Part shown: positions 1-64,000 of the stretch, piece after piece
How the letters are laid out: every line of letters begins with the position of its first letter
How positions within the stretch are numbered: the stretch's first letter is position 1
IMG/VR virus record: IMGVR_UViG_3300042483_000388
Source: a virus
Lineage: Duplodnaviria > Caudoviricetes
Reading direction: 5' to 3' (one strand)
DNA length: 64,000 bases
Position numbers and translations under genes: made by a program
The notes under the pieces: generated by a model
Seen by the model: only the letters and a program-made list of their open reading frames with translations
Databases searched by the model: none
What the model was told of the DNA's origin: nothing

Positions 1-564
1 TTTATTACCTTTATAATCATAAAATTGATTCATCATTAACAAACCTCTTACCGATATTTCAGGCATCATATAAAAATTCCAACCTAACATATCAAATTCA
101 TCGTCGTGATAAGAACATTCATTACGACCACTAAATCTTGCACGTTTAAACCATTCATAAGCTTTAACATCATCAGTCAGTATTGCACCACCTTTTGATA
201 ATTTTAAATGCTTATATGCACCTGTAAATGACAAACACATATGTGTGTTAGGTATATACATATCGGCCGTAAACCTTAATGATGAATCCCAAACTTTAGT
301 TGGTTTTAACTGATAAGCGCCCTTCAATTTTTCGCCACTAATTTCATAAAATTTAACCTTACCACCAGCGTGTATTATTTCACAAGGCACTGATGGATAA
401 GTTCTATTAGGGATTTCAATTTCTTTTCCTTTTATGTTTTCATAATATAATGATAAAAACAACGCATTACTTTGATTATCAATAGTTACCACATATGGGG
501 CACCTGTATAATCAGAAATCTTTTTTTCAAATTCCTCAGTAATTTTATATATACCTTCAGACAT
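1..564 (-). CDS. DegT/DnrJ/EryC1/StrS-like PLP-dependent sugar aminotransferase (3' end runs out of window)
   Basis: Hand translation from ATG at 564: MSEGIYKITEEFEKKISDYTGAPYVVTIDNQSNALFLSL...TYPSVPCEIIHAGG...SFTGAYKHLKLSKGGAILTDD...GWNFYM. Motifs match the DegT family; frame stays open to position 1; absent from the ORF track because it has no stop in the window. Confidence 0.8.
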   Translation of the reverse strand, partial: MSEGIYKITEEFEKKISDYTGAPYVVTIDNQSNALFLSLYYENIKGKEIEIPNRTYPSVPCEIIHAGGKVKFYEISGEKLKGAYQLKPTKVWDSSLRFTADMYIPNTHMCLSFTGAYKHLKLSKGGAILTDDVKAYEWFKRARFSGRNECSYHDDEFDMLGWNFYMMPEISVRGLLMMNQFYDYKGNK

Positions 565-1198
565 TTTTTCTAATTATTTTACAAGGGTTTCCGTATGCAA
601 CAACATTATCGGGAATGTCTTTAGTAACTAATGAACCAGCGCCAATTATGGTATTATCACCTATCTTAACACCGTCAATTATATTCGCACCAATTCCTAT
701 TTGACAACCTTCACCTATTGTTACATTTCCCGCAATATTAACTCCAGGATTTATGGTAGTATATTTGCCTATAACAGTATGATGACCAATACTAACATTT
801 CTATTAATAAATACAAAATCACCAATCGTTGTGTGACCAGCAATACTTACCAAAGTATTAATGACTATTCCGTTACCTAATTTAACTGTATTAGAGATAT
901 CAGAGTTATCCGATATTAAGTTAACCAAAATAGTATCTTTATTTACCTCAAATACATTACTAACTATTTTTCTTATTTTAGGTTTAACAACCCCCAAGGT
1001 AACCATTTTGTTATTGATATCTATATCATTGGTAATTTCAATATTAAACTTGGGGTGATCGTATTTTTTTGTTGGTAATAATCCCAAGTTATTAATGATT
1101 TCAATGGATGGATAAAGACCTTTTGAATTCAAAATATCTAATAACATAGTAATTGACGCTTCACTAAATCCAAGTACTGTTAATTTTTCTATTTCCAT
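557..1198 (-). CDS. NeuD/PglD-family sugar O/N-acyltransferase (hexapeptide repeat)
   Basis: Left-handed beta-helix hexapeptide repeats (IGDFVFINRNVSIGHHTVIGKYTTINPGVNIAGNVTIGEGCQIGIGA) and C-terminal VVAYGNPCK. Confidence 0.9.
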   Translation of the reverse strand: MEIEKLTVLGFSEASITMLLDILNSKGLYPSIEIINNLGLLPTKKYDHPKFNIEITNDIDINNKMVTLGVVKPKIRKIVSNVFEVNKDTILVNLISDNSDISNTVKLGNGIVINTLVSIAGHTTIGDFVFINRNVSIGHHTVIGKYTTINPGVNIAGNVTIGEGCQIGIGANIIDGVKIGDNTIIGAGSLVTKDIPDNVVAYGNPCKIIRKNV

Positions 1199-2003
1199 AA
1201 CCCAAGTTTTTAAAATCTAATGGCGATAAAACACCCAAACCCATTTCGTCCATTATCTTACGAATTCTTTGTAATAATTTAATATTAGTTGTTTTAACTT
1301 TATTTGTATAGTATAAATTATCCTCCAACCCAATTCTAATTCCGTCAGCATATAATAAACCTAACAGATTAGATGGCAATTGTTCTTTACCGATACCACC
1401 TAAACATAATAAACTATTATTAGGTTTATTCTGAATTATAGAATTTAATGATGCAACATCTGATTGTGCGTTATAGATATTACCCAAAATAACATTAATG
1501 TAATGAGGCCCCGTTAAGATACCTTTTTTAATCAAATAGTTAGTGTAGTTTAACATTCCAGAATCAAAACATTCGATCTCAGGAGTAACACCATATTGAT
1601 ACATTTTTTCAATTAATCTCAAAATAGTGTCAGGAGAATTAATTGATTCACCAGTCGGGAAATTTAATGAGGACATGGTCAATGATCCCATATCGGGAAG
1701 TAATTCTAAGACCTCCGTCCTTCTATCAATATTTGGTTCGAATCTACCTGTTAATGAAACACATATGGTTAAATTAGGACAATGTTGTCTAATACCTTCT
1801 ATAATGGGTCTATAGTGATTTTTATTGCTACTGTTCTTTAATGTTTCAGGATCCCTAGCATGAATATGTGTAAGAGTTATACCATACTCATATGCCTCAT
1901 GAACCTCCTCAATTATTTTGGCAGGTAATAACGGAGCATAAGAATTATCTTTAGTTGTTTGAGTACCTGTAGGGGTAAAGTTAATTATTTTATTTGACAT
2001 CAC
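1164..2003 (-). CDS. Beta-keto acid cleavage enzyme (BKACE / 3-keto-5-aminohexanoate cleavage enzyme-like, DUF849 family)
   Basis: N-terminal INFTPTG...P, HIHARD metal motif, SLTMSSLNF, PEIECFDSG, GIRIGLEDN; probable start is ATG at 2000. Confidence 0.85.
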   Translation of the reverse strand: MMSNKIINFTPTGTQTTKDNSYAPLLPAKIIEEVHEAYEYGITLTHIHARDPETLKNSSNKNHYRPIIEGIRQHCPNLTICVSLTGRFEPNIDRRTEVLELLPDMGSLTMSSLNFPTGESINSPDTILRLIEKMYQYGVTPEIECFDSGMLNYTNYLIKKGILTGPHYINVILGNIYNAQSDVASLNSIIQNKPNNSLLCLGGIGKEQLPSNLLGLLYADGIRIGLEDNLYYTNKVKTTNIKLLQRIRKIMDEMGLGVLSPLDFKNLGYGNRKINSTWI

Positions 2004-4243
2004 ACTTTCTTAAATATAATCATTTATAATTCAATTATAAATAAAATTGTAAAATTAAATCACTCATATATAACTATAATGAAATAATATAATTACTCAC
2101 TCCTCCTACCGTTCATTTCATTCACTACGGATTCATTCATAATTAAATTCCTTCATTATAATAAATTGATCCCCCCATTTAATCACTCACATCTACGATG
2201 TTCGTTCTCCCCATTTAATCGGTCCCTTATTAGTAGACAAAATTCTTGACATATTTTTAGTAACACATTTTGTGTAATTATATTAAAGACCAATGGTCTT
2301 GATGAGGTAATTGTTATGGTGTGTTATTAGTTGGTAGATGAAGGGGGGAATTAATCATATCTATAAGATAAGGTTTCACCTTAATGAAATGATATAAAAG
2401 ATCCCCACTTATTACCACTTAAGAATATGTTTACATGTCTATATAAGTTGTCTATTTTTATGGGGTCAAAGGTTGAAAGGGACTTAAGTTGGACATAAGT
2501 GGTCACTTATGGATCGTTGAAGTAACTACTCTAACGTCCTAAAGGACTGTCCACGGCTAAGGTTCTGAAACACTATACTTTTGGCTGGAAATTACCTATA
2601 GTTAAAAAAGTGGTCCTGTAGACCCCTACAGAGGGGATTTATTTGATTTTTTATCCTCTCACTATAGCAACAGGACTATTATCGGTGGGAGAAAGTGGTA
2701 ATGATTGTGGGAGAAAGTGGTAACAAAGTGGGTGAGGGGGATTGTGTGGTGTTCATCCCCTGACTGACATAATGACAAAAACAAGAAAATTAACATATTT
2801 ATTTATTAACAATTCTATCCTTATGATATCAACACTCAACAAATTCGATAAAGTTATCAACAAAAGTGGTAACACAATAACCCTGACATATTGTCACTAT
2901 AACTTTTCTGGCACGTGTACTTACCAAGAAGTAACAACTAAAGGGTTAAGAAAACCCATAGAACAAAGTTTTTTTGTATTGGTTTCAACTGACATGGGAG
3001 ATGTAATAGAATATAGGCATAAGGAAACCCCTCTAACAAGTGGGGATTTATTATTGGTGGACAAAGATATAAGGGATCATTCCCTCCAATACATTAAGGA
3101 GAATATAATTTAAGAGAAGGGGTTTATGATCCCCCACCTCCTTATCAGTCAGGGGGTGAATATTACGCCCCAGGAATACAGGTAGTATAGTATGGTTAAT
3201 ATTCCAATGACTGTTAGTATAACCTGAATGGTTTTTCTAAATACCCACACGCCATAGACAGCGACCACCAATAGTATTAAGATTGTTATAGTATTCATAT
3301 CACAAATATAATCATTATACTTTAATTAATATAATATATTGTGAACTTTATTTGACTTACAAAGTATTTATATGTAGTTACTTATTATCCCCATGGTTGG
3401 GATTTAGTTATTCAGTCGCCACGGCACGTAAAGAATAAGATGGGTAATGACAATAAGAATAAACATATGGTTCACCAAACGTGGGGAACAGATTGAATCT
3501 CTCTCATAACGAGGGGGAATTTTTTTGTGCTTATCCCTTTGGTTCCAAGTCCTCATCGGTAATGATATGTCTACGGACCCATCCACTTAGTTTAGTAGTG
3601 GGGAAATACTCCAACACCAACATGGATCCACATGTAAATAATACAATGAAAAACATTAAGACACTAACAATGATCGTTAGTATATAAAGGGTCGGACTAA
3701 GACACATACCTTCCCTCCTCCTTCAATGGATTAACAAGTGGTTCACATGGTAATGGTCTACAGATCATAAGTGATATCCCCACACCAAAGAGGGGAAGAG
3801 TAATATATATTAATAGGTTCTTCATAGTGATATAAAGATACACATAATATCTAATAGGAACAAGGGGGTCTCATACAATTATTATAAGTCCCTTATATAT
3901 ATATTATAAGGCAGGTTGGAGTCTACACTCCAAGCACCCCCAAGACTGCCAGCCCGACATCTCTCTCATAGTGTCATAACAAAGATACGGATTCATTTTG
4001 ATATAACCAAACATTCCCCCATATATTATTACATTAAAGTTATTAACAATTCATATGACACCATGTCATGTTGATAACTTAATACTCCCCTCCCCATCCT
4101 TGGCATACCCTACCATAGGGGATATGACCCCCTCCCCCCCACCGTATCCCCCCCATATATGACATTTTGACAGGCCGTAGGGGGGTTCAATCCCTTTTAC
4201 AAAGTATTCGTAAAAAAATTCTGGAAAAATTTTTGGGAAAAAA
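2004..4243. other. Long, mostly non-coding region with repeated boxes, G/C runs and A-tracts (origin- or terminus-like, unassigned)
   Basis: No convincing protein. TGACA-N3-TGTCA at 2884-2896 and 4056-4068; TGACA-N3-TGACA at 2765-2777 and 4160-4172; TTAT(C/T)AACA at 2803, 2854, 4040 and reverse at 4069; GTGGGAGAAAGTGGTAA duplicated near 2685-2723; C-run block 4129-4154; A/T tracts 4211-4243. Confidence 0.45.
3980..4011 (-). promoter_or_regulatory. Bacteroidota-type sigma70 promoter
   Basis: Minus strand reads TTTG (4011-4008), 20-nt spacer, TATCTTTG (3987-3980). Confidence 0.7.
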
Positions 4244-4300
4244 TTGAAACTATTCCCCCATTACATAGTGAGAACATATTTATCACTAAAGAAATATATT

Positions 4301-4669
4301 ATGAAAAGATTTAGACTTACGGAATCAGATTTAACGAGGATTGTTAAACGAGTGATAAATGAAGACACTGAAAATAATAGTGTTAAGAAACTTATCTCAC
4401 TTTTGGTAAAGAATGATTTTATTGATATGGATAATGAAACTGTAAATGTCTATGACGATCACATAGAGGTCTACTCAATTAAAGGGTTTGATTATCCATA
4501 CTTTGAAGAAAACTTTATTAAGTTATATCCTGAAGATATTGATGATGGATATGTTTATGTCGAGAGGGAAGATTATGGTGAAGAAATTGATGACGAGGAA
4601 TATGAAGAGGTTCTTAGTCACATGTGGGGTGATTGGTATGATAAACTAGAACTTGAGTTTCTTGACTAA
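4301..4669 (+). CDS. Leader-family protein (MKRFRLTESDLTRIVKRVINE) with acidic payload; putative head-packaged protein
   Basis: Probable start ATG 4301 after TATTTAT at 4277-4283; the track start at 4244 is an upstream extension. Confidence 0.75.
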   Translation: MKRFRLTESDLTRIVKRVINEDTENNSVKKLISLLVKNDFIDMDNETVNVYDDHIEVYSIKGFDYPYFEENFIKLYPEDIDDGYVYVEREDYGEEIDDEEYEEVLSHMWGDWYDKLELEFLD

Positions 4670-4681
4670 TTAAAATATTAT

Positions 4682-4712
4682 AACCCCATTCAAATTAAGA
4701 GTGGGGTTTTTT
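4682..4712 (+). terminator. Intrinsic terminator, repeat family A (CCCCAT...AAGAGTGGGG-Tn)
   Basis: Hairpin plus T-run; AAGAGTGGGG recurs at 4697, 5168, 5936 and 8310. Confidence 0.75.
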
Positions 4713-4735
4713 ATTTTCCGTTATATTTATCTTAT

Positions 4736-5152
4736 ATGAAAATCGTTATAACAGAATCTCAGTATAACTTATTGGTTGAATCAAAAAAAGATAAATTTAA
4801 AAAGTTTTTAAAAGACAAATTTGATTTTGAATTGGAAGTTAAACTTATTGAAACGTATGATGATATTCCAACTAATATTCGTGATTTGGTATCCCTTAGG
4901 TGGTTTAAGTCTCAGATAAATGCATTTGGTCCTTTGTATCTTTTTAAATTTAATGATAGAACTTTTTTATTTGTGGATAGCGAACGCAATGGTGGATTTG
5001 CTTTGGAAATAATTTATCATAATTCTTGGGCGAATGGCATGGATAGTAAAATTGGTGGAACTACCTCTTTAACAGGAGATCGTTTAAACAAACTATTTAA
5101 TATTAGTGAAATTGGGTTGGACCCCATTGTTATAATAAAATTGTATTTATAA
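4736..5152 (+). CDS. Leader-family protein (MKIVITESQYNLLVE) with KFLK..FGP.Y domain
   Basis: ORF track; domain shared with the C-terminus of 10589-11413 and with 11410-11853; TATTTAT at 4724. Confidence 0.75.
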   Translation: MKIVITESQYNLLVESKKDKFKKFLKDKFDFELEVKLIETYDDIPTNIRDLVSLRWFKSQINAFGPLYLFKFNDRTFLFVDSERNGGFALEIIYHNSWANGMDSKIGGTTSLTGDRLNKLFNISEIGLDPIVIIKLYL

Positions 5153-5183
5153 ACCCACCTTTTAATTAAGAGTGGGGATTTTT
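5152..5183 (+). terminator. Intrinsic terminator, repeat family A
   Basis: AACCCACCTTTTAATTAAGAGTGGGGATTTTT. Confidence 0.65.
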
Positions 5184-5204
5184 GTTTCTTGTATATTTAT
5201 TAAT

Positions 5205-5594
5205 ATGAAAATTATAAGACTTACTGAATCAGATTTAACTCGTATTGTTAAACGAGTAATTAATGAAGACTTTAAACAAACCTCATGGGAAGATATTTGG
5301 TTTAAGTTAAGAAGATTATCACAAAGTTTTCATTTTCCTGAAGATCCTGAGTATAGTTTTGGTGGACTTAATTTTATGGTTTCGGAAGACGGAGAAAGTT
5401 TGGAACTAATGGACATTTATAAAGATCCTTATATGTGGAGAGATGACTATTATGAAGGTGTTGAGGTTTTAGAAAAGTATTCAAATAAAATTAAAAACTT
5501 TGTTGATGAGTTTAATTTAAAATACGACTATCCATTTACCCTTATGTTTAAAATGGGTCCAAATTATGATATGAAATTTTACACTGAAGATTAA
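5205..5594 (+). CDS. Leader-family protein (MKIIRLTESDLTRIVKRVINE)
   Basis: Probable start ATG 5205 after TATTTAT at 5194-5200. Confidence 0.75.
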   Translation: MKIIRLTESDLTRIVKRVINEDFKQTSWEDIWFKLRRLSQSFHFPEDPEYSFGGLNFMVSEDGESLELMDIYKDPYMWRDDYYEGVEVLEKYSNKIKNFVDEFNLKYDYPFTLMFKMGPNYDMKFYTED

Positions 5595-5758
5595 ATAATG
5601 TGAAATTTATTCTAAACCCCCACCTCATCAGTGGAGGTTTTCTAAAACACGACCCCTCTTTTTTAATAATACCTAATTACTGAAAAAAAAATTTTAGAAA
5701 AATTTAACCAAGTTTTATATGTTGATATTATTAAATAATATTACTAACGTTTAACTAT

Positions 5759-5911
5759 ATGAAAAACCTTGGAATTATATTATCCGCATTGGTAACCATT
5801 TTTTTGGTATTATATTATGTGAACCCATTTATTATCTATCTTATTGGATGTTATCAGGTCGGGGTATGGATTGGGGACACCATGATTAAATTGATTGAAA
5901 AAGATGATTGA
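5759..5911 (+). CDS. Small membrane protein (50 aa)
   Basis: Hand translation: MKNLGIILSALVTIFLVLYYVNPFIIYLIGCYQVGVWIGDTMIKLIEKDD*; followed by a family A terminator. Confidence 0.55.
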   Translation: MKNLGIILSALVTIFLVLYYVNPFIIYLIGCYQVGVWIGDTMIKLIEKDD

Positions 5912-5920
5912 TAAAAATAT

Positions 5921-5952
5921 AACCCCATTTTTAATAAGAGTGGGGTTTTTTT
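5921..5952 (+). terminator. Intrinsic terminator, repeat family A
   Basis: AACCCCATTTTTAATAAGAGTGGGGTTTTTTT. Confidence 0.75.
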
Positions 5953-6006
5953 GAATATCTAAGTATTTATTAATAAATTAAAACATTATAAATAAATAAA
6001 AATATT

Positions 6007-6339
6007 ATGGCAAGAATTATAAGATTAACTGAACAAGATTTGGCTCGTATCGTTAGAAGAGTTATTATGGAACAAGAAGTTAAAATGGTTCAGGGATCCG
6101 CTTGGGCTTGTTATGGTGGTGCAGAAGGACCAGCTCCCGATTACGCAACAATGAATGGAAACGAAATTGAATTTTTCCAAGACGATTCAATGATGAAATC
6201 CCTTGGTAAAGTATATTTACCAAAAGCACAAAAAACTAGAGGTCAATTTTGTGGAACTCCATCACAAGTAGGAACCTCAGTTGTGTTAACAAGTGATCAA
6301 GGAAAATATACTTGTACGACTGATTGTTTACCAAGTTAA
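6007..6339 (+). CDS. Leader-family protein (MARIIRLTEQDLARIVRRVIME) with small Cys-containing payload
   Basis: ORF track; TATTTAT at 5964. Confidence 0.75.
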   Translation: MARIIRLTEQDLARIVRRVIMEQEVKMVQGSAWACYGGAEGPAPDYATMNGNEIEFFQDDSMMKSLGKVYLPKAQKTRGQFCGTPSQVGTSVVLTSDQGKYTCTTDCLPS

Positions 6340-6509
6340 TAAAAAAATTAATATAAATCCCCATTCCAATATGATATAAAATTCTTCTTTTCTTATTGGG
6401 CGCCGGAACCCCGTCCCGACTTCGTCGGTTTTTTATAATTTACTTAAGTAAGTATTTCAGAAAAGGTGGATTTTTTTATATTATGTGGTATTTATAAATA
6501 AAGAATATT

Positions 6510-6824
6510 ATGTCAAGAATTATAAGATTAACCGAATCAGATTTAATTTATTTAATTAAGGATGTTATTAATGAATCTTTTATGGAAAAGAAAATTAATG
6601 ATGTTAAAATAATAAATAAGATACAAAATGAATTAGGGAATAAAGTCTCTTCAGGAAATTTTGTTTTGCAAATTGGTGGTGCTGTGTCAGGAGGTGTTAT
6701 TATAAGACACCCTGATTATGATAATAATAAAAAACAAATAAAAATTTCTATTAAGGACCAATCGGGTATTCCAAGTAAAGGTACATGGTCAATTAATGGA
6801 ACACATTTAATACTTAAACAATAA
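6510..6824 (+). CDS. Leader-family protein (MSRIIRLTESDLIYLIKDVINE)
   Basis: ORF track; TATTTAT at 6489. Confidence 0.75.
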   Translation: MSRIIRLTESDLIYLIKDVINESFMEKKINDVKIINKIQNELGNKVSSGNFVLQIGGAVSGGVIIRHPDYDNNKKQIKISIKDQSGIPSKGTWSINGTHLILKQ

Positions 6825-7459
6825 TGAAAAAAGTAATTAGACTTACAGAAAGAGATTTAACAAGATTGGTTAAACAAATTATTAGGGAAGAAGAAATGGA
6901 CCACCAATCTCAGATGGCCGCTTGGAAAGAAGAAGATAGAAAAAAATCACTTAAACCTAAATCAATTGAGATTAAATTTTTACCTAAATGGGATGAATTT
7001 ATGTCCAATATGAAAAGTGGGTCGTTGCGTGGAAACATAAACATAGGTAGTACCGTTATGTTATATGCCAATGGTTCAGAAGAAAAAATTGGAACTGGCC
7101 CATATGAAATTGAAAACGATAGACAAGTGTTTTATTATGCAACATATAGACCAGATAAGAATCAAATAAATGTTAATGGATATTTCTGTTTTGGTGATGC
7201 AGTTATTGGAGATTATGATCCAAAACACTTACTTAACAAAGACCCTGAAAGTTATTTCAATGCAAGAAGAAGCGGTGAGAATACGAAAGGTCTTGGTTTT
7301 TGTAAGTCTGGTGGTAATTTCCATAGTGAGTTTGATTCTTTTAATATTGGGGAAACTGACAACAATGATTTTTTTGAGGTTGTTAAAACTGATGGAGAAT
7401 ATCAACCAAAAGAAGATGAACAATTATTTGAAAGATATTATAAAAGAAGAAGTTATTAA
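6824..7459 (+). CDS. Leader-family protein (MKKVIRLTERDLTRLVKQIIRE) with C-terminal LFE-RYYKRRSY tail
   Basis: ORF track. Confidence 0.75.
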   Translation: MKKVIRLTERDLTRLVKQIIREEEMDHQSQMAAWKEEDRKKSLKPKSIEIKFLPKWDEFMSNMKSGSLRGNINIGSTVMLYANGSEEKIGTGPYEIENDRQVFYYATYRPDKNQINVNGYFCFGDAVIGDYDPKHLLNKDPESYFNARRSGENTKGLGFCKSGGNFHSEFDSFNIGETDNNDFFEVVKTDGEYQPKEDEQLFERYYKRRSY

Positions 7460-7465
7460 AAACTT

Positions 7466-7494
7466 AACCCCATCCATAACAGGTGGGGTTTTTT
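7466..7494 (+). terminator. Intrinsic terminator, repeat family B (CATCCATAACAGGTG core)
   Basis: AACCCCATCCATAACAGGTGGGGTTTTTT; the 15-nt core is repeated at 10542-10556. Confidence 0.75.
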
Positions 7495-7517
7495 GTTTCT
7501 CGTATATTTATCATTAT

Positions 7518-7928
7518 ATGAAAATAGAAATAAGTAAGTTACAATATCAAAGGGTTGTTTATAAGTTATTGGATGCCTTATATGGTCCTAATATTTCATT
7601 TAAAAAAGATGATGATATATTTGAGATTTTATCAGATAATGGTGAAGAAATTTTTAGACTTTATACAAAGGAGGGAAGATCTAAAGGATGTAAAAGAGAT
7701 ATGTTAGTTCTTACTAAGACAATTGAGGAAATTAAAATGTTTTTTCCACCAGCGGTATTAAGAAAAAAACTATTTTCTAAAACAATAATTTCTTATGTCA
7801 ATGAAAAAACAAATCTTGATATTGATTGTATTGATTTTGCGTATGAAATATATGATAATGATGAAACTTATTTAGAAACTAAATATAGGTTTAACGTTAA
7901 AAAGAATAAAAAAACAAGATCTATGTAA
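7518..7928 (+). CDS. Hypothetical protein, paralog of 11850-12290
   Basis: Probable start ATG 7518 after TATTTAT at 7505: MKIEISKLQYQRVVYKLLDALYGP...GCKRD...LDIDCIDF...FNVKKNKK. Confidence 0.75.
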   Translation: MKIEISKLQYQRVVYKLLDALYGPNISFKKDDDIFEILSDNGEEIFRLYTKEGRSKGCKRDMLVLTKTIEEIKMFFPPAVLRKKLFSKTIISYVNEKTNLDIDCIDFAYEIYDNDETYLETKYRFNVKKNKKTRSM

Positions 7929-8031
7929 GTTGTGGGTTTTATGTAAAGTAAAAGTCTACTAATCCGTAAAGTCGACCCCCCTTCTATTGATTGGGGGATT
8001 TTTTTTGTTTATTTTTTAATAAAAATATATT

Positions 8032-8289
8032 ATGGCAAAAATTAATGTTTATCGCACTGAGTCTTATGACACTTGGATTCTTAAAGAACCTGTTGAGATT
8101 GATACTGACAATTACCCAGAAATGGAAGGGATGACGGAAGAGGAAATGAAAGATTATATCCGTGAGAATTATCACGATATGAAACCAACCAGCAATAAGT
8201 GGTATGGTAGTCTATCTGAAGAATTGGATGGTCAGGATGTTCGTAGAGATAAGATCACAAACGAGGATCAGGACATTATGTTCGACTAA
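8032..8289 (+). CDS. Hypothetical acidic protein
   Basis: ORF track; flanked by hairpin terminators at 7975-8006 and 8293-8325. Confidence 0.7.
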   Translation: MAKINVYRTESYDTWILKEPVEIDTDNYPEMEGMTEEEMKDYIRENYHDMKPTSNKWYGSLSEELDGQDVRRDKITNEDQDIMFD

Positions 8290-8292
8290 ATT

Positions 8293-8325
8293 AAATCCCC
8301 ATTCCTAATAAGAGTGGGGTTTTTT
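8293..8325 (+). terminator. Intrinsic terminator, repeat family A
   Basis: AAATCCCCATTCCTAATAAGAGTGGGGTTTTTT. Confidence 0.75.
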
Positions 8326-8374
8326 GTTTCACTTATTTAAGTGTTAGAGTATATTTAAAATTATATATTATTCT

Positions 8375-8773
8375 ATGGTTAGAAAAGACATTTATAAAAT
8401 TGATATACAAGATGGTTTATATTTTTTAGTATTCCATAAAACATTTAATGGTGGGTTTGGATCCGCAGTGTCCTTATATGTAAATGAATTTGAATATTTA
8501 AAATTTGATTGTTTCGGGGAAAACGAAGGTCATTACCATATTTATGATGACATAACAAATGAGATTATTTATTTTATTGAAAAAACATGTGAAGAACAAA
8601 TAAGTCGCACTTCTTATGAATTAATTAATAATATTGACACATATCTAAATAAAAGTAAAAATGTGGACATAAAAAATTTTAAAATAAATCATAAAGATTT
8701 TATAGATAAAATAGATGATGTAAAAAATAAAATGTTAGAATATGAATATAATTTTTATTCAACTTTAAGGTAA
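8375..8773 (+). CDS. Hypothetical protein
   Basis: ORF track, 132 aa; no recognised motif. Confidence 0.65.
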   Translation: MVRKDIYKIDIQDGLYFLVFHKTFNGGFGSAVSLYVNEFEYLKFDCFGENEGHYHIYDDITNEIIYFIEKTCEEQISRTSYELINNIDTYLNKSKNVDIKNFKINHKDFIDKIDDVKNKMLEYEYNFYSTLR

Positions 8774-8784
8774 AATATAAAACC

Positions 8785-9438
8785 ATGACACCACACCATT
8801 TATCAGAAAAATTTTATTCATCAATTAATTTGGTGGTAAATAAGACACAACCAAAAAAAATACTATTTTTAGCAAAGGTCTTTTGTGAAGAATGGTTATT
8901 ACCTAATATGTTAACGTATTCAGATGATGTTCATATTGATTATCTTCTAATACAAGAAGATGAGGTTATTGGTCTTGAGTGTGAAATTAAAGAGGGAATG
9001 AAATATAATTTCCCACATCACTATGTTTCATTTGATGAGTTTAAAAACTTTTCATTTTTGGATTCTTATGATTTTATTATAATGGATACAGTTCATTATA
9101 AGGACTATATGGATTACATTTTTAAAAACATAATTCCTTTGTGTAACGGCTATGTTTTATTGCATGATACATTACCACAAAGTGAGGGGTCTTTGACAAT
9201 ACCTCGTAGATCTGACACTAGTCCTTGGGTTGGTCAAACATATATTTCATTCCATAATTTTCATTTGGCCAATAAGAATATATCACATAATTTTGATGAT
9301 GGGTATGTTGGGTACGGGGTAATTGATTGTTCTAAAAATAATATTAATATTGATTATGATGACTCGATAATGTGGGGACTAGATGAAATTAAACTTAGTT
9401 CCATTCCTCACGAACAATTTGGTAATGTTATAATGTAA
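8785..9438 (+). CDS. Putative class I SAM-dependent methyltransferase-like protein (Methyltransf_24-like)
   Basis: YDFIIMDTVHYKDY...LCNGYVLLHDTLP resembles the D-x-I-x-I-D-x-x-H...G-x-I-x-x-H-D pattern; the SAM-binding motif I is unclear. Confidence 0.5.
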   Translation: MTPHHLSEKFYSSINLVVNKTQPKKILFLAKVFCEEWLLPNMLTYSDDVHIDYLLIQEDEVIGLECEIKEGMKYNFPHHYVSFDEFKNFSFLDSYDFIIMDTVHYKDYMDYIFKNIIPLCNGYVLLHDTLPQSEGSLTIPRRSDTSPWVGQTYISFHNFHLANKNISHNFDDGYVGYGVIDCSKNNINIDYDDSIMWGLDEIKLSSIPHEQFGNVIM

Positions 9439-9464
9439 AAAAAATTATAGAAGTATTTATTAGT

Positions 9465-9977
9465 GTGAAAAAAATTATAAGATTAACAGAAAGAGATTTA
9501 ACAAGGATTGTTAAACGTGTAATTAATGAACAACTAGGTGGTTTATTAAGTATGCCAGACACAGGTCAAGATGTTGTAGGTCTAAATAAAGGATTTCAAC
9601 AATCAAGATGTAAAACTTACAAATCATATGGTGAATTGACTTTAGAATTATTTGGTAAATTAAGGGCCGTTGTAGGACAAACAAACTTATTAGATACAAC
9701 AATTCAATCGTGGATATCACGACTAAACAATTCAATGAAAGGTATTGGATCATCTAACGATTTGTCAAAGGTATTGTCTGAAATAAAAACTAAAGAACAA
9801 ATGGGTTCCGTATTAAACGCATATAATAAAAAATTTGGTAAAACATTATGGCAAGATTTAAGTGGTGAACAAACAATAACGTGGAATACAATTTGGGGAA
9901 TTGTCAAAAAATTTAAATCTGGAATATCAATGGATGGGTGTAAAGAATACCGTAAAAGTCAACCAGTTAACGCATAA
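9465..9977 (+). CDS. Leader-family protein carrying an annexin-repeat-like domain
   Basis: Leader MKKIIRLTERDLTRIVKRVINE; payload MKGIGS-[38 aa]-E with Y...FG..L..DL in annexin register; GTG start after TATTTAT at 9454. Confidence 0.7.
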   Translation: MKKIIRLTERDLTRIVKRVINEQLGGLLSMPDTGQDVVGLNKGFQQSRCKTYKSYGELTLELFGKLRAVVGQTNLLDTTIQSWISRLNNSMKGIGSSNDLSKVLSEIKTKEQMGSVLNAYNKKFGKTLWQDLSGEQTITWNTIWGIVKKFKSGISMDGCKEYRKSQPVNA

Positions 9978-9987
9978 TACCATTAAT

Positions 9988-10518
9988 ATGTCAAGAATTA
10001 TAAGACTTACAGAAAGAGATTTAACAAGAATTGTTAGACGAGTAATTAATGAACAAGTTCCCTTGATTAACCTTCTTGGTGCCGCTTCAGATGTTGGTCT
10101 CAATATTCCAAATTATGCGGACGATTTAACTGTTGCCAATAGAAATGCGACAAAAACTGGGTGTAAAGTTCCAAAAACAACGTTAGAAATGTGTCAAGAA
10201 TTATTTAATAACTTAATTAAGACCAAGGCACCAAAGATAGAAGATAAAAAAATCGGAGAATGGGTTTCACGACTAAATAAATCGGCGCAAGGGTTTGGTG
10301 GGGAGGATATATCAAAAATTTTATCTGAAATACCCACTCTTCCGGCAATGGTTAACGTATTTCAGATATATAACAAAATATATAAAAATACAAGATTTAA
10401 GGTAACGGCTGCCAATGATGAATGGAACAAAATTTGGGAAGTAATGAAAAAATATAACATTGGAAATAAGGTGGATTCGTGTAAAGAATATCACCCCAAT
10501 CCAACATTAAGCTCATAA
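9988..10518 (+). CDS. Leader-family protein, paralog of 9465-9977 (degenerate annexin-like repeat)
   Basis: Probable start ATG 9988 (MSRIIRLTERDLTRIVRRVINE); shares C.T...LE...W.SRLN.S..G.G..D.SK.LSEI and W..IW...KK...D.CKEY. Confidence 0.7.
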   Translation: MSRIIRLTERDLTRIVRRVINEQVPLINLLGAASDVGLNIPNYADDLTVANRNATKTGCKVPKTTLEMCQELFNNLIKTKAPKIEDKKIGEWVSRLNKSAQGFGGEDISKILSEIPTLPAMVNVFQIYNKIYKNTRFKVTAANDEWNKIWEVMKKYNIGNKVDSCKEYHPNPTLSS

Positions 10519-10536
10519 TGTCATTAATATAATATC

Positions 10537-10565
10537 AACCTCATCCATAACAGGTGTGGTTTTTT
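10537..10565 (+). terminator. Intrinsic terminator, repeat family B
   Basis: AACCTCATCCATAACAGGTGTGGTTTTTT. Confidence 0.65.
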
Positions 10566-10588
10566 GTTTTCCATTATATTTATCATAT

Positions 10589-11413
10589 ATGAAAATCATT
10601 CTTACAGAAGATCAGTGTGAACAATTAACTGAAATGATTAAACTTGACATCAAGGTGGGTGATACCATAATGGGTGGCAAGTTTAAAAATAAGAAGGTTG
10701 TTGTAAAAACAATTGGAAAAAATGATAAGGGAGATATCACAATTAACGGTAAACCATTATTGAGATTCAGAATTATAAAAGAAAATAACTTTCATTTGCT
10801 TAGAAGAGAATCTATGATAAAAAAAAAATTAGATTCAATAATTCAAAATAGGTTTACTAATGAAGAATTTCAATTTATGCCCTTTGAACATTTTAGATTA
10901 CACATATCTGATTATGTTGGTACCGAAATGGCACACGAACTTAATTTAATGGGAGATGAAAGAGTTACATTTAGAAATCAAATAATTCAGTATGTTCGTA
11001 ATCATTTTTATGAATATTTAAAAGAAATTTGGGAATCAAAACAAAACATTAATGAAAACACATCAATGTCTGAAAAAAACAAAAAGTTTTTAAAAAATAA
11101 ACTGAATATTGATTTCACAAATGGAATCAAACAAATAACATCTCAAGAGGATATCCCACGAGTTTTTATTGACGATGCTTTAAGTTGGGTGGGGTTAAGA
11201 AAGTCTTTAAATTTTTGGGGACCTATGTATCTATTTGAACTTGAAGGACGTAAACTTTTATATCAAGATAGGGGTGAGTTTGAATGGTTTATGGATGAAA
11301 ATGGTCATGACTATGTTGATGATGAAATTACTGAACATCTTGGGATTGGAATTATGGGTTTAAAATTCTCAGATATTGTTGACACATATTTTGAAGAGGA
11401 GGACCAAATATGA
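10589..11413 (+). CDS. Multi-module leader-family protein (MKIILTEDQCEQLTE; internal INE junction)
   Basis: Probable start ATG 10589. Modules: IKLDIKVGDTIMGGKFKNKK beta-domain, a helical segment, and a C-terminal KFLK..WGP.Y domain. Confidence 0.7.
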   Translation: MKIILTEDQCEQLTEMIKLDIKVGDTIMGGKFKNKKVVVKTIGKNDKGDITINGKPLLRFRIIKENNFHLLRRESMIKKKLDSIIQNRFTNEEFQFMPFEHFRLHISDYVGTEMAHELNLMGDERVTFRNQIIQYVRNHFYEYLKEIWESKQNINENTSMSEKNKKFLKNKLNIDFTNGIKQITSQEDIPRVFIDDALSWVGLRKSLNFWGPMYLFELEGRKLLYQDRGEFEWFMDENGHDYVDDEITEHLGIGIMGLKFSDIVDTYFEEEDQI

Positions 11414-11853
11414 AAATAATTATAACGGAAATTCAACTCAAAACGGTGATATTTCAAAACATTAATGAATCCACATCCAAAGAAAAAAATAAAAATTTTC
11501 TTAAAGATAAGTTTGGAATTGACCTTGACGGAAAAATTAAAATGATTCAAAGTTATGAAGATCTTCCACTTGTGTTTGCCTCTCATTTTTATCCAAAATC
11601 TTTTAACAGGATGTTAAATGATGGTGGTCCGTTTTATGTGTTAAACATTAATAAAGGTTATAAAATTGGTAATACATATGTAAACAAACTTTATTTATAT
11701 CGACCTCGAGTTGACGGATCTAGTTATTTAGTAGACCAAGATGGGTATAATAAAGCCGAATCCACTTTTTTGGAAAATCTTGGAATTGATGTGATGGGTT
11801 TAACGATTGAAGATTTAATTGATTTGTATTTTAATGAGGAGGATCAAATATGA
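11410..11853 (+). CDS. Leader-family protein with KFLK..GGP.Y domain
   Basis: ORF track; ends YFNEEDQI like the upstream gene (YFEEEDQI). Confidence 0.75.
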   Translation: MKIIITEIQLKTVIFQNINESTSKEKNKNFLKDKFGIDLDGKIKMIQSYEDLPLVFASHFYPKSFNRMLNDGGPFYVLNINKGYKIGNTYVNKLYLYRPRVDGSSYLVDQDGYNKAESTFLENLGIDVMGLTIEDLIDLYFNEEDQI

Positions 11854-12290
11854 AAGTAGAAATAAGTAAGACACAATATCAAAGGGTCATTTATAATTTA
11901 TTGGATACGTTGTATGGTCCAAAACTTTCATATGAAAGAAAAAATGATATGATATACATATATTCAAATGATAATGATCCTTTTGAAGATGAGTCGATTG
12001 GAGAAGGCGATGCGATATTTAGAGTTTATACGGGTAGTGGTAAAGGTAAAGGATGTAAAAAAGATTTGTATGTTACTTCTGAGACCGGAGAAGAAATAGA
12101 AGATTTTATACCAAAAGCCGCAACAAGAAAAAAATTATTCGCCAAAACTGTTATTTCTTATGTTAATGAAAAAACGGGACTTGATATTGATTGTATTGAT
12201 TTTTGGTATCAAACAGGTTTAGAGGATAATTCGTCTAGCTACGATAAATATAATTTTAATGTGAAAAAGAATAAAAAGATTAGAACATAA
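11850..12290 (+). CDS. Hypothetical protein, paralog of 7518-7928
   Basis: MKVEISKTQYQRVIYNLLDTLYGP...FNVKKNKK. Confidence 0.75.
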   Translation: MKVEISKTQYQRVIYNLLDTLYGPKLSYERKNDMIYIYSNDNDPFEDESIGEGDAIFRVYTGSGKGKGCKKDLYVTSETGEEIEDFIPKAATRKKLFAKTVISYVNEKTGLDIDCIDFWYQTGLEDNSSSYDKYNFNVKKNKKIRT

Positions 12291-12336
12291 ACAGTTAGGT
12301 TTTTGTTTTATAGACTATTTATAAATAAAAAATATT

Positions 12337-12894
12337 ATGAAACACTTATTAAATGACATGTCTTTTGAGGAAAGACAAAATATTAGAGAACAACACACAG
12401 GAGGAATGAAAGTTATGTCCGATAATTTCCGTAGATTGGTGAACGGAAAACTTGGAGATTCAAAACCATTGGTATCTGAGCAGGTTACGGGGGATACAAC
12501 CACAACACCTGTTGCTGGTGGTGGGGGTGCGGCCGTTGAGACATTTGATAATGTATTAAACACATCACCAAATGTTTTGTTTAATAAGTCTAGTGTTAAA
12601 AAATACAACACAGAGGTTGTTACTTGGAATCAGGGATTATCTGGTAAAATAGAAAACACATTTTATAAAAATTGTAATACAGGTGCGTTAACAAATACAA
12701 AAAAGGCCGCTGCAACCCCATCTCAAAACTTGTTTTCCACACGACTATGTAATGTTCTTTTCCCTAACTTACAAGTTGCAGTAAATGCTAGAGAATATTC
12801 CGCAAAACAAGCTCAATATATAAAAGACAACCCATCACAGACGGGAGCTCCAACACATTATAGAAGTGACGGATCAACTACAATGGATAACTAA
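12337..12894 (+). CDS. Putative virion protein with second-type leader (MKHLLNDMSFEERQNIREQH)
   Basis: ORF track; TATTTAT at 12316; LVSE junction. Confidence 0.7.
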   Translation: MKHLLNDMSFEERQNIREQHTGGMKVMSDNFRRLVNGKLGDSKPLVSEQVTGDTTTTPVAGGGGAAVETFDNVLNTSPNVLFNKSSVKKYNTEVVTWNQGLSGKIENTFYKNCNTGALTNTKKAAATPSQNLFSTRLCNVLFPNLQVAVNAREYSAKQAQYIKDNPSQTGAPTHYRSDGSTTMDN

Positions 12895-12902
12895 AAAAAT
12901 AT

Positions 12903-13382
12903 ATGGGTAATTATGTAGATTTATCGGATAAAGCTCTTAGGGTTATAATATTTACCCTAAATAGAGAATTTGACGAAAATGATATTGATATTGAAGGAAA
13001 TGATATTTTTCAAGAAGAAGTTGTTGAAGTTATTGATAAAGCGTTGGAATATTTTAATATAAAAGATCAAACCATTGAGTTATATTCATATTTCATTTCT
13101 CTATGTCTTTTAAATCCTGATTATTTAGATAAGAATGTCCCAATACAAAGACCTAGATTAAACAATTATGAAGTTATTCATAGTGAGTCAAATAGAGTTT
13201 GGCAAACTACCACATATAGAAACGTAATGCCATCATATATTGAGTTGGATAAAGATATGCTTGGAGATTTAAGGTCAATAGATTTATACGATTATTGGGA
13301 TGGTGAAATAATTAGTGAATATGTGGACGATAGTGAAACGACTGATGATGAGGTGGAGGAAATAAATATGATTCGCAAGTAG
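12903..13382 (+). CDS. Hypothetical acidic protein
   Basis: ORF track. Confidence 0.65.
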   Translation: MGNYVDLSDKALRVIIFTLNREFDENDIDIEGNDIFQEEVVEVIDKALEYFNIKDQTIELYSYFISLCLLNPDYLDKNVPIQRPRLNNYEVIHSESNRVWQTTTYRNVMPSYIELDKDMLGDLRSIDLYDYWDGEIISEYVDDSETTDDEVEEINMIRK

Positions 13383-13433
13383 AAAATTTAAATAAACTAT
13401 TTTCTTATGAAAATAATCAATTAGGATTAAATT

Positions 13434-13616
13434 ATGACAAACGAACAAAAAGGTGTTAGATATAGTCAACTAATGATGGAACACACCCATCTACAAAACA
13501 AAGTTGCAGAAATTAAAGGTCAATCAATTGAACTAAATGAACAACAGAGAATGGAAATTAAAGAACTACAACAAAAAATGATATATCTATTTAATTTGGC
13601 GACCAAACTTTATTAA
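13434..13616 (+). CDS. Small coiled-coil protein
   Basis: ORF track; heptad-like Q/E/L/K pattern. Confidence 0.6.
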   Translation: MTNEQKGVRYSQLMMEHTHLQNKVAEIKGQSIELNEQQRMEIKELQQKMIYLFNLATKLY

Positions 13617-13674
13617 ATTCCGATCAAGGTTATTTTTTTTTTGATTCATTTTATATTTATATAAAAAAATCACT

Positions 13675-13869
13675 ATGTCAAAAATTATAAGATTAAATGA
13701 AATAGAAATGAGTTCTTTAGTTAAGAAAGTTATTTCCAAATTAAAGGGAGTTTCCGAAAAACAAATCAACTATAACATAGAACATGATTTACCATGGGAT
13801 TGGACCGGAACTAAAGAAGGTTATCTTGAAAAATTGGAACCAAGGAAAAACAATTCTGGATCCAATTAA
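13675..13869 (+). CDS. Leader-family small protein (MSKIIRLNEIEMSSLVKKVI)
   Basis: ORF track; TATTTAT just upstream. Confidence 0.7.
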   Translation: MSKIIRLNEIEMSSLVKKVISKLKGVSEKQINYNIEHDLPWDWTGTKEGYLEKLEPRKNNSGSN

Positions 13870-13907
13870 ATGTTTTTTATTTTTTTAATTGACCTACATT
13901 TCTATTA

Positions 13908-14237
13908 ATGAAAAAAGCGACAATTAATTTATTTGATATGGTTTATGGGGAGATAGTCCCGATAGAATCAACCCTATTTGGTAGGGTGGTTTTTTTGTTC
14001 TACCCAGTTGATGGGGATACCCCTACCATTATCTATTACCCGAACACAAAAGAAATCAAAACACTTAGAGAACTTGAATCTGAGTTTTCATCCTTTATTC
14101 CGCTTGGTAGGGATAAATTTAAAGAATCGTACCAAATATGGTTAACAGAACGATATGGTGATGAGTTCACTATGAAAGGAATTGATTATTTGGAATTTGT
14201 TAGTAAAGAAACATTTGACCATTTACGATTATCATAG
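13908..14237 (+). CDS. Hypothetical protein
   Basis: ORF track. Confidence 0.6.
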   Translation: MKKATINLFDMVYGEIVPIESTLFGRVVFLFYPVDGDTPTIIYYPNTKEIKTLRELESEFSSFIPLGRDKFKESYQIWLTERYGDEFTMKGIDYLEFVSKETFDHLRLS

Positions 14238-14262
14238 TATTTATATAAAAAACATATCGTTT

Positions 14263-14307
14263 ATGAAAAAAATTAATGAATCGGCATTGCATAGAATAAT
14301 TTTATGA
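14263..14307 (+). CDS. 14-aa leader-only mini-ORF (MKKINESALHRIIL*)
   Basis: Hand translation; follows TATTTAT at about 14238; its TGA overlaps the ATG of the 14304 gene (ATGA). Confidence 0.4.
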   Translation: MKKINESALHRIIL

Positions 14308-14798
14308 AAAAAGTAATTAGATTAACCGAATCAGAATTTATTAGAACAATTAAACTTATTATTGAGGAAGTAGAAAATTCCCAAGCATCAGATATAAGCA
14401 AAGTTCAAAACCTTGTAAATTTGGAGGGGGGTAAAGTTGACGTTAAAGGACTTTTAAATAAAAATAACCCAATTTGTGAACCACCAATAACTGGTAACCA
14501 AGAAAATGATAACATCATTAAAAAAGTTTGGGATTGGGCACATGATCCATCAAATAGAAACGATCTAAAAACTACACTTAAAAATTTAAAGGACGCCATT
14601 TTTAAATCAAAGAAAGAACAAAAAACTGTAGAAGTAAATGAACAGGTTGGTGTTGGTATTGTAATTGGTGGTATAACCTTAGGTCCTAGTGTCTTAATCG
14701 CTATTGGTGCCGTATTAGTGATTATACTTATAATAGCTCTTATACCAAAGAAAAGTTCTTGTCAAAAAAGAAGTAAACAAAATTTTTGGGGAAACTAA
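14304..14798 (+). CDS. Leader-family protein with C-terminal transmembrane segment
   Basis: MKKVIRLTESEFIRTIKLIIEE; hydrophobic GVGIVIGGITLGPSVLIAIGAVLVIILIIALIP then a basic tail. Confidence 0.75.
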   Translation: MKKVIRLTESEFIRTIKLIIEEVENSQASDISKVQNLVNLEGGKVDVKGLLNKNNPICEPPITGNQENDNIIKKVWDWAHDPSNRNDLKTTLKNLKDAIFKSKKEQKTVEVNEQVGVGIVIGGITLGPSVLIAIGAVLVIILIIALIPKKSSCQKRSKQNFWGN

Positions 14799-14828
14799 TA
14801 AAATAAAATAAAACAATATAATATAAAA

Positions 14829-15647
14829 ATGAAAAAAAATCTATTTGTAATTAGCGAAAGTGAAAAAGAAAGAATACTTGGTATGCATCGTAATGCGACT
14901 AAAAGACATTACCTAGCAGAAGAACTGATACCCATTAAGGATAAAACTACAGGAAAGGTTAGTATGTACAACGGACCATTAGCTCCAACAGGATCGGATA
15001 AGATAACACAAATAGAGTTTGATACTATAATGAAAACTCAACAACCAACAACAGTTGCCGGAACATCTGGTACAACAACACCATCTGGTACAACTAATGT
15101 TGTAAAATTTAATATTATAAATGATAAAGATTATGAATATAAAAGAGAGGGTGACAAATATTCATTTAAAATTAGGGAAACTCCAGTTAGTCCAAAGGTT
15201 TTAGCGTTAAAACAACAAGGAAAATATGTTGATTGGACAGTAGCAACTGGAGCTGGATTAGATGCGATAAAAAAATTACCATTTAAAATTGACACTTCAC
15301 CCACGGAACCAATGAAAACTCTAAACCCAACGTCAGTATCATCAACCGCAACACAACTAAGTTTACCTGGAACTTCAGGAGCAACCGCAACTTCAGGAGC
15401 AACCGCAACTTCAGGAGCGTTACCACAACTTCAGGGAGTTGTTGACACCACTAATATGGCATCCGCAAAAGATATCCGTCAGGGATATAGACAAGGAAAA
15501 AGAGATGTTAGAGAGCTTGAGAGAGAGTTAAGACAAAATCAAAACACTCTTCAGAGAATGGCAAATAAAATGACACCAGAACAAAAGAAACAATACGAAA
15601 CTAAAATTGCTCAATTACAAATCCAAATAAATCAGTCCGCAACATAA
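14829..15647 (+). CDS. Putative virion protein (MKKNLFVISESEKERILGMH leader), Thr/Gly-rich linker, coiled-coil tail
   Basis: ORF track; leader and tail shared with 15655-16497. Confidence 0.75.
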   Translation: MKKNLFVISESEKERILGMHRNATKRHYLAEELIPIKDKTTGKVSMYNGPLAPTGSDKITQIEFDTIMKTQQPTTVAGTSGTTTPSGTTNVVKFNIINDKDYEYKREGDKYSFKIRETPVSPKVLALKQQGKYVDWTVATGAGLDAIKKLPFKIDTSPTEPMKTLNPTSVSSTATQLSLPGTSGATATSGATATSGALPQLQGVVDTTNMASAKDIRQGYRQGKRDVRELERELRQNQNTLQRMANKMTPEQKKQYETKIAQLQIQINQSAT

Positions 15648-15654
15648 TATAAAA

Positions 15655-16497
15655 ATGAAAAAAATTTTATTTGTAATTAACGAAAGTGAAAAAGAAAGAA
15701 TACTTGATATGCACAAAAGTGCCTCCAAAAGACATTACTTATCTGAAAAATCATCAGCGTTCAAAACTTTAAATGAACAGTTTAACCCAACTAATGGGAT
15801 ATACACAACTAAAAACGATCAATCTTTAATGTCTTCTATAGACTTTAATACTCAACACCCAAATAAAATACCTGCAGGTACAAAAATATATCATGACTAT
15901 AATAATAAAAGTAACACTAAAATTATTATAGGTAACACTGGTGTTGTTGCGTATTGTGATCGTAATTTATTTACATATAACGATTCAATTACTGACCTTA
16001 AGAATGATGGGTTTATGAATGTTATTAAAAGTGTTTTTTGTAATGGGAATAAATTAAAAACTTGGGACCAACTAACTAATAAGGTTGTTAAAGACAAGGT
16101 AAAAACCATTACAGGTGGTGGTGGGTCATTATCAGGAACTACTGAAATATCGGGAACAACTGGAACAACAAGTAATCTTAAGACTACGGAATTCCCCGAA
16201 ATAAAAATAACTCCACAGAAACTTCAGGGAGTTACAGGAACAACAGTTACGTCAGGAGCGACAGGATCTGTACCACCACTTCAGGGAGTTGTTGACACTA
16301 CTAATATGGCATCAAGAAGTGACATTCGTCAAGGATATAGACAAGGAAAAAGAGATGTTAGAGAACTTGAAAAAGAATTAAGACAAACTCAAAATACGTT
16401 ACAAAGACTGTCAAATAAAATGACACCAGAACAAAAGAAACAATACGAAACTAAAATTGCTCAATTACAAATCCAAATAAATCAATCGGCAAGATAA
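15655..16497 (+). CDS. Paralog of 14829-15647 with a different central domain
   Basis: 73-nt exact DNA identity 15562-15634 vs 16412-16484. Confidence 0.75.
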   Translation: MKKILFVINESEKERILDMHKSASKRHYLSEKSSAFKTLNEQFNPTNGIYTTKNDQSLMSSIDFNTQHPNKIPAGTKIYHDYNNKSNTKIIIGNTGVVAYCDRNLFTYNDSITDLKNDGFMNVIKSVFCNGNKLKTWDQLTNKVVKDKVKTITGGGGSLSGTTEISGTTGTTSNLKTTEFPEIKITPQKLQGVTGTTVTSGATGSVPPLQGVVDTTNMASRSDIRQGYRQGKRDVRELEKELRQTQNTLQRLSNKMTPEQKKQYETKIAQLQIQINQSAR

Positions 16498-16500
16498 TAA

Positions 16501-16914
16501 GTGGATAATAAGGATAAACTTAATAAACTTTTAAAGAATATATCGTTTGATACTAAAGTAAGGATTGACGTTCATTCAAGTTATTTTAATATAAATTATC
16601 GTTTGGAACTTTTAGGTAAAAAAGATATGATCAGTATGGGTGAATGGGTTACCTATGATGTTTTTAATGTTACCATATTTAATATGGATGAAAACTTAAA
16701 AAAAATAATTAAAGTTTTTGGGGATTTAATGAAGGTAAATCTATTTAAAGACTATGTTTTTATGAGTGATGTTAATGCTGGTGTTAGAAATGAGTTACAA
16801 TATTTTTCACCATCAGGAAACATATATGTCAAAATTAACGAAATTAAGATGTCACCAAATTTAGAAAAAGAAATAAACGACATTGATTTATCAAAATTTC
16901 CAACAAAAAACTAA
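16501..16914 (+). CDS. Hypothetical protein
   Basis: ORF track, GTG start. Confidence 0.6.
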   Translation: MDNKDKLNKLLKNISFDTKVRIDVHSSYFNINYRLELLGKKDMISMGEWVTYDVFNVTIFNMDENLKKIIKVFGDLMKVNLFKDYVFMSDVNAGVRNELQYFSPSGNIYVKINEIKMSPNLEKEINDIDLSKFPTKN

Positions 16915-16958
16915 ACTTTTTTAAATTGTCATATATTTATTAATATAAAAAAAATATT

Positions 16959-17453
16959 ATGAAAAAAATTAGATTAACAGAATCGGAATTCCATTCATTA
17001 GTTAAGAGAATGGTTATGGAAGTACAAGATCAAATGATGGAACCAGAAATGTCGGAAAATATTTTTGGGGATATCGGTAAAGGTTTAAAAAAATTTAGAA
17101 AGGGTTATGGATCTAAAGAAGAAAGAGACGAAATGAAAAAAGAGTTCATGGGCGATCTTGAAAGAATGGAAGATAAAATGATGGACATGGGATTCGATAA
17201 AACTCAATATGGTGATGAAGAAAATTGGGAAGAAGAAAAAGAAGATTTAATTGATCAAGCTGAAGAAAATGATTTTATGGGTTCATTAGGTGAAAACATT
17301 TACGTTAAAAAGTTTAAAATAAAATATACACCAGGAAAAACGGGAGCTCAACATATGGTTGCAGGACTTAAAAGTGGTGCTGGTTCCGCAGTAAGAAGTG
17401 GTATGAGTAAAGGAACTGCTAATGAAAATAGAAGAACATATAGAAGATTTTAA
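16959..17453 (+). CDS. Leader-family protein (MKKIRLTESEFHSLVKRMVME) with ANE-NRRTYRRF tail
   Basis: ORF track; TATTTAT at 16934. Confidence 0.75.
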   Translation: MKKIRLTESEFHSLVKRMVMEVQDQMMEPEMSENIFGDIGKGLKKFRKGYGSKEERDEMKKEFMGDLERMEDKMMDMGFDKTQYGDEENWEEEKEDLIDQAEENDFMGSLGENIYVKKFKIKYTPGKTGAQHMVAGLKSGAGSAVRSGMSKGTANENRRTYRRF

Positions 17454-17492
17454 TTAATAAATTAAAACAAAAAAAAACCGTAGTCCTAAAGA

Positions 17493-17933
17493 TTATGGTT
17501 TTTTTGTTTTAGATAAATTACCATTATTTTTACCATTTAAAATTAAATAATCTAATTTGTTTAGAGAATCCAATCCAGAATAATTAATTTTATCTAACAC
17601 ATCATCTATCGTTAAAGTCTCCTTAAAGAATGTTGATAATATATCATAATTTTCATCATTAAACAAGATTGGATCTATTTCTTTTGATATAAGGTAATCT
17701 TTTGTTTTAATCTCAAATTCAAGTAGATATCCCTTTTCTAAAAAGAAATTTTTTATGTTCTCAATTACGGATAAATCGTTAAAAATAAAAATCCTATCTG
17801 ATGATTTATCAGAATTATCTATTACCACTAAATCAAAATTTTCTTCTCCCAAAATTTCAATAAATTGAGAGAACATAACTCTTGCCTGTTTTCTATCTTT
17901 TGGTCCAGAAATTTTATAATATGCCACTTCCAT
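17493..17933 (-). CDS. Hypothetical protein
   Basis: ORF track; probable start MEVAYY at 17933. Confidence 0.6.
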   Translation of the reverse strand: MEVAYYKISGPKDRKQARVMFSQFIEILGEENFDLVVIDNSDKSSDRIFIFNDLSVIENIKNFFLEKGYLLEFEIKTKDYLISKEIDPILFNDENYDILSTFFKETLTIDDVLDKINYSGLDSLNKLDYLILNGKNNGNLSKTKKP

Positions 17934-17968
17934 ACAGCAAATATAAAACATTTATTAAATAAAAAAAA

Positions 17969-18394
17969 TTATCCGACAGAAATTACTTCTAAATCAAAAA
18001 TTAAATCTTTTCCGGCCAATGGGTGGTTAGCATCAATAACAACAACGTCATCTTTTATTTCTTTAACAAGCACATTCATAGGGCCTTGTTGTGTCATTGT
18101 TTGAAGCATAGCTCCCTCCTCAACTCCTTCTGGTACTCTATCCTTAGGGACTTCAGCAACTAATGTTGGGTTAATGTCACCATAAGCCTCAGATGAAGGA
18201 ATGCTTACAGTTTTTTTCTCACCCTCAATCATATCAATTAAGGCCTTCTCAAATCCTTGGATTAAAGATCCCTGACCTAAAGTTGTTGATAATGGTTCAC
18301 GACCCTCTGTTAAAGATGAGTCAAAAATTGTTCCATCCTCTAATTTTCCAGTGTAATGTACAGTCACGGTACTGTTAAGTTCTATTTTTTTCAT
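17969..18394 (-). CDS. FKBP-type peptidyl-prolyl cis-trans isomerase (FkpB/SlyD-like)
   Basis: VTVHYTGKLEDGTIFDSS...PL...LGQGSLIQGFEKAL...EAYG...DANHPLAGKDLIFDLEV. Confidence 0.93.
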   Translation of the reverse strand: MKKIELNSTVTVHYTGKLEDGTIFDSSLTEGREPLSTTLGQGSLIQGFEKALIDMIEGEKKTVSIPSSEAYGDINPTLVAEVPKDRVPEGVEEGAMLQTMTQQGPMNVLVKEIKDDVVVIDANHPLAGKDLIFDLEVISVG

Positions 18395-18456
18395 AATTTA
18401 TAATTTGTTAAAATCTAAATGAAAAAAAATAAAATGTAAAATAATATTTATATAAT

Positions 18457-18651
18457 ATGACAGATTTTTTAAAACATTTGTATTTGACACTGATGAACAA
18501 ATATGGTTCATTTATGTGGTTTGGTGTTCACATGGGTGTAACTCAAATTAATTGGCATTGGATTTTAGAAACTTTCGCTTGTGTCTTGATAAATTTAATG
18601 GTTTTACATACAATTTATATCGAGTGGAGGGATTCTAAGAATAACAATTAG
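18457..18651 (+). CDS. Small membrane protein
   Basis: Two hydrophobic stretches in 64 aa. Confidence 0.55.
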   Translation: MTDFLKHLYLTLMNKYGSFMWFGVHMGVTQINWHWILETFACVLINLMVLHTIYIEWRDSKNNN

Positions 18652-18714
18652 CATTCACCACAAATAAGTTTTTATTTAATCACAACTCAACACAATTAAA
18701 ATCGTATTTATTAT

Positions 18715-21171
18715 ATGAAACATTTATTACTTTTATTTTTATTTCCCTTCTTTTTATACTCACAGTATTGTCCTTATTTAGGTCCTGACCAACTTTTACC
18801 TTGTGGTGTAAACTCAACTACATTAACTGCCGATTTAAGTCAGTGTGGACCTGGTGGGCCAAATCCAAATCAAACAACAAACTATGGTGTAACAAATATA
18901 CCTTATGTCGCTCAAACCAATACAGGGACACAAGTCTTTTTAGGTGATGATGCAATATCTCAACCACAAAACATAGGGTTTACCTTTTGTTTTTTTGGAA
19001 ATACATATACACAGTTCTACATTGGATCTAATGGATGGATTGGGTTTTCAGGTGGTCAGCCAGCAACCTTTGCATCAGTTGCAATTCCTAATGGTGGTTT
19101 AAATGTTCCAAAGAATTGTATTATGGGTCCTTGGCAAGACTGGCATCCGGGCATCGGCGGGCAAATCAGATATCAAATTAGTGGATTTGCCCCTTGTCGA
19201 AAATTAACCGTTAGTTGGATTAACGTTCCTATGTATTTGTGTACTAATTTACAAGGTAATTTTCACATTGTCATCTATGAATCAACAAATGTAATTGAAA
19301 ACCACATACAGAACAAACCAAATTGTCCTAATTGGGCTCTTGGGACAGCAGTTCAAGGGATTCATAACCAACCAGGAACTATAGGTATTGCAGTCCCCGG
19401 TAGAAACTCTTCACAATGGTCAACTCAAAACAACTCACATAGGTGGACACCAAGCGGACCTACAGTTCAACCTGTATTAACATGGTATCAAGTAGGTAAT
19501 CCAAATCCAATTGGAACTGGACCTACAATTACAGTTACACCCCCTCTTGTTGGGGCAAACTACACATGTCATTTAGTTTATCCTACTTGTAATGCCGGTT
19601 GGTCAACATGTAACGTAGGTATTGGTAATTTAGGTCCTGATACTGTATTTGTTGCACCAGGGCCACCACAATTACCACCACCAAATTTAGTTCTACAAGA
19701 CCCAAACTGTAATAATGGGTGTAATGGATCAATTACGGTGGTTCCTAATGGAGGAACAGGAGTAACAACTATCTCTTGGAACGGTGGATCAACAAACTTA
19801 ACCTTAAATAACTTATGTAGTGGTAACTATTTGTTTAATTTAGTGGATGCTGCAGGTTGTACTTATAGTGGATCGGCAACTTTACTCAATCCTCCACCAT
19901 TACAATCTCCTCAATTTGTGAATACTAACCCAACTTGCTTTGGTTATTGTGACGGGACATCAACTGTGAACCCAATTGATGGTGTTGCACCATATACATT
20001 CCTTTGGGGTAACAACCAAACCACTCAAACGGCAACAAATCTATGTTCAGGTCAACAAACTGTAACGGTTTATGACCAATATAACTGCCCCGCACAAGGA
20101 ACAACCACATTGATTGACCCACCAATGGTTACAATCAACCAAATCACAGGTTTAGATACGGTTTGTTATAACTCTACAGTCAATCCTTATGGTGTTACAA
20201 GTGTTTTTCCTAACTTAGGGTATGTTTGGACCAACACAATAGGAAATATCACTACAGGACAAGGTACGAACCAAATAAATTTAGATGTTACTGGTGTAAA
20301 TGGGGGTAATTATCCTAACTCACTATCGGTTATTGGTGTAAATCAACTTGGATGTCAGTCATTACCTGAAACTTTTAACCTTGTTGTGTTAAATATTCTT
20401 CCATCAATCGCTCAAGTTGGTCCATTTTGTGAATACGACAACTGTATTAACCTAAATGGGACCCCACAAGGTGGAATTTTTAGTGGATTAAACATTTGGG
20501 GTGGACAATACTGTCCAAATAACGGGTTTATTGGTCTTGATGTTGTGAATTACAACTATATTCAGTCAGGTTGTTTGTTTAATACATCAATAAATGTTCA
20601 AGTATACCCAAGACCAATCATTTCTCCTGTTGTAAACGGTGTTGTTTTTGAAAATACGGAGTATCATGAGATATGTGAGGGGGATACCGTTACCGATATC
20701 TTTGATGCAGTGTCTGCAAGTGGTGGATATAACGAATGGTACTCGTTTGGTGACACAACAATTAGTCAAACCTTAAATATTACTTGGGATCAAGATGGAA
20801 TATTCCAATTTCAAGTGGTTAGATGGGACAATGGATGTGTTTCTAACCCCGAAAACTTCATTGTAACCTTAGAATTGTGTCCAAATGAGATATTTTACAT
20901 ACCAAACGCCTTTACACCTAATGGTGATGAAAGAAATAACACATTTAAACCCATAATTACGTCAGGAGTAGACGTTTTTAACTATGTATTTGTAATATAT
21001 AACCGTTGGGGACAGATAGTATGGGAATCTTATAACGCAAACATGGGTTGGGATGGTAATTATGACGATAAACCATGTCAAGATGGTGTTTATACTTGGA
21101 AATTAAGGTTTAAAACACCTAAAACTGACAAAATAAATGAATTTATAGGTAATTTAACATTAATTAAATAG
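18715..21171 (+). CDS. Secreted T9SS type-B (gliding motility-associated C-terminal domain) protein with SprB-like repeats
   Basis: Signal peptide MKHLLLLFLFPFFLYSQ; SprB-like repeats (PNCNNGCNGSITVVPNGGT, PTCFGYCDGTSTVNPIDGVAPYTFLW); C-terminal FYIPNAFTPNGDERNNTF...IYNRWGQIVW...GWDG...GVY...G.LTLIK. Confidence 0.9.
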   Translation: MKHLLLLFLFPFFLYSQYCPYLGPDQLLPCGVNSTTLTADLSQCGPGGPNPNQTTNYGVTNIPYVAQTNTGTQVFLGDDAISQPQNIGFTFCFFGNTYTQFYIGSNGWIGFSGGQPATFASVAIPNGGLNVPKNCIMGPWQDWHPGIGGQIRYQISGFAPCRKLTVSWINVPMYLCTNLQGNFHIVIYESTNVIENHIQNKPNCPNWALGTAVQGIHNQPGTIGIAVPGRNSSQWSTQNNSHRWTPSGPTVQPVLTWYQVGNPNPIGTGPTITVTPPLVGANYTCHLVYPTCNAGWSTCNVGIGNLGPDTVFVAPGPPQLPPPNLVLQDPNCNNGCNGSITVVPNGGTGVTTISWNGGSTNLTLNNLCSGNYLFNLVDAAGCTYSGSATLLNPPPLQSPQFVNTNPTCFGYCDGTSTVNPIDGVAPYTFLWGNNQTTQTATNLCSGQQTVTVYDQYNCPAQGTTTLIDPPMVTINQITGLDTVCYNSTVNPYGVTSVFPNLGYVWTNTIGNITTGQGTNQINLDVTGVNGGNYPNSLSVIGVNQLGCQSLPETFNLVVLNILPSIAQVGPFCEYDNCINLNGTPQGGIFSGLNIWGGQYCPNNGFIGLDVVNYNYIQSGCLFNTSINVQVYPRPIISPVVNGVVFENTEYHEICEGDTVTDIFDAVSASGGYNEWYSFGDTTISQTLNITWDQDGIFQFQVVRWDNGCVSNPENFIVTLELCPNEIFYIPNAFTPNGDERNNTFKPIITSGVDVFNYVFVIYNRWGQIVWESYNANMGWDGNYDDKPCQDGVYTWKLRFKTPKTDKINEFIGNLTLIK

Positions 21172-21186
21172 TAGATATTTATTTAT

Positions 21187-21864
21187 ATGAGTAAAAAACA
21201 AAATCCTAAACTAAAAGAAGGTGATCGTATAGTTTTAATATACATGCCAGGTGAAGATGTTGATACAGGAACTAAAGGAAAGGTTAAAAGAATAGGTCAA
21301 CAACCTAGTTTTGGTTCAGAATTTGACTATATGTATGATGTAGAGTGGTATGATGACGATGAAAAGGTTATATCTACCCTATCTTTACTCCCACAGACCG
21401 ATACTTGGATGTTAGATCGTGAATACACCCAAAATGACCTAAATGAAGAGAAATTTACCGATTTAGATCAGTTAGAACGTAAAATAAATTTCCTAAAGTC
21501 CTTTAAAAAGAAAGATTTACAGGATATTATGGAATATGTTGAGAATTTAAGGGGTGTTGGGCTTGTAAATACCTTAAATGTGGGTCAATTTATTGGATCT
21601 GGTCGTGAATACCTACAAAAATTTGTTGATTTTCATAAAATGAGAAATAATTTGTCCTCAGAAGAAGAAAATCTTCTTGAAAAGGCCTTGGATATGTCAG
21701 ATATTGTTAGAAATATACTAATTAACGCTGGTGTTGAGATTTTAGAGAAAAATAAACAAGAAATTACCGCAGAAAAGGTTCAAAGAAACATGAATACACT
21801 AATAAAGGGTATATTAGAGCATTTTATGAGAAATACAAGTAAATATGTTAATAAAAACAATTAA
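21187..21864 (+). CDS. Hypothetical protein with N-terminal SH3/KOW-like (DUF4314-like) domain
   Basis: LKEGDRIVLIYMPGEDVDTGTKGKVKRI...DVEW; LNE junction before a helical domain. Confidence 0.55.
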   Translation: MSKKQNPKLKEGDRIVLIYMPGEDVDTGTKGKVKRIGQQPSFGSEFDYMYDVEWYDDDEKVISTLSLLPQTDTWMLDREYTQNDLNEEKFTDLDQLERKINFLKSFKKKDLQDIMEYVENLRGVGLVNTLNVGQFIGSGREYLQKFVDFHKMRNNLSSEEENLLEKALDMSDIVRNILINAGVEILEKNKQEITAEKVQRNMNTLIKGILEHFMRNTSKYVNKNN

Positions 21865-21917
21865 TTCTGTTGATATTACCATAAAAAAGACTTATTTTTT
21901 ATAAAAACAAACAAATT

Positions 21918-22178
21918 ATGGTATTATTATCAATTTCTTTATTAATTTTTAGCGGAATTATCCTTTTAAGTATAATTTTAGGGTATATTTGGTGGAAAAA
22001 GTATGGAAAAGCAGCTTTTTCAGCCTTTAATCAGTTAAAAAACATTCAAAACCCATCAAATATGGGTAATTTTAATGCAGATTCACTAAAAAATCTTACA
22101 AATATGACTAATTTTAACACTTTTAATCGTAGTTTGACCCAAATACAGGATCTTTTGAACCGTAATAAGAAAAAATAA
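21918..22178 (+). CDS. Small single-pass membrane protein
   Basis: N-terminal hydrophobic helix followed by WWKKYGK. Confidence 0.65.
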   Translation: MVLLSISLLIFSGIILLSIILGYIWWKKYGKAAFSAFNQLKNIQNPSNMGNFNADSLKNLTNMTNFNTFNRSLTQIQDLLNRNKKK

Positions 22179-22260
22179 GGGTATTTTACCTTTATTTTGA
22201 CCCTATATATAACAAAAAAACCCCTATTTTAGGGGTTTTGTGGTTAAAATAGGTGTTATT

Positions 22261-22500
22261 TTAGTCATTTTGTGGAACATCTTCCTTAAAAAAATTGGTT
22301 AAAAACTTACCAACAACACCTAAAACAAGAGATAATACTATCATAACCTTAAGTTCATTGGGGGTAAACACATCTTTTAGGTTGTCAAATTGCCATAAAC
22401 CACCTATGGCAAGTACGGTTGATACCGCTAAAAGAGAATCTCCTATCCTTCTCCACTTTTTTGGTGTTGGAGTCCAATAACGTTTCATCAATTCTTTCAT
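22261..22500 (-). CDS. Putative holin-like membrane protein
   Basis: 79 aa, two TM segments, TPKKWRRIGDSLL N-terminus of the type seen in phage small membrane proteins. Confidence 0.5.
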   Translation of the reverse strand: MKELMKRYWTPTPKKWRRIGDSLLAVSTVLAIGGLWQFDNLKDVFTPNELKVMIVLSLVLGVVGKFLTNFFKEDVPQND

Positions 22501-22527
22501 AACTTCTTATTTTTTACAATATAGACG

Positions 22528-23058
22528 TTAAATTCCTTTAACTAAGTTTATTGATTGTTTTAAATATTCTTTAGATCTTGGAGATGGTGTATATTCATCA
22601 TCTTTAGTTTGTAAATTAAGAACCCTTTCGATGTCCTTAACTAATTCAGTTCCGTGTTCATTTTCTTTATATAGTTCAATGATTTTATCCATGGCCTTAT
22701 TACATTCACCAGAAGTTTCATCATAATAATTTTTATTTCTAAACTTATTCAAGTGATTCATCATTTCATAAGATAAATGTGCTCCACCATCCTTAATATC
22801 TTTAAATAGACGTATATTATTTAATATACCCAACGTATCAACCATAGAATTAACCCCACCACCTCTTTTGCTGATTCCTGGTGAGTATCTTGTGTACTCA
22901 TCTGATCTTCCAGCGATCTCATCTAAACTAACCACATTCTCAGGAATACAACGAGGTTTTTTATCTTTATTTTTTTTGGTATTACCAATTTCCTCTTCTG
23001 AGATAATATTTTTAAGGATTCTATTTAATTGATCCTCCGTTATTTTTACATTTTTCAT
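22528..23058 (-). CDS. Leader-family protein (MKNVKITEDQLNRILKNIISE)
   Basis: Probable start 23058; TATTTAT upstream on the minus strand. Confidence 0.7.
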   Translation of the reverse strand: MKNVKITEDQLNRILKNIISEEEIGNTKKNKDKKPRCIPENVVSLDEIAGRSDEYTRYSPGISKRGGGVNSMVDTLGILNNIRLFKDIKDGGAHLSYEMMNHLNKFRNKNYYDETSGECNKAMDKIIELYKENEHGTELVKDIERVLNLQTKDDEYTPSPRSKEYLKQSINLVKGI

Positions 23059-23133
23059 AAAAACGATTTTTATTATAAATATATGCATTTTTAATACTTA
23101 CAACTATTTATTATAATAAATGAATATTAAGTT

Positions 23134-23535
23134 ATGATTGATAAAATTGTTAGTAGAATTCTTAATGAAGAATACCAATCAAAATACGTATTGGAGAACT
23201 TAGAGTCTATTATATATAGCGATGAATACGGTATTGTTGAGGAAACTAATTTTGTTGTTAATGATCTAATAACTGAAGCCGAATATCAGGGTAGAAAAGT
23301 ACAACTTGGTAAGATTATGCAAGGTGATATTAAAAAGTCCAAGGTATACGTTAAAAACGACAAAGGAAAGGTTGTTAAAGTAAACTTTGGGTTTGGTGGT
23401 AAATCGGCCAAAGGTAAAATAATGAGGATTAAGAAGAATAATCCTGAAAGAAGAAAATCTTTTAGAGCAAGACATAACTGTGATAACCCAGGACCAAGGT
23501 GGAAACCAAGATATTGGGCGTGTAGAACTTGGTAG
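23134..23535 (+). CDS. Conserved basic phage domain protein (KVNFG...NPERRKSFRARHNC...RYWACRTW)
   Basis: ORF track; ILNE/ITE junctions before a basic Cys/His domain recalled from other T4-like phages. Confidence 0.7.
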   Translation: MIDKIVSRILNEEYQSKYVLENLESIIYSDEYGIVEETNFVVNDLITEAEYQGRKVQLGKIMQGDIKKSKVYVKNDKGKVVKVNFGFGGKSAKGKIMRIKKNNPERRKSFRARHNCDNPGPRWKPRYWACRTW

Positions 23536-23536
23536 T

Positions 23537-24151
23537 ATGAATATAATGGTAAAATCAATTCTTTTAGAGGACAATAAACAAAGAAACGAAATAAGAACAA
23601 TAGTTAGAGACGTTGTTCAAGTGTTTAAAGATAATGACGAAGGTGAATTTTATTTACCTGAAGAAGTTAATGGGAATCACTATTACGATTTACCAAAGTT
23701 GGGGATTGACCTATCTGTTGAGTTAATAATCCAACCCGATGAGAATGTTGACAATTATCTTATGGATGCGAATTATTTTAGGGATGACCATATTATAGTA
23801 ATAGGTATATTATATAACACAGATAACAAACAACAATCATTATATGGTATTATTGGGGAATTAAATGAGCTAATTGCTCACGAATTAAGACACGTATATC
23901 AAAAAAGAACAGGAATGTATAATTTAGATCAAGAGGAGCCAGAAGAACCATATCTATATTATACTCAAGACCATGAGATTGATGCCCAAGTTTACGGATT
24001 TAAAAGAATGTCCCAAATAACAAGAAAACCTTTTAATTATTTGGTTCGGAATTGGTTTGATACCCATAAAGACTTACACGGTTTAGATAAGGAAGAAGTT
24101 GAGAAAGTTATACAAATAATAATAGATACTAAGAACAAAACTAACTCTTAA
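23537..24151 (+). CDS. Putative zinc metallopeptidase-like protein
   Basis: AHELRHVYQ (HExxH) and downstream HEIDAQVYG; probable start 23537 or 23546. Confidence 0.6.
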   Translation: MNIMVKSILLEDNKQRNEIRTIVRDVVQVFKDNDEGEFYLPEEVNGNHYYDLPKLGIDLSVELIIQPDENVDNYLMDANYFRDDHIIVIGILYNTDNKQQSLYGIIGELNELIAHELRHVYQKRTGMYNLDQEEPEEPYLYYTQDHEIDAQVYGFKRMSQITRKPFNYLVRNWFDTHKDLHGLDKEEVEKVIQIIIDTKNKTNS

Positions 24152-24761
24152 ATCTCTCAATAATATTTTCAATTAAATCTTTAACAATAACAGAACTTGT
24201 TATGATTGCGGTATAACCGGAAACACTCCTAATTATAACACTTATTTCTTCTGAAGATATGTCCATATCCGCAACATGTTTTAACATAGGGACTAAAGGA
24301 ACTAAAAAAGTGTATGCCAACATATTGGATACTTTTGATAATGTAATATTTAAACTCCCTAAAAACTCAAAAAATGCGGTTTTTAAATCGTCAGATTTCA
24401 TCATCATTTGATTAAAATAAGTAATTAGTTTTCTTTCTTTAATTAAACTTAACACCGTATTTAATTTTTCTTTATTTGACGAAAAATAAGTTAGAATACA
24501 AGCAAACGTTAAAAGGGTTATGTCTGACTCACTTAGGTTCACATATTTGTTTTCCATATAACGAGACACAGGACCTATAAAACCCCCAATGGCTGCTCCC
24601 CACGTTAACGCAAAACTAAAATCAATACCATGTTGTCTTTTAACATCAGAGATAACCTTCCTTACAAAAGATTTTGATTCTTTAAAACTCTCAGTAATCT
24701 CATCTTGTTTTTCTTCGATGAGTAATTTTTTATATTGTTGTTCGCTTAAAATAATGTCCAT
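24141..24761 (-). CDS. Leader-family membrane-associated protein (MDIILSEQQYKKLLIE)
   Basis: ORF track; hydrophobic segments FALTWGAAIGGFIG and LAYTFLVPLVPML. Confidence 0.7.
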   Translation of the reverse strand: MDIILSEQQYKKLLIEEKQDEITESFKESKSFVRKVISDVKRQHGIDFSFALTWGAAIGGFIGPVSRYMENKYVNLSESDITLLTFACILTYFSSNKEKLNTVLSLIKERKLITYFNQMMMKSDDLKTAFFEFLGSLNITLSKVSNMLAYTFLVPLVPMLKHVADMDISSEEISVIIRSVSGYTAIITSSVIVKDLIENIIERFKS

Positions 24762-24873
24762 ACTAACAATAAATACCCGAAAAAATTAATAATTTATTTA
24801 TTCGATATTTAATTTATATTGTAAGTAATAAAAAATTGCAAATAATATTGATATTTATTAAAAAACAAATTAT

Positions 24874-25440
24874 ATGGCTCAGTACTTTTTTAAAATGAAT
24901 CGAGAGGAAAAAGATAATATCCTTGACCAACATAAACAACTTTATGATGGATACAGCACACATTACAACCAAGAAAGTAATATGACACCACTATGGGTTC
25001 AAGACTTTGCTAATGATAAGGCCGGAATTACGGTAAATAATAAGGGGGTTGTTAGCAATTACAAAAATATGGGTATCAATGAATCAAGTTTAGACATGAT
25101 TGGTGATGGACCTAATGATCTTGCAAATGGTACTGTTGATTTAGATGATAGTGAGTATATTTCTTTAGGTCGAGATATGAATCTTAATAAAAATGAGTTT
25201 GATTACGATATTGATGGACTATTTGACGATGATGATGACGATGATGACGATGATAACGATGATAACTATTACAATGATGATGAGGTTTCAAATTCGTATG
25301 TTAATGACGATGACGATGAAAGTAATTTATGGGAAGAGTTAAATATTATTGATGATGTTGATGAAGATATTTTACCTGACTTTATTGAAAAATTAAATGA
25401 GTCTATCGATATGTTTGAACGATTCAAAAAATATAACTAA
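24874..25440 (+). CDS. Acidic putative virion protein with poly-Asp tract
   Basis: ORF track; EEKDNILDQH-type leader; TATTTAT at about 24852. Confidence 0.7.
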   Translation: MAQYFFKMNREEKDNILDQHKQLYDGYSTHYNQESNMTPLWVQDFANDKAGITVNNKGVVSNYKNMGINESSLDMIGDGPNDLANGTVDLDDSEYISLGRDMNLNKNEFDYDIDGLFDDDDDDDDDDNDDNYYNDDEVSNSYVNDDDDESNLWEELNIIDDVDEDILPDFIEKLNESIDMFERFKKYN

Positions 25441-25441
25441 A

Positions 25442-25744
25442 ATGGAAATACAAGAATTAATATTCTTTTACTTACACGAAAACACCGATTTAATTGAGGT
25501 TCAGTTTAGGTTTACAATTGATTCTGATGATGAGATTAGAACCGACTTTATTAATTTAAGTGAATCTGATGGTTTTGGTTACAATTTAATATATGAAGAT
25601 TATAACCTTACCAACGAAGAAGATGATGAGGATGATATGTATTGGTTGGAGTCTCCTTCTATTGATGAAGATAACTTATTATTATTTCTAAACGAATACT
25701 ACATAATCAATCCCGATAAAATGCCAAAACCAGAGTTGATCTAA
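25442..25744 (+). CDS. Hypothetical acidic protein
   Basis: Probable start MEIQELIF at 25442. Confidence 0.65.
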   Translation: MEIQELIFFYLHENTDLIEVQFRFTIDSDDEIRTDFINLSESDGFGYNLIYEDYNLTNEEDDEDDMYWLESPSIDEDNLLLFLNEYYIINPDKMPKPELI

Positions 25745-26241
25745 GGACCAACACGAGTTAAGAACATTGTTGTGGTTTCACCACTACTGTTTGGCCCACT
25801 ACTATAACTACCAGAAGTACGAATAACCAAACTTTCTTGACCATCGTCAATAATCTTCCATATACGACGAGTACCATCGTAGTCAAAAATTATATAACCT
25901 AAATCGTTTAGATTGTTGTGTCCTTGAACATAGTAAGTGTATTTTTTATTCCATGTTGTACCACCACTTGGTAAATCAGTTGGGTTAAAATAAATAATAC
26001 TGTAATCCATTGCCATTTTTGTAAAACCAACGGCAATACTATCAAGTGGTTTTGTCTCGCTTGGATTTACATATAAGTCTCCAGGGTAGAATACTTGATT
26101 CTGATTTTGATTATCACGATTCTCATATGTGATCTTATCAAACCTATATTCTCCACTCAAACTTAAAAGTTGTGGTTCACCATACTTTAAACATGAGGAA
26201 AATAAAACAATTGAGACAATTAAAAGGAAAAGGTTTTTCAT
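25741..26241 (-). CDS. Putative lipoprotein
   Basis: MKNLFLLIVSIVLFSSC lipobox; beta-rich body; TATGTTTG -7 box upstream. Confidence 0.7.
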   Translation of the reverse strand: MKNLFLLIVSIVLFSSCLKYGEPQLLSLSGEYRFDKITYENRDNQNQNQVFYPGDLYVNPSETKPLDSIAVGFTKMAMDYSIIYFNPTDLPSGGTTWNKKYTYYVQGHNNLNDLGYIIFDYDGTRRIWKIIDDGQESLVIRTSGSYSSGPNSSGETTTMFLTRVGP

Positions 26242-26302
26242 ATAGTTATTTTTTACAAACATACGAATTTTTTCTTGTTATGGCAACTATTTATTAAAAA
26301 AT

Positions 26303-26551
26303 ATGGAATTAGACGAAATAATTTATTTGTTAAAGGTTTATACTTACCCATCAGAGAATAATAACAATAAAGATGGTGAGTTGGGAGAACAGGACGCTCC
26401 AGCGGCTACCGGTGGGGGAGGATCAACATATCCAACGGTAACAAAGTGGGAAACAGGTCTAACAAGAAGTAATGCAAATCAAATAGATTCCAAGATAACT
26501 TGGAAATCTTTAAATAAATTAGTGAGAGGCAAAGCGAATACTTTATTATAA
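26303..26551 (+). CDS. Small hypothetical virion protein
   Basis: ORF track; LGEQ junction; KWETGLTRSNANQI motif. Confidence 0.65.
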   Translation: MELDEIIYLLKVYTYPSENNNNKDGELGEQDAPAATGGGGSTYPTVTKWETGLTRSNANQIDSKITWKSLNKLVRGKANTLL

Positions 26552-26580
26552 ACTATTTATATTGATATTTATTAAATACT

Positions 26581-27768
26581 ATGAGAAATATTGTATTAAC
26601 AGAAAACGATAAAAGACAAATATTATCTAAACACATTAAAGAAACTAATGTGATTGATAACGATATTGTGATTACCGATTGGTTATCGCCAGATGAAAAG
26701 TATATGATCTTTTTGGATGAGCTTTACGATATTGATAATAAAAAAAATTTAGGAGATATATGGTCTAATCCAGATAATCTAATTCTATTTTTAGAACACA
26801 CCTATAGGGTTTCCCCATTAAAACAATCAATTAAAGAACATGCATCCAATGTTTTTGGTAGGGTAATGTTAACAGAATCCAACATAGATTTAACTCCATT
26901 AAAACCATTGATTAAACAATACCTTAAAGAAGGTCTTTGGGATAGTTTTACTGGATGGGTTAGTAAAACCGCAAAATCAACAGTAAAAGGGGTTAGTGAT
27001 TTTTTTGTTGATTCATGGGAAGGAATTAAGAAGTTTGGGGTTGCAATATCAAAAGGCGATTGGAATGAAATTGTAAGTCTATTAGGTAAAGGGGTAAAAT
27101 GGTTAGCCAGGAAACTTAGACAAGCATTGTATAGTCCTGTCGGTATTGTGGTTGACGCAATTTTAATTGCAACAGGTGTTGGTAAAATAGCTCAAGCCGT
27201 AGCATGGGCTATAGTTGTTGCTTTAGATATATATGAATTCGCAAGCGGAGATTATGAAGACGATTCACCAATGTGGATGAGAATTTTATTCTTTGGTATT
27301 GATATTTTAGGTTTGGTATTTGCAGGTATAGCCGCAAAATCGGCAAAATCTATTATTAAAGCGGCGATTGGATCGGCAAAAACAGCAGAAGAAGCGGCCA
27401 TATTAATAGGTAAAAATCCGGCAGCGTTAAAAGTAATAGAAAAAATGGGGGTAGCAACAAAAGATGTTCCAGCATTACTCTCTAAGTCTGTTGGTCAGAT
27501 GGGGAAGACATTCCCAAAAGGGGCTAATTTTGTTGGAGGGGCAATGTCAAAATCTATTGAAACTCTTGCAAAGGCACAAAGTGGTTATAAAACACTATTG
27601 AAAGGGGCTAAGTCTGGAGTTAAAACTGCCGCAATTGTTGGGGGTATTGGTACTGGTGTGGAATATTTTAAAGATAGTAAGGGTACTAAGGATATGGCCG
27701 ATAAGGACGTTGAGGATTTAGGTAAAACTCTAACATCACAAAAAGCCGATTATAGTGAATATATATAA
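26581..27768 (+). CDS. Leader-family protein with several hydrophobic, Ala/Gly-rich helices (putative membrane-inserting ejection protein)
   Basis: MRNIVLTENDKRQILSKHIKE; VGIVVDAILIATGVGKIAQAVAWAIVVALD; MRILFFGIDILGLVFAGIAAK. Confidence 0.6.
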   Translation: MRNIVLTENDKRQILSKHIKETNVIDNDIVITDWLSPDEKYMIFLDELYDIDNKKNLGDIWSNPDNLILFLEHTYRVSPLKQSIKEHASNVFGRVMLTESNIDLTPLKPLIKQYLKEGLWDSFTGWVSKTAKSTVKGVSDFFVDSWEGIKKFGVAISKGDWNEIVSLLGKGVKWLARKLRQALYSPVGIVVDAILIATGVGKIAQAVAWAIVVALDIYEFASGDYEDDSPMWMRILFFGIDILGLVFAGIAAKSAKSIIKAAIGSAKTAEEAAILIGKNPAALKVIEKMGVATKDVPALLSKSVGQMGKTFPKGANFVGGAMSKSIETLAKAQSGYKTLLKGAKSGVKTAAIVGGIGTGVEYFKDSKGTKDMADKDVEDLGKTLTSQKADYSEYI

Positions 27769-27781
27769 AAACATATAAGAA

Positions 27782-29059
27782 ATGAAAAATTTAATATTAG
27801 AAGAAGTAAATCGAATTAATTATCTATCAAAATACAACACTTTATTAACCTCAAAGGAAAATAAAAAATTTGGTATAATTGAACAAGCAACTTTTCTTAG
27901 AGACGCTTTGTCGGACAGGGAGATTTTTACGGCATTTAAAGATGAGGGAGCACTTTTAAGTAAATTAGGTGTACAAACTAAAGAACTTAAAAATTTAAAA
28001 ACAGCCGAAGAAATTGCTTCAGCAATTAAAGAGGGTAAATTATCCGTAACTGAATTAGGTAGGGTTAATGCGGCACTTTTTAAAGATACTAAAAACGCTA
28101 AACTTGGTTCAGTCTTAGCAAAAGACATTGCAGGTAGTGAGTCATTTGCTCTAAAATATGGGTCTAAAACCGAAAAGGAAGCTGTTAATTTACTTATGGG
28201 AAAAGGTTATAGTGAAGCTAAATCTAAACAACTTTTTAGAGAATTTAAAAATAGTAAGGATTTACAATACGCAAAAGACTTGGAGAATATAAAGAATACT
28301 GAGAATATAAAGAATACTGAGAATTTAAAGAACACAGAGAATATAAAGAATACCGAGAATATAAAGAATACCGAGAATATAAAGAATACCGAGAATATAA
28401 AGAATACCGAGAATATAAAAACAGTTGAGGATTTGAGGAAGATGGATGAATTAACGTCAATAGAAAATCTTAAATCCGCTGATAACCTTAAATCGGTAGA
28501 AAGTGAAATTGAAGCTTTAAAATCGGAAAAAATCCTTAGAGACGCTAAAGAAGAACTTAATGCGTTAAAGGACGCAAAACCTAATGTCGTATTAGATTGG
28601 TTTAGACAAAATAAGTTATTCAGATGGGTTAAAAGAGTTATTGGTTGGAAAACATTATTAACTATTGCGGCCGTATTAGGTGGTGGATATTTAATATGGT
28701 ACAATTGGTTTAAGGATAAGGGTATTAATGTTGAATGTCCTGAAGGTATGGTAAAAGACGAAAAAACTGGAGCATGTGTTAAAGGTGGTGGTGATTTAAT
28801 TGACCCTAATGATCCGGACGTTATAAATGAATTGGATCCATCTAAATTTATTGAATGTGATGATATTTATAAGTTTGGGTGTAAGTCGAAGGATGGAAGT
28901 ATTTCTAAAATACAAGATTGTTTGGGAATTAAAGTCACAGGATTATTTGGAAAACCAACTGAAGATGCATTATATAACAAAATAAACAAAAGAACATTTA
29001 CAAAAGATGATATTGATCGTATTTGTAAATGGAACGCACCTAACATAACAAGTATTTAA
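27782..29059 (+). CDS. Putative virion protein with ENIKNT repeats, TM helix and C-terminal peptidoglycan-binding-like domain
   Basis: TM LLTIAAVLGGGYLIWY; C-terminal ISKIQDCLGIKVTGLFGKPTEDAL resembles PG_binding_1. Confidence 0.6.
   Translation: MKNLILEEVNRINYLSKYNTLLTSKENKKFGIIEQATFLRDALSDREIFTAFKDEGALLSKLGVQTKELKNLKTAEEIASAIKEGKLSVTELGRVNAALFKDTKNAKLGSVLAKDIAGSESFALKYGSKTEKEAVNLLMGKGYSEAKSKQLFREFKNSKDLQYAKDLENIKNTENIKNTENLKNTENIKNTENIKNTENIKNTENIKNTENIKTVEDLRKMDELTSIENLKSADNLKSVESEIEALKSEKILRDAKEELNALKDAKPNVVLDWFRQNKLFRWVKRVIGWKTLLTIAAVLGGGYLIWYNWFKDKGINVECPEGMVKDEKTGACVKGGGDLIDPNDPDVINELDPSKFIECDDIYKFGCKSKDGSISKIQDCLGIKVTGLFGKPTEDALYNKINKRTFTKDDIDRICKWNAPNITSI
28283..28426 (+). repeat. 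18-bp coding tandem repeat (ENIKNT x7 plus one variant)
   Basis: GAGAATATAAAGAATAC(C/T)-type units at 28283, 28301, 28319, 28337, 28355, 28373, 28391 and 28409. Confidence 0.95.
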
Positions 29060-29071
29060 AATAAAATAAAA

Positions 29072-30232
29072 ATGAACATATCAAGAATTATAAAAAACAT
29101 TTTACTGGAAGAAGAAACTTTTAACACGGAAGGATTAAACTACCAAGACCAATATAAAGTGTTGGAAAAGGGTTTAGCAAATTGTCCTTCATTAAAAAAT
29201 TGGGTACCAGATGCTAACAAGAAAATTAAAGAATTACCGGCAACTAGTGCTATTTATTTTCCGGAATTAAACGCCCCTGCAGGTCCTATCTTCTATGTTT
29301 CCGCCCCTTATCAGGATGGAAATGAAAAAGGTAAGATCGCATTATTTGGTCTAACATTTAAAGAAGGTTCAGGTAGTGAGGGTAGAACTTTTAAAGCATA
29401 TACTATATCAACAGAAGGTGTGATTAGTATTGTCGCTAAAGGTTGGGGTCGTACATGTGAATACTTTAAAGAAACTAAACAATTAGGTGTGGGAACTTTA
29501 ACTGCGGCACAAAAAACTAATTTAGATACTTATATGGCTGCAATGGGAGACGCCGCTTCACTTTTCAAACCAACAACAGGCGAATACGTACAAACACCAT
29601 ACACATCACTTAAAAATACAAAGGGTGAACTTGTTTTACCTGATTATACTGGTGATGGGTATATTTGGGTTCAAAAAGATATGGTTAATAAATTTACTAA
29701 AGGTGTGGTAAAAGAAATTGAACCTTTATTAAACGCCCAAGGATTCACAACAGATTTTCCTGGATCTGGAACAGATGAAGGTAATTTCGGTTTCCTTTTT
29801 AAGGATATACAGTCGGACTTACCTCAATTACCCCAATTAAAAGCTATGGATGGTAATACAATGATTTGGCCAACCAGCGTAGCAACACCCGATAAAAACG
29901 TTTGTAGAACAGCAATTAAAACACTTAGTGATTGTGCAAATTCAAGTGTTGCGGCCGCTGGATGTACGGCAAACTTATTTAAGAATAAATTAACCGCTTT
30001 ATTATGTGCCGATAGAAAGTTTGTTGGTGGTATATTTGGGTTAAAAGATGAATATGAGGATCTTGCGGCAGATAATGTTAAAAATAGAAAATTTGGTCTT
30101 TTAAAGTTAATTCGCGGAAGAGACAGAGGTGTAGACCCTGAAGCTAATAAGGCACCTACCACCGTTAGAGAAAATATTAGAAAAAGAGTATTTAATATTT
30201 TATCTGAAGAAATAAGAAAAAAAAATAGATAA
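29072..30232 (+). CDS. Putative virion protein (MNISRIIKNILLE leader)
   Basis: ORF track; ends VRENIRKRVFNILSEEIRKK. Confidence 0.7.
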   Translation: MNISRIIKNILLEEETFNTEGLNYQDQYKVLEKGLANCPSLKNWVPDANKKIKELPATSAIYFPELNAPAGPIFYVSAPYQDGNEKGKIALFGLTFKEGSGSEGRTFKAYTISTEGVISIVAKGWGRTCEYFKETKQLGVGTLTAAQKTNLDTYMAAMGDAASLFKPTTGEYVQTPYTSLKNTKGELVLPDYTGDGYIWVQKDMVNKFTKGVVKEIEPLLNAQGFTTDFPGSGTDEGNFGFLFKDIQSDLPQLPQLKAMDGNTMIWPTSVATPDKNVCRTAIKTLSDCANSSVAAAGCTANLFKNKLTALLCADRKFVGGIFGLKDEYEDLAADNVKNRKFGLLKLIRGRDRGVDPEANKAPTTVRENIRKRVFNILSEEIRKKNR

Positions 30233-30294
30233 AAGTTTTTTGGTTTGGATTAAATTAGTATATTTGTAGAAGTATTCACAACTAATAAACTTAT

Positions 30295-31035
30295 ATGAAA
30301 AATCTATTAAACTCTGCTGTCACCATTTTAATTATATTAATAGTTGGTTTTTGCCTTTTAGGTAAACCCCAAAAACTCCATGTTATTAAATCCTTAGAGG
30401 TTTTATTAAACACAAAAGAGGATCAATTAAAAGAATTAGTATTTAACAACAACGTTGGGTCAGGTGGTGAACCATCCTCAAAAACTAACGAATCATCATC
30501 CAATCATTCGGAAGAAGCCAAAACATATTTTAAGGAGATTGCCCTTGGAAATGAGTTTAATGATAATGTTTCATCAGAACCATATCGTTGGAATAAGGAC
30601 ATGAAAATCTATTATTATGGTAACTGTTCTGATGTAATGGTGTCAGAACTTCGTAGAGTTGTCGGAGAACTAAACGACATTATCAACCCTATAAATATTG
30701 ATATTGTATCAACTCGTAGTGAGGCTAACTTTGTTATTTATTTTGGATCTTACCTGAATTTTGGTCAAGCAAATTCTAGTCTTAATATGGAACATTTAAA
30801 GAATAATTGGGGTTACTTTCAACTATTTCCAGATAGAGGTATAATGTACGTTGATGTTCTTCGTTGTGATGACTTGGATGGTCAAAAGCACTTACTTCGT
30901 GAGGAGTTAACACAATCATTGGGTTTATGTAATGACTCTTGGAAATATAAAAATAGTATTTTCTACCAAGGTTGGACTACAACCACAGAATTTGCCCCTA
31001 TTGATCGTGAATTGATTGACATGTTGTATAATTAA
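30295..31035 (+). CDS. DUF2927-like exported protein
   Basis: N-terminal hydrophobic segment; RWNKDMKIY...HLLREELTQSLGLCNDS...SIFYQ...ELIDMLYN. Confidence 0.7.
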   Translation: MKNLLNSAVTILIILIVGFCLLGKPQKLHVIKSLEVLLNTKEDQLKELVFNNNVGSGGEPSSKTNESSSNHSEEAKTYFKEIALGNEFNDNVSSEPYRWNKDMKIYYYGNCSDVMVSELRRVVGELNDIINPINIDIVSTRSEANFVIYFGSYLNFGQANSSLNMEHLKNNWGYFQLFPDRGIMYVDVLRCDDLDGQKHLLREELTQSLGLCNDSWKYKNSIFYQGWTTTTEFAPIDRELIDMLYN

Positions 31036-31049
31036 TATTATTATTGGGT

Positions 31050-31226
31050 ATGTATGTTATAATTAAACACGTTAAAGTAGGAGAGACCATGAAATTACCT
31101 GTAATTATGTTGGACTCACAATCTGAAGTATTGGAATACGATAATAAGGATAAAGCCCAAGAGATGGTAAACATTCTAAACACCAATTCTGATTCTGGTC
31201 ATAAGTACGAACTTAAGAAAGTATAA
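31050..31226 (+). CDS. Small hypothetical protein
   Basis: Probable start ATG 31050. Confidence 0.6.
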   Translation: MYVIIKHVKVGETMKLPVIMLDSQSEVLEYDNKDKAQEMVNILNTNSDSGHKYELKKV

Positions 31227-31231
31227 AATTA

Positions 31232-31305
31232 GGTCCTGTAGCTCAACTGAACAGAGCATTGCCCTTCTAAGGCAACGGTTGAAAGTTTGACTCTTTCCGG
31301 GATCA
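31232..31305 (+). tRNA. trnR: tRNA-Arg(TCT)
   Basis: Acceptor GGTCCTG/CGGGATC; D stem GCTC/GAGC; anticodon arm TTGCC-CTTCTAA-GGCAA; T arm GAAAG-TTTGACT-CTTTC; no encoded CCA. Confidence 0.88.
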
Positions 31306-31319
31306 CAAAAACAAAAACA

Positions 31320-31430
31320 ATGGATGAAATATTAGAATCGATGCATGAAGAGTTTATTAACTCCGAAGAGTATATCGTATTATTACGGAGATTAATAGAC
31401 GAAGAAGAAGAAAGATATTTAACAAAATAA
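31320..31430 (+). CDS. 36-aa acidic peptide
   Basis: Hand translation: MDEILESMHEEFINSEEYIVLLRRLIDEEEERYLTK*. Confidence 0.45.
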   Translation: MDEILESMHEEFINSEEYIVLLRRLIDEEEERYLTK

Positions 31431-31500
31431 GTTGTGTAGCTCAGTTGGTTAGAGCAATCCGATTTCGGATGTGTCGCAGGTTTGAGTCCCGCCACAACTT
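31430..31500 (+). ncRNA. tRNA-like RNA with collapsed (4-nt) anticodon loop
   Basis: Acceptor AGTTGTG/CACAACT; D arm GCTC-AGTTGGTTA-GAGC; ATCCG-ATTT-CGGAT; T arm GCAGG-TTTGAGT-CCCGC. Confidence 0.75.
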
Positions 31501-31569
31501 TTTATTAAAAAGGTATTGAATTTTTTCAATACCTTTTTTTTATCTTGAATTTTTTTGTATCTTTACAGT

Positions 31570-32073
31570 ATGAAAAACGAACTACCATACGAAGCTACAG
31601 GAAATGCAATCAAAGGATATACTGAATCTGCAATTGCTAAAGGTGAAACAAATGACTGTGTTGTAAGAGCATTTGCATCTTGTTTTGACTTACCATATGA
31701 CAAATCTCATAAGTTTGTCAAAGAGAAATTTGGTCGTAAAGATAGAAACGGAACTTATGGAACGGTTTTTAAGATGGGAGAGTTAGCGTCAACTAGATCC
31801 CAAATTAACTATAAAAAAGTTAAACCAATCGGCACACCTAAAACTATTGGTAGTCACAAAATTCACACTTTAGAATATGAGGTAATTGTTAAGGGTTGTA
31901 AGACTATGAGACAAATGACCGTAGGGACTTTCACAAAACAAAACCCTGTTGGGACATTCTTCATACTTGTTTCAAGACATGCATTTACAATCAAAGATGG
32001 TGTTGTGATCGGTAATTTGGAGGACTCAAAAAAACTTAAACGTATTATAAAATCTGCATTCGAGATAAAATAA
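31570..32073 (+). CDS. Conserved phage protein (NDCVVRA...H; possible Cys-protease-like fold)
   Basis: ETNDCVVRAFA...LVSRHAFTIKDG; probable start ATG 31570. Confidence 0.6.
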   Translation: MKNELPYEATGNAIKGYTESAIAKGETNDCVVRAFASCFDLPYDKSHKFVKEKFGRKDRNGTYGTVFKMGELASTRSQINYKKVKPIGTPKTIGSHKIHTLEYEVIVKGCKTMRQMTVGTFTKQNPVGTFFILVSRHAFTIKDGVVIGNLEDSKKLKRIIKSAFEIK

Positions 32074-32095
32074 ATTAAAAATATTTTACAAAGTG

Positions 32096-32127
32096 TTTGG
32101 CAAATCAAAAGTGATTATATATCTTTG
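32096..32127 (+). promoter_or_regulatory. Bacteroidota-type promoter
   Basis: TTTG 32096-32099, 20-nt spacer, TATCTTTG 32120-32127. Confidence 0.75.
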
Positions 32128-32131
32128 TAAT

Positions 32132-32332
32132 ATGGAAATAACAATTAACATACCCGATGGAGTTCTGAATAGATTGAAAGAACTTGAAATTACAGACGAA
32201 AATATTCAAAAAGAAGTTCTAATTGATTTTATAAAAGATTCTTTGGATACAGATTACTTAAACGGTATGTCCGATAAATTCAGAAAATGGACATTAAATA
32301 AAGAAAATATTAAAGTTTATTTGGCAGATTGA
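32132..32332 (+). CDS. Small hypothetical protein
   Basis: Start MEITINIP directly after the promoter. Confidence 0.6.
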   Translation: MEITINIPDGVLNRLKELEITDENIQKEVLIDFIKDSLDTDYLNGMSDKFRKWTLNKENIKVYLAD

Positions 32333-32425
32333 AATAAAATTCATAGATTTGTAAGAGAAACAACGGGGGTAGGAAGTGAGAGGTTGGTGTCCTACTCCCG
32401 TGAAGAAAGAAGAAGTTCATTGAAA
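32320..32425 (+). promoter_or_regulatory. Promoter plus hairpin and boxA-like leader of the tRNA operon
   Basis: TTTG 32320-32323, 20 nt, TAGATTTG 32344-32351; 11-bp hairpin 32364-32400; GTTCATTGAAA 32415-32425. Confidence 0.65.
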
Positions 32426-32433
32426 TTAAAATA

Positions 32434-32526
32434 TTGTGGTGGTAAGAAACGGGAAACTCGTAAAGTGCATTAACCTGTTGACATAAGATGGTGAAACGAG
32501 AGTGTGTGTCAGCTACTTAACTACAA
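32434..32526 (+). ncRNA. Unassigned structured RNA
   Basis: Closing stem TTGTGGT/ACTACAA; hairpin ACGGG-AAA-CTCGT; 9-bp stem GTTGACATA/TGTGTCAGC. Confidence 0.45.
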
Positions 32527-32532
32527 ATAAAT

Positions 32533-32606
32533 GGTGTGTGTAGCTCAATCGGAAGAGTGTCGGTTTGTGGAACCGAAGGTAGTGGGATCGTAACCCACCA
32601 TTCGCC
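32533..32606 (+). tRNA. trnH: tRNA-His(GTG)
   Basis: G-1:C73; anticodon arm TCGGT-TTGTGGA-ACCGA; T arm GTGGG-ATCGTAA-CCCAC. Confidence 0.85.
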
Positions 32607-32618
32607 CAAAAAGCACAC

Positions 32619-32691
32619 ACGTCTGTAGCTCCAACGGTAGAGCATTGGTTTCCAAAACCAAGTGTTGGTGGTTCGAATCCATCCAGGCGTG
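32619..32691 (+). tRNA. trnW: tRNA-Trp(CCA)
   Basis: Acceptor ACGTCTG/CAGGCGT; TTGGT-TTCCAAA-ACCAA; T loop TTCGAAT. Confidence 0.92.
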
Positions 32692-32766
32692 CTAATAAGG
32701 AAGTATATGAGAGTCCTGAATTGTACACAAAATATCCCTATTGACATCTCGGAAAGACGAGGACAT

Positions 32767-32840
32767 AGTTAATTATCTCAGTTGGTTAGAGCGATTCCCT
32801 GATACGGAATAGGTCATTGGTTCGAGTCCAGTATTAACTA
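32767..32840 (+). tRNA. trnI: tRNA-Ile(GAT)
   Basis: Acceptor AGTTAAT/ATTAACT; ATTCC-CTGATAC-GGAAT; T loop TTCGAGT. Confidence 0.9.
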
Positions 32841-32845
32841 CATAT

Positions 32846-32918
32846 CGCGGGATGTGGAAATTGGTCATCCGCTCGGTCTCATAAGCCGAGATTACAGGTT
32901 CGAGCCCTGTTCCCGCAA
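32846..32918 (+). tRNA. trnfM: Initiator-type tRNA-Met(CAT)
   Basis: C1xA72 mismatch (CGCGGGA/TCCCGCA); TCGGT-CTCATAA-GCCGA; only two of the three initiator G-C pairs in the anticodon stem. Confidence 0.85.
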
Positions 32919-32922
32919 CTAA

Positions 32923-33023
32923 GTGTTGTTCCTGTGAGAAGGGAATGGAATAGTCAGGTGGGTATATAAACTTTACAATGGGTTATATTCACATTTGCAC
33001 AACACAGAGGACTTCTCACCCTC
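32923..33023 (+). ncRNA. Unassigned structured RNA with predicted kissing loop
   Basis: P1 GTGTTGT/ACAACAC; P2 TCCT/GGGA with loop GTGAGAA; P3 GTGGGTATA/TATATTCAC; 3' hairpin GAGG/CCTC with loop ACTTCTCAC complementary to the P2 loop. Confidence 0.6.
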
Positions 33024-33027
33024 AAAT

Positions 33028-33097
33028 AGTCAGGGGGCGTGTAGGAGAACGCAACCGATCATAAGGGAGAGAATAGGTTCGAATCCTGTCCTGACTA
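33028..33097 (+). ncRNA. tRNA-like RNA (AGTCAGG shell) with unpaired anticodon arm containing CAT
   Basis: Acceptor AGTCAGG/CCTGACT; D stem GCGT/ACGC; T arm ATAGG-TTCGAAT-CCTGT; anticodon stem cannot form. Confidence 0.7.
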
Positions 33098-33112
33098 CTA
33101 ACAGAAAAGAAT

Positions 33113-33241
33113 ATGAAAAATAAAAGAATGTTAATTAAAGTGGACCTATTAGGTTGTAAAAACATGAAAGAAGCTTGTAGAGTTGTAGATTATCTCAGAG
33201 ATGGTAAAATTAAATTATCCGTTGAAAAAATAAAGAAATGA
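33113..33241 (+). CDS. 42-aa hypothetical peptide
   Basis: Hand translation: MKNKRMLIKVDLLGCKNMKEACRVVDYLRDGKIKLSVEKIKK*; ATGA overlap with the next gene. Confidence 0.5.
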   Translation: MKNKRMLIKVDLLGCKNMKEACRVVDYLRDGKIKLSVEKIKK

Positions 33242-33441
33242 TAAAGTGTGTTGACAGGGGGATATGGACTTGTATTAGTAATTCAGGTGTGTTAAAAAAA
33301 TCGTATGACAATTCTGATGCCGCAATTAGTGCTGCAAAATTAGTTAATAAATACGACCCAAAAGAAACAACAAAGTTAGTTGCGTACAAATGTACACATT
33401 GTCACAAATATCATTTATTAACGGTTAATAAAAAAAATTAA
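33238..33441 (+). CDS. Small putative zinc-binding protein
   Basis: AYKCTHCHKYHL (CxxC..H) plus an N-terminal Cys. Confidence 0.65.
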   Translation: MIKCVDRGIWTCISNSGVLKKSYDNSDAAISAAKLVNKYDPKETTKLVAYKCTHCHKYHLLTVNKKN

Positions 33442-33448
33442 ATAATAT

Positions 33449-33602
33449 AGTCAGGTGGTGGAATGTTAGACACATAGTGACACGCACGGCAACCTTGAAT
33501 AAGTGCACTTTGAAAAGGCAATGCGAATGATGAAGAACACTACCTCACTGTGCGTAGGTAAAATTCAAAGTGTTCATACAGGTTAGAATCCTGTCCTGAC
33601 TA
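33449..33602 (+). ncRNA. tRNA-shell RNA with ~100-nt structured insert replacing the anticodon arm
   Basis: Acceptor AGTCAGG/CCTGACT-A; D-like arm GTGGAATGTTAGACAC; T arm ACAGG-TTAGAAT-CCTGT; internal pairings listed under findings. Confidence 0.72.
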
Positions 33603-33674
33603 CAAAGGGGTAGAATATTAGTAAGGGCCTTTCCTGAAAGATGGCTAGCTAGGCCCGTGTCTACCCTTATTTTT

Positions 33675-33746
33675 GGTCCCATCGACTATCGGTTAGGTCG
33701 TCAGGTTTTCATCCTGGAAAGTCGGGTTCGATTCCCGGTGGGACTA
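33675..33746 (+). tRNA. trnE: tRNA-Glu(TTC)
   Basis: Acceptor GGTCCCA/TGGGACT; TCAGG-TTTTCAT-CCTGG; T loop TTCGATT. Confidence 0.92.
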
Positions 33747-33826
33747 CTATAGCTAACCAAGCTTTACTACGATACGGGTTCATACCTGTGGGTTAGGGGT
33801 GACGATCAGGAAAGACTGATAAAGTT

Positions 33827-33899
33827 GGTCCCGTGGTTGAATGGTTACAATTCCACCCTGTCACGGTGCGAGATACGGGTTCGAATCCCGTCGGGACCG
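33827..33899 (+). tRNA. trnD: tRNA-Asp(GTC)
   Basis: Acceptor GGTCCCG/CGGGACC; CACC-CTGTCAC-GGTG; T arm ACGGG-TTCGAAT-CCCGT. Confidence 0.92.
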
Positions 33900-33925
33900 C
33901 AAAACATTTTAAAAAAATAACTATT

Positions 33926-34195
33926 ATGAAAAAATTTGAAGATTTAGAGTTTGAAAAAATTGAAGACGCACCATTCCAAATTGGTGTGAAGTGTCGAATG
34001 GTGTTTGAAAATGGATACGGTGTATCTGTTGTTTCTCACACACATTCATATGGCGGAAGGAAAGGTTTGTTTGAAGTTGCCGTTTTGGGTAAAGACGGTG
34101 ATATAACCTACGACACTCCTGTGACAAACGATGTGATTGGGTACTTGAATCCTGACGATGTTACTGACATTATGAAACAAGTTCAAGAATTATAA
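33926..34195 (+). CDS. Conserved small phage protein (FENGYGVSVV...GLFEVAVL)
   Basis: Probable start ATG 33926; the track extension overlaps tRNA-Asp. Confidence 0.7.
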   Translation: MKKFEDLEFEKIEDAPFQIGVKCRMVFENGYGVSVVSHTHSYGGRKGLFEVAVLGKDGDITYDTPVTNDVIGYLNPDDVTDIMKQVQEL

Positions 34196-34202
34196 AAAAA
34201 GA

Positions 34203-34233
34203 TTTGGTAGTTTAAATAAATTACCTATATTTG
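34203..34233 (+). promoter_or_regulatory. Bacteroidota-type promoter
   Basis: TTTG 34203-34206, 19-nt spacer, TATATTTG 34226-34233. Confidence 0.72.
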
Positions 34234-34267
34234 TATGAGTATTAACTAAATTAAAAAAAAAAGAAAA

Positions 34268-34489
34268 ATGGGAAAAGGATCTGACAGAGGACGTTACATT
34301 TGTAAAGTGGGTTTTTATGATATCTACGCAAAAGACTCGATGGTAAACATTAAAGACAGGGGAAACAAAAAACAAGTTGGGAGTACTGAGTATAACGTAT
34401 ACCACGCAAAAAGATTAGTAGAGAAAGGATTTAAGACTAAGGACCTTGCGGTCATTAAATCTAATGAACTTTTACTTAAAAAAAAATAA
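34268..34489 (+). CDS. Small basic protein
   Basis: ORF track. Confidence 0.65.
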   Translation: MGKGSDRGRYICKVGFYDIYAKDSMVNIKDRGNKKQVGSTEYNVYHAKRLVEKGFKTKDLAVIKSNELLLKKK

Positions 34490-34490
34490 T

Positions 34491-34700
34491 ATGAAAAAAA
34501 TTTTAGCAACCATACTTGGGTTTCTTATGTCTTCAATTGGAATCGTGTTTTGTTCCATTTACCTACAATATGAATTATCTATCGTTTCGTTAATTATAGG
34601 GTTATTTGGGTCAGTAATTCTTACTCCGGCGTTTACTTCTTGGAAAGAATATTTTATAACCATTTTTGAAAAAAACGATAAGCATGTGGATGATAATTAA
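34491..34700 (+). CDS. Small two-TM membrane protein
   Basis: MKKILATILGFLMSSIGIVFCSIYL...IIGLFGSVIL. Confidence 0.65.
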   Translation: MKKILATILGFLMSSIGIVFCSIYLQYELSIVSLIIGLFGSVILTPAFTSWKEYFITIFEKNDKHVDDN

Positions 34701-34778
34701 TATCCGTATTATGCTAATATTGGGGTTTAAACACTAACAAAATACATATTTATACTTATACTATAAAAAACATAAGCC

Positions 34779-34862
34779 ATGTCACCAGAGATTTACATTG
34801 CAGTCGGGATACCAATTTTATTTGTTGGTATTTTGATCTACTTACGATTTACCCACAAATAA
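34779..34862 (+). CDS. 27-aa single-TM microprotein
   Basis: Hand translation: MSPEIYIAVGIPILFVGILIYLRFTHK*; TATTTAT upstream. Confidence 0.5.
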   Translation: MSPEIYIAVGIPILFVGILIYLRFTHK

Positions 34863-34966
34863 AAATAATACAATTTAAAGGGTAAAATATAAAAATTTCC
34901 ATATAATTAAATAATTTATTGGGTCTCATTAGTATTTATAATAAAATAAACATTAAATATTTTATT

Positions 34967-35143
34967 ATGAAATTAACAAAAGATCAATTAATGGGGATTG
35001 TTAGACACGTAATCACATTTGTTGGTGGTATCCTTGTTACTAAAGGGTTAATTGACGATTCGACATTAACTGAGATTATTGGTGGAACTGTTGCATTATC
35101 AGGAGCCATTTGGTCAATCGTATCTAAAATCAAATCTAATTAA
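34967..35143 (+). CDS. Putative small holin (two-TM, Pam3-gp28-like)
   Basis: MKLTKDQLMGIVRHVITFVGGILVTKGLID...IIGGTVALSGAIWSIVSK. Confidence 0.65.
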   Translation: MKLTKDQLMGIVRHVITFVGGILVTKGLIDDSTLTEIIGGTVALSGAIWSIVSKIKSN

Positions 35144-35205
35144 TTAGAATAAAAAAAAGGGTTCGTCTGAACCCTTTTTTAAAGTATTAAATATTTATAG
35201 TTTAT

Positions 35206-35817
35206 ATGGAAAATGTTGCAACAATCATAATAGCGTTTATAACAGGTGTTTTAGGTCCGGTTACATTATTATATATAAAACATGTATTAGCTAAGAGGCA
35301 AGTTAAACCCGACATGGTTAAAGAAACTCTAAGGGTGAGTGAATTAGTTACCGCAAAAATAGAACATATAAAAGATGAATTTGACGCAGATCGTGTTTGG
35401 ATAACACAATTCCATAATGGGGGTAATTTCTACCCAACAGGGAAGTCAATGGCTAAATTCTCAATAATGTATGAAACCGTCCATCAAGGTGTTCAATCGG
35501 TTCAAAGTAATTTCAATAACATACCAGTTAATTTATTTTCAAAATCAATCAATGAATTATTAAGTAACGACATTATTGAAATTCCTGATTTTAAGGACGA
35601 TTCAATTGCAACATTTGGTTTAAAATATATTGCCGAAGATACGGGATGTAAATCTGGTTATTTATTTGCAATTAAGACGATTGATAATAGATTTATTGGT
35701 TCTTTAGGTTTAGATTACACAAAACGTAAGAAGAAATTGGACATGGAATCAATTAATCACCTACAAGTCCATGCAACATCGTTAGGTGGAGTTCTTATGA
35801 GACACTTAGAACAATAA
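35206..35817 (+). CDS. N-terminal TM + GAF-like domain protein (T4 holin T-like architecture)
   Basis: TM IIIAFITGVLGPVTLLYI; ADRVWITQFHNG...SGYLFAIKTIDNRFIGSLGLDY is a GAF-type pattern. Confidence 0.6.
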   Translation: MENVATIIIAFITGVLGPVTLLYIKHVLAKRQVKPDMVKETLRVSELVTAKIEHIKDEFDADRVWITQFHNGGNFYPTGKSMAKFSIMYETVHQGVQSVQSNFNNIPVNLFSKSINELLSNDIIEIPDFKDDSIATFGLKYIAEDTGCKSGYLFAIKTIDNRFIGSLGLDYTKRKKKLDMESINHLQVHATSLGGVLMRHLEQ

Positions 35818-35853
35818 TTTTGTAAATCACAATTTAATTCATATCTTTACTGT

Positions 35854-36342
35854 ATGAATATATTTTTTTTAGATCTAGACACAAAAAAATGTGCGGAATA
35901 TCATTGTGATAAACACGTAGTAAAAATGATTTTGGAAACAGCACAACTATTGTGTGGTGTTCATCATGTAATCGGAAACGATACAATACCTATACCATAC
36001 AAGTTATCTCACAAAAATCATCCCTGTGCAATTTGGTCTCGCGAGTCCTTACCCAATTATCTTTATTTATGTGATTTTGGTTTGGAGTTATGTAAAGAAT
36101 ATACATATCGTTATGGTAGACGACATAAGTCCCAGGACGTAATAGAGTGGTGTTTAATAAACAAACCAAATATTTCCGACACAGAGTTCACAGAACCACC
36201 CAAGGCTATGCCAGATGAGTATAAAGTTGATAGTGTGGTAGAATCCTATAGAAATTACTATATTGGTGCAAAGAAAGACTTCGCAAAATGGAAAAATAGG
36301 GAAATACCTGAATGGTTTTTAAACGAGGGAGTATTTATATAA
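35854..36342 (+). CDS. Pyrimidine-dimer DNA glycosylase / endonuclease V-family protein
   Basis: MNIFFLD...HCDKHVVKMILETAQLL...HKNHPCAIW...PPKAMPDEYK...YRNYY. Confidence 0.8.
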   Translation: MNIFFLDLDTKKCAEYHCDKHVVKMILETAQLLCGVHHVIGNDTIPIPYKLSHKNHPCAIWSRESLPNYLYLCDFGLELCKEYTYRYGRRHKSQDVIEWCLINKPNISDTEFTEPPKAMPDEYKVDSVVESYRNYYIGAKKDFAKWKNREIPEWFLNEGVFI

Positions 36343-36357
36343 AAAATATAAATTAAC

Positions 36358-37176
36358 ATGGGTTTAAAAGTTTCAAGACAGGCATGTAATACTTCAGATC
36401 CTTGCTCCACTAATCCTGGTGTAAGCGGATGTATTAACGACTCAAATTTAAAATCGGTGGGTGTTGGTAGTCATAAACTACAAAAAGATGCTGCGGATGG
36501 TTTTATTAAGATGTACGCTGACATGCCTGCTGATATTAAAAGTTCGGTAAAATTATCGGATAGTTATAGACCATTAAAAGTTCAATGTAATATATTTGAT
36601 TTTGATCATTACGAAAGTACAGGTAAACGAAGAAAAAAAGGAACTAGTGGAACTCCTGTTGCAACACCAGGCGGATCAAACCATGGTTGGGGTAGAGCAA
36701 TTGATATATCCCCAAGTAATGTTCAAAAGTGGATTAAAGACAATGGAACAAAATATGGTTGGTGTTGGGGTGAAGTGAAATCAGAATCTTGGCATTTCAC
36801 ATTTTGCGGACCTGGACCAAATAGAGATAAAAACTGTGATAGCTTTTGTACAGGTAAAATGACTGTGAACACATCAACTAAAAGTTCATCTTCAGATGTA
36901 ACTGATAAAAAATCTGATACAACATCTTCAGATGTGACTGATAAAAAACCTGATACAACATCTTCAGATGTAACTGATAAAAAACCTGATACGGAAATAA
37001 AAACAAATGATAAAACAGATCCAGTTAACGATTTTGATTCCCTAATAAAAGATTTTGTTAGTTCAAAATTTAATATTCCCAAAAAAGATGAACCAAAAGA
37101 TAAAGAAGAAGTTGTTGCCGAAGGGTTAATACAAGAGATTTATAGAATTAAAGATATTATGAAAAAAATTCTTTAA
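36358..37176 (+). CDS. M15B (VanY-like) D-Ala-D-Ala peptidase / peptidoglycan hydrolase with repeat linker
   Basis: SDSYRPLKVQ, ATPGGSNHGWGRAIDIS (SxHxxGxAxD), ESWHF. Confidence 0.85.
   Translation: MGLKVSRQACNTSDPCSTNPGVSGCINDSNLKSVGVGSHKLQKDAADGFIKMYADMPADIKSSVKLSDSYRPLKVQCNIFDFDHYESTGKRRKKGTSGTPVATPGGSNHGWGRAIDISPSNVQKWIKDNGTKYGWCWGEVKSESWHFTFCGPGPNRDKNCDSFCTGKMTVNTSTKSSSSDVTDKKSDTTSSDVTDKKPDTTSSDVTDKKPDTEIKTNDKTDPVNDFDSLIKDFVSSKFNIPKKDEPKDKEEVVAEGLIQEIYRIKDIMKKIL
36889..36993 (+). repeat. 36-bp coding tandem repeat (SSDVTDKK[S/P]DT x3)
   Basis: TCTTCAGATGT.ACTGATAAAAAA units at 36889, 36925 and 36961. Confidence 0.9.
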
Positions 37177-37234
37177 TATATTTGACTCATCCAATCATTT
37201 AACATATCTTTTCATTATATAAAAAATAAAACAT

Positions 37235-37393
37235 ATGAACGAAGGAATTAAAGAAATAGAGATGTATTATTACATCGTAAATGGTAAACAACTATGGACA
37301 TCAAATGAGTTATTTGCTCACATTAGAGCAAACCATTATGGATCAGAAAATGTTTATATTGAAAAAATAAACACATCAGATTTGACAAATTAA
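37235..37393 (+). CDS. 52-aa hypothetical protein
   Basis: Hand translation: MNEGIKEIEMYYYIVNGKQLWTSNELFAHIRANHYGSENVYIEKINTSDLTN*. Confidence 0.55.
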   Translation: MNEGIKEIEMYYYIVNGKQLWTSNELFAHIRANHYGSENVYIEKINTSDLTN

Positions 37394-37551
37394 AATAAAG
37401 TCATTATCTTTGTAAGACAAATGAGGTAGATAACAGTTCAGACACAAGTCTCAAAAAAAAATAAAAAAGTTTAGAAAAAATTTGGAAAATTCAAAAAGTA
37501 TTCTTATCTTTGTAAAACAAATCGGAAACGTCCGATAACGTTCTTTGAAAA
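37381..37551 (+). promoter_or_regulatory. Tandem Bacteroidota promoters, hairpin and boxA-like element (rrn-like leader)
   Basis: TTTG/TATCTTTG at 37381/37405 and 37481/37505 (both 20-nt spacers); hairpin ATCGGA-AACG-TCCGAT 37521-37536; GTTCTTTGAAAA 37540-37551. Confidence 0.75.
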
Positions 37552-37554
37552 TTT

Positions 37555-38425
37555 AGATATTATCCGTTCAGGATTAGGTTAAGAACCTTCGGGTTTAAGA
37601 GTGAAACTGATAAAGATATTGGGCCGTGTATAGTCCATAAAATAAACTACGAAAGTAGGATAAAGTGAATCCACAAGTGTAACGGGTTTGCGTCTTAATA
37701 GTCTTCGGAATATTGAGGTCGAGTACACAGGCGAGATACCATAAGATCTTTAGTACCGAGGCCAACGGTGTAGGGAAAGTGATTTTATGACGAGGTGATG
37801 TGGGTCATCTTGTTGAGGAGGGAACTCCAATAGGAATAACTCGTAGGGACGTTGCAAGAATCAATATTTCCAATGTTGTTATTGCGGGTTCCAGTATCAA
37901 AGGATACTTAAAACCGAAAGGTATGTTAATGTACGGGTGGTGCCGTTATTAACCTTAACCGACTTCTACCAAGGGGTTAGTTTCGAAGTAGTCTTGAAAT
38001 ATTGAAATGGGGACATTTCACGGAGTTGTTTGGTATTTTGTTATTCAAAAGATAATGAAGCTTAAGACGGACCACAACTTTGATCAATCCACAACACAAA
38101 AACTTTTATAGAAAAGGTAAAACTTATAACTAAAAAGCAAAAGTGTTCGTCACGATATAACGGAAGTTACCCACCTATTCACTGGCTGTCAGTGGAACGT
38201 GATAACCGCAAGTTTGACCGTATTTTTATGAAAAATCTCTAGGTCGTCGAAGACCGAACCAGGACGCAATCTTGGGGAGACAGGAGTAGTAAGAGAGTAG
38301 TTGTATCGTCAAGGGGTGATTGGTCTAACCAATCGGTAATGAGTGTTACGGGACAAAATCCTGTGGATAAGAGTAGAACCAATAATGACTCGAAAGACAC
38401 TTACAAAAACTGTAATCTCAGGTTT
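37555..38425 (+). ncRNA. Large (~870 nt) highly structured non-coding RNA, GOLLD-like candidate
   Basis: No ORF >=60 aa; visibly G/C-richer than flanks; many tetraloop-capped hairpins (AACC-TTCG-GGTT 37584, CTAC-GAAA-GTAG 37647, AGTATC-AAAG-GATACT 37893, ACC-GAAA-GGT 37913, TGAAATG-GGGA-CATTTCA 38003, CCAGGA-CGCAA-TCTTGG 38259, GATTGGT-CTA-ACCAATC 38318). Family assignment rests on size and context only; boundaries approximate. Confidence 0.7.
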
Positions 38426-38461
38426 TTATTTTTAACATAAACTTTAAATTTAATTGAAAGC

Positions 38462-38635
38462 ATGCAAAAATTAATTCTCTTATCTATTGCTATTTTTACG
38501 ACAATCACTCTTATGACTGCTTGTGGTGAAAACGGAAATGGAACAACAACTGAAGTTTCAAGTCAAGATGTAACAAACGTATCAGATTCTACTTTAACAA
38601 CAAGTGAAGTTGTTTCTGACACAACAAAAAAATAA
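38462..38635 (+). CDS. 57-aa lipoprotein with Ser/Thr-rich tail
   Basis: Hand translation: MQKLILLSIAIFTTITLMTAC-GENGNGTTTEVSSQDVTNVSDSTLTTSEVVSDTTKK*. Confidence 0.65.
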   Translation: MQKLILLSIAIFTTITLMTACGENGNGTTTEVSSQDVTNVSDSTLTTSEVVSDTTKK

Positions 38636-38686
38636 TTTTATATTATTTTAAAACGGAACCTACCTTTTGGTGGGTTTTTTTGTGCT

Positions 38687-38731
38687 CTAAAATATAATAT
38701 TAGCGCAACACTAAAATATAATTATAGCGCA
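38687..38731. repeat. Two 21-bp direct repeats (24-bp period) between convergent terminators
   Basis: CTAAAATATAATATTAGCGCA (38687-38707) and CTAAAATATAATTATAGCGCA (38711-38731). Confidence 0.7.
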
Positions 38732-38767
38732 TAAAAAAACCCCACCTGTGGAGATGGGGTAATATAA

Positions 38768-39166
38768 GGTGGAGGTGCGGAGGCTCGAACTCCGGTCCAT
38801 AATATCCTGTCAGAGAAGGACTACACGTTTAGGTCAAGGTTTGTCATACCTTCCGAAATATCTGAGTTCTCACACCACTCAGCGACGGTGGTAGTTCTTA
38901 CGGGGAACCACGCCCGTTTTGTCCTCTTTTAGAGTGAAAACCAACTCATCAACGACTTCTGTTGCTAGGTTATCTGTCTGACCGACCCCCCGTTTCCGTA
39001 AACCTCTTAGGCTACAGTAACTTCAGAACCTCTTAGTAAACCAAGAGTTTCCATTTTCGATAAAACGTCGCCGATTGTTTTTGTGAATCAGTTTTTAAGG
39101 AGATTAATTCAGTCTCCACGTGCCCTTTGTCTTCAGCCAATACCTGTCAAATCCAAAAACACCCCC
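38768..39166 (-). ncRNA. ssrA: tmRNA (one-piece)
   Basis: 5' GGGGGTGTTTTTGGATTTGACAGG; 3' GGACCGGAGTTCGAGCCTCCGCACCTCCACC; acceptor with G3-U70 and A73; tag reading frame 39072-39007 GDVLSKMETLGLLRGSEVTVA*. Confidence 0.93.
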
Positions 39167-39243
39167 ATATGTCAAATAACTTGTTATATTATAAATACAA
39201 ATATAATACAAAGATTTATATTATTCAATATATTTATAAAAAT

Positions 39244-40389
39244 ATGAGAAAAAGATTACTTATAGAAAACGATATTTCAGAGTTAGATGACTTTCAAAAG
39301 ATACTTCTTTTAAATAAACGAAAGATATCTCCTGACGAGGTTGAATTTTTTAATTCAGATGGTAAATCATATGACGAAATGGAGGTAAAATATGATGGTC
39401 TTTATTTTACTTTTGATGGTCTTGAGGAGTTTTTAAAGTTTTTCTTTCCTGGCACATATGGTGATGGTTCATATGATGAATATGAGGCTTCGAATCTTGA
39501 GCAAATGTATAATAGTCGATGGGATTTTGGTTTTGGTGATAGAGCATATGATGAGTGGAGAGATGGTTATATATTTGGGTATTTTTGCGAAAATAATATG
39601 AATTTATTATATGATGTCGTTAAACTTGTTTCACCTAAACTTATGTCTTGTTTTGTTAAAAATAATTCTGGGAAATTTATATTAAAAAGTGGTGATAATG
39701 AAAGTTGTTATAATAGTATGGTTGAGGTTCTTGACTCACTTCCTAACATATCCGATCAAATCCAATGGATATGGTCTGACGCTATGCAAGAGGCAAGTGA
39801 GGATGATGCATCTAATTATATTAAAGATAGATACTGTGATGGTTTAAATGGGGTTGGCATTAAAAGGTATTCTGATAGATATTGTTTTTGGAAATACAAT
39901 ATTAGTTGGGGTAATTTAGCGATGATGTTTATTAATACGGGTGAGTTTGATGGTAACTTAATTGATACTATGCATACATATATTGATAAAAATTTTAAAG
40001 ACCACACACCTGAATCCTATGCCTATGAGATTGCAGATTACGCTCATAATAGTGAAAAATTTAATGATTATTTTTGCGATAAAATTACCATTAGGTTAGA
40101 AGAATTAATTGAAAATTTGATGGAGGATTTTGATACTGAATATTTTGAGGTATTAACAAAAGTAATAGATATGGGCGGATTTGGTAATTTTTTACCAATG
40201 AAATCATATAATGATAAATACCAAATAAGACTCAATTCAATAGATCCTGATAATTTAAAAATTAAATATACCATTAAGTTAAAAAATTCTTGGGGTGAAG
40301 ACAAACAAGGAGAACTACCACTTAAAGATTTATTGAATCTCATCAACCAACCGGGATTATTTGACCCAATGGATTATAGAACTAGTTAG
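39244..40389 (+). CDS. Hypothetical acidic/aromatic protein (MRKRLLIE leader)
   Basis: Probable start ATG 39244 after TATTTAT; the track extension overlaps tmRNA. Confidence 0.7.
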   Translation: MRKRLLIENDISELDDFQKILLLNKRKISPDEVEFFNSDGKSYDEMEVKYDGLYFTFDGLEEFLKFFFPGTYGDGSYDEYEASNLEQMYNSRWDFGFGDRAYDEWRDGYIFGYFCENNMNLLYDVVKLVSPKLMSCFVKNNSGKFILKSGDNESCYNSMVEVLDSLPNISDQIQWIWSDAMQEASEDDASNYIKDRYCDGLNGVGIKRYSDRYCFWKYNISWGNLAMMFINTGEFDGNLIDTMHTYIDKNFKDHTPESYAYEIADYAHNSEKFNDYFCDKITIRLEELIENLMEDFDTEYFEVLTKVIDMGGFGNFLPMKSYNDKYQIRLNSIDPDNLKIKYTIKLKNSWGEDKQGELPLKDLLNLINQPGLFDPMDYRTS

Positions 40390-41419
40390 ATCCGTATATC
40401 CTTTCTTGTAAAATTTCATAAAGTTTAAAACAATCGTCATTGTCAATAAACAATCCTGTTCCATCATAAACGTCCGATATCATAATTCCACATTCTTCCT
40501 CAAACACGTCAACTGAAACCAATGAATGGATCTTATCAATCTCACTTTCGACAATATCATCGTCCTCAAACTTATCATAAGTTGGATAAACAAATGGTTT
40601 ATATTCAAATCCGTATTTTTTAAGACCCAGATCTTTAACCAAGTTTTTGCCGGCCTCAATTGCTCGTACAACATCGTCAACACAAACAAACTCATTTGAT
40701 GTATGCATATTATAGTATCCACAAGAAATGTTAATACAAGAAAAATCGGACTTTTGTTTGATTTGCATGATATCCGTATAAGGGTGAGACTGAACCATCA
40801 TTTCATTTTTAAATGACTTTATAACTGATGGTAGAGCCAATTTAAAGAACTCTCCGTCAACGTCGAATAACTGTGTTCCTGAGCAAGATAATGATATCAA
40901 GTGGTCACCAGGCGCATCGTATTGGGCGCAATACCCAACATCCTTAAGGAAATCAACATTGCAGTTTCTTGATCCATGACAACCAGTTTCTTCTGACACA
41001 AAGAAGGCCACCTTTACTTTATCCAATTGTTTAAGCAATTCCAAACAGATAAAAATACCACATTTGTCGTCACCACCAATACCCGTTGGGTTTCCTTTTT
41101 CATTGTATGCCTTTAAACATGGGACAGGTTCTTTATCAAAAGTTTTTCCAAATGTGTTTGGTCTTGATAACATTTCTTCTTTAACGATAATTTCATCAAC
41201 AAGTTCGTGTACCGTATCTGTGTGGGAAATAAACATTGGATAGAATTCACCTTCATCTAACGTTCCTTTTGTTGCGTAGATATTATTGTGTTCATCACAA
41301 GTAAGGGTAACACCATCCATATCACTAATTGATGACATGATATACTCAACCATCTTAGTCTCTTCATAAGTTTTGGTTGGGACTGAAAGTAATTCTTTAA
41401 ATTTATCTATATTCATCAT
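40382..41419 (-). CDS. M20/M28-family metallopeptidase
   Basis: FISHTDTV, GIGGDDKCGI, FFVSEETGCHGS, NISCGYYNMHTSNE; TATCTTTG box at 41432-41439. Confidence 0.85.
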   Translation of the reverse strand: MMNIDKFKELLSVPTKTYEETKMVEYIMSSISDMDGVTLTCDEHNNIYATKGTLDEGEFYPMFISHTDTVHELVDEIIVKEEMLSRPNTFGKTFDKEPVPCLKAYNEKGNPTGIGGDDKCGIFICLELLKQLDKVKVAFFVSEETGCHGSRNCNVDFLKDVGYCAQYDAPGDHLISLSCSGTQLFDVDGEFFKLALPSVIKSFKNEMMVQSHPYTDIMQIKQKSDFSCINISCGYYNMHTSNEFVCVDDVVRAIEAGKNLVKDLGLKKYGFEYKPFVYPTYDKFEDDDIVESEIDKIHSLVSVDVFEEECGIMISDVYDGTGLFIDNDDCFKLYEILQERIYGSN

Positions 41420-41487
41420 ATATTGTTTTTACAAAGATAATCATTTTTTTTTGATAATACCAAGTATTTATAATTAAAAATATAATT

Positions 41488-41730
41488 ATGAAAATTGTAA
41501 GACTAACAGAAAATGATTTAGTTCGTATTGTAAGACGTGTTATTAATGAAGAGGAAGATGATATGGATGAGTTAATTGATATAAATGTGGAGGTTGAAAA
41601 TCCCGAATGTTGGGAAAACACAACATCTTCTGATGGTAAACGAAAAAAACGAAGAAGAAAAAGTTCAAGTTGTTCTCGCAAATACAAAACTAAATCAAAA
41701 ACAAGTCATTACGGAAATAATTGGCATTAA
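41488..41730 (+). CDS. Leader-family small protein (MKIVRLTENDLVRIVRRVINE) with acidic then basic payload
   Basis: ORF track; TATTTAT at about 41465. Confidence 0.75.
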   Translation: MKIVRLTENDLVRIVRRVINEEEDDMDELIDINVEVENPECWENTTSSDGKRKKRRRKSSSCSRKYKTKSKTSHYGNNWH

Positions 41731-41753
41731 AATTAAAATAAAAAATATATATT

Positions 41754-42515
41754 ATGAATAGAAGTTATAGTAAAATTAGACACATACTACAAGCCAATCT
41801 GATGTTGGAGGGAAGAATGATGTCGGAGAAAAGAATATTACTTGAAGAAGATAAAAAAGAAGGGGATATAGTTGCCTCTCCTAGAGACCCTTCCGAAATT
41901 GCAACGGGAATGATTGATGCACCGTTTAATGTTATTAATTCTAATGGTCAATATGGAAAACAATATTATTACACTTGTGTGTCTAACAAAGATCTCCCAC
42001 TAGATAAACAAACACCAGCTGAAAAAGCCGGCGCAATAGTTGACGGAAATAATAATTTAGTTACCGCTGCGGGGTTAGGGTTAATACCAGGATATCAGAA
42101 TAAACTTAATGTTGCATGTAAACCTATTTACGATAACTTAGCAAAATGGAGAAAAACATTTTGTGCTAATCTTAAAAATAAAACAAAACCTAATTACGCT
42201 TGGAATTGTCCTGAAGCTGCAAAACCAGTTGTGGCGGCAGCAGTAACAACTGCAACACCTGAGGAATATATTAACCTTTACAATTCAAATTCACTTAAAT
42301 CCAACCCTAAAATAGTACAACTAATAAAGGATGGTAACATAACAGTGATAGATAAGGAGAATGTTAGTGATAATGGGATGGAGAGAACCTATGAACTAAG
42401 ATATTTTACAACCGGAAAAACATTCACATTAGGACAGGGAACTGGACAAGATAAAGTGATAAATTCCCCAAAAGGTACAGATATTACCGATTTGGTTGTG
42501 TCGTTGACTAAATAG
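41754..42515 (+). CDS. Putative virion protein (MNRSYSKIRHILQANLMLE leader)
   Basis: ORF track; LLEE junction. Confidence 0.7.
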   Translation: MNRSYSKIRHILQANLMLEGRMMSEKRILLEEDKKEGDIVASPRDPSEIATGMIDAPFNVINSNGQYGKQYYYTCVSNKDLPLDKQTPAEKAGAIVDGNNNLVTAAGLGLIPGYQNKLNVACKPIYDNLAKWRKTFCANLKNKTKPNYAWNCPEAAKPVVAAAVTTATPEEYINLYNSNSLKSNPKIVQLIKDGNITVIDKENVSDNGMERTYELRYFTTGKTFTLGQGTGQDKVINSPKGTDITDLVVSLTK

Positions 42516-42522
42516 TCTATAA

Positions 42523-43038
42523 TTATTTAAACATAGTTAAAACACAATAAAAAATATCACCATTGGTGTAGGTTACCCCACCTTGTGTGATTTTATTGGA
42601 TGTTTTACTACCAACACATATACCATCATATTGACTACTTAACAATAACTTATTGTGTGGAGGTGAATTTTTCCAAACGTTTAAAGCCATTGTTGCACAT
42701 TCCTCATCTGTTGAAAGTTTTATAAATGTGCATAAATTTTCCCCAACACATATGTAGTCAAAATTGTAAACATAGTTTATCCTATCTATAAAATTATCGA
42801 ACGTCTTAGAATTAGATGTTTGTATTTTTTGGGAATGATCTAAAGGAATGGTCGATGTCTCAACCATATAATTTAACATCTGTTTATTTGCAATTTTTGC
42901 TTTTTCAGAATAACATAATGGTGGTAATAGGTTTTCTTTACGATATTCGTTGACTTTTTTAATTATTAATTGATCAACATTTTGACCAAAAAAGAAAAAG
43001 AAAACAAAAATAAAAATAAATAATAAAAAAGTTTTCAT
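42523..43038 (-). CDS. CAP (SCP/PR-1-like) domain secreted protein
   Basis: Signal peptide; VNEYRKEN.L..L...LDH...GENL...WKNSPPHNKLLL...GICVG. Confidence 0.85.
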   Translation of the reverse strand: MKTFLLFIFIFVFFFFFGQNVDQLIIKKVNEYRKENLLPPLCYSEKAKIANKQMLNYMVETSTIPLDHSQKIQTSNSKTFDNFIDRINYVYNFDYICVGENLCTFIKLSTDEECATMALNVWKNSPPHNKLLLSSQYDGICVGSKTSNKITQGGVTYTNGDIFYCVLTMFK

Positions 43039-43089
43039 AGTTTCTGTTTGTTTCTACAAATATATTATAAATAACTCTTGTTTACAAAA

Positions 43090-45147
43090 CTATTCCTTCT
43101 TTTTTCTAACTCTTTTTGGTTTTTCCACAATAACCTCATCAACTTTATTACCAATTACTACGTTCTCATCAACAATCGTTAAATTGTAGTTCTCATCCTC
43201 ATTAATTTCAGACATTAAAATCTTCTCAGAAATTAAATCCTCAATCTTATCTTGGATTGCCCTTTTGATCGGTCTTGCTCCGAATGTTTCGTCAAACCCA
43301 ACTTTGGATATATAATCAATTAGTGATTGGTCGTAAGTAAAGTTGTATTTTTTACCCTCAACACGTTTTAACAATCTATCAATCTCCAACTTGGTAATAA
43401 CGTCAATGTGTTCTTTCTTAAGTGAGTTGAAGACAATAACGTCATCAATACGATTTAAGAATTCAGGGGCAAAAAACTTACTAAGTTCTTTTTTAAGGAT
43501 GTCTCTCTTTTGTTCTTCTTGTATAACATTACTTGAATTATTACTTTTAAATCCAACACCTGTGCCAAAGTCGTGTAGTTTTTTAACACCAATATTGGAG
43601 GTCATAATTATTAAACAATTCTTAAAGTTAATTTTTCTACCTAATGAGTCTGTTATATGTCCATCATCCAAAAGTTGTAATAATGTTGAGAATATATCTT
43701 TATGTGCTTTCTCAATTTCATCAAACAAAATAACCGAATATGGTTTGTTTTTAACTTGTTCTGTAAGTTGTCCACCATCTTCATGACCAACATATCCTGG
43801 AGGTGACCCAATCAAACGAGAAATTGTGTGTTTTTCTTGATATTCAGACATATCAATACGGATGAGATTATCGGGACTACCAAAGATTTCTTTTGCCAAT
43901 TGTTTTGCTAAGAATGTTTTACCGACACCTGTTGAACCTAAGAAGATAAATGAACCAATCGGTTTATTTGGATCTTTAATCCCAATTCTATTTCTACGAA
44001 TAGATTTTGTGATTTTCAAAACTGCCTCTTCTTGACCAATAACGATTGAGTTAAGGTTTTTATCTAAATTAATAAGTGAGTTTTTCTCATCTAAATTTAT
44101 GTTTGAAATTGGAATTTTGGTCATGTTGGAAACAACCTCATAGATTAATTCTTCCGGTATATTTCTTTTACTAATTTTAAGTTCTTCGTTAAACTTTTTC
44201 TTCTCAATTTCTAAATTAGTCAAAACATTTCTCTCTCTATCTCGAAGATTTGCGGCTTGCTCATAATCTTGACGCTTAATTACGTTAATTTTTTCCAATT
44301 TAATGTCGGAAGCTTTACGTTTTAAGTTTTCAATAATTTCGGGAAGTTTAATATCTATTTGCATTCTTGCCCCAACCTCATCCAATATATCAAACGCCTT
44401 ATCGGGAAACTCACGATCTGTGATATATCTATCGGCCAACTCAACAAATATCCGAAGAGTTTCATCACTGTAAATAACTTTATGATGGTCTTCGTATTTT
44501 GATTTACTTTGTTTAAGGATTTCAAATGTTTCTTCTTTGGTTGATGGATCAACGACGACTTTTTGAAATCTCCTCTCTAACGCACCATCTTTTTCGAAGT
44601 TAGTTCTATATTCATCCAAAGTAGTTGCTCCAATACATTGGATCTCACCACGAGATAAGGCTGGTTTAAATATGTTGGAGGCATCTAACGAACCTGAACT
44701 ATTTCCCGCACCTACAATAGTGTGAATTTCATCAATAAAAAGTATGATATTTGGACTATTTTGTAATTCCTCAATAATAACCTTCATTCTTTCTTCAAAC
44801 TGACCACGATATTTGGTGCCCGCAACAATTGAGTTCATATCCAACGATACGATTCTTTTATCTAATAAATTTTTTGGACATTCTCCGCCATGTATCATCA
44901 TTGCTAAACCTTCAACAATGGCTGTTTTACCACATCCAGGTTCACCAATTATAATTGGATTATTTTTCTTACGTCTTGAAAGAATCTGAGCAATCCTAAG
45001 GATTTCCTTTTGTCTACCAACAACTGGATCAAGTTTTCCTTCTTCCGCTAATTTATTTAAATCCTTACTAAAGTTATCAAGTACTGGTGTTCCGCTATCC
45101 GGCTTCTTTTTCCCATTATCTCCCTTATCATCTACAAAGTCTAACAT
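43090..45147 (-). CDS. clpC: ClpC-like AAA+ unfoldase lacking the N-terminal Clp-repeat domain
   Basis: LDPVVGR, Walker A GEPGCGKT and GSTGVGKT, Walker B ILFIDEIH and ILFDEIEK, UVR-like M domain (QDYEQAANLRDRE), GVGF loop, FGARPIKR; only about 18 aa precede TPVLDNFSKDL. Confidence 0.9.
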   Translation of the reverse strand: MLDFVDDKGDNGKKKPDSGTPVLDNFSKDLNKLAEEGKLDPVVGRQKEILRIAQILSRRKKNNPIIIGEPGCGKTAIVEGLAMMIHGGECPKNLLDKRIVSLDMNSIVAGTKYRGQFEERMKVIIEELQNSPNIILFIDEIHTIVGAGNSSGSLDASNIFKPALSRGEIQCIGATTLDEYRTNFEKDGALERRFQKVVVDPSTKEETFEILKQSKSKYEDHHKVIYSDETLRIFVELADRYITDREFPDKAFDILDEVGARMQIDIKLPEIIENLKRKASDIKLEKINVIKRQDYEQAANLRDRERNVLTNLEIEKKKFNEELKISKRNIPEELIYEVVSNMTKIPISNINLDEKNSLINLDKNLNSIVIGQEEAVLKITKSIRRNRIGIKDPNKPIGSFIFLGSTGVGKTFLAKQLAKEIFGSPDNLIRIDMSEYQEKHTISRLIGSPPGYVGHEDGGQLTEQVKNKPYSVILFDEIEKAHKDIFSTLLQLLDDGHITDSLGRKINFKNCLIIMTSNIGVKKLHDFGTGVGFKSNNSSNVIQEEQKRDILKKELSKFFAPEFLNRIDDVIVFNSLKKEHIDVITKLEIDRLLKRVEGKKYNFTYDQSLIDYISKVGFDETFGARPIKRAIQDKIEDLISEKILMSEINEDENYNLTIVDENVVIGNKVDEVIVEKPKRVRKKKE

Positions 45148-45196
45148 ATTTTTTCTTTTTTCTAATACTAATAATAAAAAGATAAAAAGTCCATAA

Positions 45197-45240
45197 TGTA
45201 ATTTTGTCAGGTTTATTTACTTATAACTGACATTTTGTCA
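45197..45240. promoter_or_regulatory. Two TGACA-N3-TGTCA-type inverted repeats upstream of clpC
   Basis: TGTAA-TTT-TGTCA 45197-45209 and TGACA-TTT-TGTCA 45228-45240. Confidence 0.5.
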
Positions 45241-45323
45241 GTATTTGAATGTTTTACCATAAAATAAGTCAAAAAATTGAATTACCAACAACACAATTAA
45301 ATTTTTGTGTTATATTTATTTGT

Positions 45324-45614
45324 ATGGAATCTTGGAAAAAATTTGCGGAAACTTTGGAATTAACAAGAGAGTTAGAAAAAACTTATTTCAAGATTAGAAA
45401 AGTGTTCCAAAGAGAAGGGTGGTCACAAAAAGATATTGAAAAACCACCATATTATCCAAATGATTTAATGTTATTACACAGAAGCATGTCACCATTGGTA
45501 AGGGAAATAGACCAAACAATTAGAGATTATGGTTTTAATGTTGACGGAGACGAAGTTCATTATTATATTATGAATAAACTTCGTCATATAGATGACATAA
45601 CCCCGTTAAATTAA
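45324..45614 (+). CDS. Hypothetical protein
   Basis: Probable start MESWKKFAE after TATTTAT. Confidence 0.65.
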   Translation: MESWKKFAETLELTRELEKTYFKIRKVFQREGWSQKDIEKPPYYPNDLMLLHRSMSPLVREIDQTIRDYGFNVDGDEVHYYIMNKLRHIDDITPLN

Positions 45615-45620
45615 AATATT

Positions 45621-45863
45621 ATGGCAATAACAAAAGAACAAATTGTAGGAACAAAAATTTTAAATGAAATTGAGTCATCTAATATCGTAAGAACAGAGTA
45701 TGACACCTTAACTAAAAAAATGATTGCCGAGTTTAAAAACGGAGTTAAATATGAATATGAAGATGTTCCACACCAAAAATATACAGAGTTTAGATCTTCA
45801 CAATCACAAGGTAATTTCTTCAATAAGAATATTTCAAAAACTTACAAATACACAAAACTATAA
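45621..45863 (+). CDS. KTSC domain protein
   Basis: IESSNIVRTEYD...AEFKNGVKYEYEDVP...SQSQGNFFNKNI. Confidence 0.9.
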   Translation: MAITKEQIVGTKILNEIESSNIVRTEYDTLTKKMIAEFKNGVKYEYEDVPHQKYTEFRSSQSQGNFFNKNISKTYKYTKL

Positions 45864-45882
45864 TTTGTAGGTATTTATTAAT

Positions 45883-46620
45883 ATGGATACTAAAAAACTA
45901 ATAAAAAGTTTTGATACTCAAGATGAATTAAATCCTAAGATTTGGCAATTACCAAATGGTCAGGATTATAAAATGAAGAATGAGATTAGGGAGAGGTTAT
46001 TAGAAATTGCTTACCAATTTATAGATTATTTGGGTGTTGATATTGTTGTAACCGATATTGTTCTTACGGGATCGTTAGCAAATTATAATTGGTCAAAGTA
46101 TTCCGATTTTGATGTTCATATAATTACCAATTTCCAACAATACCCACCAGAACAATTAGAGCTCTATAAGGAATTATTTATGTTAAAGAAAGCGCTATTC
46201 AATAAAAACTACGACATTAAACTTTTTGGTTATGAGGTTGAGTTATATGTTGAGAATGAATCTGAAGCTCATTTCTCAAGTGGTGTTTATTCCTTATTAT
46301 TTAATGAGTGGGCGATGAAACCAAAAAAAGAAAAAATATCAATTGATAAACCTACCATTGAAAGGAAGGCTAAACAATGGATGGGGATTATTGATGGTGT
46401 ATTAGAGAACATTGAAGATGAAGATATTGAGGACGCTAAGGACCTTATTGAGAAATATAAAGAAAAACTTAGGAAGTTTAGATCTTGTGGTTTAGAAAAA
46501 AATGGTGAGTATTCTTCAGAAAATCTAGTATTTAAAATCTTAAGAAGAAATGGATATCTTGAAAAACTAAGAGGTGCAACACATAAAATATTGGAAAAAG
46601 GTTTATCAATGAACCAATAA
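45883..46620 (+). CDS. Pol-beta-superfamily nucleotidyltransferase
   Basis: DIVLTGSLANYNWSKYSDFDVHI (GS-x8-D-x-D) and third acidic strand YEVELYVE. Confidence 0.8.
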   Translation: MDTKKLIKSFDTQDELNPKIWQLPNGQDYKMKNEIRERLLEIAYQFIDYLGVDIVVTDIVLTGSLANYNWSKYSDFDVHIITNFQQYPPEQLELYKELFMLKKALFNKNYDIKLFGYEVELYVENESEAHFSSGVYSLLFNEWAMKPKKEKISIDKPTIERKAKQWMGIIDGVLENIEDEDIEDAKDLIEKYKEKLRKFRSCGLEKNGEYSSENLVFKILRRNGYLEKLRGATHKILEKGLSMNQ

Positions 46621-46696
46621 TAATTGTAAAAACAAAATATTACCAAATATCAATATATTTATTAAGAAAAAATAATTTATTAAAAATAAAGAAACT

Positions 46697-48151
46697 ATGT
46701 CAGGATTAAGACCAATAGGTAGTGAAAAATTAGAAGGTATGGATAAAATTAGACGAATAATGGAAATTGCTCGTTATAATGAAAACACACCTGAATCAGT
46801 TAATGAAGGATCCTTAACAACATACAGTTTATCTTTGGCTGACGGTAACACATATGAAATCGTAAAAGAAAGATTAGGGTATATTGTTAAGTTATCGATA
46901 AACGAATCTGATGCGGATTATATTGAACCGATTCAGAATAGGAAGTATTACCCATCTTATTCGAGAGCATTAAAGAAATTAAATTTAATGGCTAAAGAGT
47001 TTAATACGATATATGAAAATGTAGAAGGGACCTCGTTATTTAACGAGCAAAAAAAAAAGTATATACTAAAGGTTCCTAAACCAAAAACAACGGATAATGA
47101 AATGCCCGCACCAGCGGATATTCCCCCTCCAGCACCGGCACCAGAAATGGGTGCTCCGGTAGATGTTCCACCTCCGGTATCCGGACCACCAATGGATGAA
47201 TCAGGAATGCCACCAATGGATGATGCGGGAATACCACCAATGGGTGATACAGGAATGCCACCAATGGGTGATGCAGGAATGCCACCAATGGACGATGCGG
47301 GAATGCCACCAATGGACGATGCGGGAATGCCACCAATGGATGGTGAAGATGAATTACCTGGTTTAGGGTCAGGTGAAGGTATGGATGATGATGAACCGAA
47401 AGATAAAAAAGTATCCGATATTAAAAGAATCCAAATACTCGTTGGAAAATTAGCCCAAAAAATAAGATCTTATGAGGAAGGAAAAGAACTTTCATCTAAA
47501 GATGTAAAATATGTTATTAACTCCATTTTATCTGCTATAGATGTTGATGTTCTAAGTGAAAAAGATATAGAACAAATTATTTCAAAACTAGAAGGTCCTG
47601 ACGATGAGGATGAAGATGGTGACGTTAATGTTGATATGGAAGATGAAGAAATGGCACCTGAAGAACCTGAAGGTGAGATGGGTGAGGGTTATAATAATTT
47701 AGAGTCAGCATTTAATGATTATATGGGAGCAGCATATGCTAATACCGCAATGAGAAAATCTCTTGGTCAAGAAATTGATGAAGAAGATGATGACGAATAC
47801 CACAGAGAAAGAAGAAAAGGAAGAAAACATTTAGTAAATCCACCACAATTCTCTAACGGAACATATAATGAGTCTTCAGTGGATAAGGTCCTTTCAAAAT
47901 ATTTTATATTATCTGAAAACGAAGAAAAAGATAATCAAAAAAAACAACAAGAAAGAGCTCAAAAACAATATAAAGACACTAAATTCCAAATAATAAGATT
48001 ATCGGAAAGTATTGACCAAATTGAAGCTGCAACTGAATACATTAAAGAATTCCCAAGATCTAAATTATTTGGAGTATCAAATAAAGGAAATCTTATTTTT
48101 AAACAAGGTATTAGTGAAGTTAAAATTACTAAATATGGTGATATCCTATGA
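46697..48151 (+). CDS. Putative prohead core / internal head protein with Pro/Met-rich repeats
   Basis: Low-complexity acidic protein upstream of terminase; many L/I-x-E sites. Confidence 0.6.
   Translation: MSGLRPIGSEKLEGMDKIRRIMEIARYNENTPESVNEGSLTTYSLSLADGNTYEIVKERLGYIVKLSINESDADYIEPIQNRKYYPSYSRALKKLNLMAKEFNTIYENVEGTSLFNEQKKKYILKVPKPKTTDNEMPAPADIPPPAPAPEMGAPVDVPPPVSGPPMDESGMPPMDDAGIPPMGDTGMPPMGDAGMPPMDDAGMPPMDDAGMPPMDGEDELPGLGSGEGMDDDEPKDKKVSDIKRIQILVGKLAQKIRSYEEGKELSSKDVKYVINSILSAIDVDVLSEKDIEQIISKLEGPDDEDEDGDVNVDMEDEEMAPEEPEGEMGEGYNNLESAFNDYMGAAYANTAMRKSLGQEIDEEDDDEYHRERRKGRKHLVNPPQFSNGTYNESSVDKVLSKYFILSENEEKDNQKKQQERAQKQYKDTKFQIIRLSESIDQIEAATEYIKEFPRSKLFGVSNKGNLIFKQGISEVKITKYGDIL
47186..47347 (+). 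repeat. 24-bp coding tandem repeat (GMPPM[D/G]D[A/T]-like, 7 PPM units)
   Basis: CCACCAATGG... units visible in DNA and protein. Confidence 0.9.
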
Positions 48152-48555
48152 ATAGATTAATATATATAAATGGAATGGGTCCAAACTATAAGGGGGACAA
48201 TATTTATGAGTTTATATTTTCTGACACATTGGAGGTTTGGGGTGAGAATTGGGATTCAAAACCATCAAATGGATACCCAAGACCTCCAGATATTGATCAC
48301 ATAAAAAAAGTGGGAACATTAGTAAATGAAAATATAGTGTTAGAATTGGTGCAAGATTCGGACGTTTTTTCAGTAATTGACTCAATGGATGGGGTTTTAG
48401 CTTTATCTTGGGAAAAAGAAAACGATAATGTTGATTTTTCTTTGGTTAAAAGATTAGTGTTCCAATTTGGGGATACTGAGGATATTGTTAAAGATAAACT
48501 ATATGAAAGAGATATAGTATTACAATTTGAAAAACAAGTGATTTATGAAAAATAA
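48148..48555 (+). CDS. Conserved hypothetical protein
   Basis: ORF track; ATGA-coupled. Confidence 0.7.
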   Translation: MNRLIYINGMGPNYKGDNIYEFIFSDTLEVWGENWDSKPSNGYPRPPDIDHIKKVGTLVNENIVLELVQDSDVFSVIDSMDGVLALSWEKENDNVDFSLVKRLVFQFGDTEDIVKDKLYERDIVLQFEKQVIYEK

Positions 48556-49354
48556 TAAAGACATCGTTTATTTAATTGAGAATGGTCTTCATGTAAAAAC
48601 TCTTTCTAAAATGAGCGACCCTCAAATTAGAGTTTTGGTTGAGAAATTTAAAACAATGAGACAGGAAACAAAAGAAGTAGAGACTATAACATCGGCAATG
48701 ACAAAAACAATTGCAACTCCCCAAGAAATATCAAAAGGAATTCCAATTCCTCCAGGAACTAAAACTGTAAAAACTAATCCCGATGGTACTACCGAATTTA
48801 CGGAATCAGTTGAGGTGGATAGTGATCCAAATAAAGAAACTGAAACACAAGACCCTATTCAAGTAGGTCCTGGAACTGATGATGGGGATAATGATAATAA
48901 TGATGGAATGCCAACCAATGAAGGCGAACTTAGAGAGAAATTTGAATCAAAAGCTCAACAAAACTTCTTTTGGGGTAAATGTAACACAACAAAGGGTGTT
49001 CAAAAACAAAAGTGGTGTCAATTAGCAAGAGAATTCTCAAACGACACAACTAAAAAAGATTACAAAAAAATGCCGGAAAAATTACATCCAGAAAAAACCG
49101 TAAAAGTTAAAAAATCAGAAAAAACAGAAACCATTGAAAAATTTCTGGAGAAAAAAATCTCGGAAATGGTGGAAAGTAAGATACAAGCAAAAATGTCTAA
49201 AAAAGATTTAATTGATGCGGTTAAGAAAAAAAAAGAACCTAAGACAGAAGAACCTATGATTATTCGTAAACCAAAAAAAATGAATATGTTTTCTGATGAA
49301 GCTCCTATGGAACTACCAATAGGTAGAATGTTCTCAATCGGAAAAACAAAGTAA
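48545..49354 (+). CDS. Putative head-associated protein (REKFESKAQQNFFW motif)
   Basis: ORF track. Confidence 0.65.
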   Translation: MKNNKDIVYLIENGLHVKTLSKMSDPQIRVLVEKFKTMRQETKEVETITSAMTKTIATPQEISKGIPIPPGTKTVKTNPDGTTEFTESVEVDSDPNKETETQDPIQVGPGTDDGDNDNNDGMPTNEGELREKFESKAQQNFFWGKCNTTKGVQKQKWCQLAREFSNDTTKKDYKKMPEKLHPEKTVKVKKSEKTETIEKFLEKKISEMVESKIQAKMSKKDLIDAVKKKKEPKTEEPMIIRKPKKMNMFSDEAPMELPIGRMFSIGKTK

Positions 49355-49408
49355 TTTTTTGGGTAAAGTCATTATTTCGTAAAAACCCCTACCAAGTATT
49401 TATATTAT

Positions 49409-51184
49409 ATGGGACTATCTAAAGAACAGGTAATGATTGAATATGTTAAGTGTATGCAGGACACTCCATACGCTCTTCGCACATATTTACAAACTTACGA
49501 CAATACGGTATCACAATACGTCCCATTAGAATTATTTCCGGATCAGGTTTCTTTATTACAAGATTATGAGGATTATGAGGAAAACATCGCATTAAAATAT
49601 AGACAAGCTGGTGTATCAACGGTAACGGCAGCTTGGGTGTCAAAACGATTAGTTTTTGCTAAGAAAACTAAACCAGAAAAAATCTTAATTATTGCTAACA
49701 AACTTGATACATCCCAAGAGATGGCAAATAAGATTAGATCGTTTGTGGGTCAATGGCCTTCTTGGGTTGGTACTGGATTTGCGTCAGAAAAAAATGCACA
49801 AAAACACTACAAACTTGTAAATGGGTCTGAGGTTAAAGCGGTGGCAACATCAAAAGATGCCTTGAGAGGATTTACACCAACAATACTCATATTTGATGAG
49901 GCAGCATTTATTGAGGCGGATAACGATTTTTGGGCGGCTTGTATGGCGTCCCTATCCACTGGAGGTAAGGTAATCGTGGTTTCTACCCCTAACGGGTATG
50001 ACCCAATTTACTATGAAATATATGACCAAGCATTAAAAGGGATGAATCAATTTAAGATTACTGAAATGTTTTGGTATAGGGATCCACGATACACAAAAGA
50101 TCTTTATTTAGTTAAGACTGACGATATAGTTCATTATTTGCTCAATAGAGAAGAATATGACGAATCAAAAAATATTTCATTATCACATGTTGACCCATAT
50201 GAAAGAGATTACGATGAAATGTCTTACTTTTTTAAACAAGGGTATAAGCCATGTTCAAGTTGGTATGAAAAAATGGTTAAAAAACTTAAATATGATAAAA
50301 GAAAAATTAACCAAGAATTAAATTGTGCGTTTTTAGGGTCTGGTGACAACGTATTTGATAATAAACAACTTGAAGATATTAAAAATCTCTCATTGCAAGA
50401 ACCAATAACAAAGTTAATGGGTAATTCTATTTGGATATGGAAAGAACCTGTTGAGGGACATAAATATATTATGGGTATGGATGTTTCTCGTGGTGATAGC
50501 GAAGATTTTTCATCTATACAGATTATTGATTTTGATACAAGAGAACAAGTTTTTGAATATGTTGGAAAAATTCCTCCAGATAATTTAGCTGAAGTCGCCT
50601 ATAAATGGGCTGTTATGTATAAAGCATTTATTGTTGTGGATATTACTGGTGGTATGGGAATTACAACGGTAAGAAAACTACAAGAATTAGGATATAGGAG
50701 TTTATATGTTGAGGGTGTTGATTCTATGAATATTTGGGCGGTTAATAAAACTGCTATTGATAAAATACCTGGAATAAACTTTAACAACAAAAGAGTTCAG
50801 ATTATTGCCGCCTTTGAGGAGGGAATAAGACATAAATTCCAAATTAGAAGTGTTCGTTTATATAATGAGATGAATACGTTTATGTATATGAATGGTAGAC
50901 CAGACCACCAAAAAGGACAACATGATGACCTTATTATGGGAATATCTATGGCACTATATGTTGGTGAATCATCATTCTCTAAATTAGAAAAAGTAACCGA
51001 ACAAACAAAATCTATGATTAATTCATGGGCGGTTGTTAATAACGATACGGTGGCTAAGGAAGCTCACTTTAACCCAGTAATCCCAAATCAGAATATGTTG
51101 AATGAGAGGGCGGGTTTAAACACAGGAGCATCACGTAAGGACTATGAACAATATGGTTGGTTATTTGGTGGTATGAGAAGATAA
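49409..51184 (+). CDS. terL: Terminase large subunit (T4 gp17-like)
   Basis: LKYRQAGVST (Walker A region), ILIFDEAAFI (Walker B), VSTPNG, GMDVSRGDSEDFSSI and HDDLIMG nuclease motifs. Confidence 0.95.
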   Translation: MGLSKEQVMIEYVKCMQDTPYALRTYLQTYDNTVSQYVPLELFPDQVSLLQDYEDYEENIALKYRQAGVSTVTAAWVSKRLVFAKKTKPEKILIIANKLDTSQEMANKIRSFVGQWPSWVGTGFASEKNAQKHYKLVNGSEVKAVATSKDALRGFTPTILIFDEAAFIEADNDFWAACMASLSTGGKVIVVSTPNGYDPIYYEIYDQALKGMNQFKITEMFWYRDPRYTKDLYLVKTDDIVHYLLNREEYDESKNISLSHVDPYERDYDEMSYFFKQGYKPCSSWYEKMVKKLKYDKRKINQELNCAFLGSGDNVFDNKQLEDIKNLSLQEPITKLMGNSIWIWKEPVEGHKYIMGMDVSRGDSEDFSSIQIIDFDTREQVFEYVGKIPPDNLAEVAYKWAVMYKAFIVVDITGGMGITTVRKLQELGYRSLYVEGVDSMNIWAVNKTAIDKIPGINFNNKRVQIIAAFEEGIRHKFQIRSVRLYNEMNTFMYMNGRPDHQKGQHDDLIMGISMALYVGESSFSKLEKVTEQTKSMINSWAVVNNDTVAKEAHFNPVIPNQNMLNERAGLNTGASRKDYEQYGWLFGGMRR

Positions 51185-51189
51185 TAATT

Positions 51190-51357
51190 ATGGGACTAAG
51201 TTTTAGAAAAAGATCGGGTAAAATAGCAAATGGGTCAAGATTGGTTGTTCCTGGACAAATAACAACAGGCCAAAAAGTTTTTGAGGTTACATTCACTAAA
51301 AAACAAAATCCATATGATGGATTGCCACTTCCACCATTTTCGGGAACTACACCATAA
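51190..51357 (+). CDS. Small hypothetical protein
   Basis: Probable start MGLSFRKRSG. Confidence 0.55.
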   Translation: MGLSFRKRSGKIANGSRLVVPGQITTGQKVFEVTFTKKQNPYDGLPLPPFSGTTP

Positions 51358-51413
51358 AATCAAGGTATTAAACAAACTATTTAGATATTTATTAGTATAG
51401 TTAAATTATTTAC

Positions 51414-53195
51414 ATGGAAAATAACAATCAAAATTTTACAGTTTGGCAAAGGTTATCCAAAACTTTTGGACCTGATTCAACATTGGGGATGAGTCAACCT
51501 GACTATAAGTTAGATAAGAAAGAAATACTAAAAACAACAGATAAGGCCGAATACGAAAGGGCTAAATTACAGAATCAACAATCACTATACCTAAGTTCAA
51601 ATTGGGCTAAGGTCGAGAACAATCTTTATACTCAGGCGGTTTATTACGAACCAACAAGATTAGCAGCATTTTATGATTTTGAAAGTATGGAATACACTCC
51701 AGAAATCTCCGCAGCATTAGATATATATGCCGAAGAATCGACAACACCAAATCAAGATGGGTATGTTCTTCAGGTATATTCAGAATCAAAAAGAATTAAA
51801 AGTATTTTAGTTGATTTATTCGTAAATAATTTAGACGTAAACACCAACTTACCAATGTGGATTAGGAATATGTGTAAGTATGGTGATAATTTCGTTTATT
51901 TAAAATTAGATCATGAAAAGGGTGTCACTGGTTGTCTGCAACTACCTAACATTGAAATTGAAAGATTAGAGAAGGGTATGGAATCTAGATCATTTAATAT
52001 AACACCAGATGAAAATCAAAAAGCGTTAAGATTTACATGGAAAGTTAAAAATGTTGATTTTAACACTTGGGAGGTCGCTCACTTCAGATTATTGGGTGAT
52101 GATAGAAAACTTCCTTATGGGACATCTATGTTGGAGAAAGCAAGACGTATTTGGAAACAATTGGTTTTGGCCGAAGATGCGATGTTAATTTATAGAACAT
52201 CAAGAGCTCCTGAAAGACGAGTATTCAAAGTTTTTGTTGGTAATATGGATGATAAAGATGTTGAGGCCTACGTTCAAAGGGTTGCAAACAAATTTAAAAG
52301 GGATCAAGTGGTTGATAATAAAACGGGTAATGTAGATCTAAGATTCAACCAAATGGCGGTTGATCAAGATTATTTTATACCTGTACGTGACACCGCACAA
52401 GCAAGTCCCATCGACACCTTACCTGGAGCAACAAATTTATCTGAAATCGCCGATATTGAATATATTCAAAAGAAATTGGTAACGGCATTAAGAATACCTA
52501 AAGCGTATTTAGGTTTTGAGGAGGCTCTTGGAGATGGTAAAAACTTATCATTGTTGGATATTCGTTTCGCAAGAACAATTAACAGGATTCAAAAATCAGT
52601 AATTGCTGAATTAAATAAAATCGCAATTATTCACCTATTCTTAATGGGTTTTGAGGATGAATTACAAAACTTTACCTTAGGACTTACTAATCCATCTAAA
52701 CAAGCCGATTTGTTAATGATTGATGTTTGGAAAGAAAAAGTGACATTATATAAGGATATGGTTGCGGAAATTCCAAAATCAATTCAAGCTACTTCGGCAA
52801 CATGGGCTAAGAAACATATATTCGGATTCTCTGATGAGGAAATTAAGTTGGAGTTACAACAAGTTAGAATGGAAAGAGCGGTTGCTGCCGAACTTGATAA
52901 TACGGCAACAATTATTACTAAAACTGGATTATTTGATACTGTGGATAGGTTATATAAACCACCAGCATCCGGATCAACAGAATCTCCAGCACCTGAAGCT
53001 GGAGGGGCACCACCACCTGATGCGGGAGGTCCTCCACCTCCACCAGACGCAGGTCCACCAATTCCGGAATCAACTCTTAATAGTAAATTAAATATTCTTA
53101 CCGAAAATTCTGAGGACGAATTTTTGGATTTCTATAAAATGAATAACTCTTTAGGTTCAATTGAAAAAGAATTATCTAAATTATTACGAGATTAA
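51414..53195 (+). CDS. gp20: Portal protein (T4 gp20-like)
   Basis: PEISAALDIYAEE, KYGDNF, LAEDAMLIYRTSRAPERRVFKVFVGN, EDYF-type DQDYFIPVR, IDTLPG, LRIPK. Confidence 0.95.
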   Translation: MENNNQNFTVWQRLSKTFGPDSTLGMSQPDYKLDKKEILKTTDKAEYERAKLQNQQSLYLSSNWAKVENNLYTQAVYYEPTRLAAFYDFESMEYTPEISAALDIYAEESTTPNQDGYVLQVYSESKRIKSILVDLFVNNLDVNTNLPMWIRNMCKYGDNFVYLKLDHEKGVTGCLQLPNIEIERLEKGMESRSFNITPDENQKALRFTWKVKNVDFNTWEVAHFRLLGDDRKLPYGTSMLEKARRIWKQLVLAEDAMLIYRTSRAPERRVFKVFVGNMDDKDVEAYVQRVANKFKRDQVVDNKTGNVDLRFNQMAVDQDYFIPVRDTAQASPIDTLPGATNLSEIADIEYIQKKLVTALRIPKAYLGFEEALGDGKNLSLLDIRFARTINRIQKSVIAELNKIAIIHLFLMGFEDELQNFTLGLTNPSKQADLLMIDVWKEKVTLYKDMVAEIPKSIQATSATWAKKHIFGFSDEEIKLELQQVRMERAVAAELDNTATIITKTGLFDTVDRLYKPPASGSTESPAPEAGGAPPPDAGGPPPPPDAGPPIPESTLNSKLNILTENSEDEFLDFYKMNNSLGSIEKELSKLLRD

Positions 53196-53219
53196 TAATA
53201 TTTATATTAAAAACTAATT

Positions 53220-53936
53220 ATGAATTTCGGAGAATTAAAATCAAAAATAGAGGTCTGTTTGTCAGAATCTTATAAGAAGAATAACTTAAAGAAAGATCTT
53301 TTCGTATTTAACGAACTGGTCTTGAAGAATAAAAATATTTCAAAAATATTCTTTCTTTATGATGAATTGTCTAAAAACAAGGGATTGTCTGAGTCAATTG
53401 CAAATGAATACATTAATGGGTCTATAACGGCTTACGAAAATACTGTTAACAAAATATCGTTAAAAGAGATTAAAGAATTAAAGTATTGGATTGGTCACAT
53501 TATTTGTGAAAATGAATATAAAAATATTGATAATTTATTTTCAACAAACTTTTTAGTTTTAGAAAATAAAATTAAAAGTAAAAAACTTATTTCTGAAAAC
53601 TTAAGACAAACAGAAAAAGAAATAAAAGATGTGATCAATGTTCCTTTAAAGTCGATGATTAATGTGGCAAATAAAACGGTAAAAAATTTTATTTCTAGCC
53701 TGAACGAGTCTGAACAAAAAGAATTAAATAAAATATTATCTACACCAAAAAATATTTTGGTTAAAAAATACGACAAAATTAAAGATGATGTTAAGGAAAA
53801 ATTGGAAGATAGAAGACTAACAGAATCTGACGACGAAACTGTAAACACTATTGATAAAGTTTTAGGTAGATTACAAACAGAATCTTTTAATGAACTTAAT
53901 CTTTATAAGTTGATTAAGTTATCAGACTCTCTTTAA
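53220..53936 (+). CDS. Putative prohead-associated protein
   Basis: Between portal and protease; helical; repeated L-x-E sites. Confidence 0.6.
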   Translation: MNFGELKSKIEVCLSESYKKNNLKKDLFVFNELVLKNKNISKIFFLYDELSKNKGLSESIANEYINGSITAYENTVNKISLKEIKELKYWIGHIICENEYKNIDNLFSTNFLVLENKIKSKKLISENLRQTEKEIKDVINVPLKSMINVANKTVKNFISSLNESEQKELNKILSTPKNILVKKYDKIKDDVKEKLEDRRLTESDDETVNTIDKVLGRLQTESFNELNLYKLIKLSDSL

Positions 53937-54104
53937 TTTTTGGGTATAAATTGCTTTTTGGATCTCCGATCTTCTTTTAATAGATTTTTTGGTAAATTCT
54001 TTTCCATTAAATAATTTAGCATTTTGTTTTGTTCTTATCACTTTTCCTTTAAGTTCTTTTAGGGATTTATCAATATTTCCCTTTTTTACCACTACAATTA
54101 ACAT
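53922..54104 (-). CDS. rpsU: Ribosomal protein bS21 (phage-encoded)
   Basis: MLIVVVKKGNIDKSLKELKGKVIRTKQ...EFTKKSIKRRSEIQKAIYTQ matches Bacteroidota bS21; minus-strand TATTTAT at 54124-54130. Confidence 0.85.
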   Translation of the reverse strand: MLIVVVKKGNIDKSLKELKGKVIRTKQNAKLFNGKEFTKKSIKRRSEIQKAIYTQKLKRV

Positions 54105-54184
54105 ATTTTTTTCTTTTGTTGATATAAATATAATGATTACTTATCTTTATGTCAAAAATAAACCTAAGAGTATGAAAATTTTAC

Positions 54185-54652
54185 ATGAAAAAAGGGAAAA
54201 CAACCAAATTAAATGGATATAGAACATTTAAATCGCATTATGGAACCATTGATGCACAAAACCTTAAATCAATTTACGTCAATCTACAGACGTGGGTAGA
54301 ACCAAAAGAAGAAGTAGAGAATTGGAATAGAGTAGTCCTAAACATGTCAAGATCCGTTAAACATTCGGTTTTAGAAAACATAAACAAAGAAGTATTTGAC
54401 GACAAATTTATTGTCGATTTAGATCTTAGAACAAGTGGATTACACCTAAAGAAAAAATCATTTATGAATTTAGAGGTTAATCTTTTCTTACACGAACCGA
54501 TGGACTTCAAATCACCAAAATTAAAGAAACATGTGAAATCTTTAATTAAATCAATATATGGTAACGTATTCAGTAAAAACAAAAATTTTAAATTTTATTT
54601 AACCAAAACCGGAAATTTAAAACCTATTAAACAAGAAACAGAAACTATTTAG
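54185..54652 (+). CDS. Conserved hypothetical protein
   Basis: ORF track. Confidence 0.7.
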   Translation: MKKGKTTKLNGYRTFKSHYGTIDAQNLKSIYVNLQTWVEPKEEVENWNRVVLNMSRSVKHSVLENINKEVFDDKFIVDLDLRTSGLHLKKKSFMNLEVNLFLHEPMDFKSPKLKKHVKSLIKSIYGNVFSKNKNFKFYLTKTGNLKPIKQETETI

Positions 54653-54673
54653 TATTTATATATAAAATAATAA

Positions 54674-55405
54674 ATGGAAGAATTTAAAATATTAGGTCCG
54701 AGAGATTCAGGTAAGAAAGGAATTCTTATTGAATATGATGCTGGATACATCAACCCAAAAGAAAGAAGAAATTTAGATGCTATCAACGAAAATAGAGATA
54801 TGTTGGATCATTCTAAACCATTTGAGTTTTATGCTGTTCTTCAAAAATACGACACCCCAAATAGAAATGGTCGTATATACCCTGAAAGAATATTAAAAAG
54901 AGAGTCGGAGAATTATAAAAAGATGATTGAAAAAGGAACGTCTCTTTCTGAGTTAAATCACCCTGAGTCATCTTTAATTGATTTAGACAGAGCATCACAT
55001 CTTATTACAGAGATATGGTGGGAGGGTCCTGTTTTATTAGGTAAATTGAAATTACTTACAAGTCCAGGTTTCCATGAAAGAGGTATTGTATCAACAAAAG
55101 GGGATTTAGCCGCAAATTTCTTACGTCAGGGGGTTACATTAGGAATATCCTCTCGCGGAGTAGGTTCCCTTAAGAAGGTTGGAGAACAAAATGAAGTTCA
55201 GGATGACTTTGAATTAATTTGTTTTGACCTTGTATCTTCACCATCTACACCGGGAGCTTATTTGTTCTCAGATAAAAACGATAGAATGAAATATGAGGAG
55301 AACTTAGACGAGGAGAAAAAAATGTCAGTAGAAAGAAATGTTGGGGAATCAGGAAACAAATCACTTGACTTAATGAAAAGATTAACCCATTATTTGGATA
55401 AATAA
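54674..55405 (+). CDS. gp21: Prohead maturation protease (T4 gp21-like)
   Basis: PNRNGRIYP, SELNHP, LDRASHLI, LGISSRGVGSL, FDLVSSPSTPGAY. Confidence 0.93.
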   Translation: MEEFKILGPRDSGKKGILIEYDAGYINPKERRNLDAINENRDMLDHSKPFEFYAVLQKYDTPNRNGRIYPERILKRESENYKKMIEKGTSLSELNHPESSLIDLDRASHLITEIWWEGPVLLGKLKLLTSPGFHERGIVSTKGDLAANFLRQGVTLGISSRGVGSLKKVGEQNEVQDDFELICFDLVSSPSTPGAYLFSDKNDRMKYEENLDEEKKMSVERNVGESGNKSLDLMKRLTHYLDK

Positions 55406-55412
55406 AAAAATT

Positions 55413-55625
55413 ATGGACGAAAAGTATTTTGTAACGAAGATCACCACAGATATGTTGGATGAGAACACAGGAAAGATTAAAAAAATGAGAGAGGAAAAAT
55501 TGGTTAAAGGTTACTCACCTACCGATGTTGAGGCTAAAGTGACTAAAGTGTATGAAAATTACACAATGGCTTGGAGAATTACTTCTATTGGTGAAAGTAA
55601 AATTGATGAAGTAATCGAAGGGTAA
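55413..55625 (+). CDS. Small conserved head-region protein
   Basis: ORF track. Confidence 0.7.
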   Translation: MDEKYFVTKITTDMLDENTGKIKKMREEKLVKGYSPTDVEAKVTKVYENYTMAWRITSIGESKIDEVIEG

Positions 55626-55753
55626 TTTTAAAATTTTAAGGTGTGAATGGGAAAGGACAATAGTCTTTTTCCATTTTTTTTTGCGTTATAATACCAAAAA
55701 CCCAATTTTTTTTAAAAACATAGATATTTATTTGAAAACTATATAAAAAAAGC

Positions 55754-57478
55754 ATGGAAAAAAAACAAAATGTAGTAGAAGACGCTCTATTCCAAATTCG
55801 TAATTTGGAAGAGACTCTACAAGAAAATGCAAAAGGAATACTTCAATCTACAATGAAAGAAGAAATCAGACAATTAGTAAAAGAATCTCTTAGGGAACAA
55901 GATGAAGAGGAGATTGAACCATTAACAGGCGGAGAAGCCGAACTTGATTCTGAGACAGAATTTGAAGATGACGACATGGATGACATGGAAGATGATGACA
56001 TGGATGACATGGAAGATGACGAAATGGGTGACGTGGAAGATGACGAAATGGAATTTGATGTTGACGATGAAGAAACTATTGATTTGACAAGTGCGTCAGA
56101 TGAAGAAGTATTAAAGGTTTTCAAAGCTATGGGAGATGAAGATGGAATCATCGTGAAAAAAGAAGGTGGTAATATTCACCTTAAAGATGGTGATAATGAT
56201 TATATGATCCAATTAGGAGAATCTTACATGGACGATGGTCAAGAAGAAGATGAATTTGAACCAACTGACCTTGAAGAAACAATCTATGAAATTCAAATGG
56301 ATGAAGAAGATGATTTAAATCCTGAAGGAGAAACAATCTACGAAATTCAAATGGATGAAGAATACGACGAAATGGATTTTGAAACTCCTGTGAGAGATGC
56401 TATCAGATCTCATAAAGGTAGATTTGAAACTCCTATGAGAGATAGATTAAGATCTCGTATGGAAGATAACGTGGAAGATGACATGTCAGATAGATTCAGA
56501 TCTCGTAGATATAGAGATATGGAAGATGACATGGCAGAAGGTGTTGATCCTGAAATGATGGAATACAATATGTCTAACCTTGATCTTGGTGAAGAAGATG
56601 ATATGTATTCTAGTCCAGAAATGGGTGAAGGAAATCATATGTATGGTAATTCAGAAATGGAAGAAGAAGAAGAAGTGAGTATGAGTGATTTAAACTCAGT
56701 TATGGAAGCCGTTAAAAAAGCTATGAAACCGAAAGGAATTGGAATGGGAAATGCTTCTAAATTCAAATATGGTAAAAAACCTAACATGAGTGGAGGGTTT
56801 AACGAAAAAAGAAAAGAAGGACCTAAATCTGTTGGTACAGGTAAAGCTAGATTTGAATACAAAGAAGAACATGAATATGGTGGTAACTCACACGATTACA
56901 AACGTAAGGATGTTAAGGGTGTTGAGAAAAAAACCGGAGTCGTGAAAGGTCATTTTAAAGATTATGAAGGTAAGAAATCTGAAACTAAAGAATCCGCGAG
57001 AACTTTAGGTAATGGTAGTAGAAATTATCCGGAAAGAAAATCTATACCTAAAATGAGAGTAAGACCAACTAATGAAAGTGTTTCAAATGAAGTGAATTTG
57101 TTAAAAGAAAAAAATAATGAATACAGACAAGCTCTTGATATTTTTAGAACAAAACTTAATGAAGTTGCAACATTTAATTCAAACTTGGCTTATGCAACAA
57201 GACTATTTACTGAACACTCAACAACTAAACAAGAAAAAATAAATATTCTTAGAAGATTTGACAATGTCGATACTTTGAAGGAATCAAAAAGTCTGTATAG
57301 GTCAATAAAGGATGAGTTATCATCTGGATCTAAATCAGAAGAAAGATTAACCGAATCAATTGAAAGAACTGTTAACAGAACCGCATCTACGGGATCGTCA
57401 ACTAATCTAATTGAATCAAAAACGTATGAAAATCCACAATTCTTAAGAATGAAGGATTTGATGACAAAAATAAAATAA
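55754..57478 (+). CDS. Prohead scaffold / core protein (gp22-like)
   Basis: Highly acidic, coiled-coil C-terminus (LNEVATFNSNLAY), directly upstream of the MCP; many I/L-x-E sites. Confidence 0.8.
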   Translation: MEKKQNVVEDALFQIRNLEETLQENAKGILQSTMKEEIRQLVKESLREQDEEEIEPLTGGEAELDSETEFEDDDMDDMEDDDMDDMEDDEMGDVEDDEMEFDVDDEETIDLTSASDEEVLKVFKAMGDEDGIIVKKEGGNIHLKDGDNDYMIQLGESYMDDGQEEDEFEPTDLEETIYEIQMDEEDDLNPEGETIYEIQMDEEYDEMDFETPVRDAIRSHKGRFETPMRDRLRSRMEDNVEDDMSDRFRSRRYRDMEDDMAEGVDPEMMEYNMSNLDLGEEDDMYSSPEMGEGNHMYGNSEMEEEEEVSMSDLNSVMEAVKKAMKPKGIGMGNASKFKYGKKPNMSGGFNEKRKEGPKSVGTGKARFEYKEEHEYGGNSHDYKRKDVKGVEKKTGVVKGHFKDYEGKKSETKESARTLGNGSRNYPERKSIPKMRVRPTNESVSNEVNLLKEKNNEYRQALDIFRTKLNEVATFNSNLAYATRLFTEHSTTKQEKINILRRFDNVDTLKESKSLYRSIKDELSSGSKSEERLTESIERTVNRTASTGSSTNLIESKTYENPQFLRMKDLMTKIK

Positions 57479-57511
57479 ACAATAAACAAAAATAATAAAA
57501 ACCAAAAAAAA

Positions 57512-59398
57512 ATGGGAGCATTATTAGAATCAGGTCTTGTTGGTAACATAGGGTTAAAACACCTTAAAGTTATCAAAGAAGACACTATTAACAAATGGAA
57601 CAAATTAGGGTTCCTTGATGGACTTAAAGGTCATCTAAAAGAAAATATGGCTCAATTATATGAGAATCAAGCGTCACATTTGATTAACGAAGCAACTGGA
57701 GAAGGTTCTAACGGAGCATTTGAAACTGTTGTTTTCCCAATCGTAAGACGTGTATTCTCTAAATTGTTAGCTAACGACATCGTATCAGTACAAGCAATGA
57801 ACTTACCTATCGGTAAATTGTTCTACTTCGTACCTAAAATCCAAGGATATCAAAATGAATATCAAGGACCAGATGCGACAGGTGGTATTCATTATCCTCC
57901 AGTTGGAGCACCAAATGGACCTGCTAATGGAGCTGGATATGAGCCAACAGGACCATACGCTTACAAGAAAAACCTTTATGATTTATTCTACGAAGGAAAT
58001 GAGGCAGGAATGGATCCACAAGGATTATTTGACTACTCTAAAGGTAAGTGGACCGCAGTTACTGCAACTACAACAATCCAAGCATGGGCTGGTTCAGCAC
58101 TTGTTAACGCAACTATCAACGGAGGTACTCCTGCAGGTGGAACACAAATTCCAGCAGGTAACATAAGAAAAGTTCTTATGAAAATGTGTGGTTTCGCAAA
58201 TTCAGGAGCTGGTAAATTAATCGGACCTGATGGTAACGAAATGGATAGTGAGGCATTTTTGTCTGACTTGAGAATATTCGCATCAACAGGATTATCCGCA
58301 TCTACTACACCTTGTGACGTTCTTAAAAACAGTGCAGGACAATACATTCCTTTATTATTTAGATGTGTTACTCAAATATACGGTAAAGGTCTTGTTAAAT
58401 ATGGTGGTCAACAATCAACAACATTTGCAAACACTAGTACTCAACCTAACGACGCAGGTAATGGTGGTTCTTACTACGATATCTGTGACTCAGATGGTTG
58501 TATCTATTTAGAAGTAGATTTATCTTGTCCAGTATGTGCTGATTGTGACTCAACATCTTTAGATGGTTACACAGGTACTACAATATACTCAGGTGGATCT
58601 GGAACTTCATTTACTGCATTCTTTAGACGATATGCTAACTTAGAATTTGAAGACGAAATTGGTGAGGTTTCTTTTGATTTAGAATCAGTAACTGTTTCTG
58701 TAACTGAAAGAAAACTAAGAGCACAATGGTCTCCTGAATTAGCTCAAGACGTTGCGGCATTCCACAACATCGACGCTGAAGCTGAATTAACAGCATTGTT
58801 ATCTGAACAAGTAGCAGCTGAAATCGACCGTGAGATCCTTCGTGACTTACGTAAAGGTGCGGCATGGAACTTACGTTGGGATTACAACGGATGGAGAAGA
58901 ATTTCTCAAACAACATCTTACACTCAGAAAGACTGGAACCAAACATTAATTACAGCAATCAATCAGTTGTCTGCACAAATTCACAAATCAACTTTGAGAG
59001 GTGGTGCTAACTGGATCGTTGTTTCTTCTGAGGTTTCTGCTATCTTTGACGATTTAGAATACTTCCACGTATCTAACGCGGCTCCTGAGCAAGATCAGTA
59101 TAACATGGGTATTGAAAGAGTTGGTACTCTTGCAGGACGTTACCAAGTTTATCGTGATCCTTACTTCCCAGCAAACCAAGTTTTGATTGGACACAAAGGA
59201 ACATCATTGTTAGACACAGGTTACATCTACGCACCGTATGTACCATTACAATTAACACCTACAATGTACAATCCGTTCAACTTTACTCCGATCAAAGGAA
59301 TAATGACGAGATACGCGAAAAAAATGGTAAATAATCGCTTTTACGGGAGAATTACCGTAGATGGTGTTCGTACATTCGATTTAAGAGAATTGAGATAA
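57512..59398 (+). CDS. gp23: Major capsid protein (T4 gp23-like) with large insertion
   Basis: VQAMNLPIGKLFY, RKLRAQWSPELAQD...IDAEAEL...EIDREI, GYIYAPYVPL, MTRYAK. Confidence 0.96.
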   Translation: MGALLESGLVGNIGLKHLKVIKEDTINKWNKLGFLDGLKGHLKENMAQLYENQASHLINEATGEGSNGAFETVVFPIVRRVFSKLLANDIVSVQAMNLPIGKLFYFVPKIQGYQNEYQGPDATGGIHYPPVGAPNGPANGAGYEPTGPYAYKKNLYDLFYEGNEAGMDPQGLFDYSKGKWTAVTATTTIQAWAGSALVNATINGGTPAGGTQIPAGNIRKVLMKMCGFANSGAGKLIGPDGNEMDSEAFLSDLRIFASTGLSASTTPCDVLKNSAGQYIPLLFRCVTQIYGKGLVKYGGQQSTTFANTSTQPNDAGNGGSYYDICDSDGCIYLEVDLSCPVCADCDSTSLDGYTGTTIYSGGSGTSFTAFFRRYANLEFEDEIGEVSFDLESVTVSVTERKLRAQWSPELAQDVAAFHNIDAEAELTALLSEQVAAEIDREILRDLRKGAAWNLRWDYNGWRRISQTTSYTQKDWNQTLITAINQLSAQIHKSTLRGGANWIVVSSEVSAIFDDLEYFHVSNAAPEQDQYNMGIERVGTLAGRYQVYRDPYFPANQVLIGHKGTSLLDTGYIYAPYVPLQLTPTMYNPFNFTPIKGIMTRYAKKMVNNRFYGRITVDGVRTFDLRELR

Positions 59399-59503
59399 TC
59401 AAAATCTTAAAGAATACTACAAAAGGGACAAGAAATTGTCCCTTTTTTTTATCTTTTTATCTTAACAATATGTTTTTTGGTAAAATGTGTTATATTTATA
59501 ATT

Positions 59504-60187
59504 ATGAAGAAGATAGAACTAAATAAAGAAGAATTAGATAATATTCTAAAAATGTATAATGAAGAATTATTGGGTACCCATACGATATCCATAAAAACGG
59601 GAATTAGTAAGCCAACGATTAATAGAATTCTTAAAGAAAATAATATTATTTTTAGACCATCAGGTAGAAGAAATATTGGTGGTAAAAAAGTTGCGGATAA
59701 AAAATGGAGAGATTCTAATAAAGAGTATATGTCTAATAAATCCAAAACTTGGTACGAACAAAACAAAGAACATCGTAAAGAATACATTAAAGAATACCAT
59801 AAAAACAATATTGATAAGATTAGAAAAACCAAACGTGATTACGAAAGAAATCGTAAAGCGAGAGACCCCCTCTATAAATTAATCAGTAATTTCAGAACCG
59901 CAATATATCAGGTATTAAAGGAGAGTAATGTGGAAAAGAACAAACACTATTTTGATATACTACAATACACGCCTGAACAACTAATAACACATTTAGAGAA
60001 TAAATTTACAGATAAAATGACGTGGGACAATTACGGTGAGTGGCATGTAGACCATAAATTACCTATAACTCATTTTAATATCTCTGAAATGGGGGATAGT
60101 GAATTTATGAAATGTTGGTCATTAGATAATCTACAACCTATGTGGGGTGATGAAAACATTAAAAAATCTAATAAATTACTTGATTAA
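59504..60187 (+). CDS. HNH endonuclease (free-standing, homing-type)
   Basis: WHVDHKLPI...SLDNLQPMWGDENIKKSNK; basic repeat-like N-terminal part; probable start 59504. Confidence 0.8.
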   Translation: MKKIELNKEELDNILKMYNEELLGTHTISIKTGISKPTINRILKENNIIFRPSGRRNIGGKKVADKKWRDSNKEYMSNKSKTWYEQNKEHRKEYIKEYHKNNIDKIRKTKRDYERNRKARDPLYKLISNFRTAIYQVLKESNVEKNKHYFDILQYTPEQLITHLENKFTDKMTWDNYGEWHVDHKLPITHFNISEMGDSEFMKCWSLDNLQPMWGDENIKKSNKLLD

Positions 60188-60385
60188 AGTCCTAATTGAT
60201 TTTGATATCACTTCAGATTCACCAATAGTGAACACTCCTTTAGAATGTGCGGATTTAATTGCCTCAATAAGGTAATACAAAGCGTGGTCATGATTCATTG
60301 TTGATAACATCAATTCTAATTGATCCTCATTAATTAAATTTATTGTTCCAAATAGATTACCAAAATTACCTTGTTTTTCTTCCAT
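60176..60385 (-). CDS. Small hypothetical protein
   Basis: ORF track; minus-strand TATTTAT upstream. Confidence 0.65.
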   Translation of the reverse strand: MEEKQGNFGNLFGTINLINEDQLELMLSTMNHDHALYYLIEAIKSAHSKGVFTIGESEVISKSIRTLIK

Positions 60386-60419
60386 TTTATTTTTTCTTTA
60401 TATTTATATAATATAACAT

Positions 60420-61358
60420 ATGAGTAGAATAAGTCAAATAATAAGAAAAGTAATTAAAGAGGCGACAGGAGATAGTTCTGGTGGTAGGGGTTCGTATATT
60501 GCACCATTACAACCAGGGTTAAGACCATTTACTCGTGAATCATTACAACCATTTACCGATGCGGTATCTAAATGGAAAAGCCCGTTAGTACAATACGATA
60601 GTTATGATGGCAGTTGGGATTTAAGATTGGGACAGATTAAGGAGTTAGAAAAGACTGCCTCCAAGATACAAGATTACATCAAACACCACCCATATTCAAC
60701 ATTTTCTGATGACGATGGTAGTATTATTAACCAATATTTCCAAGACTCAAAAAAGGCCCCATATAAAGAAAAAATGGAACCATACACAATCAAAGTTAAT
60801 GAATGGGTAGAAATTAAAAATAAAGATTATGTAAACGAAGTAGATAGTTCATCAACTGCGGGTTTATATAATGCACCATTAGAGGTTGGTAGTTATGAAT
60901 GGGAAAAAAATTACTTATCACCATTCACTGAAAAAGTGGAAAGTGAATTTAATAAAAAATCTTTAGAAAATACTTTGAAAAGAAATATAAAACGTATCGT
61001 AGGTGTTTGGGAAAAAAATAAAAATGGTTCATATTTTAGAGATATAGATTATCCCGACACAATTAATGAAGATCTTGCCGTTTGGTTTGGTAAAAAGAAA
61101 AAACCTAAGGGATCTTCCCAACCAAAAGGACCTTGGGTTGACATTTGTCGTAAAGTTGACGGTAAACATCCTCCCTGTGGACGACAAGATACCTCTAAGG
61201 GTTCATACCCTAAATGTAGGGCGGCTGGAGTTGCCGGTAAAATGAGTGATTCTGCAAAAAGATCTGCTTGTCAACAAAAAAGATCTGCTGAGAAAAAAGA
61301 CACTCAAACAGGGAAAGGTCAAAAACCTATCATGACTAGTTATAAGTCTAAAAAATAA
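60420..61358 (+). CDS. Modular leader-family protein with C-terminal basic Cys-rich domain
   Basis: MSRISQIIRKVIKE; internal VNE/INE junctions; WVDICRK...HPPCGR...YPKCR...ACQQKR. Confidence 0.72.
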   Translation: MSRISQIIRKVIKEATGDSSGGRGSYIAPLQPGLRPFTRESLQPFTDAVSKWKSPLVQYDSYDGSWDLRLGQIKELEKTASKIQDYIKHHPYSTFSDDDGSIINQYFQDSKKAPYKEKMEPYTIKVNEWVEIKNKDYVNEVDSSSTAGLYNAPLEVGSYEWEKNYLSPFTEKVESEFNKKSLENTLKRNIKRIVGVWEKNKNGSYFRDIDYPDTINEDLAVWFGKKKKPKGSSQPKGPWVDICRKVDGKHPPCGRQDTSKGSYPKCRAAGVAGKMSDSAKRSACQQKRSAEKKDTQTGKGQKPIMTSYKSKK

Positions 61359-61796
61359 TTATTTCTTATTATCTGTAATCTCATTTAACCGTTTTAATAC
61401 ATGGTCTAATGAGTTTTTAATGTTGGAGCTAACCTCTTTTTCCATTTCAACACGTCTTTTTTCTGTTTCTGTGTCGTATATATAAGTTAATCGTTCCCAA
61501 TCTCTTGAGGATAATTTAACATTATAATTAAACACATGGTTTGTTACCTCAACTCGATAATTATCTAGTGTTACAAATATACCTAACTCATTATTACGAA
61601 TATATCTTTTATTAGACATTGGGGCAATCATAAATTCAGAGTCTAAATTAGATATAAGTTTTAAACAAATTTTAAAACATGTTTTTTCGTAAACACTGAT
61701 TTCTTCCATATATGTTGGGGCAAAGGAAGATCTTTTTGTGAATATGTAAATTTTTACTTTAAGTCTTTTGTAGAATTTTAGAATTGATTTTATCAT
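61359..61796 (-). CDS. Hypothetical protein
   Basis: ORF track. Confidence 0.65.
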   Translation of the reverse strand: MIKSILKFYKRLKVKIYIFTKRSSFAPTYMEEISVYEKTCFKICLKLISNLDSEFMIAPMSNKRYIRNNELGIFVTLDNYRVEVTNHVFNYNVKLSSRDWERLTYIYDTETEKRRVEMEKEVSSNIKNSLDHVLKRLNEITDNKK

Positions 61797-61866
61797 TTTT
61801 ATTTAGTTTACGTTTAAACAAATCTAAACATAAATAAACGATTAAACAAAAATTTTTAAAAAAAAA

Positions 61867-62328
61867 TTAACAATAAGAACCTGAACAATGTTTTTTACCA
61901 TCAAGACCTTTGATTTTTCCTTTACATACTTGAACAGCATGTCCATTACTGTAAGCACTTGGGTACACGTCATATTTTGCCTTTGCTGATGCCTTACCTC
62001 TTGCACAAAGAGGTGTGCCTGTTTTTTTTCTACCTTCAGACATTGTCATAACCATGTCATCATCATTCATAGACATTCCATCTTTTTTCGATTCATTCAT
62101 CATGAAATCAAATACTTGATCCATATTGTTTTTGGCTTCTGAAATATGATCTTGAGCCCAATCATGTCCATCATCTAAAATAGATTCAACCATACTACGA
62201 TCAAAATCTAATAACATATCACACTGTCTTTTAATTTGTTCTAAATTAGAAAAGAACATATATCTTTGAGATTTTTCTTCGTGTGTTTCTCTAATAACTT
62301 TTTTTATAATTCTATTTAAATCTCTCAT
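61867..62328 (-). CDS. Leader-family protein with basic Cys-containing C-terminal domain
   Basis: MRDLNRIIKKVIRE; LDDGHDWAQDHI; LCARGKASAKAKYDVYPSAYSNGHAVQVCKG. Confidence 0.72.
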   Translation of the reverse strand: MRDLNRIIKKVIRETHEEKSQRYMFFSNLEQIKRQCDMLLDFDRSMVESILDDGHDWAQDHISEAKNNMDQVFDFMMNESKKDGMSMNDDDMVMTMSEGRKKTGTPLCARGKASAKAKYDVYPSAYSNGHAVQVCKGKIKGLDGKKHCSGSYC

Positions 62329-62332
62329 AATA

Positions 62333-62719
62333 CTAACTATTTAATCCGTTACCTCCTAGTGTAACTGCATTCATTTGAATTACCTCAGTACCATCTAAAG
62401 CTGTCCATACTGGATGTGGTGGTTCTACAGATACTGTTGTGGTTCCTCCTGACGTACATATTACAACACATACGTCTTCAGCTGCGTTTGCGTATGTTAC
62501 AACATTAAATATCATACATTCGTAACAACTATCGTAGGTTGTGATTGCGGTATATGGTGGTGCTGGTGCGGGTCCTTGTTGTTCCCCAACAGTTCCACAT
62601 ATTACATCACCTGTTGATGAACTAAATGAGATTACATCACCCTGATTTGGGTGAATTCCGTTATCTTCGACATCAACCTCGGTACCGTTTTGACAAAGAA
62701 ATACACTATATGTTGCCAT
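62333..62719 (-). CDS. Cys/Thr-rich putative structural protein
   Basis: YDSCYEC motif; TATTTATA upstream. Confidence 0.65.
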   Translation of the reverse strand: MATYSVFLCQNGTEVDVEDNGIHPNQGDVISFSSSTGDVICGTVGEQQGPAPAPPYTAITTYDSCYECMIFNVVTYANAAEDVCVVICTSGGTTTVSVEPPHPVWTALDGTEVIQMNAVTLGGNGLNS

Positions 62720-62742
62720 AATTTTTTATTATAAATATCCTA

Positions 62743-64000
62743 TTATTCTATTTTTTCATTAACAATTTGAAATTTTATTTGTCTTTTGTAAGTATTGACT
62801 TGTCCGGACGTTGTAACTTGTATGTCAATGTAGTATTCGTTAGGTATTTTATCCCTCGTGTCAAAGATAAAGTAGTATTCATTTGGAGTTCTATTTAACT
62901 CAGTCCAATCCTGTACCGCAACTTCAGTTTGACCTTCACGAACATATATACGGTATTTACCATCAATATTTGGTAATTGTTTGTTTGTGGTATAAGCCTC
63001 TTTAATTATAACACCAACTTTTCTAATATCCGAGTTTATTATTTTTTCATTTTGTTTAATTCCGTAATAGTTAAATCCATATTGTGATGGGTCATTTGTG
63101 TTTGTACCAATTTGAATTGATTTCTTAATTGGGTAAATTGTGAACTCATTAATTTGGTTAGGTAAAGAAAACCCATTCAATTTAATGTCAGACCAAGTAT
63201 CGGTAAACATACAAGGGGTTTTATATCCAATAAGTGCCGGTATTGTAATTTCATACACACCTTTTGTCCTTAAACAAGATTGTAAATTTATTAAACCAAC
63301 GATCGGTATTCCAGAAGAATCACTAATTGTTACTTTTGGAGCGTAATCCAAGTTTTTAAAATCACCATCCTCATATATATACAAATATAATTTGTTAACT
63401 TTTCCCAATGAAAAACTATTCCTGTTGTCAAGAATTAGATCGTCATAGGTAGTTTCAAGGTATGGCTCGTAAAACGTCTGTGTGTGTCTTGTAAAGAAAC
63501 CTACGGAGTATGATCCGGTGGTTCCTGTTAAGTTCTCAACACCTGGAAGATAAGCAATCCCCCATCCAACAGGATTTACAATTCCACCAATTAATAAATT
63601 ATTAATTTCTTGTGTCATATCAAACTCAATATTTTCATTACCAAATTCAAAATGTTGTATATCTACTATTGTTAAAGCTGAAAATGGGAACGTCCCTCCG
63701 TTGGTATTATCGTAAATACCCGGTTGTTCCCAATTATCTAATGTTGTCGTTTGGAACCAATTTGATGGTCTAACAGAATATTCTTTATTATACCCCAATT
63801 GTTCGGGAATATTATAATAATCATACCCAACTCCCTCATCCCAATATTGTGGTTGATTAACGTCATAATTTTTTGGTGGAATTCTAAATAAGATTAAATC
63901 AAATGATGTTGCCCTTAATGATCCATCCGGCATGCTTGTATTTAACAAATCTTTACTAAAATATGACGTGTTTGTCATTTTTAAGATGTGTTTCATATTA
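62743..64000 (-). CDS. Large beta-rich structural protein (5' end probably outside window)
   Basis: Frame open to the window edge; FFTRHTQTFYEPYLETTYDD and Ig-like C-terminal strands. Confidence 0.6.
   Translation of the reverse strand, partial: NMKHILKMTNTSYFSKDLLNTSMPDGSLRATSFDLILFRIPPKNYDVNQPQYWDEGVGYDYYNIPEQLGYNKEYSVRPSNWFQTTTLDNWEQPGIYDNTNGGTFPFSALTIVDIQHFEFGNENIEFDMTQEINNLLIGGIVNPVGWGIAYLPGVENLTGTTGSYSVGFFTRHTQTFYEPYLETTYDDLILDNRNSFSLGKVNKLYLYIYEDGDFKNLDYAPKVTISDSSGIPIVGLINLQSCLRTKGVYEITIPALIGYKTPCMFTDTWSDIKLNGFSLPNQINEFTIYPIKKSIQIGTNTNDPSQYGFNYYGIKQNEKIINSDIRKVGVIIKEAYTTNKQLPNIDGKYRIYVREGQTEVAVQDWTELNRTPNEYYFIFDTRDKIPNEYYIDIQVTTSGQVNTYKRQIKFQIVNEKIE

What the first reader, a model, noticed from the sequence alone, without database searches (positions are those of the whole stretch)
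32923..33023. Compact kissing-loop RNA starting 4 nt after tRNA-fMet
Seen: P1 (7 bp) encloses P2 (loop GTGAGAA) and P3 (9 bp). After a one-base junction, a 3' hairpin GAGG/CCTC presents the loop ACTTCTCAC, exactly complementary to the P2 loop. Five mutually consistent helices in 100 nt are unlikely by chance. Known: some phage tRNAs are followed by self-cleaving HDV-like (theta) ribozymes, but this helix order and the absence of a J4/2 cytosine do not fit HDV. Inference: an unassigned riboswitch-like or ribozyme-like motif, possibly processing tRNA 3' ends.
Basis: partly seen in the sequence, partly recalled or inferred. Interest (0 to 1): 0.66.

Follow-up and report, generated by a model that had tools for sequence, protein, structure and literature searches.

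The report
Knotted phage RNA with swappable insert
This 100-base stretch is a real, knotted non-coding RNA of viruses that infect Bacteroidota bacteria: a cut-down, free-standing piece of a larger uncatalogued RNA already seen to be abundant in a lab-grown crAss-like phage, and probably not a tRNA-cutting ribozyme or a riboswitch; its job is unknown.

Summary
The fold is real: 0 of 20,000 shuffles reproduce it. The sequence belongs to a large family absent from Rfam: at least 270 copies (192 distinct) in the tRNA islands of uncultured phages. A near-constant frame (P1, P2, loop-loop pairing, 3' hairpin) holds a hypervariable insert of about 110 unrelated kinds. The same P1/P2/kissing domain is the core of a 200-730 nt RNA, in which P1 and P2 covary strongly and the kiss shows three compensatory cases. 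That large form lies at 2912-3359 of the cultured crAss-like Cellulophaga phage phi14:2, within the intergenic region that Drobysheva et al. reported as abundant, persistent and unexplained. Best reading: a stable RNA cut out of the tRNA operon that acts in trans, perhaps as a decoy; this is inferred, not shown. This scan had already noted the large family (e1-5347109) and probably this small one (e1-5392361) on other DNA. Added here: the link between them.

The parts
32923..33024 (+). Small ('mini') form of the RNA family, whole element
   Evidence: Covariance model of 60 members scores it 76 bits (it was in the training set); strand from wobble bias, 68 G-U against 10 A-C pairs
32923..32928 (+). 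P1 5' strand, pairs with 33000-33005
   Evidence: 99% of cells paired in mini forms; 71 compensatory cells against 9 in shuffles in large forms
32929..32945 (+). P2 hairpin (32929-33 with 32941-45) and its conserved loop L2 (32934-40)
   Evidence: 62 compensatory cells against 7 in shuffles in large forms; 4 of 5 pairs with two-sided changes in mini forms
32946..32999 (+). Hypervariable insert; here a linker plus the long hairpin P3 (about 32955-32997)
   Evidence: 111-114 unrelated clusters among about 170 inserts; P3 kept in the 8-member cluster of this copy
33000..33005 (+). P1 3' strand
33007..33023 (+). 3' hairpin P4, found only in the mini form; its loop carries the kissing partner at 33013-33018
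   Evidence: 98% paired, first pair swaps G-C to A-U in 8 distinct copies; partner kept in both forms
32846..32919 (+). tRNA-fMet (CAT), upstream neighbour; context, not part of the RNA
   Evidence: relatives have it without the element
33028..33098 (+). tRNA-shaped gene 4 nt downstream; the commonest neighbour type of the family and the likely 3' cutting mark
   Evidence: Rfam tRNA 29.8 bits; 76 of 192 copies precede such a gene, 74 of them at a spacing of 4-6 nt
32320..32351 (+). Bacteroidota-type promoter (TTTG ... TAnnTTTG) heading the tRNA block; inferred
   Evidence: motif at 32344; consensus from my own knowledge
32921..33603 (+). Accessory cassette (this RNA, two tRNA-shaped genes, small ORFs) that close relatives lack
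   Evidence: joint 32920 to 33604

Best explanation
A small, stable, trans-acting phage RNA that is a free-standing copy of the core domain of a larger uncatalogued RNA of Bacteroidota phages. Shown: the fold (P1, P2, P4, loop-loop pair), the homology to the large RNA, the exchangeable insert and the accessory distribution. In the large form the strand after P1 is held by a long-range 3-bp helix; the mini form holds it with a local hairpin at the same spacing, so the knot can form without the rest of the molecule. Inferred: it is transcribed with the tRNA operon and released by the host's tRNA-processing nucleases acting on the flanking tRNA or tRNA-shaped genes (RNase P at the downstream gene would set its 3' end); the knot then shields it from decay. 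Most speculative step: the invariant knot surface binds a host factor, most plausibly as a decoy against RNA-directed defence, while the insert is a tolerant helix that is swapped by recombination between the constant flanks.
For: Family size and constant frame. Covariation. A model built only from mini forms finds the phi14:2 domain at 46 bits, E 5e-7. Sixteen insert clusters are shared by mini and large forms, and L238 is a hybrid. The phi14:2 region is reported as transcribed rightward, more abundant than most genes, and persistent (10.1101/2020.03.07.982082; gene numbers mapped). 64% of copies sit directly before a tRNA or tRNA-shaped gene, 1% before an ORF. One to four copies per locus, some in tandem. 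T4 and T5 annotate stable RNAs of the same size and position.
Against: No direct evidence that the mini form is a discrete RNA: the RNA-library contigs that cover it show neither ends nor strand and may be DNA. No binding partner is known, and the decoy role rests on genomic location alone. The kiss is nearly invariant: three compensatory cases, none in a mini form, and a permutation test on 17 non-consensus large forms was not significant (p 0.45; that set held only one of the three cases). Published expression data concern a whole intergenic region and the large form. Shuffle controls ignore relatedness.
Confidence: 0.5

Rival explanations
1. Building block of an RNA-only assembly: the loop-loop pair forms between molecules, giving rings or cages as in GOLLD and ROOL. 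Compatible with the best explanation on biogenesis.
For: In ROOL a kiss first read as tertiary from covariation proved intermolecular, and ROOL and GOLLD have variable linkers and sit near tRNA islands (PMC12286853). The kiss sequence is almost invariant while P1 and P2 drift. GOLLD lies 5 kb away.
Against: The mini form is far smaller than known cage RNAs. The spacing from P1 to the partner is the same in both forms, which fits a fixed intramolecular geometry.
Confidence: 0.15
2. Cis-acting element for the untranslated operon: an antiterminator of the put/EAR kind, or a block to exonucleases that protects the downstream tRNA-like genes.
For: 64% of copies precede a tRNA or tRNA-shaped gene at a tight spacing. 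An earlier scan note (e1-5392361) named put/EAR as closest.
Against: No fixed position near promoters (23 of 198 have the promoter motif within 120 nt). The large form is usually not followed by a tRNA or tmRNA (87 of 105). Close relatives express the same block without it.
Confidence: 0.13
3. Mostly neutral mobile cassette that spreads by recombination and by hitch-hiking with homing endonucleases.
For: Patchy: 12 of 80 loci chosen by a neighbouring protein carry it. Inserts are swapped. HNH genes sit between tandem copies of the large form.
Against: Compensatory changes show selection on the fold. The HNH insertions come with the halves needed to leave two complete RNAs, which suggests that an intact RNA matters.
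Confidence: 0.08
4. Guide or antisense RNA: the constant frame presents the variable insert to a target nucleic acid.
For: Constant ends around about 110 unrelated inserts.
Against: No insert matches anything outside the frame in about 600 loci or in complete genomes of the phages tested. Inserts range from about 25 to 140 nt and tend to fold back on themselves (mean z -0.5; GNRA loops 10 against 2.4 expected). Host genomes could not be searched.
Confidence: 0.07
5. New self-cleaving ribozyme that trims the upstream RNA, or a riboswitch.
For: Compact pseudoknot beginning with G. P1 crossed by a second helix recalls the HDV layout. The base before G1 is U in 133 of 192.
Against: Only 19% follow a tRNA or tRNA-shaped gene. 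This copy has A at -1. The same junction is internal in the large RNA. No P3/L3/P1.1 core and no J4/2 cytosine. The region that would be the active site is the hypervariable insert. No downstream ORF for a riboswitch.
Confidence: 0.07

Closest known systems
Abundant 'long non-coding RNA' of the g004-g005 intergenic region of Cellulophaga phage phi14:2 (Drobysheva et al., 10.1101/2020.03.07.982082)
   Same: That region holds the large form (2912-3359, + strand), with the same P1, P2, L2 loop and kissing partner at 3132-3203.
   Different: The paper gives no structure, family or function. The window's copy lacks the 5' and 3' domains and has a local 3' hairpin instead.
T4 species 1 and 2 RNAs (rnaC, rnaD); T5 RNAI, RNAIII and RNAIV
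   Same: Stable RNAs of 100-140 nt and unknown function between tRNA and tRNA-like genes.
   Different: No sequence or fold match: no model hit below E 0.8 and no loop-loop complement above 5 nt.
GOLLD and ROOL RNAs
   Same: Phage RNAs near tRNA islands, with kissing loops and variable linkers (PMC12286853).
   Different: No Rfam hit for either form; smaller; assembly untested.
Theta (minimal HDV-like) ribozymes (PMC10879173)
   Same: Pseudoknotted RNA starting within 5 nt of a phage tRNA 3' end, in this copy.
   Different: No nested double pseudoknot, no catalytic cytosine, and tRNA adjacency is not typical of the family.

Membership tests
Theta / HDV-like ribozyme | Nested double pseudoknot (P1, P2, P3 with short L3, P1.1) | tested here: not met
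   The segment that would be P3/L3 is P2 plus a 25-140 nt variable insert
Theta / HDV-like ribozyme | Catalytic C first in J4/2 | tested here: not met
   The linker after P1 is purine-rich; its only C is C or G about equally among homologs; definition from PMC10879173
Theta / HDV-like ribozyme | G1 within 5 nt of a tRNA 3' end | tested here: inconclusive
   Met in this copy; a tRNA or tRNA-shaped gene ends directly upstream in only 36 of 192 copies
Theta / HDV-like ribozyme | Self-cleavage in vitro | not testable with these tools
   needs a bench assay
Riboswitch | Lies 5' of protein genes of one pathway, with an expression platform | tested here: not met
   2 of 192 followed by an ORF; no + strand terminator found
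Any Rfam 15 family (GOLLD, ROOL, hatchet, pistol, twister, others) | Covariance-model score at the family threshold | tested here: not met
   No hit on the element at E up to 10, nor on mini and large homologs
T4 rnaC/rnaD and T5 stable RNAs | Sequence or structure homology | tested here: not met
phi14:2 g004-g005 RNA family (uncatalogued) | P1/P2/L2/kissing-partner domain | tested here: met
   46 bits, E 5e-7; shared inserts
phi14:2 g004-g005 RNA family (uncatalogued) | 5' and 3' flanking domains of the large form | tested here: not met
   their motifs are absent from the window; hence a reduced variant
GOLLD/ROOL-like cage RNA | Protein-free oligomer | not testable with these tools
   needs native gels or cryo-EM

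The most novel reading that the evidence does not exclude
Bacteroidota phages, crAss-like ones included, encode a modular RNA class whose knotted core works both inside a large RNA and alone, displays exchangeable inserts, and acts as an RNA-only counter-defence decoy or self-assembling particle.
Probability: 0.25. Interest if true: 0.85.

Novelty: new variant of a known kind. Interest (0 to 1): 0.6.

Why it matters
It gives a structure, a family and a natural 70-130 nt minimal domain to an abundant RNA left unexplained in phi14:2, a cultured model of the crAss-like phages. The long-standing question of what the stable RNAs in phage tRNA clusters do becomes testable there by end-mapping, pull-down and deletion, and the small form suits structure determination. 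A constant knot that tolerates unrelated inserts could also serve as an RNA display scaffold. If the role is counter-defence, it would be a new RNA-based anti-defence class.

Tried and rejected
Rfam scans of the window and of 41 homolog loci gave no family. An exact full-length pattern found nothing. No cultured phage carries the mini form. The GTDB scan gave two hits in genome bins: one full copy (L303) and one chance fragment (L302); no Bacteroidota genome could be searched with the model, and the 21 genomes searched were of an unrelated class (uninformative). I first read the inserts in the large form as group I introns; rejected: they are HNH genes between two tandem RNA copies, and the intron hits in L560 lie 2.3 kb away. 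Motif resemblances recalled from memory (hatchet, pistol, SAM-I, TPP, RNase P, the group I P4-P6 domain, Cas13b repeats, anticodon/T-box specifier) fail on element order or were not testable; none is claimed. Minus-strand reading rejected by wobble bias. Antisense targets of inserts not found. Anticodon-loop mimicry by inserts not enriched (1 against 0.4 expected). Reads: four RNA-library contig sets were laid; two cover part of the element, which shows neither ends nor expression. Literature: sequence-motif search found no paper; the Fremin 2023 supplement is not held, so the family could be among its unnamed candidates; two 2026 preprints gave no sign of it (keyword check and outline only).

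Full report
Setting. The window holds a tRNA cluster, GOLLD at 38021-38424 and a tmRNA at 38767-39166. It reads as a large phage: no cellular genome is held for it, and a contig of 279 kb is listed for the cluster of one of its proteins. A Bacteroidota host is inferred from repeated TAnnTTTG promoter motifs and a tRNA-Glu 96% identical to that of a Flavobacterium phage.

The observation. All five helices are present. Nested folding energy alone is ordinary (z -0.56), but the pseudoknot descriptor is met by 0 of 20,000 shuffles and by one place in the window. No Rfam family covers the element even at E 10.

The family. I parsed 270 copies, 192 distinct, in 235 loci. They share P1 (6 bp), P2 (4-5 bp) with a conserved loop, and a 3' hairpin whose loop carries the complement. 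Between P2 and P1 lies an insert of about 25-140 nt (median 42) that falls into 111-114 unrelated clusters. In 60 aligned mini forms 94.9% of cells pair, against 42-56% for slid controls; most changes are to G-U, and two-sided changes occur in P2 and P4 only. G-U outnumbers A-C 68 to 10, which fixes the + strand. These sets were collected with frame-based patterns, so they understate frame variation.

The large form. Scans anchored on the 5' end returned a second 3' module with no hairpin but the same kissing partner at the same distance from P1. It belongs to a 200-730 nt RNA (median 355; 105 instances) with further conserved domains and three more variable inserts. With registers fixed and no pairing required, 126 distinct large forms give 71 compensatory cells in P1 (shuffled 9) and 62 in P2 (shuffled 7), 0 of 1000 shuffles reaching either (relatedness not controlled). 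The kiss has three separate compensatory cases, in L528, L531 and L546, but is otherwise nearly invariant, so its support is moderate. A 3-bp long-range helix just after P1 occurs as CAT/ATG, CCC/GGG and TCT/AGA. The mini form puts its local hairpin in that place. Sixteen insert clusters occur in both forms, L238 is a hybrid, and four loci carry both.

A cultured host for the family. The large form matches Cellulophaga phage phi14:2 (Crassvirales) at 2912-3359, and a model built only from mini forms finds its core at 3132-3206 (46 bits). In RefSeq g004 ends at 2904 and g006 starts at 4602 (g005 is not listed), so the RNA lies in the g004-g005 and g005-g006 stretch. Drobysheva et al. describe these two junctions as transcribed rightward above most genes, early and persistent, with functions 'to be determined' (10.1101/2020.03.07.982082). 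The second RNA in that stretch is a tmRNA at 4031-4500.

A tRNA or tRNA-shaped gene ends directly upstream of 36 of 192 copies and starts directly downstream of 122; the spacing to tRNA-shaped genes is 4-6 nt in 74 of 76. Two copies precede an ORF. Seven close relatives run from the same tRNA-fMet straight to the next spacer, lacking 32921-33603 (also a contig joint). The theta-ribozyme features (PMC10879173) are not met. So tRNA 3' trimming and riboswitch control are unlikely; self-cleavage remains untested.

Mechanism. Shown: fold, homology, modularity, patchy distribution (12 of 80 loci chosen by a neighbouring protein). From established knowledge: RNase P cuts at the 5' end of tRNA-shaped substrates, and T4 and T5 carry stable RNAs in the same position. 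Inferred: release as a stable RNA and action in trans. The decoy role is the least supported step (about 0.3 on its own). The main alternative is intermolecular kissing as in ROOL (PMC12286853). Inserts have no detectable targets in phage DNA and tend to be hairpins, which argues against guides.

Novelty. No Rfam family, and no paper found, apart from the bare expression note for phi14:2. The library searched lacks most subscription papers. Earlier notes of this scan describe the large family (e1-5347109, e1-5351829) and probably the mini one (e1-5392361); I reached both, and the phi14:2 link, before reading those notes, and they are not independent evidence. What I add is that the mini RNA is the isolated core of the large one. 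Verdict: a new family and variant within the known kind 'stable RNAs of phage tRNA islands'; interest 0.6.

Noticed in passing
L598 4031-4500 (phi14:2, KC821624): A tmRNA not annotated in either record; it probably explains the second 'long non-coding RNA' (g005-g006 junction) of Drobysheva et al. GenBank also places three short minus-strand ORFs over the large RNA.
   Followed up: partly
L215 6400-7520, L228 3600-4440, L572, L547, L541, L560: Two complete tandem copies of the large RNA, in most cases around an HNH endonuclease gene (Pfam HNH_3 confirmed for three): the insert brings a short 3' domain and a short 5' domain that complete both halves.
   Followed up: partly
window 33028-33098 and 33449-33602: Two tRNA-shaped genes with one acceptor/T-arm frame and unrelated middles (covered by e1-5322099); the commonest downstream neighbour of this RNA.
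   Followed up: partly
window 32949-32961: The insert begins with a 13-nt near-copy of the 5' end of the tRNA-shaped genes; its relatives differ there, so it may be chance or a local conversion.
   Followed up: partly
window 33606-33672: Strongly conserved hairpin-rich spacer before tRNA-Glu, nearly identical in seven relatives; no Rfam hit.
   Followed up: no
window 31430-31500: tRNA-like gene found by Rfam (47 bits) and missed by ARAGORN.
   Followed up: no
window 38021-38424 and 38767-39166: GOLLD RNA (287 bits) and a minus-strand tmRNA.
   Followed up: no
L096 261-356, L161, L181, L279: A mini-form subgroup has lost the L2 loop sequence but keeps the partner loop; a natural no-kiss control.
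   Followed up: no
L560 9468-9752 and 9901-10120: Two group I introns in a related phage, unconnected to this RNA.
   Followed up: partly

Follow-up and report, generated by a model that had tools for sequence, protein, structure and literature searches.

Positions 37518–38435 (plus strand) of the IMG/VR virus record IMGVR_UViG_3300042483_000388, of which the whole 64,000-nucleotide stretch analysed here is referred to as the window, constitute, with a probability of roughly 0.9, a full-length GOLLD gene of approximately 0.9 kb, carried by a freshwater phage whose host is probably a member of the Flavobacteriia or of other Bacteroidota. The RNA adds a further member to a known family and is located in the original habitat and genomic niche of that family. 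Given the conserved boxA-like motif in its leader, the gene looks to be transcribed like rRNA, as a Nus-modified unit. GOLLDs are among the largest non-coding RNAs of bacteria and phages, form RNA-only hollow cages that exceed the ribosome in size and have been reported to rise during phage lysis; to our knowledge, no function has been assigned to them.

The initial annotation, made by eye from the letters, had proposed an RNA of GOLLD type or a related new large RNA and named the Rfam models against which this should be checked. The whole window was therefore scanned against Rfam 15 at gathering thresholds, and the GOLLD reading was supported by a full-length match with a score nearly twice the gathering cut-off, whereas no intron, RNase P, OLE, ROOL or rRNA match was obtained in the stretch. 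The match spans model positions 1 to 416 of 416, i.e., is not truncated, and contains only few non-standard pairs. The Rfam model covers the conserved 3′ domain only, while the definition of GOLLD joins this conserved 3′ region to a less conserved 5′ one (PMC12286853). In the window, the two domains form a GOLLD body of 865 nt (37560–38424):

37560–38020 (+): GOLLD 5′ domain, with variable outer hairpins at 37560–37618 and a conserved core from 37619
38021–38424 (+): GOLLD 3′ domain, Rfam RF02032, 287 bits against a cut-off of 150, E-value 5.8e-81

The traits by which the stretch had originally drawn attention, namely, the absence of ORFs, the enrichment in G and C, the density of capped hairpins and a long-range pairing near the 3′ end, could all be recovered. 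The longest ORF on either strand of 37520–38430 is at most 56 aa, the G+C content is 0.40–0.44 within the stretch compared with 0.24–0.33 in the flanks, and the hairpins are legible in the sequence, with UUCG loops at approximately 37589 and 37704 and GAAA loops at 37651 and 37917. The pairing of AGTGTT (38342–38347) with GACACT (38396–38401) lines up with one of the consensus helices of the Rfam GOLLD model, which consists of six pairs (GAGUGU/ACACUU). The predicted fold of the plus strand has an energy of −239.5 kcal/mol, compared with −223.0 ± 6.8 kcal/mol for dinucleotide shuffles (z = −2.45; 0 of 20 shuffles were as stable), whereas the minus strand folds no better than its own shuffles (z = −0.17). 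The folding stability of the GOLLD stretch is thus strand-specific and, on the plus strand, beyond chance.

The 5′ domain, approximately 460 nt in length, lies upstream of the part matched by Rfam. A 21-nt motif within it (CGAAAGNNGGATAAAGTGAAT, at 37650 in the window) was found in at least 120 IMG/VR contigs, and the 3′ motif likewise in at least 120. The spacing between the two motifs is 713 nt in the window and ranges from 677 to 754 nt in the 32 loci in which both motifs are exact (the window and 31 retrieved loci, two of which come from LR745206.1). LR745206.1, which is 634,780 bp long and comes from an uncultured phage, has a GOLLD (287.3 bits) at the matching place and the same tandem promoters; the 5′ part of the window RNA can be aligned throughout with the sequence preceding the Rfam hit of this GOLLD, which carries a 41-nt insertion near the end of its 5′ domain. 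When 59 copies of the 5′ half with mutual identities below 92% were aligned, RNAalifold predicted 108 pairs, 78 of which show at least one compensatory double change. By our own count, standard pairs fill 97.0% of the pair cells of this alignment, compared with 37–40% in controls in which the 3′ partner was slid by 1–3 columns and 80.6 ± 0.3% upon within-column shuffling. Covariation among homologues, proposed at the outset as a check on the RNA, is abundant in both GOLLD halves. The homology, fixed spacing and covariation of the 5′ half indicate that it is a real conserved structured domain and part of the same RNA as the 3′ half. In three loci (L112, L209 and L221), two extra small hairpins with UUCG-type loops, seen at columns 250–285 of the 5′-half alignment, are inserted right after the conserved GGGCCGTGTATGGTCC segment, marking where the cage cap tolerates additions.

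Two other explanations of the stretch can be weighed against this evidence. It could harbour two RNAs, with only the 3′ half being GOLLD and the 5′ 460 nt representing an independent structured neighbour, a view favoured by the restriction of the Rfam model to the 3′ half and by the separate domains that the two halves form in the solved cage (PMC12286853). We consider this highly improbable, because the spacing of the 5′ and 3′ motifs is fixed across the 32 loci, no promoter or terminator was called between the halves, and the definition of GOLLD includes the 5′ region, with the 5′ domains forming the cage caps (PMC12286853). Still less credible, to the point of being negligible, is that the stretch is an inactive relic of GOLLD, or that a group I or II intron, a fragment of rRNA or a coding stretch has been mistaken for an RNA gene. 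Nothing in favour of any of these was found, and the data speak against them: the RF02032 match is full-length with nearly standard pairing, GOLLD is the sole Rfam family matched at 37381–38425, no ORF is longer than 56 aa, and the sequence is conserved in hundreds of contigs and present in RNA libraries.

Two candidate 3′ ends were located for the GOLLD gene:

38425–38435 (+): T-rich run that directly follows the last GOLLD hairpin, possible 3′ end
38655–38685 (+): first canonical intrinsic terminator downstream, a 10-bp stem followed by a T-run, alternative 3′ end

Nearly all homologues display GTAATCTCAG and a stem followed by a T-run, and the terminator scan called no canonical terminator directly after GOLLD, the T-run at 38425–38435 included. 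A 57-aa ORF (38462–38635, plus strand) separates GOLLD from the first canonical terminator. It has a lipoprotein-like start, i.e., a hydrophobic stretch followed by a Cys, is also found in the nearest relative (L212) and may be co-transcribed with GOLLD.

The subunit-joining elements of the solved GOLLD cage are present, and covary, in the family of the window RNA. They map to the 3′ domain as follows:

38083–38140 (+): A-rich variable linker J13/15, in agreement with the linker of the Rfam alignment and ending in AAGCAAAAG
38207–38211 (+): loop L20 (CGCAA), the GC of which is the partner of the linker GC (contact B7)
38242–38255 (+): hairpin P21a with loop GUCGAA (self-complementary UCGA, ‘CG’ class)
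38259–38275 (+): hairpin P21b with loop CGCAA (self-complementary GC), from the Rfam match and homologue comparison

The linker, which differs in length among homologues and contains no tRNA in the window, pairs through its GC at 38137–38138 with the GC at 38208–38209 in L20. Among 110 distinct 3′ domains, the linker and L20 dinucleotides covary in three states, GC/GC, GG/CC and CG/CG. Similarly, L21a of the homologues is either CGCAA/GGCA (GC) or GUCGAA (CG), the window RNA being of the latter kind. The cage of the env-38 GOLLD (833 nt, PDB 9MEE; Kretsch et al. 2025, PMC12286853) was determined by cryo-EM as a D7 14-mer, the contacts of which include a kissing interaction between L20 and J13/15 (B7) and the symmetric contacts B8 (L21a) and B9 (L21b), with the alternation of GC and CG in L21a among homologues serving as evidence for B8 (PMC12286853). 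The env-38 14-mer possesses P21b, which the 12-mer GOLLD of Streptococcus agalactiae (Sag) lacks (PMC12990946).

The window RNA resembles env-38 in its full 3′-domain match, two-domain layout of approximately 0.87 kb and A-rich internal linker, in the presence of both P21a and P21b, the L20–J13/15 contact and the self-complementary L21a and L21b loops, as well as in its phage origin, aquatic habitat and nearby tRNA genes. It differs from env-38 in having an L21a of the minority ‘CG’ class (UCGA) instead of the ‘GC’ class and a linker devoid of a tRNA. The Sag GOLLD (700 nt, PDB 9L0R; reviewed in PMC12990946) is a 12-mer of the same family with the same 3′ core which lacks P9, P11a-c and P21b (PMC12990946), whereas P21b does occur in the window RNA, the 5′ domain of which is longer. 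By analogy to these two solved homologues, from which the cage reading extrapolates and which were compared by published description rather than by sequence, the window RNA would form an env-38-like cage, likely a 14-mer, because P21a and P21b are both present. The RNA would self-assemble into this closed dihedral cage without protein, and the A-rich linker would point into the cage interior. Another family, ROOL (RF03087), is similar to GOLLD in being a large ornate RNA of phages and prophages that is linked to tRNA islands, forms RNA-only cages and has no known function, but it has no Rfam match in the window, and its sequence and fold are unrelated.

The carrier of the gene is a phage, as the initial annotation had held, since the window encodes the terminase, portal and major head protein:

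49409–51184: large terminase
51414–53195: portal
57512–59398: major head protein

A Lon-like protease is also encoded in the window, and a VanY-type peptidase and a pyrimidine-dimer glycosylase are encoded just upstream of GOLLD. The terminase has 415 relatives in IMG/VR, several on contigs that also carry GOLLD. As to the jumbo phage supposed in the initial annotation, GOLLD-bearing contigs of 272,576 and 187,384 bp encode terminases that are 83–84% identical. Support for a Bacteroidota host is indirect only and comes from the Bacteroidota-type promoters in the window, a tRNA-Glu that is 96% identical to that of a Flavobacterium phage, and a 7.4-kb contig binned with a Flavobacterium metagenome-assembled genome (MAG), L306, which carries both GOLLD (289 bits) and tmRNA. 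When cultured and deposited phages were searched for near-identical counterparts of 24 kb of the window, only the tRNA-Glu match was returned. The scan of genome contigs with the 5′ motif produced 4 hits, with approximately 4 being expected by chance from its 19 specified bases; Rfam recognized a GOLLD in L306 alone, whereas the other three contigs, L307–L309, were rejected and represent chance matches of the motif.

Upstream of the GOLLD body, the following leader elements were recognized:

37381–37412 (+): distal promoter P1 of the Bacteroidota type (TTTG, 20 nt, TATCTTTG), identified by pattern scan
37481–37512 (+): proximal promoter P2 of the Bacteroidota type, exactly 100 bp after P1
37521–37536 (+): small leader hairpin of 6 bp in a boxB-like position at the predicted 5′ end of the transcript
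37540–37551 (+): boxA-like element GTTCTTTGAAAA, between the leader hairpin and GOLLD

Two strong promoters had been noted in front of the RNA, and both match the Bacteroidota-type pattern, TTTG-N(17–21)-TAnnTTTG, with P1 also scoring 10 of 12 in a sigma-70 scan. The pattern occurs 11 times in the window, compared with 4.4 ± 2.1 times in shuffles, and further matches precede the tRNA genes. A promoter at the position of P2 is conserved across the GOLLD homologues, and transcription probably starts at approximately 37518 ± 3. Between the promoters (37420–37480, plus strand), there is a small hairpin, CAGAC-ACAA-GUCUC, followed by an A-run; this segment is 78% conserved with LR745206.1, with one compensatory change (GAC/GUC to GAU/AUC), and in front of the hairpin stands AGTTCAGACA, with a loose resemblance to the Flavobacterium leader box.

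The positions of P2, the leader hairpin and GTTCTTTGAAAA are conserved among homologues and the sequence farther upstream is not; at the place of the leader hairpin, the homologues have a hairpin of varying sequence. In the motif itself, by comparison, the sequence is retained: of 92 unique loci, 86 have GTTCTTT[GA]A at 48–160 nt before the 5′ motif and 6 lack it there, against a background in the same loci of 0.098 per kb per strand; of another 73 loci, which have no exact 5′ motif, 58 have it in the corresponding position. Even where tRNAs intervene between the promoter and GOLLD, as in LR745206.1 and in L132, the hairpin and motif still stand directly before GOLLD. The LR745206.1 segment 416970–423087 (L001) has two such tRNA genes. 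The exact 12-mer GTTCTTTGAAAA is identical to the start of a standard Mycoplasma detection primer, which is directed at the 16S–23S spacer.

The closest known counterpart of this leader is that of the rRNA operons. The rrn operons of Bacillus subtilis begin with a small hairpin followed immediately by boxA, to which NusB binds; boxA is AUGAUCUUUGAAA in B. subtilis rrn and UGCUCUUUAACA in Escherichia coli, and the boxA:NusB:S10:NusG network is conserved in Bacteroidota, as reported in 2026 (PMC13753749). As the two MAGs reached by the scan of genome contigs contained no 16S gene, other genomes of the genus of the Flavobacterium MAG were used to read rRNA operons (L310, L313, L317, L311 and L312). 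Two of the 5 leaders have tandem TAnnTTTG promoters, up to three of them and approximately 105 bp apart. Whereas a first, strict boxA pattern found almost nothing in the 16S leaders, reading of the leaders and spacers yielded a host form, GTTCATTGA; after the tandem promoters, 2 of the 5 leaders carry GTTCATTGA, GTTCACTGA, GTTCCTTGA or GTTCTTTAACA, and all 5 of the 16S–23S spacers carry GTTCATTGACA. The GOLLD leader thus shares with rrn leaders the tandem host-type promoters approximately 100 bp apart, the small 5′ hairpin and the boxA-like sequence that follows it. Compared with B. subtilis GAUCUUUGAAA, the window GTTCTTTGAAA agrees at 10 of 11 positions; compared with GTTCATTGA, the spacer box of Flavobacterium, it agrees at 8 of the 9 shared positions, with T in place of A at one. 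Unlike in rrn units, the leader is followed by a phage RNA instead of rRNA, and no leader–trailer processing helix was identified.

Two further observations concern related boxes. GTTCATTGACATATTGAGATA is invariant in the 16S–23S spacers of all five Flavobacterium operons, and the related GTTC[AGC]TAGACATATTGAATTGACAG occurs in the proximal leader; both are probably boxA regions of the genus. In the window, the leader of the phage tRNA operon (32320–32425, plus strand) has a GOLLD-like design, with a Bacteroidota-type promoter at 32320–32351, an 11-bp hairpin and, at 32415, GTTCATTGAAA, which shares an exact 9-nt match with the Flavobacterium rRNA spacer box.

We tentatively propose, at odds somewhat short of even, that the GOLLD units of a large freshwater phage lineage deliberately copy host rRNA operons in their promoters, hairpin and boxA, such that GOLLD would be transcribed by the Nus complex, which would shield it from Rho and serve as a folding chaperone. 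Host RNA polymerase would start at the two tandem host-type promoters; the nascent leader, with its 5′ hairpin and GTTCTTTGAAAA, would recruit NusB/S10 and other Nus factors, as happens at rRNA operons; and the modified transcription would render the long untranslated transcript Rho-resistant and help it to fold while being made. In a search of the literature, chiefly of journals open without subscription, no report was encountered that connects GOLLD with boxA or antitermination.

Alternatively, transcription may be ordinary and GTTCTTTGAA may not be a boxA for Nus factors, being instead a strand of an outer GOLLD helix, a site at which an RNase processes the transcript or one to which a phage protein binds. 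The motif is indeed short and A/T-rich in an A/T-rich genome, its assignment as boxA derives from likeness and conservation of sequence, and the box in the proximal 16S leader of Flavobacterium, GTTCATAGACA, fits it less well. The minimum-free-energy fold, moreover, pairs the motif stretch with distant sequence, but this long-range pairing clashes with Rfam helix P21, and the motif is conserved as a sequence, rather than as a covarying helix, at a distance to the core that varies from 48 to 160 nt. Its location after a promoter and small hairpin, as in rrn leaders, and its persistence beside GOLLD despite intervening tRNAs, reminiscent of the second boxA in rRNA spacers, also speak against this alternative, which we regard as rather unlikely.

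The initial annotation had expected the RNA to be expressed at a high level, and public sequencing runs bear on this. Fourteen DNA runs from lakes or freshwater have the GOLLD stretch (37515–38430) in their contigs, and it is also present in those of six lake metatranscriptome runs from five studies, at 0.71–0.76 of the sampled words. The neighbouring protein genes (35206–37176, 2 kb) were recovered in 19 DNA runs at 0.90 of the words or more, whereas the only RNA run among the matches listed contains 0.05 of their words. The occurrence of RNA runs with GOLLD but not the neighbouring genes speaks against DNA carry-over and favours an RNA that is far commoner than its neighbours, which suggests high-level expression of GOLLD, although the runs that hold approximately three-quarters of the words may stem from close relatives of the phage.

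Beside GOLLD, the Rfam matches in the window comprise eight tRNAs and one tmRNA, and the gene lies between the following stable RNA genes:

31232–33900: seven tRNA genes upstream of GOLLD, identified by ARAGORN
38767–39166 (−): tmRNA, convergent with GOLLD, Rfam score of 97 bits against a cut-off of 47

Because ARAGORN misses the window tmRNA and undercounts tmRNAs in related loci, the latter were searched by nhmmer with the window tmRNA as the query. A tmRNA-like match was detected within 3 kb downstream of GOLLD in 46 of the 98 loci with enough downstream sequence and upstream in none, indicating that the pairing of GOLLD and tmRNA recurs in the phage lineage. Since GOLLD sits in a stable-RNA island, with seven tRNAs upstream and a tmRNA downstream, our best guess is that the cage would hold or scaffold translation-related cargo during lytic growth.

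One more copy of GOLLD is little gain by itself; the additions made here are the conserved rRNA-style leader, the frequent tmRNA neighbour and the evidence from environmental RNA. The GOLLD of the window comes from a freshwater phage lineage that is abundant and provides hundreds of alignable homologues, and it is detectable in environmental RNA. The tmRNA neighbour is another pointer to a translation-related role. The rRNA-style leader, for its part, suggests how GOLLD is made and offers an experimental handle in tractable Flavobacterium systems. If the proposed Nus-dependent transcription is true, it would be the first concrete link of GOLLD to a defined host machinery, and an abundant boxA-bearing transcript could pull NusB/S10 away from the synthesis of host rRNA.
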